Under the pieces are notes generated by a model. It saw nothing but the letters and a program-made list of their open reading frames with translations, was not told where the DNA came from and searched no databases. Shown one piece after another: positions 1 to 64,000 of a stretch of DNA of 64,000 nucleotides; positions within the stretch are counted from its first letter, which is position 1, and every line of letters begins with the position of its first letter. Position numbers and translations under genes: made by a program. Origin of the DNA: Rhodanobacteraceae bacterium UBA703 (GTDB taxonomy: Bacteria > Pseudomonadota > Gammaproteobacteria > Xanthomonadales > Rhodanobacteraceae). The stretch lies in the NCBI GenBank assembly GCA_002297645.1, contig DBMH01000098.1, positions 45,357-109,356 of the forward strand, in the 5' to 3' direction.

Positions 1-1
1 C

Positions 2-157
2 CATCGAGAGCGTGTCGTTGGAAAGCAGGCCGTTGGCCTTGGCGTGGCGCAGTTCCTCGATCAGTTCCTCGCGGCTCTGCGGTTCACCCGAGAGCGCCTG
101 CGTGATGCGCTCGAACCACGATCGTGGCGGGGGTGTACTGTGCGGGTCCTCGCTCAT
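2..157 (-). CDS. corC: HlyC/CorC family Mg2+/Co2+ transporter-associated protein, N-terminal part (runs off window)
   Basis: Not in ORF track. Minus strand from ATG at 157 reads MSEDPHSTPPPRSWFERITQALSGEPQSREELIEELRHAKANGLLSNDTLSM; lies after ybeY as in the conserved phoH-ybeY-corC order. Confidence 0.8.
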   Translation of the reverse strand, partial: MSEDPHSTPPPRSWFERITQALSGEPQSREELIEELRHAKANGLLSNDTLSM

Positions 158-261
158 CTTCTACGGCAACAGGCCCATCGGGGCGGGGCGGCAGTGTAGC
201 AAATGCGGGTTGCGGGCAAGATGACGCTCCGGAAAGGCGGATTTCGTCCCGCGAAGGCCGT

Positions 262-768
262 TCATGCGTAGGGATCGGCGATGCCGAGCGACGCCAGCAC
301 GGCGCGTTCCAGCGCCTCCATGCGGTCGGCGTCGGCGTCGTCCTCGTGGTCGTAGCCGAGCAGGTGGAGGGCGCCGTGGATCGTCATGTGCGCATAGTGG
401 TCGCGCGGATCCTTGCCCTGCTCGCGCGCCTCGCGCGCGACGACCGGCGCGCAGATCACGAGGTCGCCGAGCAGGCCGGAGTGCTCGCCCGGAGCGGCCT
501 CGTAGGGAAAGCTGAGCACGTTCGTCGCGTAGTCCCGGCCACGGAACTGGCGGTTGTAGCGACGTCCCGCCGTGGTGCCGACGATCAGGATGTTGAGTTC
601 GGTCCAGCTCCGCAGGCGCTGCAGTTCCGGAATCGCCGCCAACCAGCGCTCGAAACTGCGGAGCATCGGAACGCCCTTGCGCCCGGCTTCGTTCTTCAGC
701 CACAGGCACAGTTTCGGCGCCGTCTTCCTCGCGGCGGGGCGCTTGCGCGGGGCGCGCTCAGCGGCCAT
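262..768 (-). CDS. ybeY: rRNA maturation endoribonuclease YbeY
   Basis: NRQFRGRDYATNVLSF and HGALHLLGYDH zinc motif; directly downstream of phoH. Confidence 0.95.
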   Translation of the reverse strand: MAAERAPRKRPAARKTAPKLCLWLKNEAGRKGVPMLRSFERWLAAIPELQRLRSWTELNILIVGTTAGRRYNRQFRGRDYATNVLSFPYEAAPGEHSGLLGDLVICAPVVAREAREQGKDPRDHYAHMTIHGALHLLGYDHEDDADADRMEALERAVLASLGIADPYA

Positions 769-1747
769 CCGGCTTCGCCGCCCCTTCAGCGTCGCGGCGC
801 TCGTAGGCGTGCACGATGCGCTGCACCAGCGGATGGCGCACGACGTCCTTCGCGGTGAAGAACGTGAAGCTCACGCCGTCGACGTCGCGCAGCACCTCGA
901 TCGCGTCGCGCAGGCCGGATTTCACGTGCTTCGGCAGGTCGGTCTGCGTCGGGTCGCCGGTGACGACCGCGACCGAGCCGAAGCCGATGCGCGTGAGGAA
1001 CATCTTCATCTGCTCGACCGTTGTGTTCTGCGCCTCGTCGAGGATCACGAACGAATCGTTCAGCGTGCGGCCGCGCATGTAGGCGAGTGGCGCGATCTCG
1101 ATCACGTTGCGTTCGATCAGCTTCATCACGCGCTCGATGCCGAGCATCTCGTACAGCGCGTCGTACAGGGGGCGCAGGTACGGATCGACCTTCTGCGTCA
1201 GGTCGCCGGGCAGGAAGCCGAGTTTCTCCCCGGCCTCGACCGCGGGCCGCACCAGGATCAGGCGCTGCACGCGGTTGTCGTTGAGGGCGTCGACCGCCAT
1301 CGCGACGGCGAGGTAGGTCTTGCCGGTACCCGCGGGGCCGATGCCGAAGTTGATGTCGTGGGTGGCGATCGCGTGCAGGTAGCGCGTCTGGTTCGCGCCG
1401 CGGCCGCGTACGGTGCCGCGCTTGGTCTTGACCGCGACCTCGTGTGCGCCTTCCGCCGCGCGCACGCCGGCCGCTCCGGCGCCGGCTTCCGAGAGGTGCA
1501 GGTTGACCTGCGTGCTGCCGAGGATCTCGCTCTCGGTGGCGGCGTAGAGCTCGCGCAGCACGCGTTCGCCGAGCTTCACCGCGTCCTCGCTGCCGCTCAC
1601 GCGGAACACGTTGCCGCGATTGGCGACCTCGACGCCGAGGCGCAGTTCGATCTGGCGCAGGTGCTCGTCGAACGGACCGGCGAGATTGGCGAGGCGCTCG
1701 CCGTCGGCGGGTTCGAGCGTGAAATCGTGGTGCGTGGTCTTCGTCAT
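758..1747 (-). CDS. phoH: PhoH-like ATPase (YbeZ)
   Basis: GPAGTGKT Walker A, RPAVEAGEKLGFLPG, YMRGRTL, DEAQN, VVRHPLV. Confidence 0.95.
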   Translation of the reverse strand: MTKTTHHDFTLEPADGERLANLAGPFDEHLRQIELRLGVEVANRGNVFRVSGSEDAVKLGERVLRELYAATESEILGSTQVNLHLSEAGAGAAGVRAAEGAHEVAVKTKRGTVRGRGANQTRYLHAIATHDINFGIGPAGTGKTYLAVAMAVDALNDNRVQRLILVRPAVEAGEKLGFLPGDLTQKVDPYLRPLYDALYEMLGIERVMKLIERNVIEIAPLAYMRGRTLNDSFVILDEAQNTTVEQMKMFLTRIGFGSVAVVTGDPTQTDLPKHVKSGLRDAIEVLRDVDGVSFTFFTAKDVVRHPLVQRIVHAYERRDAEGAAKPDGR

Positions 1748-1798
1748 AGGCGCGCGAGGGTAGCGCCGGGACTGCGGCGAAACCAGTCCGTGCCGGCG

Positions 1799-2872
1799 TC
1801 AGGTGGCGACGTCGCGCTGGAAGCGCCGGATCCAGTCGTCGAACGCGTCGACCGCCGTGGCCGGCGGCGCGGCTGCCGGATGCCGGGCAGCAGCGCGCCC
1901 GCCGGCACGGACGTCGCCGGGCGTCGCCCCGTAGCGCTGGCGGAACGCGCGGCTGAAATGCGCCTCGCTGACGAAACCGTGCGCATACGCGATTTCCGAG
2001 ATCAGCCGGCGGTCGCGCGGGTTCTCCAGCGCCTGCCGGCAGCGCTCGAGGCGGCGCACGAGCACGTAGTGCGCCACGCCGCCGCTCGCCTCGAACAGGC
2101 GATAGAGGCTGGCACGCGAGACCGCGGCGGCGGCACGGACGTCCTCCGGCGAAAGCCGCGAGCGATGCAGGTGAGCGTCGATGTAGCGGCGGGCGCGGTC
2201 CAGAGCGAGTTCCTGCTGCGAGGTGCGCGTCGCGTCGTTGTGCAGGTCGGGCCGGGCCAGGCCGGCGAGCAACTCGACCATCGCGCGCACGACGATCGGT
2301 GCGTCGCCGGACGGCAACGCGGGCAGTCGCCGCCGCAGTGCGAGGAGATGGTCGGCATAGAGCGCGGCCGCTGTGCCGCGCAGCACGTGGCCGTGCAGGT
2401 CGTCGGTCGGCAGCAGCGGTTCGAGCAGGTGGCGCGGAACCAGCAACGCCAGCGTGTCCGAGGCTCGCGCCTGCGTCGCGAGCGGCTTGGCCAGATCGAA
2501 CAGGCTGATTTCGCCCGGAGCCAGGTCGAGCGGACGGGAACCGGCCTCGCCGCGATAGCCGCCGCTGCGATAGAGGTGGACCACGAAATGGTCCATGTCG
2601 TCGCGTCGGGCCATTTGCGGCGTGCGCGCAAAGCGCTGCGCGCCGAACGCGAAGCGGCTGAACAGGATGTCCCCGAGGTCGAAGGCTTCCACTTCCGCCT
2701 CGAACGCGGCATCGGCTTCGCGCGAGGCATCGAAGACCACCGAGATCGCCTCGTGCCAGACGTCGAACGCATCCGTCGGGGACAAGCCGGCGGTGGAGAA
2801 GCGCGTGTACGGCAGGCTGCCTTGTGCCGGGGCGGGCATCGGCTCCGTCATGGGCACGATTTCCCGATCCAT
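1799..2872 (-). CDS. AraC-family transcriptional regulator (FeaR-like N-terminal domain)
   Basis: C-terminal double HTH (VSRASLYRLF...ISEIAYAHGFVSEAHFSRAFRQRYGATP). Start at ATG 2872 or 2851 is more plausible than 3058. Confidence 0.88.
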   Translation of the reverse strand: MDREIVPMTEPMPAPAQGSLPYTRFSTAGLSPTDAFDVWHEAISVVFDASREADAAFEAEVEAFDLGDILFSRFAFGAQRFARTPQMARRDDMDHFVVHLYRSGGYRGEAGSRPLDLAPGEISLFDLAKPLATQARASDTLALLVPRHLLEPLLPTDDLHGHVLRGTAAALYADHLLALRRRLPALPSGDAPIVVRAMVELLAGLARPDLHNDATRTSQQELALDRARRYIDAHLHRSRLSPEDVRAAAAVSRASLYRLFEASGGVAHYVLVRRLERCRQALENPRDRRLISEIAYAHGFVSEAHFSRAFRQRYGATPGDVRAGGRAAARHPAAAPPATAVDAFDDWIRRFQRDVAT

Positions 2873-3214
2873 GGGATGTCGGCGAATCGCGAGGCGGTCG
2901 CGGCGGCGCGCGCGCGGCTGGCATGAACGCGGCGCGATGCGCGGTTCATTGGCGTGATCCTCTCCTGTGTTCCTGCCGGGACGGGCGGTCAACGACCTGA
3001 GACGCCGGGTCAATCGGTGCCGCCGATGCACCGCCGATAATACGCGTCGCAGCCGCATCGGCGCAGCGGGACTCCGCGCGCGCCGCCGTCACAGGGGAAT
3101 CCGCGAAGGATCGGGCCGCGCCTCTGGCGCGGCGACGGGCGCGCGCGCGTCGAGATCCGTGGGTTCCGTCCGCGCCGATGCGGCAGCGCCGTTCCACGAC
3201 AGAGAAATTCCGCC

Positions 3215-6200
3215 ATGCGACATCCCATCTCCCGCCGCCTTCGTGGCCTCCTCGCGGCCATCGCGCTGGTCGCGTCGTTCGCCGCTCAGGCCGCCCTCGC
3301 GCCAGTCTGGCGCAACGTCACGCCGGGCAATCCACCGGCTTACGTGCAGGATTCTTCGATGACGTTCGACAGTACGCGCAACCGCGCCGTGCTGTTCAAC
3401 GCAGACGCCGGCATCGTCAACCTCAGCAGTTGGAACGGCAGCGCGTGGACGCCGCACGTTGCGGCGGACGCCTCGCCCGGCCCCGGCGGGCGCACCGCAC
3501 CGATCACCTACGACGCCGCGCACGACCGCATCGTGCTGTTCGGCGGCTTCGGTTTCGGCCAGCGCAAGAACGATACCTGGCGATGGGACGGCACCAGCAC
3601 CCACTGGTCGGCACCCCTTCCTGCGATGGCTCCGCAGGCGCGAAACGGCCACGCGATGGTCTACGACAGCGCCCGTCAGCGTGTGGTGCTGACCGGTGGC
3701 ATCTACTGCAGCGACGGCGTGTCGATGTTTCCCTGCGCGGACACCTGGGAATTCGACGGCGAGCTCTGGACCCGGGTCGTCGTGCCGCTCGGCTACACGC
3801 CGGGCCGCTGGCGGCATGGGATGGCTTACGACGCCGCGCGCGGCGTGGTGGTGATGTTCGGCGGCACGAACAATACCTACACGGAAATCTACGACGACAC
3901 CTGGGAATTCGACGGCAACAGCTGGACGAAGAAAACCCCCGCCAACAAGCCTTCCGCGCGCCACGGACACACGATGGCCTACGACGCCGCGCGTCACAAG
4001 GTCGTGTTGTACGGCGGAGCGGGTGTCGGCCACGGCGCGGAACACTGGGAGTGGGACGGCAGCAACTGGACGCCGATCGTCCAGCCGACCGTCAATCCCG
4101 GCGCGCGCCAGTCGCATGCGATGACCTACGACAGCGCGCGCCAGCGGTTGGTGCTGGCCGGCAATTTCGGCGGAGGCATGGGGCGCGACGAGGTATGGGA
4201 GCTGGCCTGGGAGGAGCCGCCGCCGCCCGGCGTCACGACCACGACGTTGACCAGCGCTCCCGCCTCCAGCTCGTACGGCCAGAGCGTCACGTTGACTGCC
4301 ACGGTCGTGCCGATCGCGCCGGCCACCGCGACGCCGACCGGCACGGTGACGTTCTTCGCCGACGGCAACGTCATCATCGGTTGCTACGGCAAGCCGCTGG
4401 ACAACTCGGGTGTCGCCAACTGTGCCACCGATGCGCTCGCCGTGGGCAGCCACGCCATCACCGCGCAATACGGCGGCAATGCGGCATACCCGGCTTCGCA
4501 GCCAGCCTCCAACACGCTGTCGCTGCAGGTCGATGCGCTGACCACGACGATCGGTGCCGGGGCGTCCCCGACGAGTGCACGATTCGGCGAAACGATCTGG
4601 CTGGTCGCCGGCGTCGCGATCAACGGCAATCCCAATCATCCGGCCATCGCCGGCACAGTCGCCTTCTTCGACGGCGGCACCGCCGTGCCGGGTTGTGGCG
4701 CGGTGACGGTGGGCGTGTCCGGGCAGGCGCAATGCGCGGTCACGCACTTTGCGGTGGGCACTCATTCGCTGACGGCGAAGTTCACGCCCGGCCACGGCAA
4801 CGCGCTGCCTTCGACCAGCCCCGATGCCGTGAGCATTTCCGTCGCCAAGGCCGACACCACGACCACGCTGAGCCTGCCTTCGTCTCCGATCGTGACGGGG
4901 TCGTTCGTCGACATCGGCGCGAGTGTTGCCGTGAATGCACCCGGCGCGGGTTCGCCGAGCGGAACCATCGCCATCACCGCCCCTGCCGGAGCGGGCTGCT
5001 CGATGTCGTGGCCGTCGCAGACGAGCTGCTCGTATCTGGCGAGCTCGACGATGACGCTCACCGCCACCTTCACGCCGGATGCGGCGTCCGGCACTGCCTT
5101 CAACGGCAGTGCCGCCAGCGGCGTGCTGACGGTCGTCGAAACCCATACGGTCACGCCGAGTGCCGGCGCGAACGGCTCGATTTCGCCGGGTGCGCCGCAG
5201 ACGATCGTGCACGGCCAGACCGCGACGTTCCAGGTGACGCCGGCTCCGGGGCATATCGCGGCGATGGGCGGCAGTTGCGGTGGCGCTTTCCAGCCTTCCA
5301 GTACCACCCTCTGGGAGACCGGCGCGATCACGGCTGACTGCAGCGTGGCGGCGACCTTCCCGCCGCGCCTTGCCACGACGGTGCTGACCGGCAGCGCCGG
5401 CCCGATCACCTACGACCAGAGCGTCACTTTCACCGCCACGGTGCACCCCGCCGCGTCGACCCATCCCATGATCAACGATTCGCACGAGCCGACAGGCGTC
5501 GTGAGCTTTCGCGCCGATGGTGTTTCGATCGGCTGCGACAGCCAGCCCCTGAACTCGCTGCCCCCGGACCCGGGCAATCCGGCTCCGCGGCCCGTCACGG
5601 CCACTTGCACCACCCGCGCGCTCGCCGCTGGCAACCATACGATCTCCGCGCAGTACGGCGGCGACGGCAACTATCCGGGTCCGGCTCCTCAGCCGTCGTC
5701 CAATGAACTGGCGCTGCGCGTGGACGCGGCAGCGACGCACGTCGCCGTCGACGCGAGCTTCAGCGGCGGGCCCGTGTCCGGCCAGGCCGTCTCGCTGAAT
5801 GCCGCGCTCCGGGCAGGCGGCGCCGACGGTCCGCTCGTCAACGGCGCTGCGAACGGTGCGATCGCGTTCCTCGACAACGGCGTCGCGGTGCCCGGTTGCG
5901 CGAGCGTGGCGGCTGCGGTGGGGCAATGCCCGAACGTGCGTCTCGCGGCCGGCACGCATGCGCTGACCGCCGTGTTCACGCCCGCCGACGGCAACCGGCA
6001 GGGATCGACCAGCGATGCTCGGGACCTCCTCGTCGGCAAAGCCTCCACCACGCTGTCGCTGATCGCACCGCCACAGCCGCTGACGCTCGGCCACAGTGCC
6101 ACCATCGGCGCGAGCCTCGCCGTGAACGCCCCCGGATCGGGCGCGCCGGGCGGAACCATCGCCATCGGCGACGGCGAGGGCGCGAGTTGCGCGATCGCAT

Positions 6201-7636
6201 GGCCGGCGCAAGCGGCCTGTTCGCTGACGCCCGTCCGGGCCGGCACGAAGACGCTCACCGCCACGTTCACGCCGGATGCGGCGTCCGGCACCGACTTCGA
6301 CGGCAGTGAGGGCACTGGCTCGCTGACGGTGGAGGCCGCACAGCCCGGTGCAACGCTGACCAGCTCCGCCAATCCCAGCGTGTTCGGCCAGCCGGTGACG
6401 CTGACCGCCACCGTCACGCCGTCCGCCGGTGGTCAGGTGCCGACGACCGGCAATGGCATCGCGTTCTTCATCGGCGGCACGGAAGTCTGCCCGGGATCCA
6501 CCCTGACGTCCGTCGCCGGTACGGCCAGCGCGAGTTGCGACGTGCCCCAATCGGTGCTTTCGGCGGGCAATCATGCGGCGACGTTCCAGTACGCGGGCGA
6601 CGCCGACAACCTCGCGGTCGACGCGACGCTGGCGGGAGGCCAAACCGTTGCCAGGGCATCGACCACGACCACGCTGGACGTCCCCGTCACGCCGGTTTCG
6701 TTCGGCCGGAGCATCTCGATTGGTGCGGGCGTGACCGTGGTTTCGCCCGGATCGGGCGCGCCCGGCGGACGCATCGTCATCAGCGACGGCAGCGTCCATT
6801 GCACGATCGAGCTGCCCGGATCGACCTGCGATCTGATGCCGGCCAGCGCCGGCACGAAGACGCTCACCGCCACGTTCACGCCCGATGCGGCGTCCGGTGC
6901 CGGCTTCGAGGGCAGCACCGCGCACGGTGAAATGTCCGTGGAAAAAGCCGAGCAGGCGCCGTTGAGCCTCGCGACCGCTCCCGCCGTGCTGACGCCCGGA
7001 CAGCAGAGCAGGCTCATCGCCAGCGGTGGTTCCGGCGACGGCGAGGTGACGTACTCGCTGGATGGCGGCCCGTGCGGCGTGAGCGGCGACACCGTCCTCG
7101 CCCAGGCCGTCGGCACCTGCGCCGTGCGTGCAACCAAGGCCGGGGGCGCGAACTACGAGGAAGCCTCCGCCACCGCGACGCTGAACGTCGTCGCTTCGCA
7201 GTTGACCCTGACCATCGACGACGGCCGCGACTACGTGCGCTACGGCCAGATCGTCGACACCATCGTCACGCTGGCGAACGTCGCGGGTGCCCCGACGGCC
7301 ATCGACGTGCCGGTGACGTTCGCGTTGTCCGATGGCTTCGATCCCGACTTCGCCGAAGTCACCTGCCACGGCACCGGAGCGGGCGCGACCTGCATGCGCT
7401 CGAACGAACTCGATCCGCTGCGCTACCGCGTCACGCTGCCGCCGGGGCGCGAGCTGATGTGGCGGATCGTCGTTCCCGTGCGCCCGGACGCCGAGGGCGT
7501 GAGCGTGACGTTTTCCGCCAGCGCCGGTGGCGCGGAGTCCGCGAGCGACACGAACACGCTGGTGATCTTCAAGGAAGGCTTCGACACGCCATACGGCGAC
7601 GGTACGCAAGCGGTCGACGACGCCGAGGGCGGTTGA
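3215..7636 (+). CDS. Large exported repeat protein: Kelch-like beta-propeller, multiple bacterial Ig-like domains, InlB-B-like repeat, DUF11-like C-terminal domain
   Basis: Signal peptide (LLAAIALVASFAAQA); repeated YDxARxRVVLFGG...DTWEFDG blades; repeated TTTTLTS..P..YGQSVTLTATV Ig modules; ends VIFKEGFDTPYGDGTQAVDDAEGG. Confidence 0.85.
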   Translation: MRHPISRRLRGLLAAIALVASFAAQAALAPVWRNVTPGNPPAYVQDSSMTFDSTRNRAVLFNADAGIVNLSSWNGSAWTPHVAADASPGPGGRTAPITYDAAHDRIVLFGGFGFGQRKNDTWRWDGTSTHWSAPLPAMAPQARNGHAMVYDSARQRVVLTGGIYCSDGVSMFPCADTWEFDGELWTRVVVPLGYTPGRWRHGMAYDAARGVVVMFGGTNNTYTEIYDDTWEFDGNSWTKKTPANKPSARHGHTMAYDAARHKVVLYGGAGVGHGAEHWEWDGSNWTPIVQPTVNPGARQSHAMTYDSARQRLVLAGNFGGGMGRDEVWELAWEEPPPPGVTTTTLTSAPASSSYGQSVTLTATVVPIAPATATPTGTVTFFADGNVIIGCYGKPLDNSGVANCATDALAVGSHAITAQYGGNAAYPASQPASNTLSLQVDALTTTIGAGASPTSARFGETIWLVAGVAINGNPNHPAIAGTVAFFDGGTAVPGCGAVTVGVSGQAQCAVTHFAVGTHSLTAKFTPGHGNALPSTSPDAVSISVAKADTTTTLSLPSSPIVTGSFVDIGASVAVNAPGAGSPSGTIAITAPAGAGCSMSWPSQTSCSYLASSTMTLTATFTPDAASGTAFNGSAASGVLTVVETHTVTPSAGANGSISPGAPQTIVHGQTATFQVTPAPGHIAAMGGSCGGAFQPSSTTLWETGAITADCSVAATFPPRLATTVLTGSAGPITYDQSVTFTATVHPAASTHPMINDSHEPTGVVSFRADGVSIGCDSQPLNSLPPDPGNPAPRPVTATCTTRALAAGNHTISAQYGGDGNYPGPAPQPSSNELALRVDAAATHVAVDASFSGGPVSGQAVSLNAALRAGGADGPLVNGAANGAIAFLDNGVAVPGCASVAAAVGQCPNVRLAAGTHALTAVFTPADGNRQGSTSDARDLLVGKASTTLSLIAPPQPLTLGHSATIGASLAVNAPGSGAPGGTIAIGDGEGASCAIAWPAQAACSLTPVRAGTKTLTATFTPDAASGTDFDGSEGTGSLTVEAAQPGATLTSSANPSVFGQPVTLTATVTPSAGGQVPTTGNGIAFFIGGTEVCPGSTLTSVAGTASASCDVPQSVLSAGNHAATFQYAGDADNLAVDATLAGGQTVARASTTTTLDVPVTPVSFGRSISIGAGVTVVSPGSGAPGGRIVISDGSVHCTIELPGSTCDLMPASAGTKTLTATFTPDAASGAGFEGSTAHGEMSVEKAEQAPLSLATAPAVLTPGQQSRLIASGGSGDGEVTYSLDGGPCGVSGDTVLAQAVGTCAVRATKAGGANYEEASATATLNVVASQLTLTIDDGRDYVRYGQIVDTIVTLANVAGAPTAIDVPVTFALSDGFDPDFAEVTCHGTGAGATCMRSNELDPLRYRVTLPPGRELMWRIVVPVRPDAEGVSVTFSASAGGAESASDTNTLVIFKEGFDTPYGDGTQAVDDAEGG

Positions 7637-7644
7637 TGCCGCCT

Positions 7645-7706
7645 TGCGGGAGCGGTTTCGATCGCGATGTCCGGCGGAAGGGCGTCGAGACCGGGGCCGC
7701 TCCCAC
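7645..7706. repeat. Degenerate REP-like inverted pair
   Basis: GCGGGAGCGG...CGCGA and ...CCGCTCCCAC arms, resembling GTRGGAGCGG-type REP pairs, between convergent genes. Confidence 0.45.
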
Positions 7707-7927
7707 CAGGCGCCACCTTGCCGGAACAGGCAGGCGAGATGGCGGCGCGGGTGGCGACGCGATAGTCGCGCTCGCGGCGCCTGTCGGCGGCTTGATCATC
7801 GCCACGGGCGGGCGGGTTCCTCTCGACGGCGGCTTGGCGCGTCCGGCGGCGGGGCATGGCCTGCTGCCGCGGGCGGCTCCTGGAGGGCGCGGGCGGAGTC
7901 CGATGATCCATCCGCGGAAGCCCGGCG

Positions 7928-8422
7928 CTACAGGGCGCGGTGCATCACGTAGACGTCGGTCGGTCCGAGTACCGCGTGGCGGAACGCGCCCGGCACGCGA
8001 CCGACGATCGCGAAGCCGTGGCGTTGCCACAGGCGCACCGCGCCTTCGTTGCTGCTGACGACGAAGTTGTACTGCATGGCGCGGAACCCGGCGCGGCGCG
8101 CTTCGGCGAGCGAGTGCTCGCACATCGCGGCCGCGATGCCTCGGCCGCGCGCCGCCGGCGACACCATGTAGCCGCAGTTCGCGACGTGGTCGCCGAGGCC
8201 GGGCTGGTTCGGTCGCAGCATGTACACGCCGAGCACGTCCCCGTCGCATTCGGCGACGAAGCAACGGCTCGGCGCCGTCGTCCACATGGCGCGCGCCGCA
8301 TCCTCGGTGAGGTCGGGCGGATAACTGTAGGTGTCGCCGCCCGCGATCACCGCGCGGAAGATCGGCCACGCACGCGCGAATTCGCCCGCGCTGATCCCGC
8401 GGATGACGAGCCCGTCGCTCAC
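7928..8422 (-). CDS. GNAT family N-acetyltransferase
   Basis: [17 protein letters not shown] acetyl-CoA motif; [13 protein letters not shown]; GTG start overlaps miaB stop (GTGA). Confidence 0.9.
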
Positions 8423-9762
8423 GCGGCGTCGGCTTCGTCGAGCCTCACGCGCCCACGCAGCGAATTGGTCAGCGCCTCGGTGATGGCGACATCGACGAAC
8501 TGGCCGATCAGCCGCGGCGGCGCCGGGAAGTTGACCGAACGCATGTTCTCGGTCTTGCCGGTCAGCTCGTTCGGGTTCTTGCGGCTCGGGCCCTCGACGA
8601 GTACGCGCTGCACGCTGCCGACCATGGCGTCGCTGATGGCCTTCGCGTTCGCGTTGATCGTCGCCTGCAGGCGCGCGAGGCGGGCGTGCTTGACGTCGTC
8701 CGCCGTGTCGTCGGCGAGGTTCGCCGCCGGCGTGCCCGGGCGCTTGGAGTAGATGAACGAGAAGCTCTGGTCGAAGCCGACGTCGTCGATCAGCTTCATG
8801 GTCTTGTCGAAGTCCGCGTCGGTCTCGCCGGGGAAGCCGACGATGAAGTCCGACGAGATGCAGATGTCCGGGCGCACGGCGCGCAGCTTGCGGATCTTCT
8901 GCTTGAACTCGAGCGTGGTATAGCCGCGCTTCATCGCGGCGAGGATGCGGTCGGAGCCGGATTGCACCGGCAGGTGCAGGAAGTTGGCGAGCTTCGGCAC
9001 GTTCGCGTAGGCCTCGACCAGCGAATCGGAAAACTCGAGCGGATGCGAGGTGGTGAAGCGGATGCGGCCGATGCCGTCGATCTCGGCGATCGCGTGGATC
9101 AGCAGGCCGAGGTCGGCGACGCCACCGTCGAACATCGGCCCGCGATACGCGTTGACGTTCTGGCCCAGCAGGTTGACCTCGCGCACGCCCTGTTCGGCGA
9201 GCATCGCGATCTCGGCGAGCACGTCGTCGAACGGCCGGCTGATCTCCTCACCGCGCGTGTACGGCACGACGCAGAACGAGCAGTACTTCGAGCAGCCTTC
9301 CATGATCGACACGAACGCGCTCGGGCCCTCCGCGCGCGGCTCGGGCAGCTTGTCGAACTTCTCGATCTCGGGGAACGAGATGTCGACCTGCGGCTTGCCG
9401 CTCTCGCGGCGCGCCTCGATGAGTTGCGGCAGGCGATGCAGCGTCTGCGGGCCGAACACGAGGTCGACGAACGGCGCGCGCTTGACGATGGCGTCGCCTT
9501 CCTGGCTGGCGACGCAGCCGCCGACGCCGATCAGCACCGGCTTGCCGTCCTTCTTGTGCTCCTTCCAGCGACCGAGCTGGCTGAACACCTTCTCCTGCGC
9601 CTTCTCGCGGATCGAGCAGGTGTTGACGAGGATCACGTCGGCTTCGGCCTCGTCCTGCGTGAGCTCCAGTCCGTGCGAGGCCTTGAGCACGTCGGCCATC
9701 TTGGCCGAGTCGTACTCGTTCATCTGGCACCCGTGGGTCTTGATGTACAGCTTGCCGGCCAT
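8419..9762 (-). CDS. miaB: tRNA 2-methylthio-N6-isopentenyladenosine synthase MiaB
   Basis: [18 protein letters not shown], radical [12 protein letters not shown]-terminal TRAM domain. Confidence 0.97.
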
Positions 9763-9901
9763 CTGCGTGAGCGAAATCCTAGAAAGTCCAACAGTTTACG
9801 TGGTAAAACCGCGCCTCGCCAAGCGTGGCGGGGCGGTCCTGCAACGGTTTCGCCGTTGCCGGGACGGAAACTTCCGGCGGAAAAGTCGATCCATACAGGC
9901 C

Positions 9902-11020
9902 ATGTCGCGTTTTGCTTCGTTCCTTTGTCTTGCCTTGTGCGCGTATGCGTGGCCCGTGGAGGCGGGCGTGCTGTATCGCTGCGTGGCGAAGGACGGGGTG
10001 ATCGGCTACACGAACAAGCCGGACGGCTTCCAGAACTGCAAGGTGCTGTCGCGCTATGCCGACAACGCGCCCAGGCCCAAGGCGCCCGCGCCCGCGCCGC
10101 CATCCGTCGCCGAGGCGCCGAAGCCACGGACGACGACCACGCACCGCTGGGTGTACGAAGAGAATCCGCCGCCGAAAGCGCCGGACTTCGCGAACGTCGC
10201 CGCCGCTTCCACGGTGTATCCGCCCGATGCGGCGCGCCCGTCGTTCGCGCGCGTGAATCCGGGAATCGAGAGCACGGCCAAGGCCGTCTTCCCGGAGGAT
10301 TTCTCCACCGTCAACGCCGGCGTGGACAGCTCCGCGCGCGGACTCGAGCCGCCGTTGTTCATCGCTGCGCCCTACCGGCCGCGTCCGCAGCCGGCGCCGC
10401 CGGTCGCGGCGGCCACCGCAGTGACGGAGCAACCCGCCGCGGCGCCGGCGGTCCGGACACAGGTCGTCCGCGGTTCCGTCTATCGCGTGCAGCGCAAGGA
10501 CGGCATCGTCGAGTACACCAACATCCGCCCGAAGGGCAGTTCGTTCGCGGTGCTGTTCACCTACATCGCGACCTGCGTCGCCTGCGATCTCCGTTCGAAG
10601 ATCGACTTCGCGCGCACCGCATTGAACCTGGATGCCTACAAGGACGAAGTGGCCGCCGCCGCCGCCGATTTCGGCGTCGACGTGGCGTTGCTGCGGGCGG
10701 TGATCCACGCGGAATCCGCATTCAACCCGATGGCGCTGTCGAACAAGGGCGCGCAGGGGCTCATGCAGCTGATGCCGGGAACGGCCAACGACCTCGGCGT
10801 CGCCGACGCGTTCGATGCCGGCCAGAACATCCGCGGCGGTGCCCGCTACCTGTCCCAACTCCTGCAGGCCTTCAACGGCGACTCCCAGCTCGCCACCGCG
10901 GCCTACAATGCGGGGCCCGGGGCCGTGCAGAAATACGGCGGAATTCCTCCTTACGACGAGACCCAGGTCTACGTGCAGCGCGTGGCGACGCTGCGCGACC
11001 GCTACCGGAAGGCGCTGTAG
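9902..11020 (+). CDS. Exported lytic transglycosylase (DUF4124-like N-terminus, Pro-rich linker, SLT domain)
   Basis: Signal peptide from ATG 9902; IHAESAF, GAQGLMQLMP, AAYNAGPG, ETQVYV SLT motifs. Confidence 0.9.
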   Translation: MSRFASFLCLALCAYAWPVEAGVLYRCVAKDGVIGYTNKPDGFQNCKVLSRYADNAPRPKAPAPAPPSVAEAPKPRTTTTHRWVYEENPPPKAPDFANVAAASTVYPPDAARPSFARVNPGIESTAKAVFPEDFSTVNAGVDSSARGLEPPLFIAAPYRPRPQPAPPVAAATAVTEQPAAAPAVRTQVVRGSVYRVQRKDGIVEYTNIRPKGSSFAVLFTYIATCVACDLRSKIDFARTALNLDAYKDEVAAAAADFGVDVALLRAVIHAESAFNPMALSNKGAQGLMQLMPGTANDLGVADAFDAGQNIRGGARYLSQLLQAFNGDSQLATAAYNAGPGAVQKYGGIPPYDETQVYVQRVATLRDRYRKAL

Positions 11021-11029
11021 GGGGCGAGG

Positions 11030-11128
11030 TTGGCGATTCGGGACTCGGAAGGGCGGCTGGCGAAGCGCTCCACGAGAGCCGAAGCCTGCACCGCCATTTT
11101 TTCCGAATCCCCAATCCCCAATCCCGGC
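11030..11128. repeat. Heptameric GGGA(A/T)T(C/G)-type tandem repeats in inverted arrangement
   Basis: TTGGCGATTCGGGACTCGGAA facing TTCCGAATCCCCAATCCCCAATCCCGG between convergent genes. Confidence 0.6.
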
Positions 11129-11131
11129 TTC

Positions 11132-12334
11132 TCAGGCTCCGATCGTACTCGGCGACGGGCGCTGCGCCAGCGTCACGTCGATCGCGAAGGGGACGTTGTT
11201 GCGCAGGCCCTCGATGCGCACCTTGGTGCCGGGAACGAGCATCGCTTCCCGGTTGCGCAGGTCACCCTGGTCGACGATGGCGACGCCGTCGAGCTTGAGC
11301 AGCAGGTCGTAGGGCTGCAGCCCGGCCTGCGCGGCCGGACTTTCCTGCACCACGCGGGCGACCAGGACGCCCTGCGGGCGGGAGGTCGCGCCGTTCGGCG
11401 GCGGGATGTCGACGTAGTCGATGCCGATCCATCCGCGGATCACGTGGCCGTGCTGGACGATCTGGTCCAGCACGGTCTTGGCGGTCGTCACCGGGATCGC
11501 GAAACCGATGCCCTCCGCGCCGGGCGTGTAGCCTCCGCGGGCGTCGGCCGTCGGCGTGCGCGGATAGACGGCGGTGTTGATGCCGATCAGTTCGCCGGCC
11601 GCGTTGACCAGCGCGCCGCCGGAGTTGCCGGCGTTGATCGCGGCGTCGGTCTGGATGAAGTCCTCGTAGGCGGACATGCGCAACTGACGGCCGGTGGCGC
11701 TGACGATGCCCATCGTGACCGTCTTGCCGAGGCCCACGGGATTGCCGATCGCGAGCACGACGTCGCCGACCTCCGCGGTCTTGTCGTCCGGCACGGCGAT
11801 TTCGGGCAGGTTGCCGGCGTCGATCTTCAGCACGGCCAGATCGGTCTCGACGTCGCTGCCGATGACCTGGGCCTTCGACACGCGGCCGTCGTCGAGCAGC
11901 ACCTGGATGTCGTCGGCGCCGTTGATGACGTGGTTGTTGGTCAGCACGTAGCCGGCCGAGCTGAAGATGACGCCGGAACCGAGGCTGCGGTCGAGGCGCT
12001 TTTCCAGCGGGCCGAGGGCGACACCGCCGCGCATGCCGAGCAGTCGCTGCGTCAGCGGGCTCAGCGGCACCATCTGGCGCTGCAGCGTGGTGCGGTTCGC
12101 GTAGATGTTGACGACCGCGGGCGAGGCGCGCGTGACGGCGTCGGCGTACGAGAACGGGCCGTGGCGCGAGCCCGCGTCGACCATCCCGGCACGGTCGTAC
12201 GGCTCCTGCGCGCCGCCGCGCAGGCGCGCGACCAGTCCCGGCGCCGCGAGGTTCAGCACGAACGCGGCGGCGAGGCCGACCACGGCGCAGCGCGCGGCGA
12301 AGGCGAGGAAGTCGATGAGTCTGCGGGTGCGCAT
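11132..12334 (-). CDS. HtrA/DegS-family serine protease with one PDZ domain
   Basis: N-terminal TM anchor; LTNNHVI, DLAVLKI, QTDAAINAGNSGG catalytic motifs; single PDZ; divergent from petABC. Confidence 0.92.
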   Translation of the reverse strand: MRTRRLIDFLAFAARCAVVGLAAAFVLNLAAPGLVARLRGGAQEPYDRAGMVDAGSRHGPFSYADAVTRASPAVVNIYANRTTLQRQMVPLSPLTQRLLGMRGGVALGPLEKRLDRSLGSGVIFSSAGYVLTNNHVINGADDIQVLLDDGRVSKAQVIGSDVETDLAVLKIDAGNLPEIAVPDDKTAEVGDVVLAIGNPVGLGKTVTMGIVSATGRQLRMSAYEDFIQTDAAINAGNSGGALVNAAGELIGINTAVYPRTPTADARGGYTPGAEGIGFAIPVTTAKTVLDQIVQHGHVIRGWIGIDYVDIPPPNGATSRPQGVLVARVVQESPAAQAGLQPYDLLLKLDGVAIVDQGDLRNREAMLVPGTKVRIEGLRNNVPFAIDVTLAQRPSPSTIGA

Positions 12335-12535
12335 GGGGATCGATGCCGGTGGCGACGTCGCGATCGTCCGCACAGGACGCCGCAGGCGCGCGGCTTCGAT
12401 TGTGCGGTACAGGGGCGTTCGTTAAACTAACACGATTTTCCGGTCGTCCGCAGCGCGAAAGCTTCGCGGCGGGGCGGCTGGGCGTGTTTCGTAGTCTTGC
12501 GGTCCTGGACGATCGCACAACCCTCCGGAGTGCTG

Positions 12536-13138
12536 ATGGCAAACGATGCTGTGGTGGACCAGGGGCGCCGCCGATTCCTGACTGCGACGACCTCCGTCGT
12601 CGGAGGCGCGGGTGTCGTGCTCGCGGCGATTCCCTTCGTCAAGTCCTGGGAGCCGAGCGTAGCGGCCAAGACCGCCGGCGCGCCGGTGGTGGCCGATATC
12701 AGCAAGATCGAGCCGGGGCAGAAGGTCACGTTCGAATGGCGCGGCCTGCCGGTGTTCGTGGTGAATCGCACGAAGGACCAGCTCGACGCACTGCCGACGC
12801 TCGATTCGCACCTGCGCGACCCGAAGTCGGACAACGCCGCGCAGCAGCCCGAATACGCGAAGAACGAATACCGCTCGATCAAGCCCGAGTGGCTGGTCGT
12901 GACCGGCCTGTGCACGCACCTGGGCTGCGTGCCGGACTTCTTCCCGGACCTCAAGCCGGAACCGTTCGATCCGCAGTGGAAGGGCGGCTTCTACTGCCCC
13001 TGCCACAAGTCCCGCTACGACATCGCGGGCCGCGTCTATGAAGGCGTGCCGGCACCGGCGAACCTCGCCGTCCCGCCATACCACTTCGTGGACGACACGC
13101 ACGTCCTGATCGGCGTCGGTCCGGAGGGCAAAGTCTGA
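12536..13138 (+). CDS. petA: Ubiquinol-cytochrome c reductase Rieske Fe-S subunit
   Basis: Tat motif GRRRFL; CTHLGC and CPCHKS boxes. Confidence 0.96.
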   Translation: MANDAVVDQGRRRFLTATTSVVGGAGVVLAAIPFVKSWEPSVAAKTAGAPVVADISKIEPGQKVTFEWRGLPVFVVNRTKDQLDALPTLDSHLRDPKSDNAAQQPEYAKNEYRSIKPEWLVVTGLCTHLGCVPDFFPDLKPEPFDPQWKGGFYCPCHKSRYDIAGRVYEGVPAPANLAVPPYHFVDDTHVLIGVGPEGKV

Positions 13139-14463
13139 TGGCCAGCGTATTCACGAACATCGGCAACTGGGTCAACGAGCGCGCACCGGGCCTGATGCCC
13201 GTGTACCGCAAGCACATGACCGAGTACTACGCGCCGAAGAACTTCAATTTCTGGTACTACTTCGGCGTGCTCGCGCTCGTCGTGCTGGTGAACCAGCTCC
13301 TGACGGGCATCTTCCTGACGATGAACTACAAGCCGAGCGCGGCGGAAGTCGCGCCCGGCGTGTCGGCCGCGTTCGCCTCGGTCGAGTACATCATGCGCGA
13401 CGTCAGCTGGGGCTGGCTGATCCGCTACATGCACTCGACCGGCGCCTCGCTGTTCTTCGTCGTCGTCTACCTGCACATGTTCCGCGGCCTGCTCTACGGC
13501 TCGTACAAGAAGCCGCGCGAGCTGGTGTGGATCCTCGGCATGCTGATCTTCCTGGCGCTGATGGCCGAGGCGTTCCTGGGCTACGTGCTGCCGTGGGGCA
13601 ACATGTCGTTCTGGGGCGCGAAGGTCATCATCTCGCTGTTCGGAACGATCCCGTGGATCGGCCCTTCGCTGGTCGAGTGGATCATGGGCGACTACCTGCC
13701 CGCCGACGCCACGCTGAACCGCTTCTTCGCGCTGCACGTCATCGCGCTGCCGCTGGTGCTGCTGCTGCTCGTCGTGCTGCACATCTTCGCGCTGCACGAA
13801 GTCGGCTCGAACAATCCGGACGGCGTCGAGATCAAGAAGGGGCCGAAGGGCAACCGCTGGTCCGAAAAGGCGCCGGCGGACGGCATTCCGTTCCATCCGT
13901 ACTACACGCTGCACGACATGGTCGGCATCGGTTTCTTCCTGATCATCGCCTCGTTCATCATCTTCTACGCGCCGACCTTCGGCGGCTGGTTCCTCGAGCA
14001 CGACAACTTCGTGCCGGCGAACAACCTCGCCACGCCGGAACACATCAAGCCGGTTTGGTACTTCACGCCGTTCTACGCCATCCTGCGCATGGTGCCGTCG
14101 TTCTTCGGCACGGCGATCTGGGGCGTGATCGCGATGTTCGGCGCCATCGTGCTGCTGTTCCTGGTGCCGTGGCTGGATCGTGGCACGGTCAAGTCGGTGC
14201 GCTACCGCGGCACCGGCTACAAGGTCGCGCTCGGCCTGTTCGCGCTGTCGTTCTTCATGCTGGGCGCGGTGGGCGCCGGCGTTTCGGCCGAGATGATCCC
14301 GAAGATCTTCGGCGCCGACGCCGACTCGACCTTCATCGAGAACCTGTTCGGCCGTTTCTGGACGATCGTCTACTTCGCCTTCTTCGCGTTCCTCTGGGCC
14401 TATACGCACTTCGGCTACGAGAAGACCAAGCCGGTGCCGGACCGGGTGACGACGCATGACTAA
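13138..14463 (+). CDS. petB: Cytochrome b of the bc1 complex
   Basis: RYMHSTGAS, YLHMFRG, FFALHV, HIKPVWYF (PEWY equivalent). Confidence 0.96.
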   Translation: MASVFTNIGNWVNERAPGLMPVYRKHMTEYYAPKNFNFWYYFGVLALVVLVNQLLTGIFLTMNYKPSAAEVAPGVSAAFASVEYIMRDVSWGWLIRYMHSTGASLFFVVVYLHMFRGLLYGSYKKPRELVWILGMLIFLALMAEAFLGYVLPWGNMSFWGAKVIISLFGTIPWIGPSLVEWIMGDYLPADATLNRFFALHVIALPLVLLLLVVLHIFALHEVGSNNPDGVEIKKGPKGNRWSEKAPADGIPFHPYYTLHDMVGIGFFLIIASFIIFYAPTFGGWFLEHDNFVPANNLATPEHIKPVWYFTPFYAILRMVPSFFGTAIWGVIAMFGAIVLLFLVPWLDRGTVKSVRYRGTGYKVALGLFALSFFMLGAVGAGVSAEMIPKIFGADADSTFIENLFGRFWTIVYFAFFAFLWAYTHFGYEKTKPVPDRVTTHD

Positions 14464-15235
14464 GGCCAGGACGAATCCCGCCATGAGGAAATCCATGTTC
14501 GCCAAGCTCGCCGGTGCCGCGCTCGCCTGCCTGATGACGTTCGCCAGCGCCACGGCGTCCGAAGGCGGCGGCCTGCAGTCGGCCGGCGTCAGCCTCAACG
14601 ACGTCGCCTCGATGCAGCGCGGCGCGAAGCTGTTCTTCAACTACTGCTCGGGCTGCCACTCGCTGCAGTACCTGCGCTACTCGCGCATTGCCGAGGATCT
14701 CAAACTCGACCCGAAGGACGTCGAGAAGAGCTTCGTGTTCACCGGTGCCAAGATCGGCGACCAGGCCAAGAACCACATGCCGCACGCCGGCGGTACGCAG
14801 TGGTTCGGCAAGGCGCCGCCGGACCTGACCCTGGAAGCCCGCTCGAAGGGTCCGGACTGGATCTACACCTATCTGAAGTCGTTCTACCTGGATCCGAGCC
14901 GCCCGCTCGGCTGGAACAACACGCTGTTCGCCAACGCGTCGATGCCGAACCCGTTGTGGGAACTGCAGGGCATCCAGGTGCTCAAGCCGGCGTCCGGCGA
15001 GGGCGCCCACGGTGGCCACGAAGGCGGTGCGGCGTTGGACCTGCACACCCCGGGCAGTCAGACGCCGGAGCAGTTCGACCAGACGGCGCGCGACATCACG
15101 GCTTTCCTGCAATACGCGGCGGAGCCTGCTGCACTGCAACGCGAGTCGATGGGCGTCTGGGTGCTGCTGTACCTCGCCCTGTTCACGTTCATCGCCTACC
15201 TGCTCAAGCACGAGTTCTGGAAGGACGTGCACTGA
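14456..15235 (+). CDS. petC: Cytochrome c1
   Basis: CSGCH heme motif, PPDL, C-terminal TM anchor; start may be 14483. Confidence 0.95.
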   Translation: MTKARTNPAMRKSMFAKLAGAALACLMTFASATASEGGGLQSAGVSLNDVASMQRGAKLFFNYCSGCHSLQYLRYSRIAEDLKLDPKDVEKSFVFTGAKIGDQAKNHMPHAGGTQWFGKAPPDLTLEARSKGPDWIYTYLKSFYLDPSRPLGWNNTLFANASMPNPLWELQGIQVLKPASGEGAHGGHEGGAALDLHTPGSQTPEQFDQTARDITAFLQYAAEPAALQRESMGVWVLLYLALFTFIAYLLKHEFWKDVH

Positions 15236-15267
15236 GGCAGGGGGGCGACGGCCGCCTTTCCGGCTCC

Positions 15268-15305
15268 ACGGCCCGCGGGATTCCATCCCGCGGGCTGTTT
15301 CGTTT
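15268..15305 (+). terminator. Intrinsic terminator after petC
   Basis: GCCCGCGGGA-TTCCA-TCCCGCGGGC hairpin followed by TGTTTCGTTT. Confidence 0.65.
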
Positions 15306-15413
15306 CGGGGACCCGTTCCTTTCGCCGTCGCCGCTCCTAGTCGCCCGGGCGTTCGCCGTAGTAGAGTGCCGACTCGTGGGTAAGCTCCAAACGGGATGGA
15401 GAGGGGATGACGA

Positions 15414-16043
15414 ATGGCCTTGAACCAGCGCTCGCGTACCATCTTGACCCTGTACTCCGCGCCCGACAGCGTGCATTGCCACCGCGTGCGCATGACGCTG
15501 GCCGCCAAGGGCGTGAGCTACGATCACGTCGTCGTCGATCTGGACAGTCCGCCCGAGGACCTGATCGACCTGAATCCGTACAACTCGGTGCCGACGCTGG
15601 TCGATCGCGATCTGGTCCTCTATGACACCAGCGTCATCTGTGAATACCTCGACGAACGCTACCCCCATCCGCCGCTGATGCCGGTCGACCCAATGTCGCG
15701 GGCGCGGCTGCGATTGGCGATCGTGCGCATCGAGAACGACTGGCTGACGCTGGTCGAGCAGATCGAGGAAGGCGGGAAGGGCGCCGAGGCCGCGCGCAAG
15801 GCGCTGCGCGACGACCTCGTCCGCAACGCATCGGCCTTCAAGGCCTCGAAGTTCTTCCTGAGTCCCGAAGTCAGCCTGGCCGATTGCGCACTGGCGCCGC
15901 TGGTCTGGCGACTGGACTCGCTCGGCGTGCAGCTGCCGCGCGAGGCCCAGCCGATCATCGACTACGGCGAGCGCATCTTCCGCAGCCAGGGCTTCGTGCG
16001 CAGCATGACCGCCGAGGAAAAGGCGTTGCGTCCAGCGGCCTAG
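15414..16043 (+). CDS. sspA: Stringent starvation protein A (GST fold)
   Basis: LNPYNSVPTLVDRDLVLY, EYLDERYPHPPLMP; petC-sspA-sspB synteny. Confidence 0.93.
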   Translation: MALNQRSRTILTLYSAPDSVHCHRVRMTLAAKGVSYDHVVVDLDSPPEDLIDLNPYNSVPTLVDRDLVLYDTSVICEYLDERYPHPPLMPVDPMSRARLRLAIVRIENDWLTLVEQIEEGGKGAEAARKALRDDLVRNASAFKASKFFLSPEVSLADCALAPLVWRLDSLGVQLPREAQPIIDYGERIFRSQGFVRSMTAEEKALRPAA

Positions 16044-16083
16044 TCCGGGAAACTGGCCGGTCCCAGTCCGCGAGCCGAATTCC

Positions 16084-16485
16084 ATGTCCTCGACTTCCAT
16101 GACGTCCAATCGTCCGTATCTCCTGCGGGCGCTGTACGAATGGATCAGCGACAACGGCCTGACCCCGTACCTGCTCGTGGATGCCGCCGGCGACGGGGTG
16201 CGGGTGCCTCCGGGCACCGCCAAGGACGGTCGCGTCGTGCTCAACATCGCGGCGCGTGCGGTCAGCCAGCTCGACATGGCCAACGAGCACATCAGCTTCC
16301 TTGCGCGCTTCAGCGGGGTCAGCCAGTCGGTCCACGTACCCATGGCCGCGGTGCTGGCGATCTACGCGCAGGAAAACGGGCAGGGGATGATGTTCTCGTC
16401 GGAGAGCCCGTCGACCGAACCGCCTCCGCCGGCACCGGCACCGGAAGAGCCGCCGAAACGATCGCACCTGCGGGTCGTCAAGTAA
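16084..16485 (+). CDS. sspB: ClpXP adaptor SspB
   Basis: RPYLLRALYEWISDN, IYAQENGQGM, C-terminal HLRVVK ClpX-binding tail. Confidence 0.95.
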   Translation: MSSTSMTSNRPYLLRALYEWISDNGLTPYLLVDAAGDGVRVPPGTAKDGRVVLNIAARAVSQLDMANEHISFLARFSGVSQSVHVPMAAVLAIYAQENGQGMMFSSESPSTEPPPPAPAPEEPPKRSHLRVVK

Positions 16486-16526
16486 CCCGGGATCGGCCGC
16501 GGCGCTGCGGCCGACGGACGGAACTC

Positions 16527-16883
16527 CTATTCCACCACCCGGAGATACGGCGGCCGCGGCGCCGCCGGCGCGGGCGAGGCCGTCGCGCTCAGCGGAAGGC
16601 TCCAGGATTCGAGCCGGTGTCCGGCGAGATCGAGGTGGCCGCGGTGGCGGTCGCTGCCGTCCAGGCTGATCTCGAACTGGTAGCGCCGGACCAGGGTCGG
16701 CAGGCCGTCGCGGCGCGAGAGGCGCAGCCGCTTCAGCGAGACGCTCTGGTCGAGCAGTTGCACGCCGGCGTCCCCGCACAGGGCGCGGCCGTGCTGGATG
16801 GCGGCCTCGCGGGCCCGCAGTGCGTCCATCCAGGCCCAGATGGCGAGGGCGAGGGCGAGAAGAAGAATCCAGGTTCCGAGCAT
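16527..16883 (-). CDS. DUF3301-like membrane-anchored protein
   Basis: N-terminal TM, AREAA...LC...VQLLDQSV, YQFE.S..G..R..G pattern. Confidence 0.75.
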   Translation of the reverse strand: MLGTWILLLALALAIWAWMDALRAREAAIQHGRALCGDAGVQLLDQSVSLKRLRLSRRDGLPTLVRRYQFEISLDGSDRHRGHLDLAGHRLESWSLPLSATASPAPAAPRPPYLRVVE

Positions 16884-16935
16884 CGGGACAGTGTGGGGTT
16901 CCCGCCCGCGCCAGGCAAGCCCGGGAGGGAGCCGT

Positions 16936-17820
16936 TCAGAGACCGGAGATCTCGATCCGCATCGACAGGTCGATCGCGCGCACGTGCTTGGTCAGCGCGC
17001 CGATCGAGACATAGTCGACGCCGGTCTCGGCGATCGCGCGGACGCGGTCGAGCGCGACCGAGCCGGAGACTTCGAGCGGGACGCGTCCGCCCACTTCGGC
17101 GACCGCCTGCGCGAGCTCGTGCAATTCGAATTCGTCGAGCATGATGCGGTCGGCGCCGGCCGCCAGCGCCTCGCGGAGTTCGGAGAAGTTTTCCACTTCG
17201 GTCTCGACCAGCAGGCCGGGATGCAGCGCGCGTGCCCGCTGCACCGCAGCGGCGATGGAACCGGCCGCAGCGATATGGTTCTCCTTGATGAGGACGGCGT
17301 CGAACAGGCCGATGCGGTGGTTCCGGCCGCCGCCGACGCGCACCGCGTACTTCTGAGCCAGCCGCAGGCCGGGCAGGGTCTTGCGCGTGTCGAGCACGAC
17401 GGTGCGGGTGCCGCGCGTCGCCTCGACGTAGGTCGCGGTGGCCGTCGCTGTGCCCGACAAGGTCTGCAGGAAGTTCAGCGCGGTGCGTTCGCCGGTGACG
17501 AGGCTGCGTGCAGCCCCTTCGATGTGGCAGAGCACGGTGCCGGGAGCGACGCGGTCGCCGTCGGCGACGTGCCATTCCACGCGGACGTCCGGATCGATCT
17601 GCCGGAAGCATTCCCCGAACCAGGCTGTGCCGCAGAGCACCGCGGCTTCGCGCGTGATGACGCGCGCGCGCGCGTTCGCGCCGGAGGGCAGCAGGTCGGC
17701 GGTGACGTCGCCGCTGCCGATGTCCTCGGCGAGGGCGCGACGGACATCGCCCTCGATCGTTTCCCTCGAGGGGAGAGTCGGCGAATCGGTGTTCAAGGAA
17801 GCCCCGGGTCTGTTCGACAT
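16936..17820 (-). CDS. nadC: Nicotinate-nucleotide pyrophosphorylase (carboxylating)
   Basis: ALAEDIGSGDVT, ERTALNFLQ, DTRKTLPG, LIKENHI, SIGALT; start approximate. Confidence 0.95.
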   Translation of the reverse strand: MSNRPGASLNTDSPTLPSRETIEGDVRRALAEDIGSGDVTADLLPSGANARARVITREAAVLCGTAWFGECFRQIDPDVRVEWHVADGDRVAPGTVLCHIEGAARSLVTGERTALNFLQTLSGTATATATYVEATRGTRTVVLDTRKTLPGLRLAQKYAVRVGGGRNHRIGLFDAVLIKENHIAAAGSIAAAVQRARALHPGLLVETEVENFSELREALAAGADRIMLDEFELHELAQAVAEVGGRVPLEVSGSVALDRVRAIAETGVDYVSIGALTKHVRAIDLSMRIEISGL

Positions 17821-18077
17821 GGCCCGCATGATAGCCAGAAGGTTCGCGGCGTGGTGAGCGCGGTGCGAGACGGATCTCGCCGCTGCCGTTCCGTCATCGG
17901 ATGTCGTGTCGGCGCTGCCGCGCGCTGCTGCGGACTCGATGCGGAGCGGTACGACGAGCGACCGATCGTGGCTGCATTCCGGGAACCGCCCCGGGATCCG
18001 ATCGTGCTCGGCGTGTCCCCGTGCCAACCGCTGTGCCCGAGGCGCAGAACGGTCCGCGAAGAGCGGTCGGGGGCGGC

Positions 18078-20468
18078 TCAGCTGGCGGGGGGCGCGGGCG
18101 TCGCTGCAGGGGCCGTGTCGTGCGTGCTGCGCAGGCGCGCGACGATGGCGTCGAGGGCCCGGTCGAACAGCGGTACCTCCTCGAGCACGATGGCGCTGCC
18201 GCGGCGCAGCTCCACCGCGAGCGCGGCGACGGTCTTGTCGCAGACCTTCAGGCCGCGGCGGTTGACGAACAGGTACTTGGAGCTGATCGGGCTGATCCAG
18301 GAGAGCTTCGCGCGCTCGCGCTGGTCTTCATCGTCGATGAACTCGATCCAGGTGCCGACCTTGAGCTCGCGCACCATGCGGACGAACTCGTCGTCTTCGG
18401 CCAGCGGCTCGGCCGGCGTCTCGGGTTCGACGCTGCCGGAACTGAGGACGACTTCCTCGACCGGGCTCTGCACGGCCACGGCCGGAGCCGGCGCAGCGGC
18501 TTCCGTGTCGGCCTCGGCTGCCGCGGATTCGACCACCGGGCCGAGATTGCTTTCGATGACTTCCTTCGCGCTGCGCGTCTCGACTTTCTGGCCGTCGAGC
18601 AGGCGCCGGTAGAACTGCGACAGCTCCTGCATGAGCTGGCGCACGTCGCTGTCGTGGTAGGCGACCGTGGCGAGGCCGTGCCGCAGGGCCTTCTCGAGCT
18701 GCGGCAGCAAGGCGCGCAGGCGCGTGTGCTCGCTCTCGGTCGTCTTCGGCTGGGCGCTCCAGACGAACTCGTCGGCGAAGCGCAGGGCGTTCTTCCACTC
18801 GTCCGAATCCTCGCCCTGGCGCAGCAGGATCAGCACGAGATAGTTCGCCCACGGGCGCGACAGCACGCTATGCACGACCGGCGGCAGGTCGCGGTTCTCG
18901 ATGCGCTTCAGGATCTCGCGCGCGGACGTACGGCGGGCATCCAGCAGCTTCTCGCGCCCGCGCGTCGCCTCGGCGGCACGCTGTTCGGCGAGATCGGCGC
19001 GCTTGTGGTGCTGTTCGATGAAGTCGTCGAACGACTCCAGCTCCCGCTCGAACACGCCGACGTCGTCGTCGAAGTCGTTGAGCACGCGATCGACGGAGGC
19101 CTTGATGCGATCGTGCAGGCGATGGTCGCGATCGGATTCCTCCGACCAGCCCTTGCCGGCCTCGGCCAGGGTGTCGAGCAGGCGCCGCGCCGGATGCGCC
19201 TTCTGCGCGAACAGGTGCTTGTCGAGGATCGCGACCTTCAGGTAGGGGATCTGCAGGCGGCCGAGGATGGCCTGGATCTGCGCCGGCAGGTTGCGGTCGC
19301 GCAGGATGTACTCGAACAGCATGCCGACGAGGTCGATGGTGTCCTCGTCCGCGCTGGAGACCCGGCGATCCTTCGCGTCCTCGGACAGCCGGTTGACCTG
19401 TTCGAGCAGTTCGCGCTTGATCTGCTGCACGGCCTGCGCCGCGTCGGTGACGCTGTCGGCCTGCGCACGCGCGGCCAGGGACTGGTTCTGCAGGATGGTC
19501 AGCGCGCTGAGCAGGTCGGTCGGGCTGAGACCGGGCGTTCCCGGCGCGCCGCTGCCGGCGGCCGGCACGAAGTCGCCGCTGCCGCGACGGCTCGCCAGCA
19601 AGGAGCGCAGGGTGCCGTAGAGCTCGGCCTGCAACTCGTTCGAGACGTTCGATGCGTAGTAGGGACCGCCCGGTGCGACGTCCCCGATCTCGGCGGAGCC
19701 GTCCGCCACGCCGCCGTGGACGGGTGACGCCGGATTGGGATTGCGCGTCCCCTGCGGGACCGAGTGCCGTACCTGCGGCAGTACGCCGGCGCGGATCAGT
19801 TCGACGTTGACCTCGTCGTAGACGGGTTCGAGCCCCGTCATCACGTAGCGGTCGAACAGCTTGTAGACGATCAGCTTGACCTGCACGTTGACGTCGAACT
19901 CGCGCACCGCCACGCGGAACGCCTGCCCCAGCGCGGCCGGTCCGATCGGATTGTTCGAGTCCTCGACCTTGCCGCCGCCGATGATCACCGACAGGCGCTG
20001 GTTGAGCTGGTACATCGCGCGGGTGAGCCGGTTCTCCGCTTTCGCGACCATGCTGGTGACGGCCAGCGATTCCTCCAGTTCCTGGTCGTCGACCAGCGAC
20101 AGGCCGCTGTTCGGCGACTGCGGCGCGACTTCCGGCCGCGCCGTGCGCAGCTTGCCTTCCGCGAAGTCGGTGAAGGCCTTGGTCGCCTGCTCCTGGAACA
20201 GGCGCTCGACCAGTTGGCGCTTCTTGCGCACCTCGCGCATGCCGTCGAAGTACTCGGTCTGCACGGCGTTGCTGCCGGCGCGCTCGGCGAGGTCGAACAG
20301 CGCGTCGTCGACGTTCTCGAACAGCGTGTTGACCAGGGCGTTGATGCGTTTGAGCGAGATGCCCCGGACGAGCTTGAGCAGGTCGCCGAGGCGGTCGCTG
20401 CTGGTGGCCGCGGCCACCTGGCGCTGCTGCAGGTCGACGACGTTCTGGGATTCGTTGACGGATGTCAT
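18078..20468 (-). CDS. DUF1631 family protein
   Basis: LFDLAERA..N..Q..YFD.MR, LQIPYLKVAILD..LF....HPARRLL, C-terminal KLSWISP...KYLFVNRRG. Confidence 0.85.
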   Translation of the reverse strand: MTSVNESQNVVDLQQRQVAAATSSDRLGDLLKLVRGISLKRINALVNTLFENVDDALFDLAERAGSNAVQTEYFDGMREVRKKRQLVERLFQEQATKAFTDFAEGKLRTARPEVAPQSPNSGLSLVDDQELEESLAVTSMVAKAENRLTRAMYQLNQRLSVIIGGGKVEDSNNPIGPAALGQAFRVAVREFDVNVQVKLIVYKLFDRYVMTGLEPVYDEVNVELIRAGVLPQVRHSVPQGTRNPNPASPVHGGVADGSAEIGDVAPGGPYYASNVSNELQAELYGTLRSLLASRRGSGDFVPAAGSGAPGTPGLSPTDLLSALTILQNQSLAARAQADSVTDAAQAVQQIKRELLEQVNRLSEDAKDRRVSSADEDTIDLVGMLFEYILRDRNLPAQIQAILGRLQIPYLKVAILDKHLFAQKAHPARRLLDTLAEAGKGWSEESDRDHRLHDRIKASVDRVLNDFDDDVGVFERELESFDDFIEQHHKRADLAEQRAAEATRGREKLLDARRTSAREILKRIENRDLPPVVHSVLSRPWANYLVLILLRQGEDSDEWKNALRFADEFVWSAQPKTTESEHTRLRALLPQLEKALRHGLATVAYHDSDVRQLMQELSQFYRRLLDGQKVETRSAKEVIESNLGPVVESAAAEADTEAAAPAPAVAVQSPVEEVVLSSGSVEPETPAEPLAEDDEFVRMVRELKVGTWIEFIDDEDQRERAKLSWISPISSKYLFVNRRGLKVCDKTVAALAVELRRGSAIVLEEVPLFDRALDAIVARLRSTHDTAPAATPAPPAS

Positions 20469-20580
20469 GGTGCGATACCTGCGTCGCTGCCGGCGCTTCC
20501 CCCGACGTACGGGCCGCATGCTCCCGCAGGGCCGGTTACGGCGTTGTGAAACCTGTCACTCGGGAAGGTCGGCCGTCGAA

Positions 20581-20850
20581 TCATGGGCGCGGGAAGTCCG
20601 CCAGTTGCGAGGTCTCGATGGATTCGTCGACCAGCATCACCGGGATGTCGTCGTCGACGCGGTAGATCCGGCGGCTGTCGCGCGTGACCAGGCCGGCGGC
20701 GAGGGTCCGCCCGACCGCGCTGCCGGCGTGGTCGCGGACGTCGCCGGCGGCGATCGCCCGGTTGAGGACGGAGAGCTCGGGCGGGTCGAGCGGGCGCAGC
20801 GGCGCCTTCGTCAGCGGGCAGCAGAGGATGTCGAGCAAGCGCTTGTCCAT
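20581..20850 (-). CDS. Trm112 family protein
   Basis: [15 protein letters not shown]...[11 protein letters not shown]. Confidence 0.88.
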
Positions 20851-20923
20851 GGGCATCCGGATTGCGCCGGGCGGTGGCCGGTGCGAATGTGCGTACAATA
20901 GCGATTTACGCGTGCCACGACCA

Positions 20924-21424
20924 ATGACAGAGCGCCCAAAAATCGGAGTCGTCATGGGGTCCCGCTCGGACTGGGACACGATGCGCCATGCGGCGGAAAC
21001 GCTGGAGCGGCTGGGCGTTCCCCACGAGGTCCGCGTCGTTTCGGCGCACCGCACGCCCGACCTGCTGTTCGACTATGCCGACCAGGCGATCGGGCGCGGC
21101 CTGTCGGCGATCATCGCCGGCGCCGGCGGCGCCGCGCACCTGCCGGGCATGCTGGCCGCCAAGACGCGGCTGCCGGTGCTCGGCGTGCCGGTACAGTCGC
21201 ACGCGCTCAATGGCATGGATTCCCTGCTGTCGATCGTGCAGATGCCGGCGGGGATTCCCGTCGCGACCTTCGCGATCGGCCGCGCGGGCGCGATCAACGC
21301 GGCGCTCTGCGCCACCGCGATCCTCGCCGGCGCCGATGCCGAACTCGCGGCGCGGCTCGACGCGTTCCGCCGCGAGCAGACCGACACCGTCCTGGCCCAT
21401 CCGGATCCGCGCGAGACGGCATGA
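20924..21424 (+). CDS. purE: N5-carboxyaminoimidazole ribonucleotide mutase
   Basis: [35 protein letters not shown]. Confidence 0.97.
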
Positions 21425-21448
21425 GCAGGTGCGAGCCGGGGGTCTTCA

Positions 21449-21559
21449 CCTCTCCCTCCTCGGGTAGAGGATGCGCCGCAGGCGCGGCTGGGAGCGTCCG
21501 GAGCGAGGTGTCCCGCTCCGCTCACCCTCGTCCCATCCCTTTCCCGGCGACGGGAGAGA
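21449..21559. repeat. Degenerate palindromic intergenic element (CCCTCTCCC...GGGAGAGG / CCCTCACCC type) inside purEK
   Basis: CCTCTCCC-TCCTC-GGGTAGAGG ... CTCACCC ... CTTTCCCG-GCGA-CGGGAGAG nested hairpins. Confidence 0.6.
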
Positions 21560-21623
21560 ACATGTCAGTGCCGCGCGGATCCTCCCCGCACGGACTTTGC
21601 GAAGAATTCGGGTCGTCCCGCAC

Positions 21624-22760
21624 ATGCAAACGATAGGTATCCTGGGCGCCGGCCAGCTGGCCCGCATGCTCGCACTGGCCGGCGCACCGCTCGGCCTGCG
21701 CTTCCTCGTCGTCGATACGGCGGCCGATGCGTGCGCGGGGCAGGTCGCCCCCCTGCTGCTGGCGGACTGGCGCGACTTCGACCGGCTCGCCGATTTCGCG
21801 TCACGAATCGACGTGGCGACGTTCGATTTCGAGAACGTGCCGGCCGAAACCGCGCAGTGGCTGACGGAGCACGTGCCGGTGTTCCCGAACCCGCGCGCGC
21901 TGGCGACGTCGCAGGACCGCCTGGAAGAGAAGACGCTGTTCCGCCGCATTGGCCTGGAGACACCGGATTTCGAGGCGGTCGACAGTCGGGACGACCTCGC
22001 CCGGGCCGTCGAGCGCCTCGGCGTGCCGTCCATTCTCAAGACACGCCGGCTCGGCTACGACGGCAAGGGCCAGTTCCGCCTGAAATCGCCGGCCGACGTC
22101 GACGCGGCCTGGGCCGCGCTCGGTGGCGCGCCGTCGATCCTCGAGGCCTTCGTGCCGTTCGAGCGCGAGCTGTCGGTCGTCGCCGTACGTTCGCGCGAGG
22201 GGGAATTCCGCGCCTATCCGCTGACGCAGAACTGGCACGCCGACGGCATCCTTTCCGCCAGTCTTGCACCCGCGCCGGACAGCGAGGCGCTGGCGCCGCT
22301 CGCGTTCGCGCATGCCCGGCGCATCGCCGAGGAACTGGACTACGTCGGCACCTTCGCGCTGGAACTGTTCGTCCAGGGAGGCCGATTGCTCGGCAACGAG
22401 ATGGCGCCGCGCGTGCACAACTCCGGCCACTGGACGATCGAAGGGGCGCCGGCCAGCCAGTTCGAGAACCATCTGCGTGCCGTGCTCGGCCTGCCGCTCG
22501 GCGACACGTCGGCGCTCGACATCCACGTCATGCTGAACTGGGTCGGCGAACTGCCGCCGGCGACGCCGATCCTGGCCGAGCCGCGTGCGCACTGGCACGA
22601 CTATGGCAAGAGTGCGCGTCCCGGCCGCAAGGTCGGCCACGCGACAGTGTGCGCTCGCAGCGCGGAGGAGATGCGCGAGCGCCTGACCCGGCTCGGCAGG
22701 GCGCTCGGGCGAGAGGAACAGGTCGCTCCCGTGCTGGCCGTATTGAAGGGCGCGGGCTGA
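21624..22760 (+). CDS. purK: N5-carboxyaminoimidazole ribonucleotide synthase
   Basis: GILGAGQLARM, DRLEEK, LGYDGKGQ, NEMAPRVHNSGH, RPGRKVGH. Confidence 0.96.
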   Translation: MQTIGILGAGQLARMLALAGAPLGLRFLVVDTAADACAGQVAPLLLADWRDFDRLADFASRIDVATFDFENVPAETAQWLTEHVPVFPNPRALATSQDRLEEKTLFRRIGLETPDFEAVDSRDDLARAVERLGVPSILKTRRLGYDGKGQFRLKSPADVDAAWAALGGAPSILEAFVPFERELSVVAVRSREGEFRAYPLTQNWHADGILSASLAPAPDSEALAPLAFAHARRIAEELDYVGTFALELFVQGGRLLGNEMAPRVHNSGHWTIEGAPASQFENHLRAVLGLPLGDTSALDIHVMLNWVGELPPATPILAEPRAHWHDYGKSARPGRKVGHATVCARSAEEMRERLTRLGRALGREEQVAPVLAVLKGAG

Positions 22761-22856
22761 TCCGGTCCATGGGGCGTGCCGTCACCGAATGCCGCACGGA
22801 CGACGGAGTACGCCAACGCCTGGGGGATGCCGGTACGTCCCCGTTCCGGGCCGTGG

Positions 22857-22900
22857 CAAAAACGAAAACGCCCGCGTCGGCGGTAGGCCGGCGCGGGCGT
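22857..22900 (-). terminator. Intrinsic terminator after sodB
   Basis: Minus strand ACGCCCGCGCCGGC...GCCGACGCGGGCGT then TTTCGTTTTT. Confidence 0.7.
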
Positions 22901-22943
22901 GGTTTCCCGGATGCGGGCGGCGCGGAAGCTGCGCCGTCGCCGG

Positions 22944-23522
22944 TCAGGCCATCTGGCTCGCCACGAAATCCCAGTTGACGAGGTTCCAGAACGCCTCGAC
23001 GTACTTCGGGCGCGCGTTGCGGTAGTCGATGTAGTAGGCGTGCTCCCACACGTCGCAGGTCAGCAGCGGACGATCCGTGCCGGTGATCGGCGTGCCGGCG
23101 TTCGACGTGCTGGCGAGCGCGAGGCTGCCGTCCGGGCGCTGCACCAGCCAGCCCCAACCGGAGCCGAAGGTTCCGACGCTGGTCTTGGTGAACTCGTCCT
23201 TGAACTGGGCGAAGCCGCCGAACGCCTTGTTGATCGCGTCGGCGAGGCGGCCGGTCGGCTCACCGCCGCCGTTCGGCGCCAGGCAGTTCCAGTAGAACGT
23301 GTGGTTCCAGATCTGCGCGGCGTTGTTGAACATGCCGCCGGAGGACTTCTTGATGATCTCCTCGAGGGAGAGGTTCTCGAACTCCGTGCCCTTGATCTGG
23401 TTGTTGAGGTTCGTGACGTAGGTCTGGTGATGCTTGCCGTAGTGGTAGTCGATGGTTTCCGCGGAAATGTGCGGAGCCAGCGCGTCGCGCGCCCACGGAA
23501 GCGGAGGAAGTTCGATCGCCAT
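22944..23522 (-). CDS. sodB: Fe superoxide dismutase
   Basis: [16 protein letters not shown] (Fe-type signature), DVWEHAYY. Confidence 0.96.
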
Positions 23523-23671
23523 CGGGAGTCTCCTTGCCGACTGGTGGAGGAAAACGGAGGGGTCTCGCAGTCTATGGAGTCGCGCCCTCCCAAATCAACC
23601 GAACCGGTGCGAACTGGTACCATGCGGGCCTCGACGCGATATCGCGCCGCGCCTTCCATCCGAGAGTCATC

Positions 23672-23986
23672 ATGGACGTCATCGAACGCATCAAGTCCAC
23701 CGTCGAATCGCAGCCGATCGTGCTGTTCATGAAGGGGACGCCGCAATTCCCGATGTGCGGTTTCTCCAGCCGCACCGCGCAGGCGCTGAAGGCGGTCGGG
23801 GCGAGCTTCCATTCGGTCAATGTGCTGGAAGATCCCGAGATCCGCGCGAACCTGCCGCGTTACTCCAACTGGCCGACGTTCCCGCAGTTGTTCATCAACG
23901 GCGAGTTGATCGGCGGCTGCGACATCACGCTGGAGCTGTACGAGTCCGGCGAGCTGGAGCGCCTGGTCCAGGACACGCAGGGCTGA
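23672..23986 (+). CDS. grxD: Monothiol glutaredoxin Grx4
   Basis: MKGTP..PMCGFS, WPTFPQL, GGCD. Confidence 0.96.
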   Translation: MDVIERIKSTVESQPIVLFMKGTPQFPMCGFSSRTAQALKAVGASFHSVNVLEDPEIRANLPRYSNWPTFPQLFINGELIGGCDITLELYESGELERLVQDTQG

Positions 23987-23988
23987 TC

Positions 23989-24759
23989 GTGCTCGATCAC
24001 GTACGCCCGGCGGACGGCACGCCGTCGCCCGCCGCCGATTCCCTGCGCGATCGCGTGGTGCTCGTCACCGGTGCCACCGGAGGCCTCGGCCGAGCCGTTG
24101 CGCTGGCCGCGGCGGCGGCTGCCGCCACGGTGGTGCTGCTGGGACGCAAGGTGCGTCCGCTCGAAAAGCTCTACGACGAGATCGAGGCGCTCGGTGCGCC
24201 GACACCGGCGATCTATCCGATGGATCTGGCCGGAGCGACGCCGCGTGATTTCGCCGAGCTGGCCGCGGCGGTCGAGCGCGGCGTCGGTCGCCTGGACGGG
24301 CTGGTGCACGCCGCTGCGCATTTCGACACCCTGCAGCCGTTCGAGCAGCAGACTGCCGCGGAATGGACGCGTTCGCAGCAGGTCAACCTGCATGCGCCGG
24401 CGCTGCTGACCCAGGCCTGCCTTCCGTTGATGCGGCGCTCCGATGATGCGGCGATCGTGTTCGTGTTCGACGACGTGGAACGCGTCGGCAAGGCGTTCTG
24501 GGGCGGATACGGCGTCGCCAAGCACGGCCTTGCCGGTCTCGCTTCGATCCTTCACCAGGAAACGGACAGCTCGACCGTCCGCACGCATGCGCTTCTGCCG
24601 GGCCCCATGCGGACCGCCCTGCGCCGCGCCGCGTACTACGGTGAGAACACCCTGGTCCATCCGGAGCCGGCGTTCGCGGCCGCTGCCGCCGTTTGGCTGC
24701 TCGGTCGCGAAGGCGCCGCGTTGCGCGGCAAGGTGCTGGACCTGCGCCCGACGGTTTGA
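23989..24759 (+). CDS. YciK-like short-chain dehydrogenase/reductase
   Basis: TGATGGLG, YGVAK catalytic motif, PGPMRT; GTG start just after grxD. Confidence 0.88.
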   Translation: MLDHVRPADGTPSPAADSLRDRVVLVTGATGGLGRAVALAAAAAAATVVLLGRKVRPLEKLYDEIEALGAPTPAIYPMDLAGATPRDFAELAAAVERGVGRLDGLVHAAAHFDTLQPFEQQTAAEWTRSQQVNLHAPALLTQACLPLMRRSDDAAIVFVFDDVERVGKAFWGGYGVAKHGLAGLASILHQETDSSTVRTHALLPGPMRTALRRAAYYGENTLVHPEPAFAAAAAVWLLGREGAALRGKVLDLRPTV

Positions 24760-24985
24760 CCGGCCTCTGGAGTCCGTACTCCAGCGCCTGGTCCTACAAT
24801 GACGCAGTAGGACCCGTCCCGGAGGGAAGCGGTGCCGCATCGCGTGTCCGCGCGCCGGCGCGGGAAGCCGCGACGTCATCGGAGCCTGCTTGCTGGCCGC
24901 GGCGGAGCCCGCGGTTCCGTACCTCCGGGTTTGCCACCGGAGCCGCACCCCTGCAGCAACCAACGGAAAGCCCATGGAAAGTTCG

Positions 24986-25585
24986 ATGAGCACGCTGTCC
25001 GCCGGTGTCCTGTTGTTCCTCATCATGGACCCGGTCGGAAACATCCCGCTGTTCCTCAGCGTCCTGAAGAACTGCGCACCCGAGCGACGCATGCTGGTGA
25101 TCGTGCGCGAGATGCTGATCGCGCTGGTCACGCTGTTCGCGTTCCTGTTCGGTGGCCAGTACCTGCTGCATTTCCTCCAGCTCAAGCAGGAATCGGTGGC
25201 GATCGCGGGCGGGATCATCCTGTTCATCATCGGCGTGCGCATGATCTTTCCTCCCCAGAACGGCATCTTCGGCGGGGAGGAAGGCAGCGAGCCGTTCATC
25301 GTGCCGCTGGCGATCCCGGCCGTGGCCGGTCCGTCGACGATCGCGGCCGTCATGCTGCTGGCCAACAGCCACCCGGGGCGCACGGTCGACTGGAGCGTGG
25401 CCCTGCTCGTCGCCTGGCTGCTGACCTTGCTGATCCTGCTGTCGTCGACCTTCCTGTTCCGCATCCTCGGCCTGCGCGTGCTGACGGCGATGGAGCGCCT
25501 CATGGGCATGCTGCTGGTCGCGCTGTCGGTACAGATGTTCCTCGACGGCGTGGTCGCATACGTGAAGCTCGCCATTTCACATTGA
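24986..25585 (+). CDS. MarC/YhgN family membrane protein
   Basis: MDPVGNIPLF, AGGIILF, IVPLAIPAVAGP, ERLMGMLL. Confidence 0.92.
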   Translation: MSTLSAGVLLFLIMDPVGNIPLFLSVLKNCAPERRMLVIVREMLIALVTLFAFLFGGQYLLHFLQLKQESVAIAGGIILFIIGVRMIFPPQNGIFGGEEGSEPFIVPLAIPAVAGPSTIAAVMLLANSHPGRTVDWSVALLVAWLLTLLILLSSTFLFRILGLRVLTAMERLMGMLLVALSVQMFLDGVVAYVKLAISH

Positions 25586-25661
25586 GGCGTACGACCGGCA
25601 GGCGCAAAGCTGTTGTAATACGGGGACGCTAGCGTGCCGAGAATGTCTGGGGAGATGTGCC

Positions 25662-27410
25662 TTGATCAGCGTTGAACGCACGTTCTACGAGAAGTTTCCG
25701 CGGCTTGCCGAAGGCAAGGCGCGTGCGTTCTCGCTGCCGGTCGTCGGACTGCTGCGCAGGATCGCCTGCGAGGAACGCATCAACACGATGCTCAGCGGAG
25801 GCGAGTCGCTGAGCGGTTTCGAGTTCATCGACTTCGCGCTGCACGAGCTGAACATCCGCTACGAGGTCGCCAACACCGACCGCGAGAACATCCCTTCGGA
25901 AGGGCGCGTCGTCATCGTCGCCAACCATCCGCTCGGTGCGATGGACGCGCTGACCCTGATCCAGCTCGTGGGCTCCGTTCGGCGCGACGTCAAGATCCTC
26001 GCCAACGACATACTCCTGAAACTCGAGCCGCTGGCGCCGTTGTTTCTGCCGGTGCCCGTGTTCGGCGGCAACGGCATGAGCGCGATGCGCGAGGCCTATC
26101 GCGCGCTCGAGCGCGAGGAGGCCGTCATCGTGTTCCCGGCGGGAGAAGTCTCGCGCATGAGCTCGAAGGGCGTGCGCGACCTCGGTTGGTCGACCGGCTT
26201 CGCGCGCCTCGCCCTGAAGACCGGCGCGCCGGTCTTGCCGGTGCACATCGCCGCACGCAATTCGCCGATGTTCTACGGCGTGTCGATGCTGGCCAAGCCG
26301 CTGGGCATGCTGCTGCTCGCGCGCGAGATGTTCGGCGCATCGAATTCGCGCATCGAGTTCCAGGTCGGCGAAATGGTGACGGCCGAGACGCTGATGCAGT
26401 CGAAGCTCGACGTCGACGGCATTGCCAGGCACATGCGCCGGCACGTCTATCGGCTCGCGCGCCGGCGTCCGACCGTGTTCCCCACCTCCGCCGCCGTTGC
26501 GCATCCGGAGCCGCTCGAGGCCGTGCGCCGCGCGCTGGATGCCGCGGAAGTGCTCGGCAGCACCAGCGACGGGAAGCAGATCCTGCTGCTCGACGCTACC
26601 CCGGACAATCCGGCCCTGCGCGAAATCGGACGGCTGCGCGAACTGTCGTTCCGCCGCGTCGGCGAAGGGACCGGAGCCCGCCGCGACCTCGATCGCTACG
26701 ACGCGTGGTACCGCCATGTCGTTCTCTGGGACGAGCCGTCCCGGACCATCGTCGGGGCCTACCGGCTGGGTGAGGCGGGTCCGATCCTGCGCGAGCGCGG
26801 CCTCGACGGCCTGTACTCGGCCAGCCTGTTCGACTACGCGCCGGAAGCGTCGGCCTTCCTGCCGGAGGCCGTCGAGCTCGGCCGCAGCTTCGTGCATCCG
26901 GCCTGGTGGGGATCGCGCAGCCTCGACTACCTCTGGCAGGGAATCGGGGCCTACCTGCGCACGCGGCCGGACGTGCGCTATCTGTTCGGGCCGGTCAGCC
27001 TCAGCGCGATGCTCCCGCTCGAAGCGCGTGAGTGGATCGTGCACTACCACGGTCACTACTTCCGCGACGGCGACCGGCTGGCGCGGGCGCGCAATCCTTT
27101 CGTCATCTCCCGCGAGGCGGCCGAGGCGGCGAACGCCGACTGGGCCGGGCGCTCGCCGGGCGAGGGGCTGAGCCTCCTGAAGCAGCGCCTGGCGGGAATG
27201 AAGGCACAGCTGCCGACGCTCTACCGCCAGTACGCGGACCTGTGCGAGCCCGCTGGCGTTCGATTCCTCGACTTCGGCGTCGATCCGGCCTTCGGCGGCT
27301 GTGTCGACGGTCTGGTGCGGCTGGACCTGGCCTACCTGAAGCCGGTCAAGCGCGCGCGCTACATCGACGGGGCGCGCGGACCTGCTGCATCGCAGCAGAA
27401 TTCATCCTGA
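25662..27410 (+). CDS. Bifunctional acyltransferase (PlsC-like O-acyltransferase fused to GNAT N-acyltransferase), OlsF-like aminolipid/ornithine lipid synthase
   Basis: NHPLGAMD and FPAGEVS in N-half; EIGRLRELSFR.VGEG, DLDRYD, VGAYRLG, ELGRSFV in C-half; TTG start. Confidence 0.8.
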   Translation: MISVERTFYEKFPRLAEGKARAFSLPVVGLLRRIACEERINTMLSGGESLSGFEFIDFALHELNIRYEVANTDRENIPSEGRVVIVANHPLGAMDALTLIQLVGSVRRDVKILANDILLKLEPLAPLFLPVPVFGGNGMSAMREAYRALEREEAVIVFPAGEVSRMSSKGVRDLGWSTGFARLALKTGAPVLPVHIAARNSPMFYGVSMLAKPLGMLLLAREMFGASNSRIEFQVGEMVTAETLMQSKLDVDGIARHMRRHVYRLARRRPTVFPTSAAVAHPEPLEAVRRALDAAEVLGSTSDGKQILLLDATPDNPALREIGRLRELSFRRVGEGTGARRDLDRYDAWYRHVVLWDEPSRTIVGAYRLGEAGPILRERGLDGLYSASLFDYAPEASAFLPEAVELGRSFVHPAWWGSRSLDYLWQGIGAYLRTRPDVRYLFGPVSLSAMLPLEAREWIVHYHGHYFRDGDRLARARNPFVISREAAEAANADWAGRSPGEGLSLLKQRLAGMKAQLPTLYRQYADLCEPAGVRFLDFGVDPAFGGCVDGLVRLDLAYLKPVKRARYIDGARGPAASQQNSS

Positions 27411-27443
27411 TGTTACAAATTCGTCATCAATCGCTGTTAAACT
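27399..27443 (+). promoter_or_regulatory. Pho-box-like 11-bp direct repeats with a downstream -10 element
   Basis: TTCAT (27401), GTTAC (27412), GTCAT (27423) at exact 11-bp period; TAAACT begins after a 10-nt gap. Confidence 0.55.
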
Positions 27444-27588
27444 ACGGTTAACAGCTGGCCGGACCGACGAGGGTCCGGCTGTTTTTGGGGCCACAGAAGT
27501 TCGCCATGAGGGCCTCCCCCGACGGGGAGAGGGCCAGTGGCTACTTTCGTGTCAGCAGTCTTCAGATGCATTTGAGGAATCAGCAGCA

Positions 27589-30500
27589 ATGAACAAGCCA
27601 CTCCGGATGCGAGTCCTGCCGTGGGCCATCGCTTCGCTCTTCGTGATGTCGAACGCGATCGCGCAGAATACGTCGTCCTCGATCAGCGGCCGCATCGTCG
27701 ATGCCGGCGGCAAGCCGGTCGCCGGCGCGACGGTCGAGATCCTCCACGCGCCATCGGGCACCTCGCGCACGGTCGTCACCGACGCGAACGGTCGCTATGC
27801 GGCGCAGGGCCTGCGCGTCGGCGGTCCGTTCGAGGTCAAGGCCTCGGGTGACCACGGCGAGAAGGCCGAGCAGAACGACGTCTACCTGAAGCTGGCCGAA
27901 GACACCACGCTGAACCTCACGGTCGGTGCCGGCGCCGTGACCGAACTCAGCGGCGTGACCGTGGTCGCCGCTGCTCCGGGCTCGACCTTCCAGGCCGACA
28001 ACAAGGGCATCAGCACGAACCTGTCGCAGCGTGACCTGGTCGCGCTGCCGCAGCCGGACCGCTCGATCCAGAACGTGGTGCGCGCCGATCCGCGCATCGT
28101 CGTCACCGACCGCGACCGCGGCGCGTTCTCGGCGATGGGCCAGAACTTCCGCTACAACTCGATCACGGTCGACACCGTCAATGCCGGCGACCCGTTCGGC
28201 CTCAACGACAACGGCCTGCCGACCAAGGGCTCGCCGATCTCGCCGGACGCGATCGAGGAGTACAACATCTCGACCGCCAACTACGACGTCTCGCAGCGTC
28301 GTGGCGTCGGTGCGTCCGTCAACGCCGTGACCAAGAGCGGCACGAACGAGTTCCACGGTTCGGCGTACTACTCCTATACGAACGCCGACGACCTCACCGG
28401 CGAGAACCAGGCCGGCAACAAGTGGACCGGCTGGAGCAGCAAGAGCACCTATGGCGCCACGCTGGGTGGCCCGATCCTCAAGGACACGCTGTTCTTCTTC
28501 CTGTCCTACGAGGAGAGCAAGAACAAGGCGCCGGGCGCGGTGTGGGGACCGGAAGGCTCGGGCCTGACCAACATCGTGCGTGGCCTGACGCAGGAGCAGG
28601 TCGACCAGATCGTCCGCACGGCGGCGGGTTACGGCATCGATGCCGGCGGCCTCCAGGCGTCGAACGTCGACCTCAGCAGCAAGCGCCTGCTGGCCAAGAT
28701 CGACTGGAACATCAATGACGCCCATCGCCTCAGCTTCCGCGCCAGCCGCACCCAGGAAGACGAGCCGATCATCGTGGCCGGTTCCGCCACGCGCCTGAAC
28801 CTGTCGAGCAACTGGTACCTGTTCGACAAGTCGAACAACAGCTTCGCGCTGAGCCTGTACGACGACTGGTCCGACACGTTCTCGACCGAGGCCTCGATCG
28901 GCTACAACAAGTTCGACCAGACCCGCGGCCCGCTCAACGGCAAGGGCGCGCCGGAAATCACCGTGCGCACGACCGGCCAGGATTCCGGCACCAGCGTCGT
29001 GCTCGGCACCGAATACAGCAGCCAGGCCAACATCCTCGGCGTGAAGACCTGGAACGGCTACTTCGCCGGCAACTGGTTCCTCGGCGACCACACCGTCAAG
29101 GCGGGTATCGATTTCCAGAAGGACGCCTACTACAACCTGTTCCTGCAGCGCTACTACGGCACCTACGAGTTCAACTCGATCGACGACTTCATCTCGGGTA
29201 CGTACCGCCGTTACCGCCTGGCCGAGCCGGCCCCGGGCTACTCGCTGGACAACGTCGCCGCGGTGTACGACATGCGCCAGTACGGCCTGTTCCTGCAGGA
29301 CACCTGGCAGGTCACCGACCGTCTTTCGCTGCAGTACGGCGTGCGCTACGACATCCCGCACATGACGCCGGCTCCGACGTACAACCCCTGCGTCGCCGCC
29401 GCTCCCGGCACGACCGGCAACTTCGGCCCGTGCGGCCTGCAGGCGTCGACCAGCAATCCGAGCGCGGCCGTCGGCGGTTACGGCATCAAGAACACCGACC
29501 GCATCAGCGGCGGCGTCCTGCAGCCGCGCCTCTCGTTCAACTACGCGTTCGACACCGAGCGCATGATGCAGCTGCGTGGCGGTATCGGCCTGTTCATCTC
29601 GAACACGCCGGGCGTCTGGCTGGCCAATCCGTACTCGAACAACGGTGTCGCCGCCACGACCTACGACGTCAACCGCCTGCGCACCCCGGATGATCCGGCG
29701 TTCAGCGGCGACCCGAACCATCAGAACGTTCCGGGCGGCGCCGTCACGACGCCGGGCCTCGGCCGCTCGCAGATGAGCGTGGACCTCGTCGACAAGAACT
29801 TCCAGCTGCCGACCGTCACCAAGTACACCCTCGGCTTCGATCACGAGCTGCCGTGGATGGGCCTGGTCGCGACCGCCGACTACGAGCGTCTCGACGTCAA
29901 CAAGGCCGTCTGGTACCAGAACCTCAACCTCGGTGCGCCGACGGGTACCCTGCCGGATGGCCGCTTCAGCTACGCCAAGAATCCGAATGCGGCCCCGGGC
30001 AGCAGCAACACCTCGCGCTGGAACGCCAATCCCTCGTTCGGCAACGTCGTCTACCTGACGAACACCAGCAAGGGCGGTTCCGAAGCGTTGACGCTGTCGT
30101 TGAAGAAGCCGTTCGCCGACGACTGGTCGGCCATGCTCGGCTTCACGATGAGCCGCGCGACGGAAGTCAACCCGGGTACCTCCAGCGTGGCGTTCTCGAG
30201 CTACCAGAACCGCGCGATGTACAACCCGAACGCGGCCGAGGAGTCGACCTCGAACTACTCCATCCCGCGCCGCGTGATCGCGTCGCTGAGCTGGCAGCAC
30301 AAGTTCTTCGGCGACTACGCGACCCAGGTCAGCGCGTTCTTCGACGGCCACTCCGGCGCGCCGTACAGCTGGGTGTTCGGCAACGACGCGAACGGCGACA
30401 GCCTCGCCCGCGACCTCGCCTACATCCCGAACGGCATCAACGACGTGGTCTTCGCCGGCAACTCGACGGCCGATCAGCGCCAGCAGTTCATGGACTACAT

Positions 30501-30888
30501 CAACAACGACCAGTACCTGAGCAAGTACAAGGGTCGCGTGTTCAAGCGCAACGGTGCGCGCGCTCCGTGGATCAACCAGATCGACCTGACCTTCCGCCAG
30601 GAGATCCCGGGCTTCATGGCCGGCCACAAGGGCGAGCTGCGCTTCGACATCTTCAACCTCGGCAACCTGATCAACGACAAGTGGGGCGTCGAGCGCCGTG
30701 CGGACTTCCCGCTGACGCGCAACCTCGCCGACTTCGGCGGCGTCGATCCGGCGACGGGCAAGTACATCTACAACATCGACCAGCAGGTCAAGGGCGGCAC
30801 GTACTCGCCGACCACCCTGCCGGTGAACGAGTCGTTCAATCCGTCGCAGCGCTGGTCGGTTCTGGTGACCGCCCGCTACACGTTCTGA
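27589..30888 (+). CDS. Oar-type TonB-dependent receptor with N-terminal carboxypeptidase-regulatory-like domain
   Basis: Signal peptide; SISGRIVD...GLRVGGPF; NAVTKSGTNEFHGS; C-terminal ARYTF; GAGG RBS. Confidence 0.93.
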   Translation: MNKPLRMRVLPWAIASLFVMSNAIAQNTSSSISGRIVDAGGKPVAGATVEILHAPSGTSRTVVTDANGRYAAQGLRVGGPFEVKASGDHGEKAEQNDVYLKLAEDTTLNLTVGAGAVTELSGVTVVAAAPGSTFQADNKGISTNLSQRDLVALPQPDRSIQNVVRADPRIVVTDRDRGAFSAMGQNFRYNSITVDTVNAGDPFGLNDNGLPTKGSPISPDAIEEYNISTANYDVSQRRGVGASVNAVTKSGTNEFHGSAYYSYTNADDLTGENQAGNKWTGWSSKSTYGATLGGPILKDTLFFFLSYEESKNKAPGAVWGPEGSGLTNIVRGLTQEQVDQIVRTAAGYGIDAGGLQASNVDLSSKRLLAKIDWNINDAHRLSFRASRTQEDEPIIVAGSATRLNLSSNWYLFDKSNNSFALSLYDDWSDTFSTEASIGYNKFDQTRGPLNGKGAPEITVRTTGQDSGTSVVLGTEYSSQANILGVKTWNGYFAGNWFLGDHTVKAGIDFQKDAYYNLFLQRYYGTYEFNSIDDFISGTYRRYRLAEPAPGYSLDNVAAVYDMRQYGLFLQDTWQVTDRLSLQYGVRYDIPHMTPAPTYNPCVAAAPGTTGNFGPCGLQASTSNPSAAVGGYGIKNTDRISGGVLQPRLSFNYAFDTERMMQLRGGIGLFISNTPGVWLANPYSNNGVAATTYDVNRLRTPDDPAFSGDPNHQNVPGGAVTTPGLGRSQMSVDLVDKNFQLPTVTKYTLGFDHELPWMGLVATADYERLDVNKAVWYQNLNLGAPTGTLPDGRFSYAKNPNAAPGSSNTSRWNANPSFGNVVYLTNTSKGGSEALTLSLKKPFADDWSAMLGFTMSRATEVNPGTSSVAFSSYQNRAMYNPNAAEESTSNYSIPRRVIASLSWQHKFFGDYATQVSAFFDGHSGAPYSWVFGNDANGDSLARDLAYIPNGINDVVFAGNSTADQRQQFMDYINNDQYLSKYKGRVFKRNGARAPWINQIDLTFRQEIPGFMAGHKGELRFDIFNLGNLINDKWGVERRADFPLTRNLADFGGVDPATGKYIYNIDQQVKGGTYSPTTLPVNESFNPSQRWSVLVTARYTF

Positions 30889-30911
30889 CGCGATCGGGTC
30901 GTGATGCACGC

Positions 30912-30945
30912 AGAACGGCCGGCTTTTGCCGGCCGTTCTTTTTTT
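30912..30945 (+). terminator. Intrinsic terminator after the Oar-type receptor
   Basis: AGAACGGCCGGC-TTTT-GCCGGCCGTTCT plus T tract. Confidence 0.85.
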
Positions 30946-31026
30946 GGGAGGACCGCTTGACCGGCGACACCGGCTTTGGCCATCGTGACGTCCCCAGATA
31001 CCGAAGAACGAAGACCAAGGAATCGC

Positions 31027-32418
31027 ATGGAGCAGAGCATCGCGTCACCCACCAAGTTCAGCGCACGCATCTCGCCGGCCGCCGGCGGGCTGGACGTGCT
31101 TTCGCGCCATGAGGTCGCGCGACTGCGCGATGCCGGTACCGGCGGCCTGCACGAGTTGCTGAGGCGCTGCGCGCTGGCGGTGCTGACCCAGGGCAGCGCC
31201 ACCGACGACGCCCGTGCCCTGCTGGATCGCTATCCCGATTTCGACATCCAGATCCTGCAGCAGGACCGCGGCGTCAAGCTCGAGCTCAAGAACGCGCCCG
31301 CCGATGCCTTCGTCGACGGCCAGATGATCCGAGGCGTCAACGAACTGCTGTTCGCGGTCGTGCGCGACATCGTCTATGTCGCCACGCAGATGGAGGCCGG
31401 CAGCTTCGATCTCGAGGACTCTCCCGGTATCACGCATGCGGTCTTCGAGATCCTGCGCAATGCCCGCGTGCTGCGTCCCAACGTCGACCCGAACCTCGTC
31501 GTCTGCTGGGGCGGCCACTCCATCGGTCGCGACGAATACCTGTACACCAAGCGTGTCGGTTACGAGCTCGGCCTGCGCGCGTTCGACATCTGCACCGGTT
31601 GCGGCCCCGGCGCGATGAAGGGGCCCATGAAGGGCGCGACCATCGCGCACGCGAAGCAGCGCCGGCGCACCAACCGCTACATCGGCATCACCGAGCCGGG
31701 CATCATCGCGGCCGAGTCGCCGAACCCGATCGTCAACAATCTCGTGATCATGCCGGACATCGAGAAGCGCCTCGAGGCCTTCGTCCGCGTCGCGCACGCG
31801 ATCATCGTGTTCCCGGGCGGCGTCGGCACGGCCGAGGAGATCCTCTACCTGCTCGGCATCCTGCTGCATCCGGACAATGCCGACCTGCCGTTCCCCCTGA
31901 TCTTCACCGGGCCGCGCGAGTCCGCCGCATATTTCGAGCAGATCGACCGCTTCCTGCGCCTCGCGCTCGGCGATCAGGTGGCGCAGCGCTACCGGATCGT
32001 CGTCGACGATCCCGGCGAGGTCGCGCGCCTCGTGCGCAAGGGCATCGAGCGCGTGCGCACGTACCGGCTGGACAGCAAGGACGCCTTCTTCTTCAACTGG
32101 GGGCTCCACGTCGAGCGCGAGTTCCAGGTTCCGTTCAGGCCGACGCACGAGGCGATGGCGGCGCTGAACCTGCATCGCGACCAGCCACCGCACCGCCTCG
32201 CGGCGGATCTGCGCAGGGCGTTCTCGGGCATCGTCGCGGGCAACGTGAAGGAAGAGGGCATGCGCGCGATCGAGAAGAACGGTCCGTTCGTGATCGACGG
32301 GGACCGCGACATCATGCAGGCGCTGGATGCGTTGCTGGCGAGCTTCGTCGAGCAGCAGCGCATGAAGCTGCCGGGTTCACGCTACGTGCCCTGCTATCGC
32401 GTCAACAACGCTTCGTGA
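31027..32418 (+). CDS. ppnN: Nucleotide 5'-monophosphate nucleosidase PpnN (YgdH, LOG family)
   Basis: VCWGGHSI, TGCGPGAMKGPM, DIEKRLEAFVR, FPGGVGTAEE, FSGIVAGNVK. Confidence 0.93.
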   Translation: MEQSIASPTKFSARISPAAGGLDVLSRHEVARLRDAGTGGLHELLRRCALAVLTQGSATDDARALLDRYPDFDIQILQQDRGVKLELKNAPADAFVDGQMIRGVNELLFAVVRDIVYVATQMEAGSFDLEDSPGITHAVFEILRNARVLRPNVDPNLVVCWGGHSIGRDEYLYTKRVGYELGLRAFDICTGCGPGAMKGPMKGATIAHAKQRRRTNRYIGITEPGIIAAESPNPIVNNLVIMPDIEKRLEAFVRVAHAIIVFPGGVGTAEEILYLLGILLHPDNADLPFPLIFTGPRESAAYFEQIDRFLRLALGDQVAQRYRIVVDDPGEVARLVRKGIERVRTYRLDSKDAFFFNWGLHVEREFQVPFRPTHEAMAALNLHRDQPPHRLAADLRRAFSGIVAGNVKEEGMRAIEKNGPFVIDGDRDIMQALDALLASFVEQQRMKLPGSRYVPCYRVNNAS

Positions 32419-32741
32419 CTTTCCCGGCCGGCGCACGGTGCTTCAAGCCCGTGCGCGGCAGCGGATTCCGGAGAGAGGGGCGATGGACGGAGCCGTCGAG
32501 GGCGAACCGGCTTCATGCCGGAGAATTGGCCATCCTTGGCGACCCCGCCGTCCCGCCTGGCAGCACTTCTCACGAAGGACGACCGCGGCAGGTAGCGTCA
32601 ACGGGGAGGGAGATCGGCCTGCCGCGGCCGCTGCGAATACTAGGGGCGGGCGGCTGCGGTTCAATGGCCGCCGACGTAAAATTCGATGAAGAAGTGTTTA
32701 GTTCCGCCAAGTCCGTCTTCGCTTCGCGGCGAACGGAAACG

Positions 32742-32775
32742 AAAAAGGGCCGCATCGCTGCGGCCCTTTCTCTTT
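32742..32775. terminator. Likely bidirectional terminator downstream of tRNA-Asn
   Basis: AAAAAGGGCCGCA-TCGC-TGCGGCCCTTTCTCTTT. Confidence 0.7.
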
Positions 32776-32778
32776 GTG

Positions 32779-32855
32779 TGGCGCCCGAAGTTGGACTCGA
32801 ACCAACGACCCCCTGATTAACAGTCAAGTGCTCTAACCGGCTGAGCTATTCGGGC
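32779..32855 (-). tRNA. tRNA-Asn(GTT)
   Basis: Cloverleaf GCCCGAA-TAGCTCAGCCGGTTAGAGC-ACTTGA-CTGTTAA-TCAGG-...-GTTCGAGTCC-...-TTCGGGC-G-CCA. Confidence 0.97.
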
Positions 32856-32864
32856 GAGCCGCAT

Positions 32865-32893
32865 ATTCTGTTGAGACTCGGGTCTCTCGTCAA
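32865..32893 (-). promoter_or_regulatory. Sigma70-type promoter for tRNA-Asn
   Basis: TTGACG-17 nt-CAGAAT on minus strand. Confidence 0.6.
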
Positions 32894-32916
32894 GCGTTCT
32901 TTTCGATCCGATGCAT

Positions 32917-33474
32917 TCAGCCGGTGGCGCGCAGGCAGGTCGCGGCCTGCGCGGCGCTGGGCGTGCCGTTTCGCACGCGCCCGGTGTTGCTGATCACGAG
33001 CAACGTGGCTCCGGCCGTGCCGGCGGCCCGGTCGCAGACCGTCAGGCTCAGGTTCGTGCCCCCCGCGCTTCCGTCCGGCTGGTAGCCGATGCGCAGGCGG
33101 CCGGTCGAGGTGACGATCGCCACGCCGGCGGGCTGCGCCTGGGCGACCGACAGGAGCGGCTCGTCGCCGCTGCGTTCGCGGTCGTTGTCGAGATCGGCGA
33201 ATACGATCCAGCCGTGCTGCCATTGCGTGGAGTGGCTGCAGGTCCATTGATCGGCGCTCGGACAGACGACGACGGGCACGCTGCGCCCGATCGCGGCGAG
33301 GCGTGCCTGGCTGAGCGCCACGTTCAGCGCGCTGCGGGCAGTTCGCGTCTGGGTCCTGCCGAACAGGCCCGCGTAGGAGGGGCTGGCGAGGGCGAGCAGG
33401 GTCGCGAGGATCGCGATCACCATCAGTGCTTCGATCAGGGTGAAACCGTGCGAGCGGAGCATGGACTTCTGCAT
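32917..33474 (-). CDS. fimT: Orphan type IV minor pilin FimT/GspH family
   Basis: Prepilin cleavage site G|FTLIEALM; GspH-like body (VVVCPS..C...WQHGW); C-terminal GRVR. Confidence 0.85.
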
Positions 33475-33639
33475 GGTGCGCCTCCAGTTCAGGGTGTCGC
33501 CATGCTAGGTGCGCGCCTCGGGGCGGACGATGGCCGCGGGCCCTTGCCTTCTGTAGGAAAAAGACCTGGCCGTGCGCAGGAATCGCGGCCGGGAGGCCGG
33601 GCCCCGGCCGCTATAATCGACGATCGACGCGGAGTACCG

Positions 33640-35661
33640 ATGTCAGAACGCTTCCAGCTCGTATCCCCGTTCAAGCCCGCCGGCGACCAGCCGGGGGCGA
33701 TCGCGCGACTGACCGACGGCTTCGAGGCCGGGCTCGCGCAGCAGACGCTTCTGGGCGTCACCGGTTCCGGCAAGACGTTCACGATCGCCAACCTGGTCGA
33801 GCGCATCCAGAAGCCGACCATCGTGATGGCGCCGAACAAGACGCTGGCGGCGCAGCTCTACGGCGAGTTCAAGGAGTTCTTCCCGCACAACGCGGTTGAG
33901 TACTTCGTCAGCTACTACGACTACTACCAGCCGGAAGCCTACGTCCCGTCGAGCGACACCTACATCGAGAAGGACGCCTCGATCAACGACCACATCGAGC
34001 AGATGCGCCTGGCCGCGACGAAGGCGCTGCTGTCGCGCCCGGATTCCCTGATCGTCGCCACGGTTTCCGCGATCTACGGCCTCGGCGATCCCGAGGACTA
34101 CCTCTCGATGCGCCTGATCCTCGCCCGCGGCGAGCGCATCGACCAGCGCAAGCTGATCCGCCACCTGACGGAACTCCAGTACACGCGCGGCGAGATGGAA
34201 CTGCGGCGCGGCAGCTACCGCGTGCGCGGCGAGGTCATCGACGTCTTTCCCGCCGAGTCGGAAACCGAGGCGCTGCGCATCGAGCTGTTCGACGGCGAGA
34301 TCGAAAACCTCTCGCTGTTCGATCCGCTGACCGGAGCGCTGTTGCGCAAGGTTCCGCGCTACGTCGTCTACCCGAAGACGCATTACGCGACGACGCGCGA
34401 TCGCGTGCTGCACGCGATCGACACGATCAAGGAAGAGCTCAAGGAGCGTCTGGACCATCTCTACAAGGCGAACAAGCTGGTCGAGGCGCAGCGGCTGGAG
34501 CAGCGCACGCGCTTCGACGTCGAGATGATGGCCGAAGTCGGCTACTGCAACGGCATCGAGAACTATTCGCGCCACCTGACCGGACGTGCGCCCGGCGAGC
34601 CGCCGCCGACGCTGTTCGACTACCTGCCGCCGGACGCCTTGCTCGTCGTCGACGAGTCGCACGTGACGATTCCTCAGCTCGGCGCGATGTACAAGGGCGA
34701 CCGTTCGCGCAAGGAGACGCTCGTCGAGTTCGGCTTCCGCCTGCCGTCCGCGCTGGACAACCGGCCGCTGCGCTTCCACGAATGGGAGGAGCGTGCACCG
34801 CGTACGGTATTCGTCTCGGCGACCCCGGGTACGTACGAGATCGAGAAATCGGGCGGCAACATCGTCGAGCTGGTCGTGCGTCCGACCGGCCTGATCGACC
34901 CGCGCGTGGAAGTGCGCCCGGCGCGCACGCAGGTCGACGACCTGCTCGGCGAGGCGCAGGAGCGCATCGCGCGCGGCGATCGCGTGCTGGTCACGACGCT
35001 GACCAAGCGCATGGCCGAGAACCTGACGGAGTACCTCGAGGAGCACGGCATCCGCGTGCGCTACCTGCATTCGGACATCGAGACGGTGGAGCGCGTCGAG
35101 ATCCTGCGCGACCTGCGCCTCGGCAAGTTCGACGTGCTGGTCGGCATCAACCTGTTGCGCGAAGGCCTGGACATGCCGGAGGTGTCGCTGGTCGCGATCC
35201 TCGATGCCGACAAGGAAGGCTTCCTGCGTTCGACCGGTTCGCTGATCCAGACCATCGGCCGTGCCGCGCGCAACCTGCGCGGCACGGCCATCCTGTACGC
35301 CGACCGCGTCACGCGCTCGATGCAGGCGGCGATCGACGAGACCGACCGCCGTCGTGCGAAGCAGGTCGAGTACAACGAGGCGCACGGCATCGTGCCGAAG
35401 TCCGTCGTGCGCAAGATCACCGACGTCATGGAAGGCGCGCGCGCCGAAGGAGCCTCCGAGCGTGGCCGCGCTCGCGGGGCCGCGCGCAAGGTCGCCGAGC
35501 CGGCGGCGGACTATCGTACGCTGACGCCGGAGCAGGTCGCCGCGAAAATCAAGCAGCTCGAGGCGCAGATGTACAAGCACGCGCAGGATCTCGAGTTCGA
35601 GGATGCCGCGCGCGTGCGCGACGAGATCCATCGCATCCGCGAGCAGGGACTGATCGGCTGA
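33640..35661 (+). CDS. uvrB: Excinuclease ABC subunit B
   Basis: [29 protein letters not shown]-terminal UVR coil; ATG 33640 with GGAG RBS. Confidence 0.98.
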
Positions 35662-35772
35662 ACGAGTGTGTCGGCCGTCACGATTCTGTCGTGCGCGCCG
35701 GCTAGGCTTCGCGGCCATCCCTGAAGGTGGGGCCGCCCGCGCATGGGCGGCACACCGCGAAGTTCCCGCACG

Positions 35773-37110
35773 ATGAATCCAGCCCAGACGATGCGCGTCA
35801 CCGCACCCGCCGCGGCCGCCCACGGCGGTTTGCGAACGGTACTGCGAACGACGGCGCCGATCGCGCCGGCGACCAGCGTGATCGACGTCGCCCAGCGGAT
35901 CCTCGATCCGCAGCACGAGGGATTGCTCAGCCTGCCGGTCGTCGACGAGGGCAGGCCGGTCGGCACCATCAGCCGGTACGAGCTGATGCGCGTGTTCCTG
36001 ATGCCGTACGGCCGCGAGCTCTACGGGCGGCGCCCGATCACTTCCCTGATGAACGCCAGTCCGCTGGTGCTCGACTGGGCGACGCCATTGGACCTGGCCG
36101 CCCGCGCGATCGCGACGCACATCCGCAGCCCGATCACCGACGACTTCGTGCTCGTCGACGGGGCCGGTGCCTATGTCGGCACGGGCGTCGTGCTCGACGT
36201 GCTGCGCGCGGTCGAGGCGAGGCTGGCCGAGCGCGGCGGCGAGCTGGAGCGCGCCTACGCGCGGCTCAAGTCCTCGCAATTGCAGCTCGTGCAGTCGGAG
36301 AAGATGGCGTCGCTCGGGCAGATGGTCGCGGGGCTCGTCCACGAGATCAACACGCCGCTCGGTTACGTGCGCAACAACGTGGAGATGACGCGCGACGCGC
36401 TGGGCGACACCGTGCGGCTGGTCGCCTCGCAGCAGGCGGTGGTCGACGCCCTGCTCGGCGGGGGCGAGGTGGGGGAATCCGGATTCGAGGTGCATCTCGC
36501 CGAGATCGAGATGCTGCGGGCGCGCGTCGATACGGCGGCGCTGGAGGACCTCCGCGAACTGCTCGACGACACCCTGCACGGCGTCGGGCAGATCGGCGAC
36601 CTCGTGCTGAACCTGAAGGACTTCAGCCGTCTCGATCAGGCGGGTTTCCAGAAGGCCGACGTCAACAAGCTCGTCGACGGCGCGCTGAAGATCGCGCAGC
36701 ACCTGCTGCGCAAGAGCGGCGTCGCCGTCGTTCGCGAAGCCGGCGACGTGCCGGAAATCGAATGCGCTCCGGCGCAGATCAACCAGGTGCTGCTGAACCT
36801 GGTCGGCAACGCGATCCAGGCGATCGACCACGATCGCGGTCGCATCCTCGTGCGCACGCAATGGCTCGACGGCCGTGCCTTGATCCTCGTCGAGGACAAT
36901 GGCAAGGGCATCGCCGCGGAGAATCTCCAGCGCATCTTCGATCCGTTCTTCACGACCAAGCCGGTCGGACAGGGGACGGGGCTGGGACTGGCCATCTCGC
37001 ACCAGATCGTCGGGCAGCACGGCGGCACCATCCGCGTGGCCTCGAAGCCGGGCGTGGGCACGCGCTTCCTCGTCGTGTTGCCGGCGGCGCCGACGGAGAA
37101 GTCCGCATGA
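35773..37110 (+). CDS. Soluble sensor histidine kinase with N-terminal CBS-like pair
   Basis: LPVVDEGRPVGTIS CBS motif; QSEKMASLGQMVAGLVHEINTPL H-box; N, G1, F, G2 boxes; no TM segment. Confidence 0.88.
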   Translation: MNPAQTMRVTAPAAAAHGGLRTVLRTTAPIAPATSVIDVAQRILDPQHEGLLSLPVVDEGRPVGTISRYELMRVFLMPYGRELYGRRPITSLMNASPLVLDWATPLDLAARAIATHIRSPITDDFVLVDGAGAYVGTGVVLDVLRAVEARLAERGGELERAYARLKSSQLQLVQSEKMASLGQMVAGLVHEINTPLGYVRNNVEMTRDALGDTVRLVASQQAVVDALLGGGEVGESGFEVHLAEIEMLRARVDTAALEDLRELLDDTLHGVGQIGDLVLNLKDFSRLDQAGFQKADVNKLVDGALKIAQHLLRKSGVAVVREAGDVPEIECAPAQINQVLLNLVGNAIQAIDHDRGRILVRTQWLDGRALILVEDNGKGIAAENLQRIFDPFFTTKPVGQGTGLGLAISHQIVGQHGGTIRVASKPGVGTRFLVVLPAAPTEKSA

Positions 37111-38030
37111 TGCCCCGGGTGCTGTTCGTCGACGACGAGGAGCGCATCCTGCGCTCGTTGCGCATGCTGTTCCGCGGACGCTGCGAGATCCTGACGACGA
37201 CGTCCGGACACGAGGCGATCGAATGGGTACGGCAGCGGCCGGTGCACGTCGTCGTGAGCGACCAGCGCATGCCGGAGATCGGCGGCGTCGAAGTCCTGCG
37301 GGCGGTGGCCGGTCATTCGCCGGCGACGATGCGCATCCTGCTCACCGGCTACGCGGACATGGACGCGGTCACCGCCTCGGTGAACGACGGCGAGATCTAC
37401 CGTTTCATCGAGAAGCCCTGGGATGCGTTGCGCCTGATCGACACGGTGGAGCAGGCGGCGCGGATCGCCCAGGACGGATTCGCCGCTCCTCCGCCGGAGG
37501 CGTCGTCGCGCAAGCCCTCGCTATCGACAGTGGCTGCGCGCGTCCTCGTGCTGGACGACGATGGCGCGGTCGCGGCGCAGGTCCGCGAGCTGATGCCGGA
37601 GGCGGTGCGCATCGAGCACGCGACGAGCCTGCCGGACGCGCTCGACGCGATGGCGGTGAGCGAAATCGCGGTCGTGGTCGCCCAACTGTCCAGCGCCGCG
37701 GGCGACGTGGCGGAGGCGCTCAAGCAACTCAAGCGCCTGTGTCCCGGCACGCTGGTCATCGTCGTGTCGCCGCTGCGCGACAGCCGGCTCGTCATCGGCC
37801 TGATCAACGAAGGACAGATCTTCCGTTTCCTGCTGCAGCCGCCGCCGCGCGAGCTATTGCGGCGCGGCCTGCTCGCAGCGTTGCAGCGCCACGCGGAACT
37901 GAGGGCCGACGCCGGCCTGTTGCGGCGTCATGCGGTCGAGCCGTCGCGCGGCGATGCCTCGACGACGCCGGGCTGGCTGCAACAGGCGTGGCGCCGCATC
38001 CGCGAAGCGACCGCGCTGCGGATCGGGTGA
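37107..38030 (+). CDS. Response regulator with one intact and one degenerate receiver domain, no obvious output domain
   Basis: VLFVDDE...VVSDQRMP...LTGY...FIEKPW, then VLVLDDD...VVVAQL...FLLQPP; ATGA overlap with kinase. Confidence 0.85.
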   Translation: MMPRVLFVDDEERILRSLRMLFRGRCEILTTTSGHEAIEWVRQRPVHVVVSDQRMPEIGGVEVLRAVAGHSPATMRILLTGYADMDAVTASVNDGEIYRFIEKPWDALRLIDTVEQAARIAQDGFAAPPPEASSRKPSLSTVAARVLVLDDDGAVAAQVRELMPEAVRIEHATSLPDALDAMAVSEIAVVVAQLSSAAGDVAEALKQLKRLCPGTLVIVVSPLRDSRLVIGLINEGQIFRFLLQPPPRELLRRGLLAALQRHAELRADAGLLRRHAVEPSRGDASTTPGWLQQAWRRIREATALRIG

Positions 38031-38119
38031 AGGCATCCGGTGAAGCGGAATCGGCGAATTTGCGAAATCCCGCTTGTGTCGCGGCACGGACTCGGTTAGG
38101 CTTCGCGCCCCCGAACAAC

Positions 38120-38194
38120 GGGCGGTTAGCTCAGCGGTAGAGCACTACCTTGACATGGTAGGGGTCACAGGTTCGATCCCTGTACCGCCCACCA
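38120..38194 (+). tRNA. tRNA-Val(GAC)
   Basis: GGGCGGT-TAGCTCAGCGGTAGAGC-ACTACC-TTGACAT-GGTAG...GGTTCGATCC...ACCGCCC-A-CCA. Confidence 0.97.
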
Positions 38195-38207
38195 CTCTAA
38201 GTGGATG

Positions 38208-38245
38208 AAACGGCTCGACCTCGACGGTCGGGCCGTTTTTTTTTT
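38208..38245 (+). terminator. Intrinsic terminator after tRNA-Val
   Basis: AAACGGCTCGACC-TCGAC-GGTCGGGCCGTTT plus long T run. Confidence 0.85.
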
Positions 38246-38713
38246 GACCGAGGCCACAGGCTGCTTCGCGTCACGCTTGCCGGTGAGCGTTCCCGGAGGT
38301 TCTCTTCGCTTGAGGGTTCTCCCGAGAATGTAGGGATGTGGCCGGGACCCGGTTCCGATCCCGACGCGAGAGCACGCGGGCTTCAGGACTTCTGCGGGCG
38401 GGGTTGCTTGCAGGCCCCGGTCGCGAACGATCCTTGCAGGTGCTTCGGTGGAATATGTCTGCCGTTTCCCAGTCGGAAATCGGTACGCCGGATGCATCGG
38501 CCCGACCTTGCGCGGCGGGCAAGTTACGACTCCCTTTGACAGGGAGCCCGGCTCATGCGGATCGTGTGCGACTCGGTGCGCCAACACGACCGGAATGGGC
38601 GGTTCGTTCTTCGGTGTGCTCCTGGGGGATGATATTCTGTAGGTCCATAGGCTGAGTATTTGCCGTCTTTCGGAACGCATACTTCTCCTCATTTCGTCCC
38701 GGGGGAGAAATCG

Positions 38714-40822
38714 ATGCGTCGTTCGTTGTTCGCCTGCCTGATGGCGGCCGTTGCCATGCCCGTCGATGCGGTCGAGGCTGCTGCTGAAGACGTGCCGGAG
38801 TCCGCTGCGCCGGATGCGGACTCGCGCCGCCGCAACGCCCGGGGCAGCGATGCGGTGGCGCTGGAGCAGGTCCAGGTGACCGCGACGCGTCGCCCGGAAA
38901 GCAGCTTCGATGTTTCCGCTGCGGCCACGGTGGTGGGGGCCGACGAGGTTGCGACGCGCGCGCCGCAGACGATCGCCGACTACCTGCGCGGCCAGGTCGG
39001 AACCTTCGTCCAGTCGACCACGCCGGGCCAGGCGATCCCGATCGTGCGCGGCCTGAAGGGATCAGAGGTGCTGCACATCGTCGACGGCTTCCGCCTGAAC
39101 ACGGCATTCTTCCGGAATTCCCCGAATCAGTATTTCGCCCTCGTCGACGCGCAGAACGTCGATCGCATCGAGGTCGTGCGCGGCCCGTCGTCGACCCTCT
39201 ACGGATCCGACGCGATGGGGGGCGTGGTGCAGGTCGTCACGCCGGAAGAGCGTTTCGACGGTGACTGGAGCGGGCGCGGCCATTTTCGTACGCAGCTCGC
39301 CAGTGGCGATCTGTCGAACGTGACACGCCTGGGCGGAGCCGCCGGTCGGCAGGGGCTATCCATCTCCGGCGGCGTGACCTGGCAGGATGTCGGCGAGCGC
39401 CGCCGCGGGGACGGGCCGCGCCTGCCCTACACGGATTTTCGCGCCTGGGCGGCCGACGCGAAGCTGTTGTGGAATCCGGCGCCCGAACACGAATTCATGC
39501 TCAACCTGCAGTACCTGGAGCAGCCGCGGACACCGCGCTACGACGAGCTGGTGCCGGGCTTCCACCAGGAGACCGCCAGTTCGGAGGAGTTCTGGTTCGA
39601 GCCGAACGATCGCGCATTCGCTCAGGCGCGCTGGCGCTGGAACGCGATGAATGCGGCGTTCGACACCGCCGAGCTGCACCTCGGCTACCAGGAGATCGAC
39701 GACGACCGCCGCAGCCGGGCGGCCGGCAGCAAGAATCGCGATCTGGAGTGGAACCGCGACCGGTTGCTCGGCTTCACCGGCAGCTTCGACAAGCGACTCG
39801 GCGCCCATTCGCTGGTCTACGGCTTCGAGGCCTACTGGGATACCGTCGACAGCCGCCGCACGCGCGTGAACCTCGGCAACGGGCAGGTGACGCCGCGGGC
39901 GCCGCGCTTCCCGGACGGCTCGACGATGGACAGTTTCGCGCTGTACGTCGACGACAGCATCGAGCTCGCACCGCGCTGGCAGCTCGACGTCGGCGCGCGC
40001 TACAGCCGGTTCGAGATCGAGTTGCCCGCCAACGGCGGCATCGGCACGAAGCTGGACCCGGACGATCTCACCGGCAATCTCGGCCTGACTTTCAAGGCGA
40101 CCGATTCGCTGCATGTCGTCACGAATCTCGGTCGCGGCTTCCGCGCGCCGAACGTGTTCGATCTCGGCGTATTTGGCGATCGACCCGGCGGGCGTTTCGC
40201 GATTCCGAACAGCGACCTGAAGCCGGAGACGGTGGTGACCTGGGACGTCGGCGTGAAGTTCGATCGTCCCGGCTTCCAGGCGGAGGCGTTCCTGTGGCGC
40301 TCCGACTACAAGGACAAGATCACCTCGGTCGACATCGGCGAGGATGCGGAAGGGCGCATCCTCGTACAGAACCGCAACGTCACCGAACTGAAGCTCTGGG
40401 GCGCCGAGATCGGTGCGCGCTGGACACCGGACGAGGCGTTCAGCGCCTACGGTGTCCTGAATCTCACGCGCGGGCGCGAAGCCTATGCGGGCGATCGCTA
40501 CGACGCCGACCGCATTCCCCCGTTGAACGGGCGACTCGGGCTGGAATGGCGCTTCGCCCCCGCCTGGCGCGCCGACGCGTGGGCCCAGTATGCGGCCCGG
40601 CAGGATCGCCTGAGCCCGCGTGATCTGGAGGATCCGCGCGTGAATCCCGCCGGTACGGCCGGCTGGAACACCTGGAACGCGCGCGTCGGCTGGGAATTCG
40701 CGGCCGGCGCGACCTTGGCGCTGCGCCTGGAGAACCTCGCCGACCGCCGCTACCGGGAACACGGTTCCGGCGTCGACGAGGTCGGTCGCAGTGCGGTGGC
40801 GACGCTGGACTGGCGTTTCTAG
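38714..40822 (+). CDS. TonB-dependent receptor (substrate unknown)
   Basis: Signal peptide; LEQVQVTATRR TonB-box region; RIEVVRGPSSTLYGSDAMGGVV plug; LENLADRRY; terminal WRF. Confidence 0.93.
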   Translation: MRRSLFACLMAAVAMPVDAVEAAAEDVPESAAPDADSRRRNARGSDAVALEQVQVTATRRPESSFDVSAAATVVGADEVATRAPQTIADYLRGQVGTFVQSTTPGQAIPIVRGLKGSEVLHIVDGFRLNTAFFRNSPNQYFALVDAQNVDRIEVVRGPSSTLYGSDAMGGVVQVVTPEERFDGDWSGRGHFRTQLASGDLSNVTRLGGAAGRQGLSISGGVTWQDVGERRRGDGPRLPYTDFRAWAADAKLLWNPAPEHEFMLNLQYLEQPRTPRYDELVPGFHQETASSEEFWFEPNDRAFAQARWRWNAMNAAFDTAELHLGYQEIDDDRRSRAAGSKNRDLEWNRDRLLGFTGSFDKRLGAHSLVYGFEAYWDTVDSRRTRVNLGNGQVTPRAPRFPDGSTMDSFALYVDDSIELAPRWQLDVGARYSRFEIELPANGGIGTKLDPDDLTGNLGLTFKATDSLHVVTNLGRGFRAPNVFDLGVFGDRPGGRFAIPNSDLKPETVVTWDVGVKFDRPGFQAEAFLWRSDYKDKITSVDIGEDAEGRILVQNRNVTELKLWGAEIGARWTPDEAFSAYGVLNLTRGREAYAGDRYDADRIPPLNGRLGLEWRFAPAWRADAWAQYAARQDRLSPRDLEDPRVNPAGTAGWNTWNARVGWEFAAGATLALRLENLADRRYREHGSGVDEVGRSAVATLDWRF

Positions 40823-40829
40823 GCTCGCG

Positions 40830-40858
40830 TTGACAGCATCCGCCGGCTGATCTAGCTT
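40830..40858 (+). promoter_or_regulatory. Sigma70 promoter upstream of the thrS leader
   Basis: TTGACA-17 nt-TAGCTT. Confidence 0.7.
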
Positions 40859-40864
40859 TGCGGA

Positions 40865-41003
40865 ATCCATCCATCCGAGTGCAAGGTGGCCCGCGGGTAA
40901 TCGCCGGCCGAGCGTGCGACATGTCAACGCGAACTTCCCGACGCTGAAACCCCGCGCGCAAAGCCACCTTTGAGAGAAAGGGCGCTTGGCGCCCTTTCTT
41001 TTT
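40865..41003 (+). promoter_or_regulatory. Candidate thrS attenuator leader (short Thr-containing uORF, alternative helices, intrinsic terminator)
   Basis: uORF 40921-40947 MSTRTSRR; AAGGTGGC (40883) complementary to GCCACCTT (40963); terminator AGAAAGGGCGC-TTG-GCGCCCTTTCT-TTTT at 40975-41003. Confidence 0.55.
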
Positions 41004-41081
41004 GTGTCGGCTTTCCTCGTCGTCCCGACGACGGAAGCCGACGAAAGGCCTTCGACGGCCGCACTTTCTCATCCAGCAGCC

Positions 41082-42986
41082 ATGATCAACATCACGCTCC
41101 CCGACGGCAGCCAGCGCCAGTTCGAGCATCCCGTCACGGTCGCCGAGGTCGCCGCCTCGATCGGTCCCGGTCTCGCCAAATCCGCCCTCGCCGGCAAGGT
41201 CGACGGTCGCCTCGTCGACACCGGATATCGCATCGACTACGACGCGGATCTCGCGATCGTCACCGACAAGAGTCCCGAGGCCCTCGATATCCTGCGCCAC
41301 TCGACGGCGCACCTGCTCGCGCAGGCGACGCAGCGACTGTTCCCGGATACGCAGGTCACGATCGGCCCGGTCATCGACAACGGCTTCTACTACGACTTCG
41401 CGCGCAAGACCCCGTTCACGCCCGACGATCTCGAGAAGATCGAGGCGGAGATGAAGAAGATCGTCGAGGAAGGACTCGTCGTGTCGCGCTCGGTCATGTC
41501 GCGCGACGAGGCCGTCGCGTTCTTCCGCGGCAGGAACGAGGAATACAAGGCACAGATCATCGAGTCGATCCCGGCCAACGAGGAACTGTCGCTGTATTCG
41601 CAGGGTGAGTTCGTCGACCTCTGCCGCGGGCCGCACGTGCCGAACACGGGCAAGCTGCGCGCGTTCAAGCTGATGAAGGTCGCCGGCGCGTACTGGCGCG
41701 GCGATTCGAACAACGAGATGCTCCAGCGCGTCTACGGCACGTCCTGGCTCAACGACAAGGACCTCAAGGCGTACCTGACGCAGCTCGAGGAAGCCGAGAA
41801 GCGCGACCACCGCAAGATCGGCAAGCAGCTCGAGTTGTTCCACGTCCAGGAGGAGGGGCCGGGCCTGGTGTTCTGGCATCCGAAGGGATGGGCGATCTGG
41901 CAGGTCGTCGAGCAGTACATGCGCCGCGTCTACCGTGCGTCGGGCTACCAGGAAGTGCGCTGCCCGCAGGTGCTCGACGTGTCGCTGTGGCAGAAGTCCG
42001 GCCACTGGGACAACTACAAGGAAAACATGTTCTTCACCGAATCGGAGAAGCGCACGTACGCCTTGAAGCCGATGAACTGCCCCGGCCACGTGCAGATCTT
42101 CAACCATGGCCTGCACAGCTATCGCGACCTGCCGATCCGCTACGGCGAGTTCGGTGCCTGCCATCGCAACGAGCCATCGGGCGCGCTGCACGGCATCCTG
42201 CGCGTGCGCGGCTTCACGCAGGACGACGGCCACATCTTCTGCACCGAAGACCAGATCGAAGCCGAGGTCACGGCCTTCCATCAGCAGGCGCTCAAGGTCT
42301 ACTCCGACTTCGGTTTCGCCGACATCCAGATCAAGATCGCCCTGCGCCCCGAGCCGCGGCTCGGCGACGACGCCACGTGGGACAAGGCGGAGAACGCGCT
42401 GCGCTCGGCGCTGCGTGCCTGCGGCGTCGACTGGCAGGAACTGCCGGGCGAGGGGGCGTTCTACGGCCCCAAGATCGAGTATCACCTGAAGGACGCGATC
42501 GGACGCACCTGGCAGCTGGGCACGATGCAGGTGGATTTCATGATGCCGGGGCGCCTCGGTGCGGAATACGTCGACGAGCACAGCCAGCGGCGCCATCCGG
42601 TCATGCTGCACCGCGCCATCGTCGGTTCGATGGAACGCTTCATCGGCATCCTGATCGAGCACCATGCCGGCCAGTTCCCGGCCTGGCTCGCCCCGGTGCA
42701 GGCGGTCGTGATGAACATTACCGATGCGCAGGCCGGCTTCGTGGACGAGGTGGCGCAAACCCTTGTCTCGCAAGGTTTCCGGGTGAAGGCGGATTTGCGA
42801 AACGAGAAGATCGGCTATAAAATCCGCGAACACACGCTCGGCAAGGTCCCCTATCTGCTGGTCGTCGGCGACCGGGAGAGGGAAACGGGGAACGTTTCCG
42901 TGCGTACTCGCGCGGGCGAAGATCTGGGGTCGGTGTCGATTTCCGGCTTCGCCGAGCGCCTGAAGTCCGAGACCGGGCAGGCCTGA
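41082..42986 (+). CDS. thrS: Threonine--tRNA ligase
   Basis: [45 protein letters not shown]. Confidence 0.98.
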
Positions 42987-43027
42987 GCCGCCGCTCCGGG
43001 TAAACGTTTCTCCAAGAGGATCCGCAT

Positions 43028-43552
43028 ATCGCCATCGACAGCAAGCCGAACCGCAGGAACCATGAAATCAGGGTTCCGCGAGTCCGTGTCATTGGAGCAG
43101 AGGGAGAGCAGGTCGGCATCCTGTCTCGCGACGAGGCGCTGGCCATGGCCCAGGAAGCGGGCCTTGATCTGGTCGAAATCCAGCCGAACGGCGATCCACC
43201 GGTCTGCCGCATCATGGATTTCGGCAAGTTCAGGTTCGAGGCGCAGAAGAAGGCGCATGCGGCCAAGAAGAAACAGAAACAGCAGGAAATCAAGGAACTG
43301 AAGTTCCGTCCGACGACCGACGTCGGTGATTACACGATCAAGTTGCGCAATCTCCGGCGGTTCCTGGAGGAGGGCGACAAGGTCAAGATCACGATCCGCT
43401 TCCGCGGTCGCGAGATGGCCCATCAGGAACTCGGGCGGGCGATGGTCGACAAGATCTCGACCGACATCGCCGAGGAAGCGGTGATCGAGCAGTACCCGCG
43501 CATGGAAGGGCGCCTCATGGTCATGATGATCGCGCCGAAGAAGAAGCAGTAG
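43028..43552 (+). CDS. infC: Translation initiation factor IF-3 (non-AUG start, ATC)
   Basis: Frame extends 39 codons upstream of the ORF-track ATG ([23 protein letters not shown]...); GAGGA SD 7 nt before ATC at 43028; thrS-infC-rpmI synteny. Confidence 0.92.
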
Positions 43553-43733
43553 AGCTGTCGGTTGGACATTGCGGTCGGGATGGCCGCTTCTTGATTTTCG
43601 CGTCCAGGACGGATGCACCCGTAAACCAGGAGAAGGCCCGGAACCCGGGCCGTACAAACCGGAACGAGCAGGATGGAAAGCGCGGCCGAGGCCGTCGCTC
43701 GGGCCAGTAACGAAAACCGTAAAAGGAAGAGTC

Positions 43734-43931
43734 ATGCCCAAGATGAAAACCAATCGGGCCGCTGCCAAGCGGTTCCGCAAGACCGCGTCCGGCAAGTTCA
43801 AGTGCGGCCACGCGTTCAAGAGCCACATCCTGACGAAGAAGGCGACCAAGCGTAAGCGCGGTCTGCGTGCCACCAACCACGTGCGCAAGGAAGACGCCGG
43901 TCGCGTCGCCCGCATGCTGCCGTACGTGTAA
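43734..43931 (+). CDS. rpmI: 50S ribosomal protein L35
   Basis: [14 protein letters not shown]...HILTKK. Confidence 0.97.
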
Positions 43932-43943
43932 GGAGAGACAGTC

Positions 43944-44303
43944 ATGGCACGAGTCAAGCGTGGCGTCATCGCCCACCGTCGTCACAAGAAGATCCTCGGC
44001 AAGGCCAAGGGTTACTACAACGCGCGCCGCAAGGTTTTCCGCGTCGCCAAGCAGGCCGTCACCAAGGCGCACCAGTACGCCTACATCGGCCGCAAGCAGA
44101 AGAAGCGCAATTTCCGCGCCCTGTGGATCGTCCGCATCAACGCGGGCGCGCGCCAGTTCGGCCTGTCCTACAGCCGCCTGATGAACGGTCTCAAGAAGGC
44201 CGGCATCACGCTCGACCGCAAGGTCCTGGCCGACATCGCCGTGCACGACATCAAGGCGTTCGGCGCCTTGGCGGAAAAGGCAAAGTCTGCTCTGGCCGCG
44301 TGA
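43944..44303 (+). CDS. rplT: 50S ribosomal protein L20
   Basis: [34 protein letters not shown]. Confidence 0.98.
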
Positions 44304-44340
44304 TCGTTCGGCGCATGGCGCCGGACGGCAAGCAGTGAAC

Positions 44341-44377
44341 GCGGGGAGGAGGCCTGGCCTCCTCCCCGTTTTCGTTT
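44341..44377 (+). terminator. Intrinsic terminator after rplT
   Basis: CGGGGAGGAGGC-CTG-GCCTCCTCCCCG then TTTTCGTTT. Confidence 0.8.
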
Positions 44378-44510
44378 CCGGCACGGCCTGCGCCTGATCG
44401 CCGCGACCCGGATGGCGGCGCGGCTCCCGGGCGCCTCGGCTCGGCAATGTCGTACCGCGGCCATCCCGCTCGAACTTTCCACTTCGTCGATCCACCCCCG
44501 GAATCTCCCG

Positions 44511-45503
44511 ATGGACGTATTGCAGGATCCCCAACGGTCACTCGACCAGATCGCCGCCGCCGACTCGCTCGAGTCCCTCGATGCGCTGCGCGTCGCGTTG
44601 CTCGGCAAGAGCGGTGCAGTCACGGCCGCATTGAAGGCGCTCGGCGCACTGGCGCCGGATGAGCGCAAGGCGCGCGGTGCCGAGGTCAATCGCGTAAAGG
44701 AGCAACTGGCCGACGCCATCGCTTCGCGCAAGGTCACGTTGGAGCAGGCGGCGCTGGATCGCCGCCTGGCATCCGAGCGCATCGACGTCACGCTGCCCGG
44801 CCGTCGCGGCGAGCGCGGCGGCCTGCATCCGTTGACGCGCGCGCTCGATCGCATCGTGTCCATCTTCGCGCGTCTCGGCTACGACGTCGCCGACGGGCCG
44901 GAGATCGAAGACGACTGGCACAACTTCGGCGCGCTGAACTTCCCGCCGGATCATCCGGCGCGCACGATGCACGACACGTTCTGGTTTCCCGACGGTCGCC
45001 TTCTGCGCACGCACACCTCGCCGGTGCAGATCCGTGCCGCGAAGGGCCGCACGCCGCCGATCCGCATCATCGCGCCGGGCAAGGTCTACCGCAGCGATTC
45101 GGACCAGACCCATTCGCCGATGTTCCATCAGGTCGAGGGCCTCCTGATCGACGAAACCTCGACGATGGCCGATCTCAAGGGCACGCTGCGCGAATTCCTG
45201 CGCGCGTTCTTCGATCGCGACTTCACGATGATGTTCAAGCCGACGTTCTTCCCGTTCGTCGAGCCCGGCGCCGATGTCGTGATCCGTTGGGAACTGCCGG
45301 ACGGTGGCGCGCGATGGCTTGAGGTGCTGGGCTGCGGCATGGTGCATCCGGAGGTGCTGAAGAACTGCGGCATCGATCCGGAGCGCTACACCGGCTTCGC
45401 CTTCGGCATGGGCGTGGAACGCCTCGCCATGCTGCGCTACGGCGTGACCGACCTGCGCGCGTTCTTCGAGAACGACGTGCGTTTCCTCAAACAATTCGCT
45501 TAA
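44511..45503 (+). CDS. pheS: Phenylalanine--tRNA ligase alpha subunit
   Basis: [40 protein letters not shown]. Confidence 0.97.
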
Positions 45504-45509
45504 CGACAC

Positions 45510-45537
45510 CGTCATGCCGGCGAAAGCCGGAATGACG
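45510..45537. repeat. Short palindromic REP-like hairpin between pheS and pheT
   Basis: CGTCATGCCGGC-GAAA-GCCGGAATGACG. Confidence 0.55.
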
Positions 45538-45556
45538 AGCCAACCACGGCCCTGCG

Positions 45557-47926
45557 ATGAAAATTTCCGAAAACTGGCTCCGTACCCGCGTCCCGCTCAC
45601 CGTCGATCGCGACGCGCTGCGCGAACGTTTCGACATGATCGGCCACGAGGTCGAGAGCCTCGAGCCGGTCGGCGGCTCGCTCGACGGGATCGTCGTCGCA
45701 CAGATCGTCGCGTGCGCGAAGCATCCCGAGGCCGATCGCCTGCAGGTCTGCCAGGTCGACGCCGGCGGCGAGACCTTGCAGATCGTCTGTGGCGCGCCGA
45801 ACGCCCGCGCCGGACTCAAGGCGCCGCTGGCGAAGATCGGCGCCCGGGTCGGCGAGTTGACGATCAAGGCCGCCAAGCTTCGCGGTGTCGAATCGTCGGG
45901 CATGCTGTGTTCGGCGAAGGAACTGGGCATCGATGCCGATGCCTCCGGTTTGCTCGAGCTGCCGCCGGACGCGCCGGTCGGCACGTCGCTCGCGCAATAC
46001 CTCGGTCTGCCGGATGCGGTATTCGATCTCGGCCTGACTCCGAATCGCGCCGACTGCCTTTCAGTCGAAGGCCTCGCCAGGGACGTCGCCGCCGCGTTCG
46101 ACCTGCCGTACGGGCTGCTGGCGATCGAGCCGGTGGCCGTGTCCTCGGAGCGGCGCATCGAGATCCGCCTCGAATCGCCGGCTGATTGTCCGCGCTACTG
46201 CGGCCGCTACGTCACCGGCATCGACGCCGCGGCGCAAGCGCCGGACTGGATGCGCGAGCGCCTGCGCCGGGCCGGACTGCGCCCGATCAGCCTGCTCGTC
46301 GACGTGACCAACTACGTGATGCTCGAGCTCGGCCAGCCGCTGCACGCATTCGACGCCGATACGCTGGAGGGCCCCATCGGCGTGCGTCGTGCCCGTGCCG
46401 GCGAGAGCCTGAAACTGCTCGATGAGCGCGACGTGGCGCTCGACGACCGCTTCCTGTTGATCACCGACGCCGATCGTCCGGTCGCGCTGGCGGGCCTGAT
46501 GGGCGGTTGGGAGACCCGCATCGGCACCGCGACGAAAAATGTCTTCCTCGAGGCGGCGCACTTCTCGCCGGCGGCGTTGGCCGGCCGCGCACGCACGCTC
46601 GGCATGCACACCGACGCGGCGCACCGCTTCGAGCGCGGTGTCGATCCGGAGTTGCCGCGCCGCGCACTCGAACGCGCGACGCGCCTGATCGTGGAATCCG
46701 CCGGTGGCGAAGCGGGCCCGGTCATCGAAGCCGTCTCGGTCGAGCATCTGCCGGTCCGCGCGCCGGTGCGCCTGCGGCGTGCGCGCATCGAACGCCTGCT
46801 CGGCATCCGCGTGCCGGACGCCGAAGTCGAACGCATCCTGGCCGCGCTCGGCATGCATGTCGCGACCGATGCCGAGGGCTGGACCGCGACACCGCCGGGC
46901 GCGCGCTTCGACATCGCGATCGAGGAGGACCTGATCGAGGAAGTCGCCCGCATCCACGGCTACGACCGCATTCCCGACCGCGAGCCCAGCGGCGAACTGG
47001 TCGGCCCGTCGCTGCGCGAGGATCGCATCGGGCTCGCCGCCATGCGCGACCAGCTCGCGGCGCGCGGCTGGTTCGAGGCGATCACCTATGCCTTCGTCGC
47101 CCGCGAGCAGCTCGACGCGTGGCATCTCGCCGACGGGGCGATCGCGCTGGCGAATCCGTTGTCGGCCGAGTTGTCGGTCATGCGCACGAGCCTTCTTCCG
47201 GGCCTGGCTGCCGCGCTGGTCGCCAACCGCAGCCGCCAGCAGGCACGCGTGCGTCTGTTCGAGGCCGGCCGGGCCTATCTCGGTGGCGGTGCGGTGCGCG
47301 AGGTCGAGCGGATCGCTGGCGTCGCGTGCGGGCGCGTGGCGGCCGAACAATGGGGCGAGATCGCGCGCCCACTCGATTTCTTCGACATCAAGGGCGACGT
47401 CGAATCGTTGTTCGCCTTGACCAGCGCCGAGAGCGAGTTCCGCTTCGGCCCGGCGGCCCAACCCTGGCTGCATCCGGGCCAGAGCGCCGAGGTCCGGCGC
47501 GGCGACCGTCTCGTCGGCCATGTCGGCGTGCTGCATCCGACGTTGGCCCGGCAGCTCGGCCTGGACGAGGACGTCCACGTATTCGAACTGGACCTCGACG
47601 TACTGGCCGGCCGCGATGTCCCGTCCGCCCAGTCGTTGTCACGCTTCCCGTCGGTGCGCCGTGATCTTTCCTTCGAGTTGCCCGAGGACGTGCCCTACGC
47701 CCAGGTCGAGGCGGCGGTCCGCGCCGCCGTAGGCGAAACGTTGACGGAAATCGTGCTATTCGACCGCTATGCCGGACCGAACCTCGGAACGGGTGTCAAG
47801 AGTCTCGCTATGGGCTTGATTTTGCAGGACCGTTACCGCACGCTTACGGACCCGGATGCTGATCGCTGCGTGGCCCTTGCCGTTGCCGCGCTGGAATCCG
47901 GTTGCAGGGCAAAGTTGCGAGGGTAG
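45557..47926 (+). CDS. pheT: Phenylalanine--tRNA ligase beta subunit
   Basis: [54 protein letters not shown]. Confidence 0.97.
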
Positions 47927-47927
47927 G

Positions 47928-48230
47928 ATGGCGTTGACGAAGGCCGAGATGGCCGAGCGTCTGTTTCTGGACGTGGGCCTCAACAAACGCGAAGCCAAGG
48001 AATTCGTCGACGCGTTCTTCGAAGTGGTGCGTGATGCGCTCGAGAAGGGAGAGCAGGTGAAGCTGTCGGGTTTCGGCAACTTCGACCTGCGTTTCAAGAA
48101 CCAGCGCCCGGGACGCAACCCCAAGACCGGCGAGGAGATTCCGATCTCCGCCCGTCGGGTCGTGACGTTCCGCCCGGGGCAGAAACTGAAGGTTCGGGTC
48201 GAAGCCTATGCTGGATCAGGGCAGCAATAG
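47928..48230 (+). CDS. ihfA: Integration host factor subunit alpha
   Basis: [29 protein letters not shown]. Confidence 0.97.
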
Positions 48231-48564
48231 CGAACTGCCGGTCATCCCGGCCAAACGCTATTTCACGATCGGCGAAGTCAGCGAGCTGTGTGGCGTCAAG
48301 CCGCACGTGCTGCGCTATTGGGAACAGGAATTCTCGAACCTCAAGCCGGTCAAGCGACGAGGCAATCGCCGGTACTACCAGCGCCACGACGTGCTGATGA
48401 TCCGGCAGATCCGTTCGTTGCTGTACGACCAGGGGTTCACGATCACCGGCGCGCGCCAGCGGCTCGAAGGCACGCAGGCGAAAGTCGAGTCGACGATTTC
48501 GCACCAGATCGTGCGTCAGGTGCGCATGGAGCTGGAGGAAGTGCTGCAGATCCTGCGGCGCTGA
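48208..48564 (+). CDS. MerR-family transcriptional regulator (ihfA-linked)
   Basis: [27 protein letters not shown]; conserved ihfA-merR-tRNA-Pro order. Confidence 0.93.
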
Positions 48565-48670
48565 TCGCGTCGTCGGGGGCGAAGCCCGGGTATCCACGAC
48601 GATTCCTGTTGCCGTGCTGTGCCGCATCGCGGTTCGACCTGCTACACTCTCCGTTCTGCCGAATGCCTGT

Positions 48671-48747
48671 CGGGGTATAGCGCAGCCTGGTAGCGCACCA
48701 GTCTGGGGGACTGGTGGTCGTCGGTTCGAATCCGGCTACCCCGACCA
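48671..48747 (+). tRNA. tRNA-Pro(GGG)
   Basis: CGGGGTA-TAGCGCAGCCTGGTAGCGC-ACCAGT-CTGGGGG-ACTGG...GGTTCGAATCC...TACCCCG-A-CCA. Confidence 0.97.
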
Positions 48748-49022
48748 TATTCTTTTACTCGGATCCATCCTCGCCTCTTCGTGCGAGGCCGAGCGATTCG
48801 GCAGGCAGACAAGCTCTGTGCCAGTCCAGAGCGCCCTCCTTGGCCGCCCTCCCATCGGAAGAATGTTCCGCTCGTGCTCTTTCACGGCTTCGAGTGGGAG
48901 TCTGAGAGCATGCCGTACTCGGCGTCTCCGCGATGGCCTGGAACGCACATCTCCGTGCACGCTCTTCAACGGAAGCATTGCGCGTGCGAAGCTTCGAGCC
49001 TGATGCTTCCAGGATCGTCCGC

Positions 49023-49973
49023 ATGACTTCCCGCCGCACGCTGTATCCCGAAATCGAGCCGTTCGACAGCGGCTTCCTGCAGGTATCGCCGCTGCATCGC
49101 CTGTACTACGAGCAATGCGGCAATCCGGGCGGAAAGCCGGTGGTCTTCCTGCATGGCGGACCGGGCGCGGGATGCAACGCGAAGGCACGGCGCTTCTTCG
49201 ATCCTGCGCACTATCGCATCGTGCTGTTCGACCAGCGTGGTTGCGGACGCTCGACGCCGCATGCCGAGCTGATCGACAACACGACCTGGCACCTGGTACA
49301 GGACATCGAGGTGCTGCGCGAGCATCTCGGCATCCGGGACTGGCAGGTGTTCGGCGGCTCCTGGGGTTCGACGCTCGCGCTCGCCTATGCGCAGACGCAG
49401 CCCGGGCGCGTGACCGAACTCGTGCTGCGCGGCATCTTCTTGCTGCGCCGGTGGGAACTGGAGTGGTTCTACCAGAAGGGCTGCGATGCGATCTTCCCCG
49501 ACGTGTGGGAGGAATACCTGCAGCCGATTCCGCCGGTCGAGCGGGGCGACCTCATGAGCGCCTACCATCGCCGCCTCACCAGCGCCGATCCGGCCGTGCG
49601 CGTCGAGGCCGCGCGCGCCTGGTCGACGTGGGAAGGGGCGACGAGCTTCCTTCATCAGGATCCGGCGCACATCGCGGCGACCGGCGAGGACGAGTTCGCG
49701 CTCGCCTTCGCGCGTATCGAGAACCACTACTTCGTCAACGGCGGTTTCTTCGATGTCGACGGGCAGCTGCTGCGCGACGTGCATCGCATCCGCTCGATCC
49801 CCACCGTGATCGTGCAGGGACGTTACGACGTGGTTTGCCCGATGCGCAGCGCGTGGGACCTGCATCGCGCATGGCCGGAGGCGGATCTGCGCATCGTCGA
49901 CGATGCCGGCCATTCGGCCTTCGAGCCCGGCATTACCCACGAGCTGATCGAGGCGACCGACCGGTTTCGCTGA
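49023..49973 (+). CDS. pip: Proline iminopeptidase (alpha/beta hydrolase, S33)
   Basis: LHGGPG, FDQRGCGRSTP, GGSWGS nucleophile, GRYDVVCP, AGHS. Confidence 0.95.
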   Translation: MTSRRTLYPEIEPFDSGFLQVSPLHRLYYEQCGNPGGKPVVFLHGGPGAGCNAKARRFFDPAHYRIVLFDQRGCGRSTPHAELIDNTTWHLVQDIEVLREHLGIRDWQVFGGSWGSTLALAYAQTQPGRVTELVLRGIFLLRRWELEWFYQKGCDAIFPDVWEEYLQPIPPVERGDLMSAYHRRLTSADPAVRVEAARAWSTWEGATSFLHQDPAHIAATGEDEFALAFARIENHYFVNGGFFDVDGQLLRDVHRIRSIPTVIVQGRYDVVCPMRSAWDLHRAWPEADLRIVDDAGHSAFEPGITHELIEATDRFR

Positions 49974-50093
49974 CGCGATCGGCGAAGAGAACCCGCCGCC
50001 GTCGGATGGCTTCGTGACGGCGGCGGGGCAATCGATCCGGGTGCATCGCGGCGGCTGCGTGGCCGCCTTCCACTTCGTTCCCGGGAGCCGTGC

Positions 50094-50444
50094 TCAGTGA
50101 GCGGGGGCTGCGGCGCCGTCGCCCTTGAGGCAGGTGCTCATGAACGTCTTCCGCTCGTCGCCCTTGAGCTTCTTGCCGCTGGCTTCGGTATTGCAGACTT
50201 TCATCTTCTCCTGCTGCGTCGTCTTCGCGGCGGGAGCTGCGGCCGTTTCGCCCTTGAGGCACGTGCTCATGAACGTCTTGCGCGCGTCACCGGCGAGAGC
50301 CTTCGTCTTCGCTTCCGCGTTGCAATCCTTCATGCGCTGTTGCTGCGGCGTCAGCGCCTTGCCGGAATCGGCCGCGAATGCAGTGCAGGAACCGAACGCG
50401 AGTGCGGAAACCAGAGCCATCGAGAACATCGTCTTGAACTGCAT
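50094..50444 (-). CDS. psiF: PsiF-repeat periplasmic protein
   Basis: Signal peptide; two QQxxMKxCNxEA...GDxRKTFMSTCLKG repeats; GGAGG RBS. Confidence 0.9.
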   Translation of the reverse strand: MQFKTMFSMALVSALAFGSCTAFAADSGKALTPQQQRMKDCNAEAKTKALAGDARKTFMSTCLKGETAAAPAAKTTQQEKMKVCNTEASGKKLKGDERKTFMSTCLKGDGAAAPAH

Positions 50445-50687
50445 GGGGAACCTCCCTCCGGATATGGGTCCGTAGCCACCGAGGCCTCGGTGGGGCGCAG
50501 TGTACGCCGACCGCTTGCGGTGGAAAGCGGCGCTGCAAGGAAATCCACGAAGGATTCGCCTTCGATTCAGGCGAGGATTCCGGACTTCCCGCCTTGCCCC
50601 GCATGCGGCCTGCGGAGCAGGTACTCCGGATCCGTGCCTCCGTCGGCCGGCGCCCGCTCGGGAGCGCCGGGGACGGGGCAACCGGAC

Positions 50688-51077
50688 TCAGTCCGCGTGC
50701 GACAGCCGGTCGTCGCGAACGCAGGTGCGCATGAATTCCTTGCGTTCGCCGCCCTTGATGCCACGGGACTTCGCATCGTCGCTGCACGCCTTGCGCTTGA
50801 TCTGGGCGGCGGTCGGTTCGGAGGCCTTCGCCGCGTCGCTCGCCGCGACCGCCTTGGCGCCACCCTTGAGGCACGTGCTCATGAACGCCTTGCGCTCGTC
50901 CCCCTTGAGGGATTGCGCCTTGGCTTCGGCATTGCAGGTCCTCATGCGCTGCTGCTGGGTACCGAGCGGCTTGGCGGGCGTGACGGTGGCGGGATCGGAC
51001 TCCTGCGCCGTTGCGGCAAAGGAGCCGAGCGCGAAGGCGGCGGCGAGGGCCAGCGGGACGACGGACGTGATCTTCAT
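50688..51077 (-). CDS. Second PsiF-repeat periplasmic protein
   Basis: Signal peptide; QQQRMRTCNAEA..LKGDERKAFMSTCLKG plus a diverged second repeat; AAGGAG RBS. Confidence 0.88.
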   Translation of the reverse strand: MKITSVVPLALAAAFALGSFAATAQESDPATVTPAKPLGTQQQRMRTCNAEAKAQSLKGDERKAFMSTCLKGGAKAVAASDAAKASEPTAAQIKRKACSDDAKSRGIKGGERKEFMRTCVRDDRLSHAD

Positions 51078-51513
51078 GATGGGTACTCCTTCCATTGGTG
51101 GTCCGCGATCGGTCGATCGCGGTGGAAGCAGTGTGCTCGGTCGCGTTCGGGCCGGGCAGAGGAAGAAAGCACCACGGAGCGAGCGCGGAAGGTGCTGCGA
51201 TGGCGAGGAAACCGACGGGGCATCTGTAGGAAATCTGCCAGATGCCCTGACGATCGGTGCCCTGTCCGGCGGTCGTGCATTCGGTCAGGGGGCATACGGG
51301 AACAAGTCTCCGATTTCTCTCGTGCGCCGCCGCGTCATCCCTACCTTGCGCCTCGAAACAGCTCAAGCGGGTACGCGGGCCCAACGGTCTCGCGGAGCAG
51401 CAAACGCGGCGTCGCGGACGACAGGCGGCTGGTCCGGGTTGTTGTGAACACCCCAGGAAGGCCCCCGGGCATGCCGCTCGGGGCCTCCTTGGCCGCGAAT
51501 TTCGCGCGGAGCG

Positions 51514-53841
51514 TCAGCGCGACTCGAAGGCGTCCGCGAAGATGCGGTCGCTTTGCGTGCAATGGACTTCGATGTCGTCGACATCCGTGTTCGAGACCGC
51601 ACCGCTGCCCGCACTGACTTCGCAGTACTGCGCTGGCATGCCGACCGGTTGGTGGCTGATCTCGACGTGGTAGCTGGCCCCATCGGCCAGTGGCGTTGCA
51701 AAGCGGAAGGCGCCGTCGGCTGTCAGGCGCAACGCCTCTCCGCCGTTCAGCAGCAACTCGACTTCGCTTCCGGACAGGCCACTGAGATAGCCACCGATGG
51801 TGTAGCTCGGCGGCGGCGAGGTCACGCAACGGACGGTCACATCGACGACATTGGCCGAACTGACCGTGCCGCTGCCGTTGTCGACCGTGCAGACCTGAAT
51901 CGGGGCGCTCGGCTGCGTGGACACGCTGATCGCGTAAGCGGATCCCGTAGCGAGGAAGCCCGGGAACGTGAACGCGCCGTCGGCATGGATCGGCAGCGTG
52001 GCGCCGCCGTTGAGTTGCAGCGCCAATCCGCTGCCGGCCAGACCGTTGACGGTGCCACCGATGGTGTAGGTCGTCCAAGAGGATTCATGGGCGCCGATGT
52101 CCGCGGCGTTGCCGTGTTCGCGCGGAAAGCCGGTCCCGCGCTGGTCGAACTCCAGCCCTTCGGGATTGCTGCCGGCATCGACCGCGCACGATCCCTCCGC
52201 CAGTGCGTGCGTCATGGTGGCGCCGCCGTTGTCGGCCAGCGGCTGCAGCAGCGGGTCGCAGGTCAGCGGCGCGACCTCGAACGTGATCAACGAGTGCCAG
52301 GCGCCGACGAGGTTGTGCGAGCCTTCCACATGGGTCTGGAACCAGTCCCAGTAGACCTGGTGGGTGATATCCGATTGCAGCCGTCCGTCGTTCTCGTCCG
52401 AACCCCGGTTGCCGTACACCATCGACGATTCCAGGACCAGCCGCTCTGTATCCGCCATCCCGATGCCGCCGCCGAACGAGAAGTAGCCCGCGGTCGAATT
52501 GCCGGTCAGGGTCGAATTGAGCAAGTGCAACTCGCCTTCGTACATGGCGATCCCGCCGCCATAAGCGAACGAGCCGGTAGTCGAATTTCCGGACACGGTG
52601 CTGTTGATCAACGTGACCGGCCCCCACGAGTACATGCCGCCTCCCGGGCTTTGCCCGCCCGTGATCCAGTCCGGACTGTTGCTCAGGCCGTCGGTGGAGT
52701 TGCCCGCGATGAGGGAATCGATGAGGGTTCCCTCGTAGACCTGCAGCCCGCCGCCCATCGAACCCCTGCCGATGGCCCGGTTGCCCACGACCTGCGAGCG
52801 GACCATCAGCAACTCGCCCGCATGCAGGCCGCCGGCGCCGTTGGTCATCTCGCCCGACACGAGGTTGTCACGGATCACGCTGTCGATCACCGTCGCCGAT
52901 TGGGCCGACGCGGCACCCGCACGCCCGCCATTGCCGACGAGGCGGTTGCGCTCCAGGCGCGATCGTTCCAGCAACAAGTGCTCGCTGGTTCGCACGGCGC
53001 CCGCGCGCGTGTTGCGGGCGACCATCTCGTTGTCCGCGACCTCGCTGTCGATCAGTTCGACCGACCCCGTTGAGGCGATCACCCCACCGTCTGCCTCATC
53101 GCCCTGGGCGTAGGAATTGATGATGCGGCAGTGCCTCAGGCGCAGCCCTTCGGGCTGGAAGAGATAGATCGCAGCGCCCGAACCGCCGTTTTCGCCGGTG
53201 ATGCGATTGCCATCGAACAAGCAGTCCGAAGCAGTCATGTTCGACGCCGAGACGGCCCCGCCGAGGTTGTCTGCGGAGTTGTTGATGAAATCGGTTTTCT
53301 CGACGATCAGATGCGGGCCCATCGACCAGATCGCGCCTCCTTCCATGCCTTCCTCGGCGACGCCGTCGCGCAGGATCAGGTTGGTCAGGCGGAGCTCGTC
53401 CGAGGGATCCTGATAGATGACGACGAAGAAAAGGCCGAAGTTGCGGGTCTCTCCCGGGCGGCGACGGATCGTCACGCGCTCCTCGCCGCCGTCGATGGCC
53501 AGTGATTCCGTGACCTCGAGTGAGCCGCCTGTTTCACTGATCAGGTCAACCGTGCGGACCTCCGGAGTGAAGACGATGCGGTCGATGCCGGGCTCGCCGG
53601 ACGCGCATCCGGCGACCGGGGCGTTCGTGTTGGCTGCCTTGATCGCATTGCGCAGGCCGCAGCGCTCGCTCGCCGGTCCCTCGTCGGCTTCGGTGTCGAC
53701 CACGATCTGGGCGGCCCAGGCGCCGGCCGCCGGCAGCAGCGCCAGAGCCAGGGTGAGAAACAGGCGGCGACACGCATCCAGGCGCGTGGGAGGGGTGCGG
53801 GGTACCGCGGGCGCTGCGACAAGCGTCCGATAGCGGGGCAT
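51514..53841 (-). CDS. Exported CSLREA-type / beta-helix / choice-of-anchor Q domain protein with two C-terminal Ig-like repeats
   Basis: Signal peptide (..AGAWA); CGLRNAIKAAN; GG[AI]-rich Pmp-like repeats; DPLLQPLADNGGATMTHAL...DQRG...DIGAHE; two YTIGG.(V/L).GL.GS repeats; ends SDRIFADAFESR. Confidence 0.85.
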   Translation of the reverse strand: MPRYRTLVAAPAVPRTPPTRLDACRRLFLTLALALLPAAGAWAAQIVVDTEADEGPASERCGLRNAIKAANTNAPVAGCASGEPGIDRIVFTPEVRTVDLISETGGSLEVTESLAIDGGEERVTIRRRPGETRNFGLFFVVIYQDPSDELRLTNLILRDGVAEEGMEGGAIWSMGPHLIVEKTDFINNSADNLGGAVSASNMTASDCLFDGNRITGENGGSGAAIYLFQPEGLRLRHCRIINSYAQGDEADGGVIASTGSVELIDSEVADNEMVARNTRAGAVRTSEHLLLERSRLERNRLVGNGGRAGAASAQSATVIDSVIRDNLVSGEMTNGAGGLHAGELLMVRSQVVGNRAIGRGSMGGGLQVYEGTLIDSLIAGNSTDGLSNSPDWITGGQSPGGGMYSWGPVTLINSTVSGNSTTGSFAYGGGIAMYEGELHLLNSTLTGNSTAGYFSFGGGIGMADTERLVLESSMVYGNRGSDENDGRLQSDITHQVYWDWFQTHVEGSHNLVGAWHSLITFEVAPLTCDPLLQPLADNGGATMTHALAEGSCAVDAGSNPEGLEFDQRGTGFPREHGNAADIGAHESSWTTYTIGGTVNGLAGSGLALQLNGGATLPIHADGAFTFPGFLATGSAYAISVSTQPSAPIQVCTVDNGSGTVSSANVVDVTVRCVTSPPPSYTIGGYLSGLSGSEVELLLNGGEALRLTADGAFRFATPLADGASYHVEISHQPVGMPAQYCEVSAGSGAVSNTDVDDIEVHCTQSDRIFADAFESR

Positions 53842-53968
53842 GGAGTTCTCCTGCGTTGGGTCAAGGGCGGCGCGGCCTCGCGCTGCCAGCCTCAGGATGC
53901 TGGCACGGGGGCGCCGCGCGCGACGCCGGACAGCGTGCGTGGCGTTCGCAAACCGTTTGTGCGCCGTT

Positions 53969-56470
53969 TCAACGCGTCTGGATGGGGCGGAATCGCGGCG
54001 GAACCTCGCTGCGTTCGCCGCGCAGCCGACGCACTGCCAGCGCCATGCGCTGCTCGCCGTCACGATCGCCGGACGCCCGATGCAGATGCTCGAACAGGCG
54101 CGCGCAGCCGAGGTCGCGTTCCGCGCAGCGCACCACCCGTCCGGCCACGGTCATGGCGCGATCGAGGCGACCGCTGGCCAGCAAGGCCGACGCATACGCC
54201 TCCACCACCTGGGCCAGGATCATCGGCACGCCGAGACTTTCGGCGGCGGCCAGCGACTTCTCGAAATCCGGCCATGCCTCCTCGGTGCGGCCTTCGGCGT
54301 GCTGCTGCTCGCCCTCGGCCAGCCAGCGCCACAACTGCGCTTCGTTCGGAGAGCGTTCGGCCCAGCTGCGCATGTCGGCCAGACGTTCGCGCGCGGCGTT
54401 GGCGCCGTGCCGATGCCGCAGCGAACGCAGCTGCAGGACCCAGGCCTCGCCCTGCATGGCAGGCACGTCGCCGCCGTCGCCAAGCCACGCATCGAGCGCC
54501 TTGTCGGCGGCATCCGCCTCGCCGAGCGCGACCAGCAGGCGGAATTGCTGCAGGGCGAGGTAGCGCGCGCCGAACGTCTGGGCTCCGGTGCGGGGATCCA
54601 GTGCGGCGAGCAACACCTTGGCGGCCCCCAGTTGGCCCAGATCGATCAGCGGGCGCAGACGGACCGCTGCCGCCATCGGCAACAGGTCGCTGCGATCGAC
54701 CGATGTCACGTAACGCCACAGCGGCTCGCTGGTGGCGAGGGCCTGATCCCACTCGAGCAGGTCCGACTGCATGTCGGCGCGGTCGAGGCGCGCCGACATG
54801 GCGCGCCGCACGTTGCCGAGCGCCATGTACGCTTCCTCCGCCCGCTGCAAGGCCAGGGTCGCTTCGTGCAGGCGACCGCGCACGCCGGCCAGGACCGCTT
54901 CTCCGGTCGCCAGCAGCGCCTCGCGCTCCGGATCCTGGCTCGCTTCCAGACGCATGCGCGCTTCGGCGAGTGCGTCTCCCGCTTCCTCGTAGCGGCCGCG
55001 ATTGGCCAACACGACGCCCAGGTGTGCCTGGGCACGTCCCAGATCGGCGTCGGAACCGCTGGCTCGGGCCAGCATCGCGATGCTTTCGCGACCGTACGAC
55101 TCCGCTTGGGCGAGATCGCCGCCGCGCGCAGCGATCCGCCCCAATCCCAGCAGCGCACGGCCGCGCATTTGCGGCGTGTCCGCCGCGCTGTCGGCGAGAA
55201 CCGCGCCAAACAGGGTCTGCGCCGTCTGCAGGCGATCGAGTTCCAGTGCGGCATTCGCGGCGCCCAGGCGCACCACGGCGAGCGTCGGCGGTGGCGAACC
55301 GGTCGCTCGCAGCCAGCGCTCGGCCTCGTCGCCACGGTCGGACATGACCCCGGCGGTGTAGCGATAGGCCAGGCGCAGGTGCGCTTCGTCCTCTCCTGCC
55401 GGCTCGATGCGCAGCGTGCGTCCGACCGCTTCGAGCAGATGCAGGGCTGCCGTGCGCATGGCGGCGATTTCGTCGTCGGCGTAGGCGGAGGCTTCGAGCG
55501 TCGCTCGTCCCGGCTGCAGCAGGCGCAGGCTCGCCTTCCAGCCCAGCGCGTCGCGCTCGATACGTGGCTCGACCAGCGCACGAGCGCCAAGCGCGTCCAG
55601 CGTGGTGGCGGATGCCGACGCCATCCCGGCACCGCTCGCCGGCGTGATTCCGGCCGGCAACGTGACGATCTCGGCGGCGTGGAGCATGTCGCGGATCGCC
55701 TCGGCGAGGCCCAGGCGCTGCCAACCCTCGCCCGATTCGAACTCGCCCTGCACGGGCTGGATCAGCCATGGACCCGTCGCCAGACCGAACTCGCTCGGCG
55801 CCGGAAGAGCGGCGCGCCGGTCGGCAGCGCGCAATGAGTCCGGGGCCTGCGGTCCGGCCCGCCACACGAGCGCGACCAGAACGGAGGACACGACCAGGAG
55901 GAGGAGGCCGAGGCCGCCCAGAATCCGTGTAGTGCGGCTCCTTCCGCGAAGCAGACCGCGTGACGTGGCGGTGTCAGGGAGTCGAACCTCGGCCACGGTG
56001 GTGTCGGATTCCGGCACCGCGGGCCGCGTTGCGGAAGCGGGCTCGATTTCGGACTGCGGCTTCTGCGTGGCTTCTTCGCCTGTCGCGGCGGTGTCCGGCG
56101 AATCAATCGTCGAAACCGCTCCGGCCGCCACGGGGCCTTCGGTGGTGTCGGCCATCCAGCGATAGCCGAAATGCGACAAGGTGCGGATGACTTCCTGGCG
56201 CCGTGCGTCGTCGCCGACTGCGCGTCTCGCATGCATGATGGTCTGGCGCAGCACGCTGTCGCTGATCTGGGTACGTCCCCAGATCGCCGCGATCAGCTCA
56301 TCGCGACCGACGGCGCGTTCGCGCTGCGCCACGAGATAGGCAATGCAGTCGAAGACGCTCGGCGTCGTGGCAACGGGTTGTCCGTCGCGATGCAGCTCGC
56401 GCTTGGCGGTGTCGAGCGTTCCGCGGTCGAAACGATAGGTGCGGTAACGCGCAGACGCCTGCTGGGCCAC
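53969..56470 (-). CDS. ToxR/CadC-like membrane-anchored regulator: OmpR-type winged helix, one TM helix, TPR-like extracytoplasmic region
   Basis: GTG 56470 with GAGG RBS; YRF...RELHRDG...RAVGRDELIAAIW...IRTLSHFGYRW; TM ILGGLGLLLLVVSSVLVALVW; helical A/L-rich repeats. The ORF-track extension to 58339 is out-of-frame overlap. Confidence 0.85.
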   Translation of the reverse strand: MAQQASARYRTYRFDRGTLDTAKRELHRDGQPVATTPSVFDCIAYLVAQRERAVGRDELIAAIWGRTQISDSVLRQTIMHARRAVGDDARRQEVIRTLSHFGYRWMADTTEGPVAAGAVSTIDSPDTAATGEEATQKPQSEIEPASATRPAVPESDTTVAEVRLPDTATSRGLLRGRSRTTRILGGLGLLLLVVSSVLVALVWRAGPQAPDSLRAADRRAALPAPSEFGLATGPWLIQPVQGEFESGEGWQRLGLAEAIRDMLHAAEIVTLPAGITPASGAGMASASATTLDALGARALVEPRIERDALGWKASLRLLQPGRATLEASAYADDEIAAMRTAALHLLEAVGRTLRIEPAGEDEAHLRLAYRYTAGVMSDRGDEAERWLRATGSPPPTLAVVRLGAANAALELDRLQTAQTLFGAVLADSAADTPQMRGRALLGLGRIAARGGDLAQAESYGRESIAMLARASGSDADLGRAQAHLGVVLANRGRYEEAGDALAEARMRLEASQDPEREALLATGEAVLAGVRGRLHEATLALQRAEEAYMALGNVRRAMSARLDRADMQSDLLEWDQALATSEPLWRYVTSVDRSDLLPMAAAVRLRPLIDLGQLGAAKVLLAALDPRTGAQTFGARYLALQQFRLLVALGEADAADKALDAWLGDGGDVPAMQGEAWVLQLRSLRHRHGANAARERLADMRSWAERSPNEAQLWRWLAEGEQQHAEGRTEEAWPDFEKSLAAAESLGVPMILAQVVEAYASALLASGRLDRAMTVAGRVVRCAERDLGCARLFEHLHRASGDRDGEQRMALAVRRLRGERSEVPPRFRPIQTR

Positions 56471-56991
56471 TGAATCCCTCTGGAAAGTCCGGTTTCCGCT
56501 ACACGGTACCTCATACGCGATGGGGGCCCTACCGCGAATGGTCGCGTCGGCAGTCAGGGACCTGTGTGAATTGCCTTTTCGCGTCGATTCGCGAGAGGCC
56601 GCACGCGGCGCATGGGGGCCATGGCACCGGCAAACCGAACCCTCCGCGCCGGGAATGCGCGCCGACGGCTTGCGATGGCGGTCGAGTCGCCGGGGGCCGT
56701 TCCAAGTGCCGCGCGACGCCCTTGTCTGCTGCCGCTGGAATTCGGGCTCATCGGAGAGGCCGGCTCTGCCCGCGAAACCACGGCGTTGGGGGCGGGTGCG
56801 CCGCCGATCCGTAGAGAGAGCGGCGGGAAGAGATGGTGCGCCCGCATCGAGGCGAATGCCGGCTTGGTTGCGCCGGCGCCACAACCGCCCCGACGGGGAA
56901 CACGTCGACGGACGGGCGGACGGCTTGCGGAGATCGTCAGCGTGGGCGCCTGTGGGAATCCCGCCAGGCGCCCGCTGGACGGACGAGCGTG

Positions 56992-58500
56992 TCAGGCCGC
57001 TGCGCGCTCGGTTTCCATCTTGCGCGGACCGTGGATGAGCGCCTGGCGTACGCCGTCGACGATCAGATCCACCTCGGCGGCGGTCGTCGCGAAATGCGGC
57101 GTGAAGCGCAACGAGTTGGCGCCGCCGTGAATGACGCCGTAACCGTGTTCGCGCATCCATTCCTCGGTGCTGCCGGCGCCGTAGCACTTGAATTCCGCGG
57201 CCAGTTCGCACGAAAACAGCAGGCCCGTGCCCTGCACCTTCGTGATGTAGCCGGGGAGTTCCGCCTTCAGCTTGCCGAGCTTTTCCACGAATTCGCGACC
57301 GCGGGCGCGGATGTTCTCGCGCAGCTCCGGCGTCAGCGTGTTGAGCACGGCGACGCCGACGTCGAGCGCGCGCGGGTTCGCCGTCATCGTGTTGCCGTAG
57401 ATGCCCTTCCTGTAGAGCTCGGCGGCGCGCGTGTTGGCCGCGACGACGGACAACGGATACTGGCCGGCGTTGAGTGCTTTGGAATAGGTCTCGAGGTCCG
57501 GCGCTTCGAGCGTCTCGAAGCCCGGATAGTCGACGATCGACAGCACGCCATGCGCGCGCAGGCCGGCCTGGATCGAGTCGATCAGCAGCAGGCTGCCGTG
57601 AGCCTTGGTCAGCTCGCGTGCGGCGGTGTAGAACTCGGTGGAGACCGAACGGCCTGGATCGCCTTCGCCCATGACCGGTTCGATGAACACGGCTTCGATG
57701 AACCAGCCGTTCGCGTCGGCGTCGGCGAATACCTGCTTCAGCTGCTCGACGCTGTACGGCTCGACCGTCAGGAGGCTGTCCTCGCCGCGGTAGCTGGCGA
57801 GATTCTGGAGATAGGTCTTGCGGGTGGAGTCGGAGTACAGCGCCGGGCGCTCGGTGCGGCCGTGGAATGCGCCCTTGACGGCGACGCGCTTGACCGCACG
57901 GCCGGCGTGGCGCGCGCCCGGGTCGGTCATCAGCTTGGCGTTGACGTCGACGATGCGCGAAGCCAGCGAGACGGACTCGGAGCCGGAATTCAGGCACATG
58001 AACTTCGCGTACGGGCAGCCTCCTTCGCGGTTCTGGCCGATTTCCTTCCTGAGCGCCTGTCCGAACTTCAGCTGGGACAGGTTCGGCGTCATCACGTTCG
58101 CCATCACCTGGGGACGCGACATCACGCCGAGGATCGCCTTCGGCGCGTGGCCGAGGCCGAGCATGCCGTAGCCGCCGGCGTCGTAGATCACCGCTCCCTT
58201 CAGCGTGACGATCCATGGGCCGTGCGCGGCGAGGGCGACGTACGGGTTGACGCCGTCGTCGGGATAGAAGTTGACGAAATCGGACTGCGCGCGGGTGATC
58301 TGCTCGGCCTCGTCGAGGTGCAGGAAGTCGGACATGCACGAGCGCAGCGCGAGATGCGCCGCATAGGCCTCGTCGATCGCCTCGCCCAGTGCCGGGTCGG
58401 ACTGCAGGAAGCGCTCGATCGACGCGTCGTCGAGGCCGCTGGTACGCACGGCACCGTCGAACTCGCGCATTTCCTTGAGTTTGGCCAGCATCGGATTCAT
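56992..58500 (-). CDS. Class III PLP aminotransferase, probable L-lysine 6-aminotransferase
   Basis: NSGSE, FHGRT, IEPVMGEG, IDSIQAG, PLP lysine in YSKALN; overall resembles the 'Flavobacterium lutescens' Lat type (recalled, not searched). Confidence 0.8.
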   Translation of the reverse strand: MNPMLAKLKEMREFDGAVRTSGLDDASIERFLQSDPALGEAIDEAYAAHLALRSCMSDFLHLDEAEQITRAQSDFVNFYPDDGVNPYVALAAHGPWIVTLKGAVIYDAGGYGMLGLGHAPKAILGVMSRPQVMANVMTPNLSQLKFGQALRKEIGQNREGGCPYAKFMCLNSGSESVSLASRIVDVNAKLMTDPGARHAGRAVKRVAVKGAFHGRTERPALYSDSTRKTYLQNLASYRGEDSLLTVEPYSVEQLKQVFADADANGWFIEAVFIEPVMGEGDPGRSVSTEFYTAARELTKAHGSLLLIDSIQAGLRAHGVLSIVDYPGFETLEAPDLETYSKALNAGQYPLSVVAANTRAAELYRKGIYGNTMTANPRALDVGVAVLNTLTPELRENIRARGREFVEKLGKLKAELPGYITKVQGTGLLFSCELAAEFKCYGAGSTEEWMREHGYGVIHGGANSLRFTPHFATTAAEVDLIVDGVRQALIHGPRKMETERAAA

Positions 58501-58635
58501 TCGGGGTCTCCGTAAAACGACGGTGCCCGCTCCCGGGAAGGTGCGGGCACTCGGCGTTTAAGCCTTGATTGGAATGGGAAAATAGTCCGGAAAATGTAGC
58601 ACAGCGGACTTCTTCGCGGTACCCCGGGGGGCGGA

Positions 58636-58650
58636 GTGACGGATGTCATG
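58636..58650. promoter_or_regulatory. Candidate NarL/DesR-type operator
   Basis: GTGAC-GGAT-GTCAT inverted repeat about 85 nt upstream of the ABC operon. Confidence 0.4.
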
Positions 58651-58731
58651 CGCAGCGGCTGATGTCTGTGCCTGCCGCGGCGCCGGAGTTCTTCCTAGAG
58701 TGGCTCCATCGAAGCCGGAAGGAATGGTTCC

Positions 58732-59619
58732 ATGCAGGCGGCCGCAGCAGAACTCGAAAACGTGAGCCACCGCTACGGAGCGGTCACGGCGCTCCACGGC
58801 GTCGATCTTTCCGTGCGCCAGGGCGAATTGCTGGCCCTGCTGGGGCCCAACGGCGCCGGCAAGAGCACGGCGATCTCGTTGTGGCTCGGCCTGGCGCAGC
58901 CGACGGCCGGAGCCGCGCGCCTGTTCGGCGAACCGCCGCAGCGCCTGTCCGCACGGCGCCGGGTCGGTCTCATGTTGCAGAGCGCGGGCCTGCCCGAAAC
59001 CTTGAAGGTGTGCGAGCTGCTTGCGCAGACGCGTGCGGCGTATCCGGATCCGTATCCGACCGGCGATTGCGTGGACATGGCCGGTCTCGACGGCCTGATG
59101 GGGCGCCGCTACGGGAAGCTTTCGGGCGGCCAGCAGCGGCGCGTGCAGTTCGCGCTGGCGATCTGCGGGCGGCCGTCGCTGCTGTTCCTCGACGAACCGA
59201 CCGTCGGCCTCGACGTCGAAGCCCGCACCGCGCTGTGGCGGACGATCCGGACCCTGGTCGCCGACGGCAGCGCCATCGTCTTGACGACGCACTATCTGGA
59301 GGAGGCCGAAGCGCTGGCCGATCGCGTCGCCGTGCTCGCACGGGGCCGCCTGGTCGCCGACGGCAGCGTGTCGCAGGTCCGTGCACGCGTGGCACAGAAA
59401 CGCATCCGCTGCATCAGCACGCTCGATGCCGGTACCGTCAGTGCGTGGCCGGAAGTGCGCAGCGCCTGCCGCGACGGCGAGCGCATCGAGATCGTCACCG
59501 ACGCGGCCGAGCTGGTCGTGCGCCAGCTCCTGTTCGAGGACACCGGCCTCGCCGAGCTCGAGGTGCAGCGCGCCGGTCTCGCCGAAGCCTTCGTGGAAAT
59601 CACCCGCGCTGCGGCCTGA
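58732..59619 (+). CDS. ABC transporter ATP-binding protein
   Basis: GPNGAGKS, LSGGQ, LFLDEPT, TTH. Confidence 0.95.
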   Translation: MQAAAAELENVSHRYGAVTALHGVDLSVRQGELLALLGPNGAGKSTAISLWLGLAQPTAGAARLFGEPPQRLSARRRVGLMLQSAGLPETLKVCELLAQTRAAYPDPYPTGDCVDMAGLDGLMGRRYGKLSGGQQRRVQFALAICGRPSLLFLDEPTVGLDVEARTALWRTIRTLVADGSAIVLTTHYLEEAEALADRVAVLARGRLVADGSVSQVRARVAQKRIRCISTLDAGTVSAWPEVRSACRDGERIEIVTDAAELVVRQLLFEDTGLAELEVQRAGLAEAFVEITRAAA

Positions 59620-59649
59620 TCGCCTCGCCGCCCTACCAGGAACGAACCC

Positions 59650-60429
59650 ATGAACGCCGTTGCCGCCTTGCCCGAGCCTCCCTTCAACGTGCTGCGCTGC
59701 TATCTGCTCGAGGCGAAGCACGAATTCCTGCGCCTCCTGCGCACGCCGATGTTCTGCATTCCCACACTGGTGTTCCCGGCGTCGTTCTACTTGATGTTCG
59801 CGCTGACGCTCAGCCGCGGCGGAACCACCGGCGGGGCGAGTCCGTCGGTCCACATGCTCGCCAGCTACGGCGTGTTCGGCGTGATGGCGCCGGGATTGTT
59901 CGGCTTCGGCGTATCGGTCGCGGTCGACCGTGATCGCGGCTGGCTGCGCCTGCGCCAGGCATTGCCGATGCCGACGGGATCCTATCTGGTGGCCAAGCTC
60001 GTGATGGCGATGCTGTTCGCGGCGCTCGTCGCCACCCTTCTTTCGACGCTCGCGCTCACCTTGGGCGGCGTGCGGTTGCCGCTGTCCGCCTGGGCCAGCC
60101 TGTTCGCGGTCGAGGTGTTCGGCGTGCTGCCGTTCTGCGCGATCGGGCTGTGGATTGGCAGCCTCGTCAATGCGCAGGCCGCACCGGCGATCGTCAACCT
60201 CGTCTATCTGCCCATGTCGTTCCTGTCCGGACTCTGGATGCCGCTGTCGATGCTGCCGGCCGTCCTGCGCGATGCGGCGCCGGTATGGCCGGCCTACCGC
60301 CTCGGCCAGCTCGCCCAGGCGGCGGTGGGCAATCCGTCGAACGGCGCATTGCTGGTGCACGTCGGCGTCCTCGCGGGCGTGACCCTGGGCTTCCTCGCCT
60401 TGGCGCGACGCCGGTTGGCCCGGGGATGA
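59650..60429 (+). CDS. ABC-2 type transporter permease
   Basis: About six TM segments; DRDRGWLRL; FLSGLWMP. Confidence 0.92.
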   Translation: MNAVAALPEPPFNVLRCYLLEAKHEFLRLLRTPMFCIPTLVFPASFYLMFALTLSRGGTTGGASPSVHMLASYGVFGVMAPGLFGFGVSVAVDRDRGWLRLRQALPMPTGSYLVAKLVMAMLFAALVATLLSTLALTLGGVRLPLSAWASLFAVEVFGVLPFCAIGLWIGSLVNAQAAPAIVNLVYLPMSFLSGLWMPLSMLPAVLRDAAPVWPAYRLGQLAQAAVGNPSNGALLVHVGVLAGVTLGFLALARRRLARG

Positions 60430-60524
60430 GCGCGACCATGCGCCTCATCCGTGCCCGGCTCGTGTTCAGCGTGCTGCTGACTGCCTTGGTCCTCGCCGCC
60501 CGGGCCTGGCACGGCGGCGTATGA
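60426..60524 (+). CDS. Putative 32-aa single-pass membrane protein
   Basis: MSATMRLIRARLVFSVLLTALVLAARAWHGGV; ATGA overlaps with both the permease stop and the kinase ATG. Confidence 0.6.
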   Translation: MSATMRLIRARLVFSVLLTALVLAARAWHGGV

Positions 60525-61726
60525 TCGGCGCGCAAACGGGAGTTCCTGCGATGCAGCCCTCGGATCCGTGGTGGCCGCGACTGAAGGCGTTCGTGACGCC
60601 ACGCTACGACGAGCTCGGCTGGGCGCCGTTGTGGACCCTGCTGTATCTGATGTTCCTGTTCACGAACTGGGCGAATCGCCCGGTCGAAGTCTGGCTGCTT
60701 CCGACCGTGCTCAGCCTCGTGGTCTTCCTGCCCCTGTATTTCGTGGCCTATCGTCGCAGCGGTCGCCGCGTGCTCGCCTATGCCGCGACGATCGCGATGC
60801 TGGGATGGGGGCTGACGCCGTTCAACCTCTGCGCCAATACCTACCTCATCTATGCCTCGTGCTTCCTGGTCCATGCGGGACTCTCCCTGCGTCGCATCGT
60901 CGCCACGATCGCCGCCGGTGCCGTCGTGTACGCGCTGGTGCTGGTCGCCGTCGGGTTGCCGATGCAATACGTGGGATTGACCACCGGCATCACCCTGCTG
61001 CTGGCGGTGGCGATCACGTCCGCCAACTACTTCCATCGCGAGAAGCGGCTGCGCCAGGCGGAACTGAAGCTCAGCCATGACGAGGTGCGCCGTCTCGGCG
61101 CGCTGGCCGAGCGCGAGCGCATCGGCCGCGACCTGCACGACCTGCTCGGCCACACGCTGTCGCTGATCACGCTGAAGTCGGAGCTCGCAGCCAGGCTGTT
61201 CGAGCGCGACCCGCAGGCGGCACGATGCGAGATCGTCGAGGTCGAGCGCGTCGCGCGCGACGCGCTGGCGCAGGTGCGGCGCGCCGTCACCGGCATCCGC
61301 GCGGCCGGACTCGCGGCCGAACTCGCCTCGGCGCGTCTGTTGCTCGAGTCCTGCGACGTGCGCCTCGACTACCGGCTCGGCGGCAAGGGACTCGGCGACA
61401 CCGAGCTGCCGCCGGAGCTGGAGACCGTGCTCGCGCTGGTCGTGCGCGAGGCCGTGACGAACATCCAGCGTCATTCGGGGGCTGCGCGCGCGCGCGTCGA
61501 GCTGGCGGCGGCGCCGGGCGAGGCCCTCTTGCGCATCGAGGACGACGGCCGTGGCGGCCTCATCGAGCCCGGCAACGGCCTCAGTGGCATGCGCGAACGC
61601 CTGCGGGCGCTCGGCGGTCGCCTGGAAATCCACTCCACGCGCGGACAAGGCACGATCCTGGTGGCGGCGCTGCCGCTCTCGCCGAGGCCGCCGATCGCGC
61701 CGGCGATGCGCGAACTGGCTCGCTGA
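60521..61726 (+). CDS. DesK-like membrane sensor histidine kinase (HisKA_3)
   Basis: About five TM helices; ERERIGRDLHDLLGHTLS; REAVTNIQRHS; DDGRG; GNGLSGMRER; start 60521 or 60551. Confidence 0.93.
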   Translation: MIGAQTGVPAMQPSDPWWPRLKAFVTPRYDELGWAPLWTLLYLMFLFTNWANRPVEVWLLPTVLSLVVFLPLYFVAYRRSGRRVLAYAATIAMLGWGLTPFNLCANTYLIYASCFLVHAGLSLRRIVATIAAGAVVYALVLVAVGLPMQYVGLTTGITLLLAVAITSANYFHREKRLRQAELKLSHDEVRRLGALAERERIGRDLHDLLGHTLSLITLKSELAARLFERDPQAARCEIVEVERVARDALAQVRRAVTGIRAAGLAAELASARLLLESCDVRLDYRLGGKGLGDTELPPELETVLALVVREAVTNIQRHSGAARARVELAAAPGEALLRIEDDGRGGLIEPGNGLSGMRERLRALGGRLEIHSTRGQGTILVAALPLSPRPPIAPAMRELAR

Positions 61727-61790
61727 GCTCGCCTGCGGCTCCGCCCGCGCGATACAGTCCGCCGATCCCTGTGCCGGAGTCGTTTCAGTG

Positions 61791-62390
61791 ATGCGAGTGC
61801 TCTTGGCCGAAGACCAGGCGATGGTGCGCGGGGCGCTGTCCGCGCTGCTCGGCCTCGAATCCGACATCGAGGTCGTCGGCAGCGCCGCCGACGGCGAAGA
61901 GGCCTGGCGCCTGCTGCAGTCGCTGAAGCCGGACCTGCTCGTCACCGACATCGAGATGCCCGGACTGACCGGCCTCGAGCTGGCGCAACGCGTGCAGCGC
62001 CACGAGCTGGCGTGCAAGGTCGTCATCGTGACCACGTTCGCGCGCACCGGCTTCCTGCGCCGCGCGCTCGACGCCGGCGTCGGCGGCTACCTGCTCAAGG
62101 ACGCTCCTGCCGAGCAGCTCGCCGAGGCGTTGCGCAAGGTGCATCGCGGCGGCCGCGCGATCGACCCGCAACTGGCCGTCGAGGCCTGGTCCGAGGCCGA
62201 CCCCCTCAACGACCGCGAGCGCCAGGTACTGCGTTTCGCCGGCGAGGGCATGAGCGCCGGCGACATCGCGCAGCGCCTGAACCTCTCCCACGGCACCGTC
62301 CGCAATTATCTCTCCGAGGCGATCGGCAAGCTCGGGGCCGGCAATCGCATCGAGGCCTATCGGCTCGCGCGGCAGAAGGGCTGGCTGTAG
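61791..62390 (+). CDS. DesR-like NarL/LuxR response regulator
   Basis: VLLAEDQ, TDIEMP, YLLKD, LuxR HTH (LSHGTVRNYLS). Confidence 0.95.
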   Translation: MRVLLAEDQAMVRGALSALLGLESDIEVVGSAADGEEAWRLLQSLKPDLLVTDIEMPGLTGLELAQRVQRHELACKVVIVTTFARTGFLRRALDAGVGGYLLKDAPAEQLAEALRKVHRGGRAIDPQLAVEAWSEADPLNDRERQVLRFAGEGMSAGDIAQRLNLSHGTVRNYLSEAIGKLGAGNRIEAYRLARQKGWL

Positions 62391-62516
62391 CGTGCGGGCC
62401 TCGCGGTTCGCCGGCGCAGGCGTTCGGGCTGACTTCGACTTCCAGGCTCCATGCTCCGTTTCTTCCCGTTCATCCCCGCAGTGTGCGCTCGTCGAGTCTC
62501 GAGATCGTTCGGGCGC

Positions 62517-63752
62517 GTGCCCGTTCCGCCGGATCCTGGCCTCTTGAGACGGCTTGCCTGGCTGGCTGCCTTGTTCGCAGCGCTCGTCGCCGGCACGGCG
62601 TGGGCGGCCGATCCGGCGCCGGCGGTGTACGTCTGGCAGCGCCAGTGGACGCCGGCGCTGCGCGCCGCGCTGGCCGACAGTCGCGATCTGTTCGGCGAGG
62701 TGCGCGTGCTCGTGGCGCAGGCCGGGCACGGCGGGCGCTGGCTCGAGACGCAGGCCGATCCGTCGGCGTTCAGCGGCGACCGGCGAGAACGCATCGCAGT
62801 GATCCGCTACGACGGTACCGGCGCGCCGCCGGAGGCCGCCGCGCTCGGCCCGTACCTCGATCGCCTGCTCGCGCGCTGGCGTGCCGAAGGGATGCCGTTC
62901 GGCGGCGTGGAGATCGACTATGACTGCGCGACGGCGCAGCTGTCCGCCTACGCCGCGCGCCTGCGTGAACTGCGCGAGGCCCTGCCGGCCCCGTTGCGCC
63001 TCTCGGCGACGGCGTTGCCGGCGTGGCTGGACGCAAGCGAACTCGATGCCGTGCTGGACGCGCTGGACGAGGCCGTGCTGCAGGTCCATGCGGTGCAGCA
63101 ACCCGAGCGCGGACTGTTCGATGCCGCAACAGCGGAACGCTGGGCGCGTGCATTCGCCGTGCGCACGCGCAAACCGTTTCGCATCGCGCTTCCCGCCTAT
63201 GGTGCGCGCCTGCATCTGGATGGGGACGGAGCCGTGCTGGCAGTCGAGAGCGAGATGCGTCTCGACGCCGCGGACCGGGCGGGAACGCGCGAGGTCGTCG
63301 CCGAACCCGATGCCGTGGTCGGTTTCCTTGCGCGTCTCGCACGGGAAGCACCTGCGCACTGGCGCGGCGTGGTCTGGTTCCGCCTGCCCGTCGCGGGGGA
63401 TCGGCGGGCGTGGACGTTGGCCGCATTGCGCGAGGTCATCGCGGGCGAGGTGCCGCAGTGGCGGTTCGAGACGACGCTGCGTGCGCAGCCGGGCGGCGTC
63501 TTCGACGTCGCGATACGCAATCGCGGCGGCATCGCCGCACCGGCACCGGCCTTGCACCTCACCGGCGGGCACTGCGCGGCCTACGACGGGGTCGGCGACT
63601 GGCGCGTGCGCCGCCGCGGCGACGTGCTGCGATTCGAGTCCGCGCCCGGACGCCTGATCGCGCCCGGAAGCGAACGTGCCGTCGGCTGGCTGCGATGCGC
63701 GCAGGCGCCGCACGCTATGATCGAGCCGACACAGGGAAGCGACGGTAAATGA
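62517..63752 (+). CDS. DUF3142-like exported protein
   Basis: Signal peptide; YVWQRQWTP, GVEIDYDC, TALPAW, VLQVHAV, GVVWFRLP; start uncertain (62451 or 62517). Confidence 0.75.
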   Translation: MPVPPDPGLLRRLAWLAALFAALVAGTAWAADPAPAVYVWQRQWTPALRAALADSRDLFGEVRVLVAQAGHGGRWLETQADPSAFSGDRRERIAVIRYDGTGAPPEAAALGPYLDRLLARWRAEGMPFGGVEIDYDCATAQLSAYAARLRELREALPAPLRLSATALPAWLDASELDAVLDALDEAVLQVHAVQQPERGLFDAATAERWARAFAVRTRKPFRIALPAYGARLHLDGDGAVLAVESEMRLDAADRAGTREVVAEPDAVVGFLARLAREAPAHWRGVVWFRLPVAGDRRAWTLAALREVIAGEVPQWRFETTLRAQPGGVFDVAIRNRGGIAAPAPALHLTGGHCAAYDGVGDWRVRRRGDVLRFESAPGRLIAPGSERAVGWLRCAQAPHAMIEPTQGSDGK

Positions 63753-64000
63753 GAAAGAGTGTCTTCGCGCTGTTCGCGCTCGCCTCGGCATTCGAGGCGT
63801 CGGCCTGCGGACCGGAGTTCCCGCAGAACCTGCTCGACGATCGCGCCGCTACCCTGGCCGACCTGCCGCAACGCGGTTTCGCACGGGAGGCGGCGAGCCT
63901 CCTGCCGGCGCCGGATCGTCCGTTCACGGCGAACGAGCGGGCCGACTGGATCTATACCGAAGCGGTCACGCGGGAACAGGTGGAGCGCACGTGGCTCGGC
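63749..64000 (+). CDS. Exported hypothetical protein coupled to DUF3142 (partial, runs off window)
   Basis: Not in ORF track. ATGA overlap; MRKSVFALFALASAFEASACGPEFPQNLLDDRAATL...; open to window end. Confidence 0.75.
   Translation, partial: MRKSVFALFALASAFEASACGPEFPQNLLDDRAATLADLPQRGFAREAASLLPAPDRPFTANERADWIYTEAVTREQVERTWLG

Follow-up and report, generated by a model that had tools for sequence, protein, structure and literature searches.

One-component regulators bound to the membrane have been described in a few systems of enteric virulence and acid stress, and there is continuing debate on how such proteins read a signal and gain access to DNA while anchored in the membrane. The stretch of 64,000 nucleotides analysed here (the window), from a Dokdonella-like MAG, carries a gene for a protein of this kind directly upstream of a gene for a large exported protein. 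This arrangement raises the question of whether the first gene encodes a dedicated regulator of the second and, if so, by which DNA sites and in response to which signal. The window pair belongs to a large and unstudied sensor-plus-target family, of which Dokdonella-like bacteria have many copies. The reading that best accounts for the data, to which we give a probability of roughly 0.68, is that the protein is a dedicated, CadC-like regulator which acts on the adjacent exported beta-helix gene via repeats in the gap between the two genes.

A predicted membrane-tethered regulator with a large periplasmic sensor

The regulator gene (53969..56470; this and all other features described here lie on the minus strand) encodes a transmembrane transcription regulator of 833 aa, as judged from its translation, the gene call, Pfam and NCBIfam matches and an AF2 model (pLDDT 84). 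The GTG start codon, with GAGGGA 7 nt upstream, was also chosen by the codon-usage gene caller and is supported by a database protein, 99% identical, that is likewise 833 aa long. Gene calls were made with this home-made caller, whose start codons are approximate, and the gap lengths given below are therefore approximate too.

From the N- to the C-terminus of the regulator, an OmpR/CadC-type winged helix is succeeded by a disordered linker and a transmembrane helix, then by a TolB-N-like domain and finally by ~12 TPR-like hairpins. The cytoplasmic OmpR/PhoB/CadC-type winged-helix part (residues 1-112; 56135..56470; pLDDT >90 in the AF2 model), in which the fold itself begins at about residue 10, matches the Pfam family Trans_reg_C (PF00486) over residues 30-104 (5.4e-13; 49.3 bits for a cutoff of 26.2). 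Its best match in a PDB profile search was the DNA-binding domain of CadC (5ju7, 3e-11), followed by ToxR (7nmb, 1e-5) and PhoB, and no other part of the regulator is as conserved in the family alignment. No Response_reg match was obtained with Pfam or NCBIfam, as expected of a one-component protein devoid of a receiver domain. The winged helix is followed by a Pro/Ala/Thr-rich disordered cytoplasmic linker (residues 113-185; 55916..56134; pLDDT <50 over residues 117-185 in the AF2 model), variable in both length and sequence across the family alignment, and by a single transmembrane helix with an Arg-rich N-terminal flank (residues 187-203; 55862..55912), which is helical in the AF2 model and coincides with the only hydrophobic segment detected by hydropathy (window 181-207). 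The positive-inside rule and the need for a cytoplasmic winged helix point to an N-in topology.

The membrane-proximal periplasmic alpha/beta domain (residues 235-348; 55427..55768; pLDDT 87 in a sub-domain model) has the predicted fold of the TolB N-terminal domain. It can be superposed on residues 35-160 of TolB (1c5k; VIA Z 11.4, rmsd 2.7 Å over 114 residues), and Foldseek returned TolB matches at E 2e-5 with TMq values of 0.63-0.66. This model-based assignment covers the fold alone and implies no function. Within the periplasmic portion of the protein, conservation is highest in this domain, with W250 and W311 invariant in the alignment columns. It is followed by a periplasmic TPR-like superhelix (residues 361-817; 54020..55390) made of 24 helices in about 12 hairpins according to the AF2 secondary structure. 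Foldseek related this superhelix with a probability of 1.0 to OGT, LGN and MalT domain III, APC being matched as well, and the PDB profile search retrieved a consensus TPR (3.7e-27) and the TPR of AfsR (2e-12); single-sequence Pfam TPR matches were below their cutoffs.

The first-pass annotation had placed both genes of the pair on the minus strand, 127 nt apart, and had described the upstream product as an 833-aa protein without receiver and with one transmembrane helix; translation, Pfam, hydropathy and the AF2 model agree with it throughout, and the sequence with the length of the gap. It had also recognised the TPR-like helices, whose extent (>550 aa) was set too high because residues 235-348 are TolB-N-like and the TPR helices span ~457 aa. 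Its assignment of the protein to the ToxR/CadC-type transmembrane one-component regulators, predicted to bind DNA while membrane-bound, is supported by the winged helix, the transmembrane helix and the missing receiver.

An exported beta-helix protein with a genome-wide C-terminal tail

The partner gene (51514..53841) starts with an ATG after AGGAGA and encodes, according to its translation and to Pfam and NCBIfam matches, an exported right-handed beta-helix protein of 775 aa that contains a choice-of-anchor Q domain and carries a tail at its C-terminus. Both the export and the fold had been proposed from the start and hold: the signal-peptide-like N-terminus (residues 1-43; 53713..53841), read from the translation and raised by a crude hydropathy flag, has the hydrophobic core LFLTLALALLPAAGAWA and an RRLFL motif, and the Pfam Beta_helix model scores 36 bits for a cutoff of 25.9. 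Display of the protein on the cell surface, also part of that proposal, is no more than a possibility. The protein had further been called a CSLREA/choice-of-anchor Q protein. The second part of this name is secure (NCBIfam NF041518, residues 529-587; 52081..52257; 73.7 bits for a cutoff of 25), and the first is not, CSLREA_Nterm (TIGR04214) scoring 16.6 bits, below its cutoff of 25; with CGLRNA in place of the motif, the N-terminal region is only CSLREA-like.

The C-terminal part comprises two repeats of ~90 aa each (51553..52077; phmmer domain matches to residues 589-676 and 680-773), which are also present in 11 other large proteins of the genome, and the tail SDRIFADAFESR (51517..51552), identified from the tail list and the tail logo. 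The C-terminus, DRIFADAFESR, is a rare Gly-to-Ala variant of a tail found genome-wide: in the Dokdonella-like MAG, D-x-[IL]-F-x-[DN]-G-F-[DE] stands at the C-terminus of ~105 proteins and is nearly invariant among them. Such tails, present in ~100 proteins per genome, are confined to a few genera of Rhodanobacteraceae; of the genomes compared in this family, 12 are tail-positive and 49 tail-negative. No NCBIfam model matches the tail, and full-text literature searches found no study of it. Elsewhere in bacteria, HAF, delta-60, NxxGxxAF and choice-of-anchor Q proteins bear PEP-CTERM or other anchors, which makes the tail a good candidate for a new C-terminal sorting signal, so far undescribed.

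Conservation of the regulator-partner pairing

The family's N-terminal winged helix is encoded at no fewer than 26 loci of the Dokdonella-like MAG; regulator copies reach at least 16 per genome in several genera, and clustering of public data at 50% identity gives ~2,300 clusters for the family. Seven of the 12 regulators of the MAG whose 3' side is readable directly precede a co-oriented tailed gene, for a background of 108 tailed genes among 3626 (binomial P ~1e-8, by our own arithmetic). The pairing recurs in the contigs of other genomes, where a tailed exported protein follows 33 of 67 regulators versus 18 of 594 background genes (Fisher P 2e-24), and in metagenome contigs (23/47 versus 4/301, P 4e-19); related loci are not independent in these counts, so that the P values overstate the evidence. 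The background rate of a tailed gene as neighbour is 1-3%. The count of paralogues and their tailed neighbours, which the first-pass annotation had put forward as a check, therefore comes out in favour of its two-gene module, as does the conservation of neighbourhoods among homologues, whose absence it had named as a ground for refutation.

The coupling that it had assumed between the regulator and the CSLREA/choice-of-anchor Q fold does not survive the same comparison. Only one of the 19 choice-of-anchor Q genes of the genome is near such a regulator, and beyond the window just two family members, unrelated ones (L030 and L118), have a choice-of-anchor Q partner. Partners are drawn from several repeat families, unrelated to one another, including HAF, delta-60, FG-GAP and NxxGxxAF proteins, and what they have in common is the tail and not a choice-of-anchor Q fold. 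In a FastTree tree, which has SH-like support only and in which the window regulator forms a long branch, the clades of regulators correspond to partner families and to repeat classes. Leaving aside the same sequence, database and contig searches retrieved no orthologue of this regulator with more than 35% identity. The cassette of regulator, operator repeats and tailed exoprotein is heavily duplicated and typical of Dokdonella, Tahibacter and related Rhodanobacteraceae. Full-text literature searches found no study of the regulator architecture and no experiment on any member of the family.

About one third to one half of the family members have no tailed gene directly 3', and in Lysobacter and Luteimonas they precede untailed, autotransporter-like genes. 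Conversely, 88 of the 108 tailed genes of the genome have no regulator nearby. The latter figure would suit a looser relation, in which the two genes are merely co-transcribed or co-inherited and the regulator is a global or envelope-stress one, or in which its periplasmic TPR part is a scaffold for the export of tailed proteins. We regard such a lack of any dedicated link as quite unlikely. A purely periplasmic scaffold role is disfavoured by the winged helix being the most conserved part of the regulator; the intergenic gaps bear on the rest.

Operator-like repeats in the regulator-partner gaps

The 127-nt gap of the window (53842..53968) is the presumed promoter/operator region of the partner gene. 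A scan of positions 51300-57100 revealed neither a consensus sigma-70 promoter nor an intrinsic terminator, and RNA structure in the gap was not significant (z -0.6).

Across the family, the hexamer CGAATG is 7-fold enriched in regulator-partner gaps, with 45 copies on the coding strand versus 6 on the opposite strand, and its copies are spaced by 11 bp in 14 of 26 cases. The autocorrelation of 7-mers in the gaps peaks at 11 and 22 bp, ~4-fold over background, a result that was replicated on a second set. Arrays with an 11-bp period are present in 38 of 68 family gaps versus 156 of 1820 background gaps (P 1e-21, again an overstatement since related loci are not independent), and they end a median of 129 nt before the start codon of the partner. 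Upstream of the regulators themselves, where such arrays could have indicated autoregulation, there was no signal across the family. The recognition helix differs between repeat classes. By their sequence and position, the phased direct repeats of the gaps look like operators whose class follows the regulator clade.

The candidate operator of the window (53941..53962) consists of two phased 11-bp half-sites, GCACAAACGGT and TTGCGAACGCC (CAAACG-N5-CGAACG). Its score of 5.9 bits for the CGAATG-class matrix is reached by no more than 3.8% of comparable gaps. The genome contains no second copy of the exact pattern, which ends 99 nt before the partner ATG, within the family's usual span of 90-145 nt. 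The evidence for an operator at the window locus is nevertheless weak, and the site cannot be read off relatives, because the regulator is long-branched and has a divergent recognition helix.

The weak operator of the window and the missing promoter and terminator consensus are in keeping with the absence of a dedicated link between the two genes. The same can be said of a 3xCGAATG array that precedes one partner and also an unlinked paralogue of that partner, from which it follows that a regulon may comprise more than a single gene; its recurrence at a paralogue of the target also ties the operator to the target and in this respect speaks for a dedicated regulator. The strand-specific arrays with an 11-bp period, which differ from one regulator clade to the next, are, however, hard to explain otherwise than by direct binding near the partner promoter.

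We thus retain the CadC-like dedicated regulator as the preferred reading, building on the observed regulator architecture, conserved gene pairing and family-wide phased repeats; from these we infer a signal, the binding of DNA and the direction in which the partner is controlled, as follows. The winged helix would lie in the cytoplasm, tethered by the ~70-aa disordered linker to one membrane helix, with the TolB-N-like domain and the 12-hairpin TPR-like superhelix placed in the periplasm. By analogy with CadC acting on cadBA, a periplasmic signal would change the state of the sensor, by oligomerisation or proteolysis; the winged helices would then bind the phased direct repeats within the gap, and this binding would control, and most likely activate, the promoter of the adjacent exported beta-helix gene.

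Candidate signals of the periplasmic sensor

TPR domains of Hop and PEX5 bind C-terminal peptides. The periplasmic domain could similarly recognise the shared tail (D-x-IF-x-DGF-D/E) as a C-terminal peptide and so sense the load of the tail pathway. The tail and the regulator family are both abundant in the same genera, the preferred neighbours of the regulators are tailed genes, and the TolB-N-like domain is the periplasmic part with the highest conservation. However, a tail nearly invariant in ~105 proteins cannot give specificity or explain 26 or more divergent, dedicated sensors. Moreover, genomes G024 and G053 encode full-length regulators and zero tail motifs, 18-25 tails occur in the genus g24 and in G035, where full-length regulators are missing, and W250 and W311 are kept in the Lysobacter and Luteimonas members that precede untailed genes. 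These comparisons make the shared tail a poor candidate for the specific signal, and we consider this kind of sensing very improbable.

Alternatively, as the first-pass annotation had considered possible for the neighbour or a fragment of it, the exported partner, once in the periplasm, could bind the TPR/TolB-N-like sensor of its own regulator and thus be both target and ligand, its expression tracking its state of export or folding, loosely as with ToxS, VtrC and TcpH. Sensor and partner are both periplasmic, the pairing is stable and one-to-one, and regulator clades are co-inherited with partner families. The TPR part diverges fast (~30% identity in the family comparison), which would suit partner-specific recognition, and the TPR superhelices of nearest fold bind extended peptides (LGN, OGT, and Tom71 with the Hsp70 tail). 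Known co-components are nevertheless small lipocalin-like periplasmic proteins, whose genes usually overlap that of the regulator (Kinch et al. preprint, 10.1101/2022.04.08.487670), whereas the partner in the window is a 775-aa beta-helix protein encoded beyond a 127-nt gap with operator-like repeats; in addition, some regulators have no exported gene downstream. Feedback by the cargo is for these reasons an unlikely proposal. Each of the regulators of the MAG, at least 26 in number, could conceivably be a cargo-specific checkpoint whose TPR recognises its own partner, the substrate of that partner or its export state, in which case Dokdonella-type bacteria would have dozens of separate feedback loops, each private to one protein among those that the tail routes; we consider this extension just as unlikely.

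Whatever the signal, the preferred reading of a dedicated CadC-like regulator implies that the principle of membrane-bound regulation is multiplied in these bacteria, each copy being proposed to be wired to one exported repeat protein via a phased-repeat operator. The family would offer a natural series of matched regulator-operator-target triples, of use for the study of DNA-recognition specificity and of signal sensing, and would give access to the regulation of the many exoproteins that bear an undescribed C-terminal tail.

Comparison with known systems

Literature searches found no studied protein with the exact succession of winged helix, transmembrane helix, TolB-N-like domain and TPR. 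CadC of E. coli shares with the window regulator the N-terminal CadC/OmpR-type winged helix, the disordered cytoplasmic linker and the single transmembrane helix, and in both proteins the periplasmic sensor begins with an alpha/beta subdomain and continues with helical repeats. The gene controlled by CadC in cadBA lies directly downstream, co-oriented and behind an operator in the gap, as would be the case here with the candidate operator. The sensor in the window differs in that it is made of a TolB-N-like domain and ~12 TPR-like hairpins (~600 aa), not of CadC_C1; comparison of its fold with the periplasmic domain of CadC (3ly7) gave a middling Z of 7.0. The targets differ as well, an exported beta-helix protein in the window and repeat or beta-helix proteins in the family versus a decarboxylase system for CadC, and so does the number of copies, 16 or more per genome in the window regulator family. 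Orthology with CadC was considered and rejected: NF007540 scores 37.4 bits for a cutoff of 400 and matches residues 19-156 only, and Pfam detects no CadC_C1.

TPR sequence similarity links the window regulator to AfsR (2e-12). SARPs such as AfsR are, in contrast, soluble proteins with BTAD and NB-ARC domains, and membership in this group was discarded, since Pfam detected neither domain and a transmembrane helix is present. Generic membrane sensors in which a winged helix, a kinase or a cyclase precedes the transmembrane helix likewise combine, outside the membrane, a TolB-N-like domain with TPR repeats.

The ToxR/ToxS, TcpP/TcpH, VtrA/VtrC, PsaE/PsaF and MarT-FidL systems resemble the window pair in their membrane-tethered CadC-like winged helix and functionally linked downstream neighbour. 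Their periplasmic domains are small and need a small partner, whereas the sensor in the window is large and self-contained. A ToxR/ToxS-like co-component cassette was rejected for the window on account of the downstream gene, whose product is a large beta-helix protein and not a small lipocalin-like one. Published parallels for the control of a neighbouring gene by such regulators are CadC itself, PsaE/F, which acts on psaA, and MarT, which acts on the MisL autotransporter (Kinch et al. preprint, 10.1101/2022.04.08.487670). For PsaE and MarT the target is a surface adhesin encoded next to the regulator, a situation paralleled in the present family by the Lysobacter and Luteimonas members found before autotransporter-like genes.

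The regulator, its partner and their surroundings

The regulator gene (53969-56470, minus strand) encodes 833 aa from a GTG start preceded by GAGGGA at 7 nt. This start, at 56470, was chosen by a codon-usage gene caller trained on the own genome, and a 99%-identical protein on record likewise has 833 aa. A longer open frame running upstream to 58339 was rejected as non-coding, as the caller starts at 56470 and calls there, in a different frame, a class-III aminotransferase gene (56992-58500). The partner gene (51514-53841, minus strand; ATG start after AGGAGA; 775 aa) lies directly 3' of the regulator across a 127-nt gap (53842-53968), the distance already given in the first-pass annotation. 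Two exported PsiF-repeat proteins (phosphate-starvation-inducible family) are encoded on the partner's strand, 418 nt downstream of it, at 50094-50444 and 50688-51095. The source genome is a MAG, 87% complete, in 375 contigs.

The sole above-threshold Pfam match of the regulator is Trans_reg_C (residues 30-104, 49.3 bits); TPR matches are sub-threshold and the Pfam search detected no receiver domain. An AlphaFold2 model built from 72 family members (pLDDT 84) comprises a winged helix (residues 1-112), a disordered linker (117-185), a single helix (187-203) coinciding with the sole hydrophobic segment, an alpha/beta domain (235-348) and 24 helices forming about 12 TPR-like hairpins (361-817). 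The helical part resembles by fold the TPR superhelices of OGT, LGN, APC subunits and MalT domain III, and matches by profile consensus TPR and the AfsR TPR. A separate model of the alpha/beta domain (pLDDT 87) has the fold of the TolB N-terminal domain (VIA Z 11.4, rmsd 2.7 Å over 114 residues; Foldseek E 2e-5), the next matches being PelC, LpoB and CsgG-like proteins; the CadC periplasmic domain gives a middling Z of 7.0. The regulator thus consists, in order, of winged helix, linker, transmembrane helix, TolB-N-like domain and TPR-like hairpins.

The partner has a signal-peptide-like N-terminus, a right-handed beta-helix (Pfam, 36 bits), a choice-of-anchor Q domain (residues 529-587; 73.7 bits, cutoff 25) and a pair of C-terminal repeats, each about 90 aa long. 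It ends in SDRIFADAFESR (51517-51552), a rare Gly-to-Ala variant of the C-terminal motif D-x-[IL]-F-x-[DN]-G-F-[DE], hereafter the tail. Its signal region (53713-53841, minus strand) reads ...CRRLFLTLALALL... and resembles a twin-arginine (RRxFL) motif, which would bear on the export route of this beta-helix protein. The first-pass annotation is borne out in its observations at this locus with two corrections: its 'more than 550 aa of TPR' overcounts the helical part, and of its CSLREA/choice-of-anchor Q label only the second half holds, since the CSLREA score (16.6, cutoff 25) makes the partner only CSLREA-like.

Regulators are often paired with tailed genes

The first-pass annotation had proposed counting paralogues and inspecting their neighbours for the tail. 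At least 26 loci of the own genome carry the family's N-terminal winged helix, a lower bound like all regulator copy numbers in this assembly, because paralogues are often cut by contig ends and their paralogy probably breaks the assembly. Such ends, many of them inside the conserved winged helix or just beyond it, occur on C146, C12, C228, C330, C245, C42, C55, C296, C104, C72, C33, C18, C148 and C57. Twelve regulators have a readable 3' side: for seven of them the very next gene is tailed and co-oriented (C81, C183, C50, C163, C56, C102 and C221), and one more faces a convergent tailed gene, against a background of 108 tailed genes in 3626. The partners of these paralogues are HAF-repeat, delta-60, FG-GAP, DUF7453/NxxGxxAF or unassigned proteins, never choice-of-anchor Q, and only one of the 19 choice-of-anchor Q genes of the genome lies near such a regulator. 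The suggested coupling to choice-of-anchor Q proteins in particular is therefore not upheld; the common feature of the partners is the tail.

A second expanded regulator set of the genome is likewise enriched beside tailed genes. It comprises 17 ECF sigma factors (PF07638), which form pairs with Ser/Thr kinase-TPR proteins (e.g., C140, L173:1241-5526; C111, L174:356-946; C124); for seven of the 17, a tailed gene is at most two genes away (P 1.5e-4).

The same neighbourhood recurs among homologues. Species-representative genomes (Dokdonella, Tahibacter, Rudaea, other Rhodanobacteraceae, Lysobacter and Luteimonas) supplied 80 loci, in 67 of which the gene after the regulator can be read. This gene is co-oriented and strictly tailed in 33 cases and has an IFASGFD-type variant of the tail in 10 more. 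Shared ancestry among the loci makes the P values overstate the case, yet the effect is large: 33/67 adjacent genes are tailed versus 18/594 genes two or more positions away (Fisher P 2e-24), and 23/47 versus 4/301 in 80 metagenome loci (P 4e-19). In a FastTree phylogeny of 77 regulators, these cluster by partner family, which means that regulator and partner were inherited and duplicated jointly. In Lysobacter and Luteimonas the gene downstream of the regulator ends like an autotransporter barrel (...GVGLGFGW); at four loci of Luteimonas, Lysobacter and Novilysobacter (L048, L055, L064 and L070) this gene encodes 700-1700 aa with that or a similar end.

The regulator family is sizeable: a search of 1.84 billion representatives gave 2,289 matching clusters (50% identity) at E <= 1e-30, and the best 150 of them are all about 760-860 aa long and matched over almost their full length. 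No orthologue of the window regulator above 35% identity was detected in the collections searched.

Phased repeats precede many partners

OmpR/PhoB/ToxR-type winged helices bind direct repeats at helical spacing. Across 68 regulator-partner gaps, CGAATG occurs 45 times where 6.3 are expected, a 7-fold enrichment, with a strong strand bias (45 on the coding strand versus 6 on the other), successive copies being spaced by 11 bp in 14 and by 22 bp in 3 of 26 cases. Autocorrelation of 7-mers in these gaps peaks at 11 bp (16.9 per 1000, versus 4.4 in other gaps) and 22 bp, and the metagenome set repeats both peaks (19.4 and 13.5). An 11-bp array is present in 38/68 gaps versus 156/1820 background gaps (P 1e-21), ending a median of 129 nt before the partner start codon; family-wide, the signal is absent upstream of the regulators. 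Other regulator clades have ACATCG or TGTCAC at unchanged spacing, and the repeat class tracks the regulator clade. (C)TGTCA at 11-bp spacing forms one class, in the gaps of seven loci (L040, L052, L061, L032, L046, L041 and L047), and resembles the PhoB pho box. The recognition helix also varies with repeat class (e.g., LLGQT versus LLSHT), a suggestive correspondence confounded by descent.

The partner of the C102 regulator has an unlinked paralogue, and this too is preceded by a threefold CGAATG array, identical in type to the one in the C102 cassette; the array is therefore part of the control region of the target. This second array (C145:13494-13530, plus strand, 11-bp spacing) is followed by the untailed 538-aa paralogue (33% identity) and has no regulator nearby, so one regulator may control both loci.

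The gap of the window pair contains a candidate weak array, GCACAAACGGT TTGCGAACGCC (53941-53962); its score on the CGAATG-class matrix, 5.9 bits, places it in the top 3.8% of comparable gaps. Its exact pattern, CAAACG-N5-CGAACG, is unique in the genome, and it ends 99 nt before the partner ATG, inside the family's usual range. The window regulator sits on a long branch of the tree and its recognition helix (VLRQTIMH) is divergent, so its true site may differ from this candidate. Neither a promoter nor a terminator consensus is present in the gap, and RNA folding there is not significant. Two units 10 bp apart (CGCGAAT-N3-CGCGAAA, 56577-56593, minus strand), about 107-123 nt before the regulator GTG, resemble the CGAATG repeat and might serve autoregulation or cross-regulation, although across the family the regions upstream of the regulators lack such a signal.

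The tail as a possible ligand or sorting signal

About 105 proteins of the own genome end in the tail followed by 0-5 residues, with no transmembrane segment; 104 of the 140 occurrences of the core motif lie within 15 residues of the C-terminus. A DNA-pattern count over 61 genomes of the bacterial family found the tail in 12, at 3-136 copies each: 101-136 in the own genus, 47-54 in genus g26, 20 in g18, 3-15 in g21, 18-25 in g24 and 19 in one g10 genome (G035). The other 49 genomes gave 0, as did the reversed pattern in all 61. Full-length regulators are abundant (8 to at least 16 copies) in g1, g26, g18 and g21. Tail and regulator are correlated yet separable: g24 and G035 have tails and no full-length regulators, G024 and G053 regulators and no tails, and the Lysobacter/Luteimonas regulators, with untailed partners, keep the invariant periplasmic W250 and W311.

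A motif nearly invariant in about 105 proteins cannot confer specificity on at least 26 divergent sensors, and together with the separability this makes the tail an unlikely specific signal. The body of the partner may be what is sensed: at about 30% identity the TPR part is evolving quickly, as would suit recognition of individual partners, or equally some other varied ligand. The tail is a candidate sorting or secretion signal, hitherto undescribed and without a model in NCBIfam. Its carriers (HAF, delta-60, NxxGxxAF and choice-of-anchor Q proteins) are cargo found elsewhere with PEP-CTERM or other anchors.

Comparison with known systems

Our literature search found no study of the regulator architecture or of the tail, and neither TPR nor TolB is named in the main text of the TTR survey of Demey et al. 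(PMC10269533). Classification as a SARP and a ToxR/ToxS-type co-component pair were both rejected, as was CadC orthology: CadC is the top NCBIfam match, in its N-terminal part only and far below the equivalog cutoff. The two-gene module proposed in the first-pass annotation is real as a conserved pairing, with the link being to tailed exoproteins as a class, not specifically to choice-of-anchor Q proteins. The barrel-like neighbours in Lysobacter, Luteimonas and Novilysobacter parallel MarT and MisL of Salmonella. By analogy, the module is most likely a dedicated CadC-like switch, sharing with CadC the winged helix, the disordered linker, the single transmembrane helix, a periplasmic sensor with an alpha/beta and a helical part, and a target gene immediately downstream.
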